Shown in pieces: positions 1 through 18,506 of a stretch of 18,506 nucleotides of DNA. Each line of letters begins with the position of its first letter. Position 1 is the first letter of the stretch. The position numbers were made by a program, and so were the translations under genes. The notes beneath the pieces are model-generated. The model did no database searches, was not told the origin of the DNA, and saw only the letters and a program-made list of their open reading frames with translations. The stretch comes from Promethearchaeota archaeon (GTDB lineage: Archaea > Asgardarchaeota > Lokiarchaeia > Sigyniarchaeales > SOKP01): NCBI GenBank assembly GCA_018238625.1, contig JABCSY010000080.1, positions 1-18,506 on the forward strand, read 5' to 3'.

Positions 1-1
1 C

Positions 2-307
2 ATTTTAAGATCAATCCCAATAATAATGGGAAAAAACCCGAGTATGCAAATTATTAAAGAAATTATTAGCGATATGACAGAAATAGGGAAAGATAAAAGT
101 TTCTCAGAAAAAATAGAGGAAATTATAAATTATTTAGCGTGTCACAAAAGCATTCGAGGGGGCGACGACTTGTCTTTAAAAAATGTTAGATCGTTAATTA
201 TAGATTTAGCAAATTGTAAGGACTCGTTTCATTGCGCTCATGGAAGACCCACCTTGAAATTTATCTCATTTAAAGAACTAGATAAACTTTTTAAAAGAAT
301 CGTATAA
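2..307 (+). CDS. mutL: DNA mismatch repair endonuclease MutL, C-terminal part (5'-truncated by the window edge)
   Basis: Contains ACHKSIR (ACR/K motif), CAHGRP (CPHGRP motif) and a terminal FKR, all typical of MutL/PMS2 endonuclease C-termini. The frame is open from base 2 (ILRSIPIIM...). Confidence 0.92.
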   Translation: MLRSIPIIMGKNPSMQIIKEIISDMTEIGKDKSFSEKIEEIINYLACHKSIRGGDDLSLKNVRSLIIDLANCKDSFHCAHGRPTLKFISFKELDKLFKRIV

Positions 308-402
308 ATGGTTTTTTTACTCATGATGAAATTCTTCAAATGATTAAGATATAAATAGCACGTTTTCAATTAGAGTATTAAGAAGAACAAAACAAATTCT
401 AT

Positions 403-909
403 GTGTATCTTATGAAAAAAAAAGACAAAAAGAAGAAAGTAAAAAAAGGTAAACTAGCTCAAGAAGATAGTAATATTCCTATTAAAAATCCTCAAATAGA
501 GGCGCTTTCAAAAATAGTAGAATTAAGCGATTTAGCAGAGGGTAGTTTAATGAAAGGTGTTTACGATGACGCTATACATTATTCGGAACAAGTTATTAGA
601 TTAGCAATAGAAAATGGTGTGGACCATCATATTAAAAAACAAGAAGAATTTATGAAAGTTGTAGCCGAAAAAGTTCAAAAGGATTTTTTTGTTTCAGAAA
701 TAAACGAGGCAGCGAGTAAAATAGAAATGATTTATGATGTTCTAATAAAAGCTGAAAATTTTAATCAAGCTCACGAAGTGTTAGAAGCTTTTAAAATTCA
801 TTATGAGGATAAAATAAATTTAGGTTCAATTCAAATTATTCAAGACTTGATAAAGAAAGACTTAAAAGAGCGGATCAAATTTAAGGTTAGTCAACAAAAT
901 GACAACTGA
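403..909 (+). CDS. Hypothetical helical protein, Lys-rich N-terminus, TPR-like helical hairpins
   Basis: 168-aa ORF. Segments AEGSLMKGVYDDAIHYSEQVIRLA and ENFNQAHEVLEAF resemble TPR helices. The real start may be the ATG at 412. Confidence 0.7.
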   Translation: MYLMKKKDKKKKVKKGKLAQEDSNIPIKNPQIEALSKIVELSDLAEGSLMKGVYDDAIHYSEQVIRLAIENGVDHHIKKQEEFMKVVAEKVQKDFFVSEINEAASKIEMIYDVLIKAENFNQAHEVLEAFKIHYEDKINLGSIQIIQDLIKKDLKERIKFKVSQQNDN

Positions 910-911
910 AA

Positions 912-1187
912 TTAAGCTTTACTGAAGGCTATCCCTTCAATTCCTTGTATGCCTTCAACTTGTCTAAATAATTCTTCGACTTTATCTGTACCCCCCCATT
1001 CTTCAGGGTACCTAACACGGACTCTTGCTTTCTTCAAACCAAATGCGACAGGTTTTACATCATAGCTTTCGATAACAGAGTTATCGGTAAGTACGTTTTT
1101 TAATTTTGAAACGAGTTCTTCAAAATCAACATCTATATCTTCTGGAATGACGTCAATTAATGCTACAAATTCTCCCAATTTAAACAA
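912..1187 (-). CDS. ef1b: Archaeal translation elongation factor 1-beta
   Basis: PVAFGLK and GGTDKVEE motifs, ~90 aa, and directly downstream of the Zn-ribbon gene as in the conserved archaeal pair. The real start is probably the TTG at 1178 (MGEFVA...). Confidence 0.93.
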   Translation of the reverse strand: MFKLGEFVALIDVIPEDIDVDFEELVSKLKNVLTDNSVIESYDVKPVAFGLKKARVRVRYPEEWGGTDKVEELFRQVEGIQGIEGIAFSKA

Positions 1188-1235
1188 ACTCTTTGTTTTT
1201 TATCTAATATCGTCGTTCAATCGTTCTACGCCCAA

Positions 1236-1427
1236 CTAAGGCCCCGAAAATGAACATTTGAGACAAGTATAAGAGTTGCCCATGGTCCTACATCGTTCGC
1301 ATCTCCAAATAGTTACATCCCCGCATTGGGGACAAGGAAAATGAACTGCGCCTTCAAAAGGAGCAATCGGTCGTCCGCATGAGAAACACAGATTTTTTTT
1401 ATGACTTGACATCGTTAATCTCAACAA
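1236..1427 (-). CDS. Zn-ribbon putative RNA-binding protein (DUF1610/HVO_2753-like)
   Basis: CFSCG, FPCPQCG, IWRCERCR and YTCLKCSFSGP give four CxxC pairs with a terminal GP. Conserved position upstream of EF-1beta. Likely start is the ATG at 1412. Confidence 0.9.
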   Translation of the reverse strand: MLRLTMSSHKKNLCFSCGRPIAPFEGAVHFPCPQCGDVTIWRCERCRTMGNSYTCLKCSFSGP

Positions 1428-1588
1428 ACTATAATGGATAGTAAAATATCCTCTAACTTTAATTATTTTCGATTTTAAAAACTAATTTAGACCTAAATTA
1501 TTCATAATCTATATTTATATTAAATTCACAACATAATAATTATAATAAAATTTATTTTACACAAAAATTATATTTTTGGAAAAACGCG

Positions 1589-2125
1589 ATGCCAGATAAT
1601 AAAGTAATTAAATACTTCAGCCTTATAGAAGCCTGGGCTTGGTGCCCGATTTGTAAAGAGATGGTCAATATTAGGGTAAATAAGGAAGAAATTAAATCCG
1701 GATTAAAAATGGGTATATATACTAAAGAACATAAGCACATAAATCCTTACCCCGATCTAGAAGATACAGATGATTATTCAGGTCAGGAACACACGATTTA
1801 TCTTTATATAAATGACAATTACGATATAACGGGAGTGAAATCGTTTTTTGGAGATTCTCCGAGTATGAGTGATGTTGGAGCTGGAATTATCGAAGCGGGT
1901 GAAGAAGTAAGGATCCCGATTGTAGTTAAAGAAGTTTCGCCAATGAGCGTTCAATTAGGAATGTTATCGTTAGATGAGTTCAAATTGTTAAAAGTGTGTG
2001 ATGGGATGAATTCAGTACAAGAATGTGCTGATATCTCGCAAAAACCCATAGATAAAGTCGAAAAAATGTTAGATAAACTACGGAAGAAAGGTTTAGTTAA
2101 AGTTATCAAGAGAACTTCTGGATAG
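1589..2125 (+). CDS. Hypothetical protein: N-terminal CxxC/His putative metal site, C-terminal winged-HTH
   Basis: WCPICKE, EHKH and EH in the N-terminal half. The C-terminus LLKVCDGMNSVQECADISQKPIDKVEKMLDKLRKKGLVKV fits a wHTH pattern. Confidence 0.7.
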   Translation: MPDNKVIKYFSLIEAWAWCPICKEMVNIRVNKEEIKSGLKMGIYTKEHKHINPYPDLEDTDDYSGQEHTIYLYINDNYDITGVKSFFGDSPSMSDVGAGIIEAGEEVRIPIVVKEVSPMSVQLGMLSLDEFKLLKVCDGMNSVQECADISQKPIDKVEKMLDKLRKKGLVKVIKRTSG

Positions 2126-2199
2126 TAAGACGATAAATATTTCTAATTAGATAATTTAAATCTAATTGATCTTATCCCTCAATCCATTATTTAAAATAG

Positions 2200-3012
2200 T
2201 TAGTCTAAAAATTCTTTAGTAGTTTGAACATACTGTTTAAATTGCTCTCTCCGAATGCTATGACCCGCACCTTCGATTTTCACCCATTTTCCGGCTTTAC
2301 TCACGTCTATTATTTTCTGAGCTAACTTGTCTGGGATTATCCCTTTATCCGCGGTGATGAGTAGAATTGGACAAGAAATTTTATTAATTATTTCCTCCCA
2401 TTTATATTCGTTTTTAAACAATTTAAAAAATAAATTAGGATCTTTCTCCCTAAATTGAATTTTTGACTCTGCCCAGGGTTTTAAATCTTCGTCAGACCAT
2501 AAGGGGTTTTGATTATGCCCTTTCTTTAATAGTTCTTCATATGTACCTTTTAAAAATCGAGGTAACATTAATTTCATCGCAGCCTTAAGGGAAGATTTTT
2601 TAATCGACGACATATTCCTCAAACCAAAGCCAGGATCTTCGAGAATAATCTTTTTAATAAGATCGGGATATCTCTTTGCTACTAAAGCAGCCGTATTGGC
2701 CCCCATAGAATGACCAACTAATTGCATTTTATCTACATTAAGGTTTTTAATCAGTAGAGCGACATCATCTGCCATTGCGTCGTAAGTCCATGTTTCGTCA
2801 GATATATGAGTCAATCCATGTCCTCTAGCATCGGGTAAAATCACATCATAATCGCTCGCTAAAACACGACTAAGAGGTGTCCAACACAATCCATTATCCA
2901 TAATGCCATGAAGAAGTAATACAGGAGGTTTGTCCCCTCCCGTTCGATAATAATGAATCTTATTTCCGTTATTAGTAACAAAATCGGATTTCCATTCTAT
3001 AGTTCTACTCAA
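2200..3012 (-). CDS. Alpha/beta fold hydrolase
   Basis: LLHG oxyanion motif, DARGHG, GHSMG nucleophile elbow and AGH catalytic His. Confidence 0.93.
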   Translation of the reverse strand: MSRTIEWKSDFVTNNGNKIHYYRTGGDKPPVLLLHGIMDNGLCWTPLSRVLASDYDVILPDARGHGLTHISDETWTYDAMADDVALLIKNLNVDKMQLVGHSMGANTAALVAKRYPDLIKKIILEDPGFGLRNMSSIKKSSLKAAMKLMLPRFLKGTYEELLKKGHNQNPLWSDEDLKPWAESKIQFREKDPNLFFKLFKNEYKWEEIINKISCPILLITADKGIIPDKLAQKIIDVSKAGKWVKIEGAGHSIRREQFKQYVQTTKEFLD

Positions 3013-3087
3013 CCCGGATAATTCATTTTAATATAGTTAGTTTATAAAACAAAGGATTGGATTTATTAACTAATAAAAATAGAAAAA

Positions 3088-3633
3088 TTAAAGCATACCA
3101 GCATTTTCCATCATTTTACGCGCGATGTGTTCGAATATTTCTTCCACATTAACGCCTGTTTTAGAAGAACACTCATAAATACCTTGTAAATCGTGAGTTT
3201 TCGACAATTCAATTGCTTCTGTCGTTTCTACAGATCGTTTATCTTCAAGATCCAACTTTCCTCCGACCATAACTATAGGTATTTTTTTTTGTTGATCTCT
3301 CACATTTCTTTCAAATATCGAGAGCCAATCGTCTAAGTTCTTTATACTTGTGTATCTTGAAATATCATACATAAAGATCCCTCCATCAGCGCCTTTCGCA
3401 AAACTAGGTAAAAGAACTTTGAAGCGTTCCTCTCCAGCAAAATCCCATATTCGAACAACAACCTTTTTCCCTTCAATTTCGAATGTTTTAATAGAGAAAT
3501 CTGCTCCAATCGTCATTTTTAAATCTTCGTTAAATACTTTAGTAAGGTATCTTTGAATAAGAGTTGATTTTCCAACTCCTCCGTCACCAAAAATACACAA
3601 TTTAAAAGCACCATCTCGGTCGATTTTGAACAC
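3088..3633 (-). CDS. Rab/Ras-like small GTPase (eukaryotic signature protein type)
   Basis: G1 GDGGVGKS, G2 TIGADF, G3 WDFAGEE, G4 GKLD and G5 CSSK. There is no C-terminal Cys prenylation motif. Confidence 0.93.
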   Translation of the reverse strand: MFKIDRDGAFKLCIFGDGGVGKSTLIQRYLTKVFNEDLKMTIGADFSIKTFEIEGKKVVVRIWDFAGEERFKVLLPSFAKGADGGIFMYDISRYTSIKNLDDWLSIFERNVRDQQKKIPIVMVGGKLDLEDKRSVETTEAIELSKTHDLQGIYECSSKTGVNVEEIFEHIARKMMENAGML

Positions 3634-3819
3634 CTCGTTAACAATAATATAACATAATTTTTATTCGAATTATACTAATAATCCTTTAAAGAATTAATCA
3701 TTAAAAATTTTATCTGAATATCTTAATATCTGGGTTAATAATTCTTCCGTATATAAGCATAGTTTTAACTTTTATTCAGAACAAAAATAATAAATAACAT
3801 ATTATATAGAAGTAAAATT

Positions 3820-5460
3820 ATGTCAGATCAAAAAATTTATTACAAACATTGGCCAGAGGGCGTTCCAAAAGAAGTTGACATTCCAAATAAAACATTAATT
3901 GATTTTCTCGAAGATTCTGTGAAAGCTTACCCAAATAACATTGTATCATATTTCATGGGGTTCGAACTCACGTATACTATGTTGCTTGACATTGTTTACC
4001 GAGTTGCGACTAAATTAACCGAGCTTGGTATAAAGAAAGGTGATTGCGTTGCAATCCAATTTACTAATAACCCCGCATTCATAGCCTACTATTATGGTAT
4101 TTTAAAAATAGGGGGCGTAGTTACGCCAATCTCACCTTTGTTTAAGAAATTAGAGATAAAACGACAGCTAATCGATAGCGACGCAAAGGTATATATTGGT
4201 TGGGAGGGTTTTATGGGATTAGTAGATCCTATAATTAACGACACTGGAGTAATACACAAGTTCTATAGCAATTTAGGTCCTTATCTATCTCCAGATCCTA
4301 TGGCTCCACCGGAATTTTCAATGGAAGGGGAACCTCCCTTTGAAGATTTAATAAGAGAAACTCTACCAAACCCGCCTGTAGTCGAAGTCACTCGAGACGA
4401 TTTAGCTCAGCTACAATACACTGGTGGAACAACTGGATTCCCAAAAGGGGCAATGCTGACACACGGAAGTATTGCTGCAAACATTTTCCAAGCTGAAGCA
4501 TGGTTTGTCGAAAAAGAATTAGGAAAAGAGGTTTTACTCGCAGCTTTACCTTTTTACCACATATATATGGGATTCATGATGAATATGTGCATCCATAACG
4601 GGTGGAAATTAGCGTGCGTATTTAACCCCAGAGAGGCTCACGAAGTTATCGAAGTCATCGAAGCGACTAAAGTTACCGTCTTTCCAGGAGTCGCTGCTAT
4701 TTACAACAATTTAAACATTTATGAAGGAATTCAAAATCATGACTTGTCTAGCATAAAGTATTGCTTGAGCTCAGCAGGACCGCTTCCAGACGATGTGAGA
4801 AAAACATTTGAAGAACTTACAGGATCAAAGCTTCGAGAAGCATACGGCTTAACTGAAATGTCTCCAGCTGTTACAGCAAACCCATTCGAAGGTAAATTGA
4901 AACCTGGCACAATTGGAATGCCGTTTCCAAACACGGATGTAAAAATATGTGATGTTGAAGGCAACACGCTAGGGATCGGAGAGGTAGGGGAAATAGTAGT
5001 AAGAGGACCGCAAATGATGATGGGGTACTATAAACGTGAAGAGGAAACTAAAAATACGATTAAAGACGGTTGGTTATGGACGGGAGATTTAGCTTTAATG
5101 GACGAAGACGGATATTTTATCATAAAAGATAGGTTAAAGAACTTGATCAAATATAAGGGACATTCAGTTTACCCCACAGAAGTAGAGGATCTCTTATATT
5201 ATCACGAAGCCATTCAAGAATGCGGAGTTATTGGAATAATTGATGACAAGGGAAACGAAAACATTAAAGCATATATCGTATTGAAGGAAGATTATAAGGA
5301 CAAGGGAATCAACGAACAAGACATCATTAATTGGGCAAAAGAAAATATGGCAGGCGATAAATATCCGCGTTTCGTACAATTCATTGATGAAATTCCAAAA
5401 ACCATAGTGGGAAAAGTACTTCATCGCGAATTAAAAGGTTTAGAAGCTCAAAAACAGTAA
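3820..5460 (+). CDS. Long-chain fatty-acid--CoA ligase (AMP-binding, FadD-like)
   Basis: YTGGTTGFPKG AMP-binding loop, EAYGLTE, TGD, DRLKNLIK and PKTIVGK motifs. Confidence 0.93.
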   Translation: MSDQKIYYKHWPEGVPKEVDIPNKTLIDFLEDSVKAYPNNIVSYFMGFELTYTMLLDIVYRVATKLTELGIKKGDCVAIQFTNNPAFIAYYYGILKIGGVVTPISPLFKKLEIKRQLIDSDAKVYIGWEGFMGLVDPIINDTGVIHKFYSNLGPYLSPDPMAPPEFSMEGEPPFEDLIRETLPNPPVVEVTRDDLAQLQYTGGTTGFPKGAMLTHGSIAANIFQAEAWFVEKELGKEVLLAALPFYHIYMGFMMNMCIHNGWKLACVFNPREAHEVIEVIEATKVTVFPGVAAIYNNLNIYEGIQNHDLSSIKYCLSSAGPLPDDVRKTFEELTGSKLREAYGLTEMSPAVTANPFEGKLKPGTIGMPFPNTDVKICDVEGNTLGIGEVGEIVVRGPQMMMGYYKREEETKNTIKDGWLWTGDLALMDEDGYFIIKDRLKNLIKYKGHSVYPTEVEDLLYYHEAIQECGVIGIIDDKGNENIKAYIVLKEDYKDKGINEQDIINWAKENMAGDKYPRFVQFIDEIPKTIVGKVLHRELKGLEAQKQ

Positions 5461-5594
5461 TTCTTAAATAAATATTTTCATAATTTTTTCTTTTATCTAT
5501 ATCCATTTCAAAAATATTTGCGTTTTGTCGTTTTTGTTTATAAGAAATTATCCCATTGTTTTTTAATAACCTTATTTTAATCCTTAGTAGAACT

Positions 5595-6056
5595 ATGGAG
5601 AAAGCAACATTTGGAGCGGGCTGTTTTTGGGGCATAGAAGAGAAATTTCGAAAGAGTAATGGCGTTATATCAACAAGAGTAGGTTATAGCGGCGGAACTA
5701 TGAAAAATCCAACCTATAATGAAGTATGCTCGAGCGAAACTGGGCACGCTGAAGTAGTTGAAATTGTGTACGAGCCTTCTATTGTGTCTTACGAAGAATT
5801 GTTAAACATTTTTTGGAACATCCACGATCCAACGAGCCTTAATCGACAAGGATGGGATATTGGCACTCAATATAGATCTGTCATATTTTATCATAACGAA
5901 GAGCAGAAAAAAACCGCCCTCCTGACAAAACAAAAGCTTGAAAAGGCTGGAACGTATAAAAAACCAATAGTTACGGAGATTAAACCTGTCTCAGATTTTT
6001 TTATAGCGGAAGAATATCACCAGCGATATATTGAAAAAAACCAAAGAACTCGTTAG
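5595..6056 (+). CDS. msrA: Peptide-methionine (S)-S-oxide reductase MsrA
   Basis: GCFWG active site, TGHAEVV, HDPT, RQGxDxGTQYRS and AEEYHQ. Start moved to the ATG at 5595 (MEKATFGAGCFWG). Confidence 0.95.
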   Translation: MEKATFGAGCFWGIEEKFRKSNGVISTRVGYSGGTMKNPTYNEVCSSETGHAEVVEIVYEPSIVSYEELLNIFWNIHDPTSLNRQGWDIGTQYRSVIFYHNEEQKKTALLTKQKLEKAGTYKKPIVTEIKPVSDFFIAEEYHQRYIEKNQRTR

Positions 6057-6084
6057 GTATTTGAAAAAGGAAGTTAATTGAAAA

Positions 6085-6357
6085 TTATTTCAACGCTCTA
6101 ATTTTCGCCATTAATCTATCTCTGTGTTTGTCCCACATTTTATTGACTCTTCTTTCAACTATTTTTCGAGCAATTTTTTTCGCTACATACCTATTCATTA
6201 ATGGTTTAAGTCTACTCATTATTTTTTCAACAATTAGAGTTTTTATTAACGCCTCTAACGATTGATCTTTTGAAGCTTTTTCGATTAACCTTACTATTGC
6301 TTTTTCGACAACTAAATCAATTTTTTCTCTTAATTCGGGGGAAATTGTATCAGACAA
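6085..6357 (-). CDS. Small basic helical hypothetical protein
   Basis: 90-aa ORF. The TTG start lies 7 nt after an AAGGTG SD. No family recognised. Confidence 0.7.
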   Translation of the reverse strand: MSDTISPELREKIDLVVEKAIVRLIEKASKDQSLEALIKTLIVEKIMSRLKPLMNRYVAKKIARKIVERRVNKMWDKHRDRLMAKIRALK

Positions 6358-6428
6358 ATCGCTACACCTTTAATTTTCTTTAGAAATTGAATATAAAAAC
6401 GAATCAAATATTACATCAAATAACTTCT

Positions 6429-6552
6429 TTGAATTACCACCGCCTAAAGGCGCCGGATTCGTAATTCATCGGAGCTTGCTCAACGACTTGCTCGAGTCTT
6501 ACGGCTTCTCCAAACGCTTGACTTCCCGTAGTCCCTACGGTAGGCTGTTGAC
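6429..6552 (-). ncRNA. TnpB omega-RNA (reRNA)-like scaffold
   Basis: Several stems: CCGTAG/CTACGG (6526-6540), GACT/AGTC, GAGC/GCTC and TGAATTAC/GTAATTCA (6430-6468). It ends at TCAA. Bases 6541-6434 read TVGTTGSQAFGEAVR...MNYESGAFRRW*, like the TnpB C-terminal tail that overlaps the omega-RNA. Confidence 0.65.
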
Positions 6553-6695
6553 AAATTATTGGTTATCTAATTTATCACCAACAATTTACAAATGATTTTT
6601 CACATATTTAAAATTGGTAAGAAAAAAGGTTTAATGATTTCTCGCAAAATTCTTCCCGCACCTAAAGTAAAGGAGCGGGCTCTCTTTTGCTTCTA
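6429..6695 (-). mobile_element. Non-autonomous IS200/IS605-family miniature element (PATE-like), lacking tnpA and tnpB
   Basis: Minus-strand right end GAAT-ccggCGCCTttAGGCGgtgg-taat-TCAA matches the IS608-type GAAT/TCAA guide/cleavage pair. A left-end-like hairpin CCCGC-T-CCT..AGG-T-GCGGG (6655-6679) is preceded by AAAG and TTAC. Both ends are GC-rich islands in AT-rich DNA. The left boundary is tentative. Confidence 0.65.
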
Positions 6696-6767
6696 GTAAT
6701 AAAAAATTAGGCAAATCATAACCAATTAATAATTACGCTTTTTTTATGAATTAACTTTATTTATTTT

Positions 6768-7955
6768 ATGCTAAATCATCGATTAATAGATCCGCCCCGC
6801 GAACCCGAAAAGTTTGTTAAGGCTGCAATAGCATTTTTACAGAAGCACGCGAAGGATAAAAAAGTTTTTTGCGCCCTTTCTGGAGGGATAGATAGTTCTG
6901 CAACCTATCTTTTACTTAAAGAAGCAAACATCAACACAATTCCGGTTTTTATCGATCATGGCCTTATGCGAATAATTAGGGGGGTGGAAGAAAGAGAAAA
7001 TATTAAAAAACTATTTCCAGAAGTTATGGTGATAGATATCAGGGAAAAATTTCTTCCCAAAATTTTTGGAGAAGAAGATGCCGAAGTAAAAAGAAAACTA
7101 TTCAAAGACGCTTATTCAGATACAATAAGCAAAGTCATTAAAGAAGAAAAATGCGACTTATTATCTGATGGTACCATATTACCAGATATTGAAGAAAGCT
7201 TTGGCGTCAAAATCTCAGATCTAAAAGAAACTATGTCGTTAAAGGAAGAGATTTCTTTAAAAAACAAAAATATTCGAGGATTCGTTAAAAGCCAACATAA
7301 TTTGGACATTGAATACGACGTAGAAGCAACGGTACAACCCGTAGCAAGTCTGACGAAACCGGAAGTAAGAAGAGTTCTCAAGTATTTTAAAATGCCTAAC
7401 GAATTAGTTTATCGAAAAGCTTTTCCAGGTCCAGCGCTCTCGGCTCGTATTATTGGTCCAGTCACTTCAAAAAATTTAAGATTTGAAAAAAAAGTTCACG
7501 ATATTGTTGAATCGACGGTCGACGATTATTATACCGAAAAATTTGGCAAACCTATGATAATTAACGACAAGGGTGAACAAGAACCATTTCAAGCGTTTGC
7601 AGCAACTACTACGGATGTGTTATTGAGAAAGGTAACCGGAATGATTAACGGCCAAAGAACTTACGAAGTCCCTTTATCGATTAAAGGCGAATGGGATTTT
7701 GAAAAATTAGTAAATTTCTCTTCGCAAATAAAAGGATATGCCAGGATACTTTACGAGCTTTACGAAAGTCACGAAGGAATTTACGATGTCATCATCCGAT
7801 CTATCAATTCCATCGACGCAAGGACGGCAAGCGTTACAAATTTACCAATAGATTTAATTGAAGAAATAAAATACAAGTTGCTTGAAATCCCAGATACGAA
7901 AAACATCTATTTTGACATCACTCCCAAACCCCCGGCAACAATCGAATACGTGTAA
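6768..7955 (+). CDS. guaAB: GMP synthase, ATP pyrophosphatase (B) subunit without a fused glutamine amidotransferase domain
   Basis: SGGIDSS PP-loop, DHGLMR, GTILPDIEES, KSQHN, FPGPAL and a C-terminal DITPKPPATIEY. Confidence 0.88.
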   Translation: MLNHRLIDPPREPEKFVKAAIAFLQKHAKDKKVFCALSGGIDSSATYLLLKEANINTIPVFIDHGLMRIIRGVEERENIKKLFPEVMVIDIREKFLPKIFGEEDAEVKRKLFKDAYSDTISKVIKEEKCDLLSDGTILPDIEESFGVKISDLKETMSLKEEISLKNKNIRGFVKSQHNLDIEYDVEATVQPVASLTKPEVRRVLKYFKMPNELVYRKAFPGPALSARIIGPVTSKNLRFEKKVHDIVESTVDDYYTEKFGKPMIINDKGEQEPFQAFAATTTDVLLRKVTGMINGQRTYEVPLSIKGEWDFEKLVNFSSQIKGYARILYELYESHEGIYDVIIRSINSIDARTASVTNLPIDLIEEIKYKLLEIPDTKNIYFDITPKPPATIEYV

Positions 7956-8067
7956 GTTTTCTTTTTTTAAATTTACATTATTTGATCGTTGTTTTTTAAG
8001 AATATAGAAAGTTAAAGAAAAGAGTAAAAAAAAAAGAAATTAATAGATTTAAGCATATAATTATAGT

Positions 8068-8820
8068 TTAGGTACTTTTATACTTATTATATAATTTTAA
8101 CCCGATAACATATATTATAATGCTTATAATTACAATTACTATAAGGTCAATCCAAATATTTACATCAGTTAAAGTGGTTCCATAAAAAATTCGGTACAAA
8201 GCGTCAGTAACATATTGACTTGGCATAGCATACCCAATTACTTTTGTTGCCTCGCCCATGTATATGAATGACCCAAACATTTGTTGTGGCACGATAAAGA
8301 TAAAAGCTAAACTACCTGCAGTTCTAGCATCTTTTGCAATAGTAGCAGTAATCAGTCCAAGCCCTACCGAGCAAAAGCTCAGAATGATCGAAAAAACAAA
8401 TACCAATGCTATCCCAGCAACAGTAATATTTGGGCGAAAACCTATGAGAAGCGCAGTTATTAAAATTATAGCTGTCTGGATGAGTGGTATGATAGTATAT
8501 GATAACATTTGACCTCCTATTACTTCTCCAGAGGTTATTGGAGTCGTATTCATTCTTCTTTGCAATCCGTTATCGCGGTCTCCAGTAACAGATGACGCGA
8601 CAGTAAATATTGTTAGAATACCTGAGTAAGCAAATAATCCCGGAACCATGTGTTCAAAAACACTTCTTTCAGGCCCCCATCCATAATTACTACCTAACGC
8701 TAGTGCAAGTATTATAACAAGCATCGCGACAAAAAATAGCGAGAAATATAGAAACATCGGTGTTCTTATCAGTTTTTTCATTTCCATCCTAAAAACTGTT
8801 AGAATTCTTTGTCTTTTCAT
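8068..8820 (-). CDS. ABC-2 type exporter permease
   Basis: About six hydrophobic segments and DRDNGLQRRMNTTP (ERxxG-like motif). Lies immediately downstream of an ABC ATPase. Confidence 0.9.
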   Translation of the reverse strand: MKRQRILTVFRMEMKKLIRTPMFLYFSLFFVAMLVIILALALGSNYGWGPERSVFEHMVPGLFAYSGILTIFTVASSVTGDRDNGLQRRMNTTPITSGEVIGGQMLSYTIIPLIQTAIILITALLIGFRPNITVAGIALVFVFSIILSFCSVGLGLITATIAKDARTAGSLAFIFIVPQQMFGSFIYMGEATKVIGYAMPSQYVTDALYRIFYGTTLTDVNIWIDLIVIVIISIIIYVIGLKLYNKYKST

Positions 8821-8822
8821 TA

Positions 8823-9641
8823 TTAAATCCCCTCCAAAATTCTTCTTCCGGTAATTTTTAAAAAAACCTCCTCTAAATTTTTAGATTTATGCTCTTCCAT
8901 CAATTTTTTAGGGGATCCCAGGGCTATTAACTTCCCATAATCAATAATCGCAACTCTATCGCAGAGGGCTTCTGCTTCTTCGATATAATGGGTTGTCAAT
9001 ATGATGGTTATATTTTGATTTTTTAAAGAACTGATAAAACCCCATGTTTTTCGTCGAACTCGAGGGTCCATTCCCACCGTTGGTTCATCTAAGAAGAGAA
9101 TTCTGGGCTCGTTTATTAACGCAACTAATAAATTTAATTGTCTTAACATTCCTCCACTATATCCTTTTACTTTCCGCTTACTGGCTTCAAATAAACCTAA
9201 TAACTTTAATAGTTTTTCTGCTCGTTCATTTATTTCTTTTTTCGACATCAGATGTAAGTTCCCGAAAAACTCAATATTCTCTATACCTGTAAGAAATTTA
9301 AATGCTGCCGCTTTTTGTGGGCATAAACCAATCAATTCTTTAATCATTTTAAGCTCTGTTTTTACGTTATGACCCCCAACAACCGCAGTCCCTTCTGTTG
9401 GTGAAATTAAACCAGATAGAATATTTATTATAGTTGTTTTTCCTGCTCCATTAGGTCCCAAAAGTCCGAAAATCTCTCCTTTTTTTACTTGAAAAGTAAT
9501 TCCATCAACAGCCTTAACTTCCTCAATGACTTTCTTGCTCGTGTAAATCTTTCTCAAATCCTTGACTTCAATGGAGTTTGAATTATCAGGATCAATGATA
9601 ACTTCAGGGCTTTTATTTTCATTTTTTTTAGTTTTTAACAC
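8823..9641 (-). CDS. ABC exporter ATP-binding protein (DrrA/NodI-like)
   Basis: Walker A GPNGAGKTT, signature YSGGM, Walker B LFLDEPT, H-loop TTH and LEEVFL tail. GAGGTG SD precedes the GTG start. Confidence 0.95.
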   Translation of the reverse strand: MLKTKKNENKSPEVIIDPDNSNSIEVKDLRKIYTSKKVIEEVKAVDGITFQVKKGEIFGLLGPNGAGKTTIINILSGLISPTEGTAVVGGHNVKTELKMIKELIGLCPQKAAAFKFLTGIENIEFFGNLHLMSKKEINERAEKLLKLLGLFEASKRKVKGYSGGMLRQLNLLVALINEPRILFLDEPTVGMDPRVRRKTWGFISSLKNQNITIILTTHYIEEAEALCDRVAIIDYGKLIALGSPKKLMEEHKSKNLEEVFLKITGRRILEGI

Positions 9642-9677
9642 TTTTTTTTACACCTCTTTTTAGTTCTTTTTTCTTTT

Positions 9678-10154
9678 TTATTCTTTTTTGTTCTCAATAA
9701 AAAATCCAATAAAATCATTAGAATAATCTTTAACTATTTCAAGAGCTCCATTCTCTAGGGCTAATCCGGCTCTATTTAGCTTTAAACGAAGTATTGGCGG
9801 ATATATTATTTCAGCGTTTATATTGTCTTGAAGAAATTCAACCCAGAACGGTTCGATTTTAATATCGGCTAGAGCAATATAAAAACCCGAAATAGCTTTA
9901 ACAATCAGATTCTTTCTTCTTGAAATTTCCCAGTATTTAAGCAGCCAATTTTGAATTTCCAAACTTGGGATTTCCTTACTTATCATGTCTCCTATTATCA
10001 AGTAATCAATCTTTTCTTCAACTAAGAAAGCAGGATCAATTTTTTTAGCATTTCCTACAGATATATCAACGTAATCTTCCAAGCGATCCTGGAGCATCTC
10101 AGCAATAATCTTTGAGAATCCAATTCCATTCTTATATATTATCCATAGTTTCAC
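9678..10154 (-). CDS. Flavodoxin-like fold protein (degenerate)
   Basis: N-terminus MKLWIIYKNGIGFSKIIAEMLQDRL follows the flavodoxin beta1-loop-helix pattern, and DYLIIG matches beta3. AGGTGA SD present. Confidence 0.6.
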   Translation of the reverse strand: MKLWIIYKNGIGFSKIIAEMLQDRLEDYVDISVGNAKKIDPAFLVEEKIDYLIIGDMISKEIPSLEIQNWLLKYWEISRRKNLIVKAISGFYIALADIKIEPFWVEFLQDNINAEIIYPPILRLKLNRAGLALENGALEIVKDYSNDFIGFFIENKKE

Positions 10155-10197
10155 TTTAGTTCACCTGATTTTTTTTAAATTTTTTTTTATTAATTAT

Positions 10198-10432
10198 AAT
10201 ACAGATTGGGGCTCTAATAAGAGCATGTTCGCTAACGTGGAAAAAAATTAACAACGGAGGCTTATAGTCTTTAAATAGAAAGAACTGTATTTTTATGTTG
10301 AATGTTATTAAACCTCAAGTTGAAAAACAATCTATTATATCAATAAAATTCACTTCTTTACACCGAAATGGATATGAATTGACACAAAAAATACCAAAAT
10401 TTTTTCCATTTGGTTGAAATTTGGGATGGAAT
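10198..10432 (-). repeat. Left arm of ~230-bp inverted repeat (duplicated promoter/leader region)
   Basis: 10198-10254 is the exact reverse complement of 11657-11713 (57 bp). Likewise 10394-10423 matches 11498-11527 (30 bp) and 10357-10374 matches 11547-11564 (18 bp). Confidence 0.95.
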
Positions 10433-10445
10433 AGAAAATATTAAA

Positions 10446-11330
10446 TTATTTAGTTCTAAGTAATTGGTCGACCCAAAAATCATAATAATTTGCAGATAAT
10501 ACAATTCGTGGAATTAAATCTTTGAATCCTTCAGTTTGTAGTTTTTCTTGAATTTTCTGGGATTCACTTGAAGTTTTTGCCCATGTGTGTATTGTAAAAA
10601 AGTTGGGAATATTACTATACCTTAGGCAATAAGCAACATTTTGAGAATATTCGTCATATATTTGTTGAATTGTAGAATTCATATTAGTTCCTTCTTTTAA
10701 AACTATGTGAAAAACTGTACTAAAATTATTTTCTGCTTTAGGAGACCATTCAATGGTAAATGTAGCTAGCTTATTCTCAATCATTCGATCTAATCGTTTT
10801 CTAACGGTTTTAGCAGAGATCCCTACATCATCTGCAATATCTGTTATAGGTTTCCTTGCGTCTCTATTTAAAGTCTTTAAGATTTTATAATCAATACTTG
10901 TTAGTGGTTCTGGTGTTGTGATGTAAGGCACATTTATAATTCCTATAGTCGGCTCACTAATATGAGCCGTTCTTGAAACATAACCGCTAAAATCTTGAAG
11001 TTCTGTTATATCCCTTAAATACCCAACAACATACAGAAATTTACCTCCTGCAATTACAATATAAAAAATACTTTCATGTTGCCCTAACTCTTTACTAACG
11101 GCATCCATCGATTTTGCATTAGAAGTGCCAAAAATCAAAACCCATAGATATTTTAATGCAATAATACTGGGTCGGGCAATAAAAGCATTGATAATCCCAC
11201 CATCTTCAAGGCTTCTTATACGTTTATGAATTGCGCTTATTGACATATTGGTCATTTCCGCTAATTCTCTGTAGGTCAAGCGAGAGTTTTTTGAAAGTTT
11301 TTTCAGAATGATTAAGTCAATGTCATCCAT
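10446..11330 (-). CDS. Tandem (two-module) Lrp/AsnC family transcriptional regulator
   Basis: Two HTH modules: MDDIDLIILKKLSKNSRLTYRELAE... and LTSIDYKILKTLNRDARKPITDIADDVGIS..., each followed by a RAM-like region. Start moved to the ATG at 11330. Confidence 0.9.
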   Translation of the reverse strand: MDDIDLIILKKLSKNSRLTYRELAEMTNMSISAIHKRIRSLEDGGIINAFIARPSIIALKYLWVLIFGTSNAKSMDAVSKELGQHESIFYIVIAGGKFLYVVGYLRDITELQDFSGYVSRTAHISEPTIGIINVPYITTPEPLTSIDYKILKTLNRDARKPITDIADDVGISAKTVRKRLDRMIENKLATFTIEWSPKAENNFSTVFHIVLKEGTNMNSTIQQIYDEYSQNVAYCLRYSNIPNFFTIHTWAKTSSESQKIQEKLQTEGFKDLIPRIVLSANYYDFWVDQLLRTK

Positions 11331-11487
11331 AATTCTTACTAGAATTGTATCAATTATATAGATATATAATTTTCTCATCAAATTTTTAAATTTTTTGGTA
11401 TTAAAGAAATATTATTTATACTTCTGGGATAATCGGAAGAATTACTGAATAACTTAATGCTCGCGAATTTTGAAGATTATAATTTAA

Positions 11488-11713
11488 ATTCCATTCTCAA
11501 ATTTCAACCAAATGGAAAAAATTTTGGAATGTTTTGATTCAATTCTTATCCATTTCGGTGTAAAAAAGTGTAATTTGTAGATATTTTTTTATTTTAAGCT
11601 TTTATAAATTCGAAGATAAATTAGCTTTCCTTTTATTTAATGACTATAAACCCTCTTTGTTAATTTTTTTCCACGTTAGCGAACATGCTCTTATTAGAGC
11701 CCCAATCTGTATT
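11488..11713 (+). repeat. Right arm of ~230-bp inverted repeat
   Basis: Reverse-complement match to 10198-10432 in two conserved blocks separated by about 60-70 diverged bp. Confidence 0.95.
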
Positions 11714-11773
11714 TTTACTAACAAATAAAATTATAAAAAAAAATTAAAAAAAAACATTTGGAGTGTGAAAAAA

Positions 11774-11956
11774 ATGAAAAATTGGAAAGAAGTAGTTGGC
11801 GCACTATTAGGCGTATTAATAGCAGTTGTTTGGTTAGCTGTTGGATTGATAGGTTTTCCTATCTTTTATGCCATTGCCCTTACTATGGTGTTAGGTGTAT
11901 TGGCTGGGGGATTTTATGCGACAAGTACTCAAAACAAAAAACAAAGCAATAATTGA
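11774..11956 (+). CDS. Small two-TM membrane protein
   Basis: Two Gly-rich hydrophobic stretches. The ATG at 11774 follows a GGAGTGTGA SD-like motif; the ORF track starts at the GTG at 11765. Confidence 0.75.
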   Translation: MKNWKEVVGALLGVLIAVVWLAVGLIGFPIFYAIALTMVLGVLAGGFYATSTQNKKQSNN

Positions 11957-12017
11957 AAAAAAGATGAAAATATTGGAAGCAATTAATAAAAAAATTAAAA
12001 ATTAAATTCTCTTTTTT

Positions 12018-12055
12018 TTAGTGAACATGCTCTTAATAGAGCCCAAATCTGTATT
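12018..12055 (+). repeat. Third copy of 38-nt hairpin leader element
   Basis: TTAGTGAACATGCTCTTAATAGAGCCCAAATCTGTATT is 35/38 identical to 11676-11713 and to the reverse complement of 10198-10235. Confidence 0.9.
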
Positions 12056-12087
12056 AAAATTAGTTTAAAAAAAAATTAGAAAAAAAG

Positions 12088-12621
12088 GTGAAAATTATAA
12101 AATCAGAAAAAACTGGAAATATGAATAAGGAAGTAATGCAAGAGTGTCCCTACTATAAATTAGAACATGTGGTTTTTAAGTTCGGTCAGATGGCTTTTGG
12201 CACCTTAGGACTAATATTTCTTAATTTATGGGTTGCTGTGGGGTATTTAATATATTCTATTGTGTTTAACTTTTTGGTAATGCCATTAATCCTTTGTAAA
12301 TACTGTTATTACAAAGTAAAGGAAACTACAATAGATAATAATACAGGGAAGACTACTGGGAAGCTTTTGCCTAAAGATAAATGGAAAGAATCGTACTTAA
12401 AGAAATTCGTAGCTTGCGGGAAAAAAGGGAGTTTCAATTATATCATAATATGGTTTTTCCCTATTGTCGGAATAGTCATTTCGTTCTTTTTGAGTTTTTC
12501 TATAGTTGCTCTACTATCTTTAATTGGCTTTATAGTTGTGATGGTGGTAATGATGATTTATACCAGGCGGAAATTCTGTCCAACATGCGCTATCAAGGAT
12601 GAATGCTATAGCTCATGGTAA
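12088..12621 (+). CDS. Four-TM membrane protein with Cys clusters (putative metal-binding)
   Basis: Hydrophobic helices flanked by CPYY, CKYCYY, ACG and CPTC...EC. The start is uncertain (12088 GTG, 12097 ATA or 12121 ATG). Confidence 0.75.
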   Translation: MKIIKSEKTGNMNKEVMQECPYYKLEHVVFKFGQMAFGTLGLIFLNLWVAVGYLIYSIVFNFLVMPLILCKYCYYKVKETTIDNNTGKTTGKLLPKDKWKESYLKKFVACGKKGSFNYIIIWFFPIVGIVISFFLSFSIVALLSLIGFIVVMVVMMIYTRRKFCPTCAIKDECYSSW

Positions 12622-12671
12622 AAAAAATGGAAAATATAATAATAAAAATTTAAAAAATAGGTGATAGAATT

Positions 12672-13040
12672 ATGGTAGATGTGAAGATAAAGCTTTCAGC
12701 GTTATGGGTAGCTTTCTTTTTTAACTCGATCTATGGAGATGTGCTGCGATTATATGGCCCAGGAGAAGGAGCAGTGCAAATAACTCATGAATTGATGTTG
12801 GTATCTGCAATATCAATGGAGATTCCGATTGTTATGGGTTTCCTGTCCTTGGTGTTGAAGGATAAAGCGAATCGCAGAGTAAACATGATTATAGGCGTAT
12901 TCTTTGTTTGTTATAGTCTCATGTTTTTGATCTCATCATTTCTTGTGGCAATTTATGAGATATTTTTGGCAATTGCCCTCGTTGTGTTTGCTGCACTGAT
13001 TGTTTGGTATGCATGGAAGTGGCCTAAACAAGAACATTGA
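12672..13040 (+). CDS. Small membrane protein, DUF6326-like
   Basis: KIKLSALWV..F..IYGD, EIPI.M..LS..L....NR..N and IVWYAWKWP patterns, recalled from DUF6326 members. AGGTGA SD present. Confidence 0.7.
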   Translation: MVDVKIKLSALWVAFFFNSIYGDVLRLYGPGEGAVQITHELMLVSAISMEIPIVMGFLSLVLKDKANRRVNMIIGVFFVCYSLMFLISSFLVAIYEIFLAIALVVFAALIVWYAWKWPKQEH

Positions 13041-13119
13041 CCCTAATATGTATTATTATTAACTTAATTGGTACTAAAATTTAAAAAAAAAAAAAATTAA
13101 AAAATAAAGGTGATAAAAA

Positions 13120-13941
13120 ATTAAGGATAAATACCCCGTAGAAACTGGTTTTTTTGAAGATGGTCTACCTTATGCTAAAATGGGAAGTGAACCAAAAATC
13201 CTGCTCAGTATTGAAGCGTTATCATTCGAGCACGAGCCACCATCAGGATTTATGTTAAATCAATTTAAAAAATCAAATAGCCTATTCCTGGAAGATTACA
13301 CAGTATATCTTGTTGGCCGAAGACCGAACTTGCCAGATGATTATTTAATGGATAAGATGGCAGAGGATTATGCGAAAATGATACAAAGAGAATTTAAAGG
13401 ACCAGTTGATGTCGTTGGAGTATCAACAGGCGGACAGATCGCTCATTTTTTAGCCGCTGATCACCCCGACACTGTTCGAAAATTAGTCATTATCTCAGCA
13501 GCGTATCGATTGAGTGAAAAGGGAGTCGCGATCGAGAGGAGAGCAGCTGAATATTTTCAAAAAGAAAAATATGGAAAATGTATGGCAGCATTAATGGAAC
13601 TAATGGCATTCTCGAGATTAAAGGGAATTTTCATTAAATCATTCACGAGACTGATAGGAAAAATGATGATCAGGAAAGTAAAATATCCTAACGATTTTTT
13701 GATTGAAGTACGGGCCGATCGCGAGATGAATTTCAAGGATAGATTATCTGAAATTAAAGTTCCTACCTTGATATTGAGTGGAGAATTAGATGTTGGTTAT
13801 ACCATAGATGATGTTCGCACGACCGCAGAAGGAATACCAAATTCAAAATTGATTCTTTATAAAAGTTATGGACATAATCTTGCTATGTCTAATAGGGAGC
13901 AAGTGTTCAAGGACGCGTTAGAATTTCTAAAGAAGAATTGA
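13120..13941 (+). CDS. Alpha/beta fold hydrolase, probable ATT start
   Basis: GVSTGG nucleophile elbow, GELD acid and YGH His. The frame is open from 13117, and the ATT at 13120 lies 7 nt after GGTG. The first ATG is at 13180. Confidence 0.85.
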   Translation: MKDKYPVETGFFEDGLPYAKMGSEPKILLSIEALSFEHEPPSGFMLNQFKKSNSLFLEDYTVYLVGRRPNLPDDYLMDKMAEDYAKMIQREFKGPVDVVGVSTGGQIAHFLAADHPDTVRKLVIISAAYRLSEKGVAIERRAAEYFQKEKYGKCMAALMELMAFSRLKGIFIKSFTRLIGKMMIRKVKYPNDFLIEVRADREMNFKDRLSEIKVPTLILSGELDVGYTIDDVRTTAEGIPNSKLILYKSYGHNLAMSNREQVFKDALEFLKKN

Positions 13942-14022
13942 TAAATGCATCTCTGGAAACACCGTAAATAATAACTCCCGTGGAATATATTTATAATTAA
14001 ATAAATTAGAAGGTGATAAATA

Positions 14023-14109
14023 ATGGAACAATATATCAGCCAAATATATGCCTACCAGTCATGGATTCTTATCCTGTCTACTTGGTTAATAAGAGAAAAA
14101 CCTACATAG
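14023..14109 (+). CDS. Unannotated 28-aa small ORF (MEQYISQIYAYQSWILILSTWLIREKPT)
   Basis: AAGGTGA SD; the ATG is 7 nt after GGTG. Its stop overlaps the AGGAGG SD of the next gene. It is below the ORF-track length cut-off. Confidence 0.45.
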   Translation: MEQYISQIYAYQSWILILSTWLIREKPT

Positions 14110-14121
14110 GAGGGTAATAAA

Positions 14122-15405
14122 ATGGAAAAAACACAAATAAAAATGGGAAAATCATCATACAGAAAATATTATTTGGACTACTGGCGTACGTTCATGGTTC
14201 TATTAGTTATAATTCATCATTCATATTTACCGTATGTGATAGGATATGATTGGTACATTAGTGATGTGGTGAAAACACTCCCTTACACCTGGTCTTCTAT
14301 TACTCTTGATGTATTTATGATGCCTATTATGTTTTTTATTGCGGGTTACTTTGCCTTTCCCTCAATAAAGAATGGCGTAAAACGGTTTATTACAAAGAAA
14401 ATTATACGTATAGTCTTACCATTTTTTATTGGAATAATAATCCTTGCTCCAATTATAATGTATATATCTATAATTCATTATTTTCCATTATGGGATATTT
14501 CCTTTTTCGATTTTTGGTTAAATTATTATTTTACAGATCAATATATGGATCCGTCTTATTTTTGGTTTTTATCTTTATTATTCTTCTTCTTTATTGTGTT
14601 TGCAGCAGTTTATGCTGTAATGAAAAGAAAGATTGAAAATACATATAAAAAATCAGAATTAAAGAGAGTTAGTAAACTCAGTATTATTGTGTTTGTAATA
14701 ATATTTTTAGCTACATCTATAGTATTGTTCTACTTAACTGGTCTCGTATATCCAGATGGTTCTTGGTATTATTTTATAGATATCAAGTTTATTAAAATGC
14801 AAATAACTAGATCAATATTATATTTGCTTTATTTCATAATGGGAATAATTGTATTTATTAAAAGGATAGAACTCTCTAAGAAATTTTTGAAAGCTACTCC
14901 TTTGCTAATAATATTAACTATCATATCTACCGTAGCTTTTCGATTTTTTAAATTTGATATATATATTCAAGCATTTTTCGATATGGGGTTTGTACAGGCT
15001 GATTTACAGTTTTACAACGCTATCATTCATGTTCTTTATTGCTTTTTGCTTTTTATTACTTTGATGGCAATCTTTAAAAAGTATCTAAATCGTCGTTCAA
15101 AAGTATTGTCAAGATTAGCAGCAAATTCCTATAAAATCTATATAGTACATCTAGTTTGGGTAGTTATCATTCAGTATAGTACAGTAGATATACAAATAAA
15201 TATTTTCTATAAATTCCTGATTACTGCTATTGGTGCTTTCATATTGAGTTTGGGTACAGGTGAATTATTAAGGCTAATAAAACATGCTTTTATAAAAACC
15301 AATACACTTCTTTCTGGTAATATAGACCGGACTAGCAATGGATTAATATTTGGTTCCGATAATCAGTTGAAAAAAAAAAGGAAGGTGATAAATAATGGAA
15401 AATAA
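14122..15405 (+). CDS. Acyltransferase family 3 membrane protein (OpgC/MdoC-like)
   Basis: RKYYLDYWR...LLVIIHH, FMMPIMFFIAGYF, KKIIRIVLPF, YFWFL and SYKIYIVH motifs, with about 10 TM segments. Confidence 0.88.
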   Translation: MEKTQIKMGKSSYRKYYLDYWRTFMVLLVIIHHSYLPYVIGYDWYISDVVKTLPYTWSSITLDVFMMPIMFFIAGYFAFPSIKNGVKRFITKKIIRIVLPFFIGIIILAPIIMYISIIHYFPLWDISFFDFWLNYYFTDQYMDPSYFWFLSLLFFFFIVFAAVYAVMKRKIENTYKKSELKRVSKLSIIVFVIIFLATSIVLFYLTGLVYPDGSWYYFIDIKFIKMQITRSILYLLYFIMGIIVFIKRIELSKKFLKATPLLIILTIISTVAFRFFKFDIYIQAFFDMGFVQADLQFYNAIIHVLYCFLLFITLMAIFKKYLNRRSKVLSRLAANSYKIYIVHLVWVVIIQYSTVDIQINIFYKFLITAIGAFILSLGTGELLRLIKHAFIKTNTLLSGNIDRTSNGLIFGSDNQLKKKRKVINNGK

Positions 15406-16645
15406 ACATAATGTAATCATAGATCCTGATAATTCAACAAACAGTGATGAATATCCACAAAAGTGGCGTTTTTGGCCTGTTATATTAATTAGTTTATTTT
15501 TCACCATTAATGGTTCTTTAATAATGCTTGGGATTCCCATTTTGTTCTTTCAGAGAGGGATCAGTATAGAAATCATTAGTTTTTTATCTGCAGCTCAAAT
15601 TATGGCATACTGTTTTTCACCATTACTATTCAATAAAGCATCTGATAAACTTGGACGAAAGAAGAGTGTAATTTTAGCTATGGTCGGAACTAGTAGCACT
15701 CAGATTACATATTACTTCGTTTTAGACCCTTTAGTTTTTCTAATAGCACGATTTACAGAAGGGCTCTTTTTAGGTTTCTTTGCCTCAAATTTGCAAGCAA
15801 GTATTTCAGATAATCAATTTTTAGATCATAGCAAATATCTATCGAGATTAACTCTATCATTTAATTCGGGTGGATTAATTGGACTCCTTTTTGGAGCACT
15901 TTTTTTATTTTTCATAAATGACATGATATTAGTTTTTTATATTGCACCATTATTAGTAATAGCTGATGCAATTATTGCAATATTCTTCTTTCAAGAGTCT
16001 ACAAAATTAAACAATAATATTGTTATCAAAGAGTCGGCGAATAATGACAAAAAAAATTCGGTTCTAAATAATTCTAAAAAGTCAGATGAAGCCAAATATT
16101 ATATCCCCGTAGTTATTCCTATATTAATCTTGTTTGGTTTCTCTTTTGCAAATGGAAGTGCTTATTTCATATACCCAATAAAATCAGAAATTTTAGGATT
16201 TCAACCTTATAGTGCATATTTCCTTTCATTTTTTGCTATGTTTGCTCAAACGCTCTCTACATATAAGGCAAGTTTGTGGTCAATTAAAAGATTAAAGGTA
16301 GTATCGTTAATTTCAATAATTCTAGTATCTCTAATAATCGTATGCTTTGGTATTAATGAAATTTATTTTGTTTTCATTATACTTTTTGTAATACTTGGAC
16401 TTTTAGCGGGTATTTTATACGGAAGTGCTATAAAGTATTTTATGATCCTTAATCTAACTAAATGTACATCTAAATATAGCAGTATAATGGAAAGCCTTAC
16501 TGGCATTACTTTTTTTGCCACCCAAATAACAGCTGGGTTTATCGGTGGAATGAACTTAGAGTTAGCGTTTTTTACGCTCTCAATAATTCTTATGGGTATC
16601 TTTATTTTAAATCTCCTATACATGAAAAAGATAAGAGAGCTATAG
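15395..16645 (+). CDS. MFS transporter
   Basis: Motif A-like KASDKLGRK and ARFTEG, with about 12 TM segments in two halves separated by a hydrophilic loop. Confidence 0.88.
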   Translation: MENKHNVIIDPDNSTNSDEYPQKWRFWPVILISLFFTINGSLIMLGIPILFFQRGISIEIISFLSAAQIMAYCFSPLLFNKASDKLGRKKSVILAMVGTSSTQITYYFVLDPLVFLIARFTEGLFLGFFASNLQASISDNQFLDHSKYLSRLTLSFNSGGLIGLLFGALFLFFINDMILVFYIAPLLVIADAIIAIFFFQESTKLNNNIVIKESANNDKKNSVLNNSKKSDEAKYYIPVVIPILILFGFSFANGSAYFIYPIKSEILGFQPYSAYFLSFFAMFAQTLSTYKASLWSIKRLKVVSLISIILVSLIIVCFGINEIYFVFIILFVILGLLAGILYGSAIKYFMILNLTKCTSKYSSIMESLTGITFFATQITAGFIGGMNLELAFFTLSIILMGIFILNLLYMKKIREL

Positions 16646-17069
16646 AATTTATTTGATAAAATTATCAAGAAGGTATTAAAATCTCAATAATTATTTTTTT
16701 TTATACATTTTGTGTTCTAAAAAAGAGAACTATGTAAAGTATTAGCTTATTTAGTTTATAGTTTTTTGAAAAAACGATGCTCTAAAAATTGACTTTTTCT
16801 TCATTTTTCTTTTTTTTATGATCAATCGTCTTAAAAAAGACGAGAATCATCGATCGATTTAATATGTTTTCGATTATCATCACACCTAAAGTTTTTTTTA
16901 TTTCGGTTTTCAACATTTTCTTATCTGTTATTTTATTATTTTTGTTTATAATATTCGTCAACACCATTAGATTTGCCTACATTTGCTGATCGTGAATTGA
17001 CACATAATAGTCGAAAATAGTAATCATTTAAATATTCAGATTTATTATTGTAACATAGTGATTAAAAAA

Positions 17070-17360
17070 ATGCCTCAAACAATTTTTACGAATGGTAGTG
17101 TAGAAAAAGCCGAGAAGAATTTCCACGATATTAAGGAGTCCATTAAGGGTTTGTATGATATCCTAAGCATTGGCCTTGTTGATAAAGATGATCAAATTTA
17201 TTACGAAGCGGGCAAGGAAAACATAGTAGGGTTATACAAAAACATTATTGAACTATTATTAAACGATTACGGTTTAAGGAAAGTCGTTAAAAAGATAAAA
17301 GACTCCGACATTGAGCTTGATATCGTATTGAACGAGATATTAGTAGAGAAAGAGTTGTAA
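17070..17360 (+). CDS. Hypothetical protein
   Basis: ~96-aa helical ORF with normal composition. A TATA-like TTTAAATA lies near 17026. The start is either the GTG at 17058 or the ATG at 17070. Confidence 0.65.
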   Translation: MPQTIFTNGSVEKAEKNFHDIKESIKGLYDILSIGLVDKDDQIYYEAGKENIVGLYKNIIELLLNDYGLRKVVKKIKDSDIELDIVLNEILVEKEL

Positions 17361-17522
17361 TCTTTTTCATTTCTTAGGTTTTAGCTACTTAGTATTTGCA
17401 TTTCGTTACTTTTAAAAGTAGATATATTAATTTTGACCATCTATGCTTAAACTAAGCCTTGAATTTACCTGATTTTTAAAAAAGTTTTATAGAGCTCTCA
17501 GTTTCAGGGGTTTAGATTTTAA

Positions 17523-17708
17523 TTAGTACAAGATTTTGGATGAGGATTTTAATCTTTTTAGCTTGGAATCGTAATCAGGGCAAAGTTTATAATCTGGAAA
17601 ATTGCATAAACTTTCAACTTTGGGAAGGTTACACACGTGTGAAAATGGACACGATAAAACGCAACTTTCTGGGTTAAAATTTACATCGCTAGTCATTATA
17701 TCTATCAA
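17523..17708 (-). CDS. Small Cys-rich protein (putative Zn-binding)
   Basis: Five Cys in CVLSCPFSHVC...LC...LCPDY followed by a basic tail. Confidence 0.55.
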   Translation of the reverse strand: MIDIMTSDVNFNPESCVLSCPFSHVCNLPKVESLCNFPDYKLCPDYDSKLKRLKSSSKILY

Positions 17709-17953
17709 CTTTTAATTATTATTTAAATGAAAATATTAATTCCTTATGTCCGTTATATCGTCCCAAAATAATTAAAAAAAAGTGACTGCGGAAAATTATT
17801 AATTTGTTAGGTTTAAGGTTTTAAAACTTCAGATGTCTTTTGCCTTTTTTTGCCTTCTTCCCTATTTTTCACTTAAAAACTAAGATAAATTTTTCGTTTA
17901 GATTAAGCTTAAAAAAAGATTAGTAATTATTAAAAAGACTATACTTTCGATTG

Positions 17954-18373
17954 TTATTTGATAATATCAGTTATAAAACAAGTTTCTACTATTTTTATTC
18001 CCGCGACCTGAGAGATTTTGTCCTCAATTAACGGATTAAACATTTCGATAGAGGCGATATCTACTTTCATGAGAAGGCCACAATCTCCAGATAACCTCCA
18101 AATAGCCGTTATTTCGTCAATTTCCTTTAATTCGCTCAAAATTCGCTTAATGTCTTTGAAGTCAGGCTCTATTTTTATGGTTGCGGAAGTTTTAGGTTTT
18201 GTGTCGATCTCATAATCTATAGTAAACCGCTTGATAATTCCATCTTCTTTCAATTTTTTCACTCTTCTTCTAACGGTTGCCTCCGTTTTGCCTATACTCT
18301 TACTAATGTCACTAAACGACATTCTACTATCCATTTTTAATTCTTCTAAAATCTTAATGTCTATAACATCCAT
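17954..18373 (-). CDS. Lrp/AsnC family transcriptional regulator
   Basis: N-terminal HTH MDVIDIKILEELKMDSRMSFSDIS...TVRRRVKKLKEDGIIKRF and a C-terminal RAM domain (LSGDCGLLMKV). Confidence 0.93.
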   Translation of the reverse strand: MDVIDIKILEELKMDSRMSFSDISKSIGKTEATVRRRVKKLKEDGIIKRFTIDYEIDTKPKTSATIKIEPDFKDIKRILSELKEIDEITAIWRLSGDCGLLMKVDIASIEMFNPLIEDKISQVAGIKIVETCFITDIIK

Positions 18374-18427
18374 TTCAATTAACTCACTTGTTAAGTTTTA
18401 ATAACTTTACAAAATTATAATGTTCTT

Positions 18428-18455
18428 ATGATCAATTATCAATGATCAATTATTA
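18428..18455. promoter_or_regulatory. Tandem 14-bp repeat, candidate operator upstream of the Lrp gene
   Basis: ATGATCAATTATCA followed by ATGATCAATTATTA, each containing the TGATCA palindrome, about 55-80 bp upstream of the 18373 start. Confidence 0.4.
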
Positions 18456-18506
18456 ATTTTTATCGTTTTTCGCAATTTTTCAGAAACCATATCTAACAAT
18501 ATCTCA

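Follow-up and report, generated by a model that had tools for sequence, protein, structure and literature searches.

A conserved element of ~57 bp beside the gene of a tandem Lrp/AsnC-type regulator in Asgard archaea: a candidate operator joined to a putative core promoter

Introduction

What is the function of a 38-nt sequence that stands three times, each time directly in front of a gene, in an 18,506-nt stretch of DNA from a Promethearchaeota archaeon (contig JABCSY010000080.1; hereafter the window)? An initial annotation, made from the letters of the window, regarded it foremost as a hairpin in the leaders of messenger RNAs and thus as a candidate cis-regulatory RNA; an operator of palindromic DNA and a cassette-junction site were named as further possibilities. 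To our knowledge, there is almost no experimental work on how the transcription of individual genes is controlled in Asgard archaea, and a literature search on transcription start sites and promoters in this group found no Asgard start-site study.

The genome (assembly GCA_018238625.1) is represented by 4.29 Mb in 201 contigs with a G+C content of 32%. It encodes three TBP genes, and a gene for a Ras-family GTPase lies within the window, which marks the source as an Asgard archaeon whose promoters are of the BRE/TATA type.

Copies of the Element in the Window and Their Downstream Genes

The 38-nt pattern was recovered at the three places reported earlier (Table 1) with 0 mismatches to its degenerate consensus, and none of 200 dinucleotide-preserving shuffles of the window contained a match. 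All three copies are in sense orientation, at distances from a start codon close to the 30-60 nt given in the initial annotation: 43 nt separate the end of copy 1 from the GTG at 10154 and 60 nt that of copy 2 from the ATG at 11774, and for copy 3 the distance is 32 nt to the GTG at 12088 or, if translation begins at the ATG at 12121, 65 nt. The A-rich tract described on the 3' side was seen after every copy. Copies 1 and 2 are identical in sequence, and the three differences of copy 3 (flank C>T, loop T>A and flank C>A) fall, as had been noted, in flank and loop positions and leave the stem GCTCT/AGAGC intact.

Copies 1 and 2 are embedded in a ~275-nt inverted repeat, the arms of which (81% identity) bracket the minus-strand gene of a 298-aa regulator. 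Read along arm 1, this intergenic module consists of a dyad at 10366-10411, just past the regulator stop codon, a variable part, a second conserved block ("block 2," TTTCTATTTAAAGACTATAAGCC), a T-run, the core of the element, a TATA-like box and the A-rich tract. Copy 3 indeed stands without the rest of the long repeat, since it has only ~67-77 nt in common with the other copies and lacks the upstream 200 nt of the module. A fourth copy exists in the same genome at C199:9490-9527, a paralogous locus where it lies 3' of a regulator paralog (69% identity) in the same arrangement as in the window. A profile scan with nhmmer --max over the 4.29-Mb assembly returned these four copies only, all of them at its two loci with a clade-A regulator (see below).

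Table 1. Features of the window, with positions and strands.
Feature	Position	Strand	Basis or remark
ABC-2 permease	8068-8820		after the ABC ATPase gene; Pfam
ABC ATPase	8823-9641		after the 158-aa gene; Pfam
Flavodoxin-like protein, 158 aa, 3' of copy 1	9678-10154	-	ESM atlas flavodoxin clusters at 0.92
Whole intergenic module, inverted-repeat arm 1	10169-10441	-	sequence comparison
Copy 1, TATA-like box TATTATAATTAA	10190-10201	-	10 bp past the palindrome; putative TATA function
Copy 1 of the element	10198-10235	-	sequence match; per-position conservation
Copy 1, parts	GAACAT 10230-10225; semi-palindrome GCTCTTATTAGAGC 10224-10211; then CCCCAATCTG; TATA-like box begins 10201	-	
Copy 1, T7 run	10241-10247	-	~10 nt 5' of GAACAT; candidate oligo-T terminator closing the regulator transcript
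Tandem (double) Lrp/AsnC-type regulator, 298 aa	10446-11330	-	Pfam, PDB matches, AF2 model
Duplicated module, inverted-repeat arm 2	11479-11742	+	81% identical to arm 1; opposite side of the regulator gene, facing the 60-aa membrane-protein gene
Copy 2 of the element	11676-11713	+	GAACAT 11681-11686; palindrome 11687-11700; T7 run 11664-11670
Copy 2, adjoining TATA-like box TATTTTTACTAA	from 11710	+	degenerate
Copy 2, second AT box AAATTATAAAAA	near 11726-11737	+	
Membrane mini-protein, 60 aa, 3' of copy 2	11774-11956	+	
Copy 3 of the element	12018-12055	+	T8 run 12012-12019; TATA-like box TATTAAAATTAG 12052-12063; GGTGA 12087-12091
Membrane protein, 177 aa, 3' of copy 3	12088-12621	+	no family match

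The flavodoxin-like protein encoded 3' of copy 1 has no match in Pfam or NCBIfam and a weak BLASTP match (E 0.003) to a flavodoxin-domain protein of C199. A gene homologous to that of the membrane mini-protein 3' of copy 2, encoding 54 aa, is found 3' of the element at locus L042. Over all loci the apparent targets include flavodoxin-like and flavodoxin-4Fe4S proteins, ABC ATPases and ABC exporters, mini membrane proteins, Zn-ADH-type oxidoreductases, a tautomerase-like and a DODA-like protein, the flavodoxin-like protein being the commonest. This set of small redox and export proteins suggests a role in a stress or detoxification response.

Occurrence in Related Genomes and Linkage to One Regulator Clade

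A search for copies elsewhere with a covariance model, as proposed in the initial annotation and run here with a sequence-only model, yielded 28 copies in 18 of the 42 genomes of the genus. The element is always oriented toward a gene that starts 45-110 nt on its 3' side, and all 27 copies for which downstream sequence is available face an open frame opening at most 86 nt away, although two of the frames are doubtful or mere remnants.

A full regulator gene on the same strand lies directly upstream of 16 of the 28 copies, with its stop codon 198-220 nt before the core. Two further copies are preceded by a 3' remnant of the regulator only, at its usual place, one locus shows the order element, 54-aa membrane gene, regulator, and two are copies 2 and 3 of the window, which stand beside the same regulator as copy 1. 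Two copies are cut by contig ends, and for the remaining five, which include the two weakest matches of the scan, no regulator lies within 0.9-1.5 kb. Over all scans, the copies that stand without a nearby regulator are L026, L030, L037, L081 and L085 and the weak matches L034 and L040. No regulator match at E<=1e-20 was found in genome G014, which is 100% complete and carries a diverged copy.

Searching in the opposite direction, with the regulator protein, gave matches in 74 of the 121 genomes of the order, among them a clade of close relatives with 58-100% identity as well as clades of paralogs at ~40% and 30-36% identity. Twenty-two loci with a clade-A regulator (64-100% identity) were compared, 10 of them already contained in the genus scan and 12 new, from four other genera. 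The element is present at 21 of the 22, ~180-220 nt past the regulator stop codon and on the same strand, among them 11 of the 12 new loci; the exception, L065, is rearranged past the first conserved block. It was found at none of the eight loci with distant regulator paralogs (32-40% identity). An exact-pattern scan of a public genome collection returned 13 stretches with 16 copies, and the regulator is encoded in 11 of these 13 stretches. In some genomes units of regulator, element and gene form arrays, the number of copies per genome being at most 4.

This distribution bears on the possibility that the element is an unusually conserved core or extended promoter for general factors (TBP or a TFB paralog) that is merely co-inherited with a regulator which does not bind it. 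The presence of three TBP genes, the copies without a nearby regulator and the fixed spacing of the TATA-like box described below would be compatible with such a promoter, but a class of this kind should be widespread, whereas the source genome has only its four copies, all at regulator loci, and the paralog loci have none. Furthermore, ~30 bp of high-information sequence extend 5' of the TATA-like box, far beyond a BRE, and we consider this explanation unlikely.

Test of the Hairpin Across Relatives

In the source genome the element looks like a small structured RNA: a perfect stem of 5 bp closing a loop of 4 nt can be drawn in all four copies and, like leader RNAs of Rfam, it lies in sense orientation in front of genes. 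Conservation of the stem was examined in an alignment of 35 copies, from which L031/L032 (diverged, identical), L027 and L033 (partial) and L034 and L040 (weak) were omitted. Of the cells of the 5-bp stem 82.3% are paired, as compared to 81.9% with shuffled partners, and 203 of 500 shuffles reached a value as high. Among the 175 stem cells 31 are unpaired and 1 is compensatory, and at least one stem pair is broken in 22 of the 35 copies. The 5' arm occurs in 16 variants and the 3' arm in 8; the arms change independently of each other, and conservation resides in the 3' half.

RNAalifold predicted 0 pairs on the 35-copy alignment and likewise 0 pairs on the whole module (24 of the 26 available sequences, with copy 3 and a duplicate left out). 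Folds of single element sequences are weak (z -0.7 to -1.7), and the ~200 nt between regulator stop codon and T-run gave z values of -1.38, +0.31 and -0.81 in three paralogous copies, with unlike folds. In agreement with the earlier statement that the element was not recognised as a known riboswitch or SECIS element, a search of the entire window with cmscan (Rfam 15) returned 0 matches at E<=1. Unlike the leader RNAs collected there, the element thus combines the lack of a family match with the lack of covariation and of a consensus fold. Because pairing of the stem equals the shuffled expectation and no consensus structure emerges, the reading put forward first in the initial annotation is unsupported, and we regard a structured hairpin RNA with the stem GCTCT/AGAGC as extremely unlikely. 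As this case shows, a DNA site can incidentally give rise to a small perfect hairpin that recurs within a genome.

Translation within the element was considered as well. A leader peptide could begin at an ATG in the core (MLLLEPQSVL in copy 1), which occupies the equal place in all four copies of the source genome and opens frames of 10-20 codons; this ATG is present in only 22 of the 35 copies, however, with stop codons after 2-6 codons in several of them, and no third-position pattern of changes is visible, which leaves an upstream ORF barely conceivable. A small conserved ORF in the upstream part of the module was also discarded, its ATG not being conserved (by eye).

A Conserved Module of ~57 bp With Promoter-Like Geometry

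The conserved unit covers ~57 bp and is composed of a T-run, GAACAT, a semi-palindrome, which in the source genome has the form GCTCT-TATT-AGAGC, CCCCAA and, at fixed spacing, the TATA-like box TATTAWAATTAA. In the 35 copies conservation is unbroken from the T-run via GAACAT, (C/T)TTATTAGAG and CCCCAA to the box, with peaks at positions G23, C26, G39, C45, C46 and C50 and with the columns of the T-run conserved in 32-35 of the 35 copies. Mean pairwise identity amounts to 0.81 in the core and 0.75 in the TATA-like box, as compared to 0.51-0.56 in the intergenic DNA on either side (0.51-0.54 in the middle part of the module); the regulator proteins of the compared loci are only ~65-72% identical. 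Because core and box are so much better conserved than the DNA nearby and pairing is not kept, the pattern argues for selection on the sequence itself. The element is genuine and subject to selection.

The TATA-like box begins 10 bp past the dyad, a distance that is constant in the 35 copies. At the eight loci with a flavodoxin-like target, a conserved AAAATC block begins 26-28 nt past the start of the box, a recognisable SD-like motif (AGTGAG or GGTGA) follows it at six of the eight, and the start codon comes after another 13-19 nt. The AAAATC block thus stands where transcription from an archaeal promoter would be expected to start, and the arrangement as a whole agrees with that of archaeal promoters with short leaders; from this we infer that the box may serve as a TATA element and that transcription would start shortly upstream of the coding sequence. 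For copy 1 the box predicts a start near 10165-10172, just 5' of the SD motif GGTGA and the GTG at 10154. The spacer at the expected position of the BRE is not purine-rich. A genome-wide alignment of upstream regions on SD motifs (383 of 1673 regions kept) was flat in composition and gave no usual TATA-to-SD distance, and aragorn identified only 12 tRNA genes, the upstream regions of which are too AT-rich for fixing the TATA distance.

Alternatively, the promoter might lie further upstream, e.g., at block 2 (TTTCTATTTAAAGACTATAA), and the conserved sequence might be an unstructured, sequence-specific motif of the 5'-UTR that a protein, an sRNA or an enzyme of RNA processing recognises. The strict sense orientation and the confined distance to the starts speak for such a motif, as does block 2 itself, which is AT-rich, partly conserved and situated ~45 nt 5' of the core. 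But the leader would then contain the conserved T7-T8 run, and archaeal RNA polymerase terminates at oligo-T tracts. Moreover, copy 3 and the copy of G048 have no block 2 yet retain the core and the TATA-like box, neither structure nor covariation was detected, and the linkage to a clade of DNA-binding regulators fits a DNA site better. We therefore hold a 5'-UTR motif to be improbable and prefer to interpret the conserved sequence as DNA, the TATA-like box next to it being the candidate promoter.

The Tandem Lrp/AsnC-Type Regulator

The regulator combines two modules, each with an HTH and a RAM-like domain, in a single chain. Its conserved N-terminus MDxIDL begins at the ATG at 11330, and the ORF remains open further upstream to a TTG at 11381. 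Pfam assigns two HTH_24/HTH_AsnC stretches and gives no match to its RAM model; in the PDB, the Lrp regulators PH0061, LrpA and PH1519 match residues 2-140 with their full length. An AF2 model built on 25 homologs (pLDDT 92.7, pTM 0.89) contains the HTH and a beta-alpha-beta-beta-alpha-beta domain twice per chain. The two recognition helices are unlike each other (S-x-S-A-I-H-K-R-I vs. S-A-K-T-V-R-K-R-L).

The top full-length fold match of the model is an enzyme, NirDL (4ch7; TM 0.62/0.60, 12-14% identity), while each half matches structures of true Lrp regulators at 20-28% identity. NirDL is itself a fused tandem protein of the Lrp/AsnC fold and has the two-module, single-chain architecture in common with the regulator. 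An assignment as siroheme decarboxylase NirDL/AhbAB was nevertheless rejected: besides the low identity, the scores stay below the family cut-offs (16.1 vs. 125 for NCBIfam AhbB and 24.3 vs. 27 for Pfam NirdL-like_HTH), and the neighbouring genes in the examined loci are diverse and not recognisably involved in haem biosynthesis. A literature search over titles and abstracts turned up no description of a double Lrp regulator fused into one chain.

Recognition helix and DNA site were seen to change together in one lineage only (G004/G042), in which a change of RKRL to RKHL in the second HTH coincides with the most diverged right half of the site; these are too few cases for a conclusion. Locus L086, a second candidate for such a co-change, was dropped since its gene is truncated.

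A Candidate Operator Joined to a Putative Core Promoter

We favour the interpretation, with a probability of roughly 0.6, that the element serves the neighbouring regulator as an operator and is fused to the core promoter from which the downstream gene is transcribed. Among the alternatives named in the initial annotation the DNA operator is the best supported because of the tight linkage to the regulator and the TATA-like box at fixed distance; in relatives, however, the element is conserved asymmetrically and not as a strict palindrome.

According to this model, the oligo-T run would probably end the upstream (regulator) transcript. The sequence-specific site would be GAACAT-N3-(C/T)TTATTAGAG-N-CCCAA, and the ~6 variable bp after it could be the place of a weak BRE, beyond which the TATA-like box, the A-rich stretch, the SD motif and the start codon would follow. 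The most likely binding partner of this site is the adjoining tandem Lrp/AsnC regulator, a covalent pseudo-dimer in which the two recognition helices differ, an arrangement that would fit the asymmetric conservation of the site. As to the sign of regulation, we infer activation as the favoured mode, because no more than a few bp separate the end of the site from the expected BRE: the bound protein might help TBP and TFB onto a weak promoter, as in the case of Ptr2, LysM and Ss-LrpB. Repression through occlusion of the BRE is nearly as likely.

These three activators act through TBP from a dimer site that lies in a constrained position, a few bp away from the BRE, and the targets of Ptr2 of Methanocaldococcus jannaschii are small, ferredoxin-like redox proteins (PMC2995911). 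The arrangement described here resembles that of Ptr2 and of the two Sulfolobus regulators LysM and Ss-LrpB in having a putative site just 5' of the presumed BRE/TATA, at a constrained distance from it, and next to or near the regulator's own gene. It differs from all three in that the regulator is a single-chain double Lrp protein and not a homodimer or octamer, in that the putative site is asymmetric and single instead of a cluster of semi-palindromes, and in the location of the module past the 3' end of the regulator gene, at a fixed distance of ~200 nt. As with Ptr2, the targets of which include rubredoxin, redox proteins are found among the apparent targets, here most often flavodoxin-like ones.

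Optimal FFRP sites consist of an arm of 5-6 bp, a centre AAT/ATT and a second arm (PMC2715240), and in the source genome GCTCT-TATT-AGAGC resembles FFRP/Lrp SELEX boxes (FL11, FL10, TvFL3, Ss-LrpB) in its short, GC-containing arms around an A/T centre. In contrast to those boxes, its centre measures 4 bp and not 3, its left arm is as variable in relatives as noted above (16 variants), and the strongly conserved flanks GAACAT and CCCCAA lie outside the dyad.

Several observations speak against an operator. A semi-palindromic box of the size usual for Lrp proteins, 13-15 bp with an A/T-rich centre, is present in the source genome, but relatives do not keep it as a palindrome, and the classical symmetric Lrp box is not seen among them. 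Lrp targets usually carry clusters of sites, whereas the element is a single one: a PWM scan that covered 230 nt of upstream sequence at 24 loci detected no recurrent second copy of the core, and the best second matches were in most loci about as good as those in shuffles. In addition, the box adjoining copy 2 is degenerate, the BRE spacer is poor in purines, the genome-wide alignment showed no usual TATA-to-SD distance, and the best fold match to the full-length regulator is the enzyme NirDL. There are also the copies without a regulator nearby and the complete genome G014, which has a diverged copy but no regulator match.

The third possibility raised at the outset, a cassette-like junction or portable module behind which recombination would insert or exchange unrelated genes, held in so far as the downstream genes vary. 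They differ widely indeed, units of regulator, element and gene occur in arrays, and the module is duplicated in the window in inverted and in partial form. A precise junction and a recombinase were not found, however: the ORFs of the window include no integrase, transposase or recombinase, the duplication breakpoints are ragged (regulator 3' remnants of ~19, 57 and 69 aa), and conservation fades gradually into the A-rich tract. The low copy number per genome likewise argues against it, and paralogous pairs of regulator and target account for the variety of genes; we find such a junction very unlikely.

It is tempting to speculate that the regulator gene together with a ~270-bp tail (3' dyad, T-run, operator and promoter) forms a portable platform that has repeatedly captured unrelated effector genes and so builds arrays. 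We consider this decidedly unlikely, but if it were true, the platform would represent an archaeal, recombinase-independent counterpart of the gene-cassette system. In a related bold variant, the protein bound to the element, ~10 nt behind the T-run, would also be a roadblock that sets the termination of the regulator transcript, and one site would then couple autoregulation with activation of the target.

Implications for Gene Regulation in Asgard Archaea

The comparison across relatives removes the RNA reading of a hairpin repeat that had been seen in one genome. The operator-promoter interpretation offers in its place a concrete and testable pair of regulator and candidate DNA site for Asgard archaea. 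The candidate site is sharply defined (~57 bp) and shared by several genera that belong to a single Asgard family, and the pair could be tested in vitro without the need for a genetic system.

Sequences flanking the regulator and its putative target genes

The gene of the tandem Lrp/AsnC-type regulator is followed by an interrupted dyad that is duplicated in the inverted arm of the module (see table). Over 24 related modules, pairing of the dyad held in 68.8% of cells as compared to 63.9% after shuffling, a value that none of 500 shuffles attained, and double changes were found in 11 of 16 pairs (19/500), in a test that is biased because the structure was drawn from the very same 24 module sequences; slid controls gave 36-54%. 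The dyad may form a hairpin in the 3' UTR, or it may be a second site bound by a protein.

Features of the window outside the 38-nt element
Feature	Position	Strand	Description
A-rich tracts	11732-11770, 12064-12102, 13080-13118		similar to each other, ending GGTGA or GGAG, upstream of three successive genes
Interrupted dyad	10366-10411	-	AAATGGA..TTTTGG-N11-CCAAAA..TCCATTT, 35-80 nt past regulator stop
Interrupted dyad, second copy	11510-11555	+	in inverted arm
Ras-family small GTPase	3088-3633	-	Pfam Ras, E 4.5e-44
Second Lrp/AsnC regulator	17954-18373	-	ordinary single-module, HTH_AsnC + AsnC_trans_reg

The sequence GGTGAT(A/T)AAAATTA recurs past the element in several relatives, irrespective of the gene that follows. 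The start codon of the flavodoxin-like gene is GTG in the window (10154) and ATG in two relatives, while five others (L028, L038, L052, L053, and L054) have ATT or ATA at the equivalent position, 6-7 nt past an SD-like GTGAG. The sole canonical start of the 177-aa gene downstream of the third element copy (12088) falls within the SD GGTGA, as does that of the gene on the contig carrying the regulator paralog and the fourth copy (G000:C199:9567), and both genes have an in-frame ATT a few codons further on. The ATT/ATA codons and the canonical starts lying within the SD suggest that non-canonical start codons could be in use.

Other genes of the window

The presence of a Ras-family GTPase is in keeping with an Asgard genome. 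A search of the window with the 38-nt pattern found no copy of the element near the single-module Lrp/AsnC gene.

Related regulators and their sites

Units of regulator, element and gene are found in arrays at L086, G083:C56, and G084:C52. The first of these, an 8.3-kb contig of a Promethearchaeota MAG, carries three elements, a 69-aa regulator remnant and two regulator genes, one of them truncated by a premature stop. Six regulator matches lie in ~13 kb on G083:C56. Two contigs of ~3 kb with the archaeal regulator and element (L077 and L083) are assigned to bacterial MAG bins, Ignavibacteriaceae and Cellulophaga, which most likely reflects mis-binning.

The most diverged right half of the element, TTATAAGCCTCAA, with a 2-nt deletion, occurs at L031/L059 (G004:C269) and L032/L060 (G042:C42), in whose regulators the second recognition helix carries RKHL rather than RKRL. 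Because these loci represent a single lineage, the co-change gives no more than a hint that the right half might be read by the second HTH.

Double Lrp paralogs of ~40% identity at L068 (G060:C66) and L069 (G059:C108) are directly followed, past the stop, by a perfect palindrome, TTTCAAC-N6-GTTGAAA, and the two loci share GTACATTGATTTAAWTATA upstream of the next gene. At L067, which belongs to the same paralog clade, a flavodoxin-like gene again lies 3' of the regulator. Each regulator clade may have a private site of its own.
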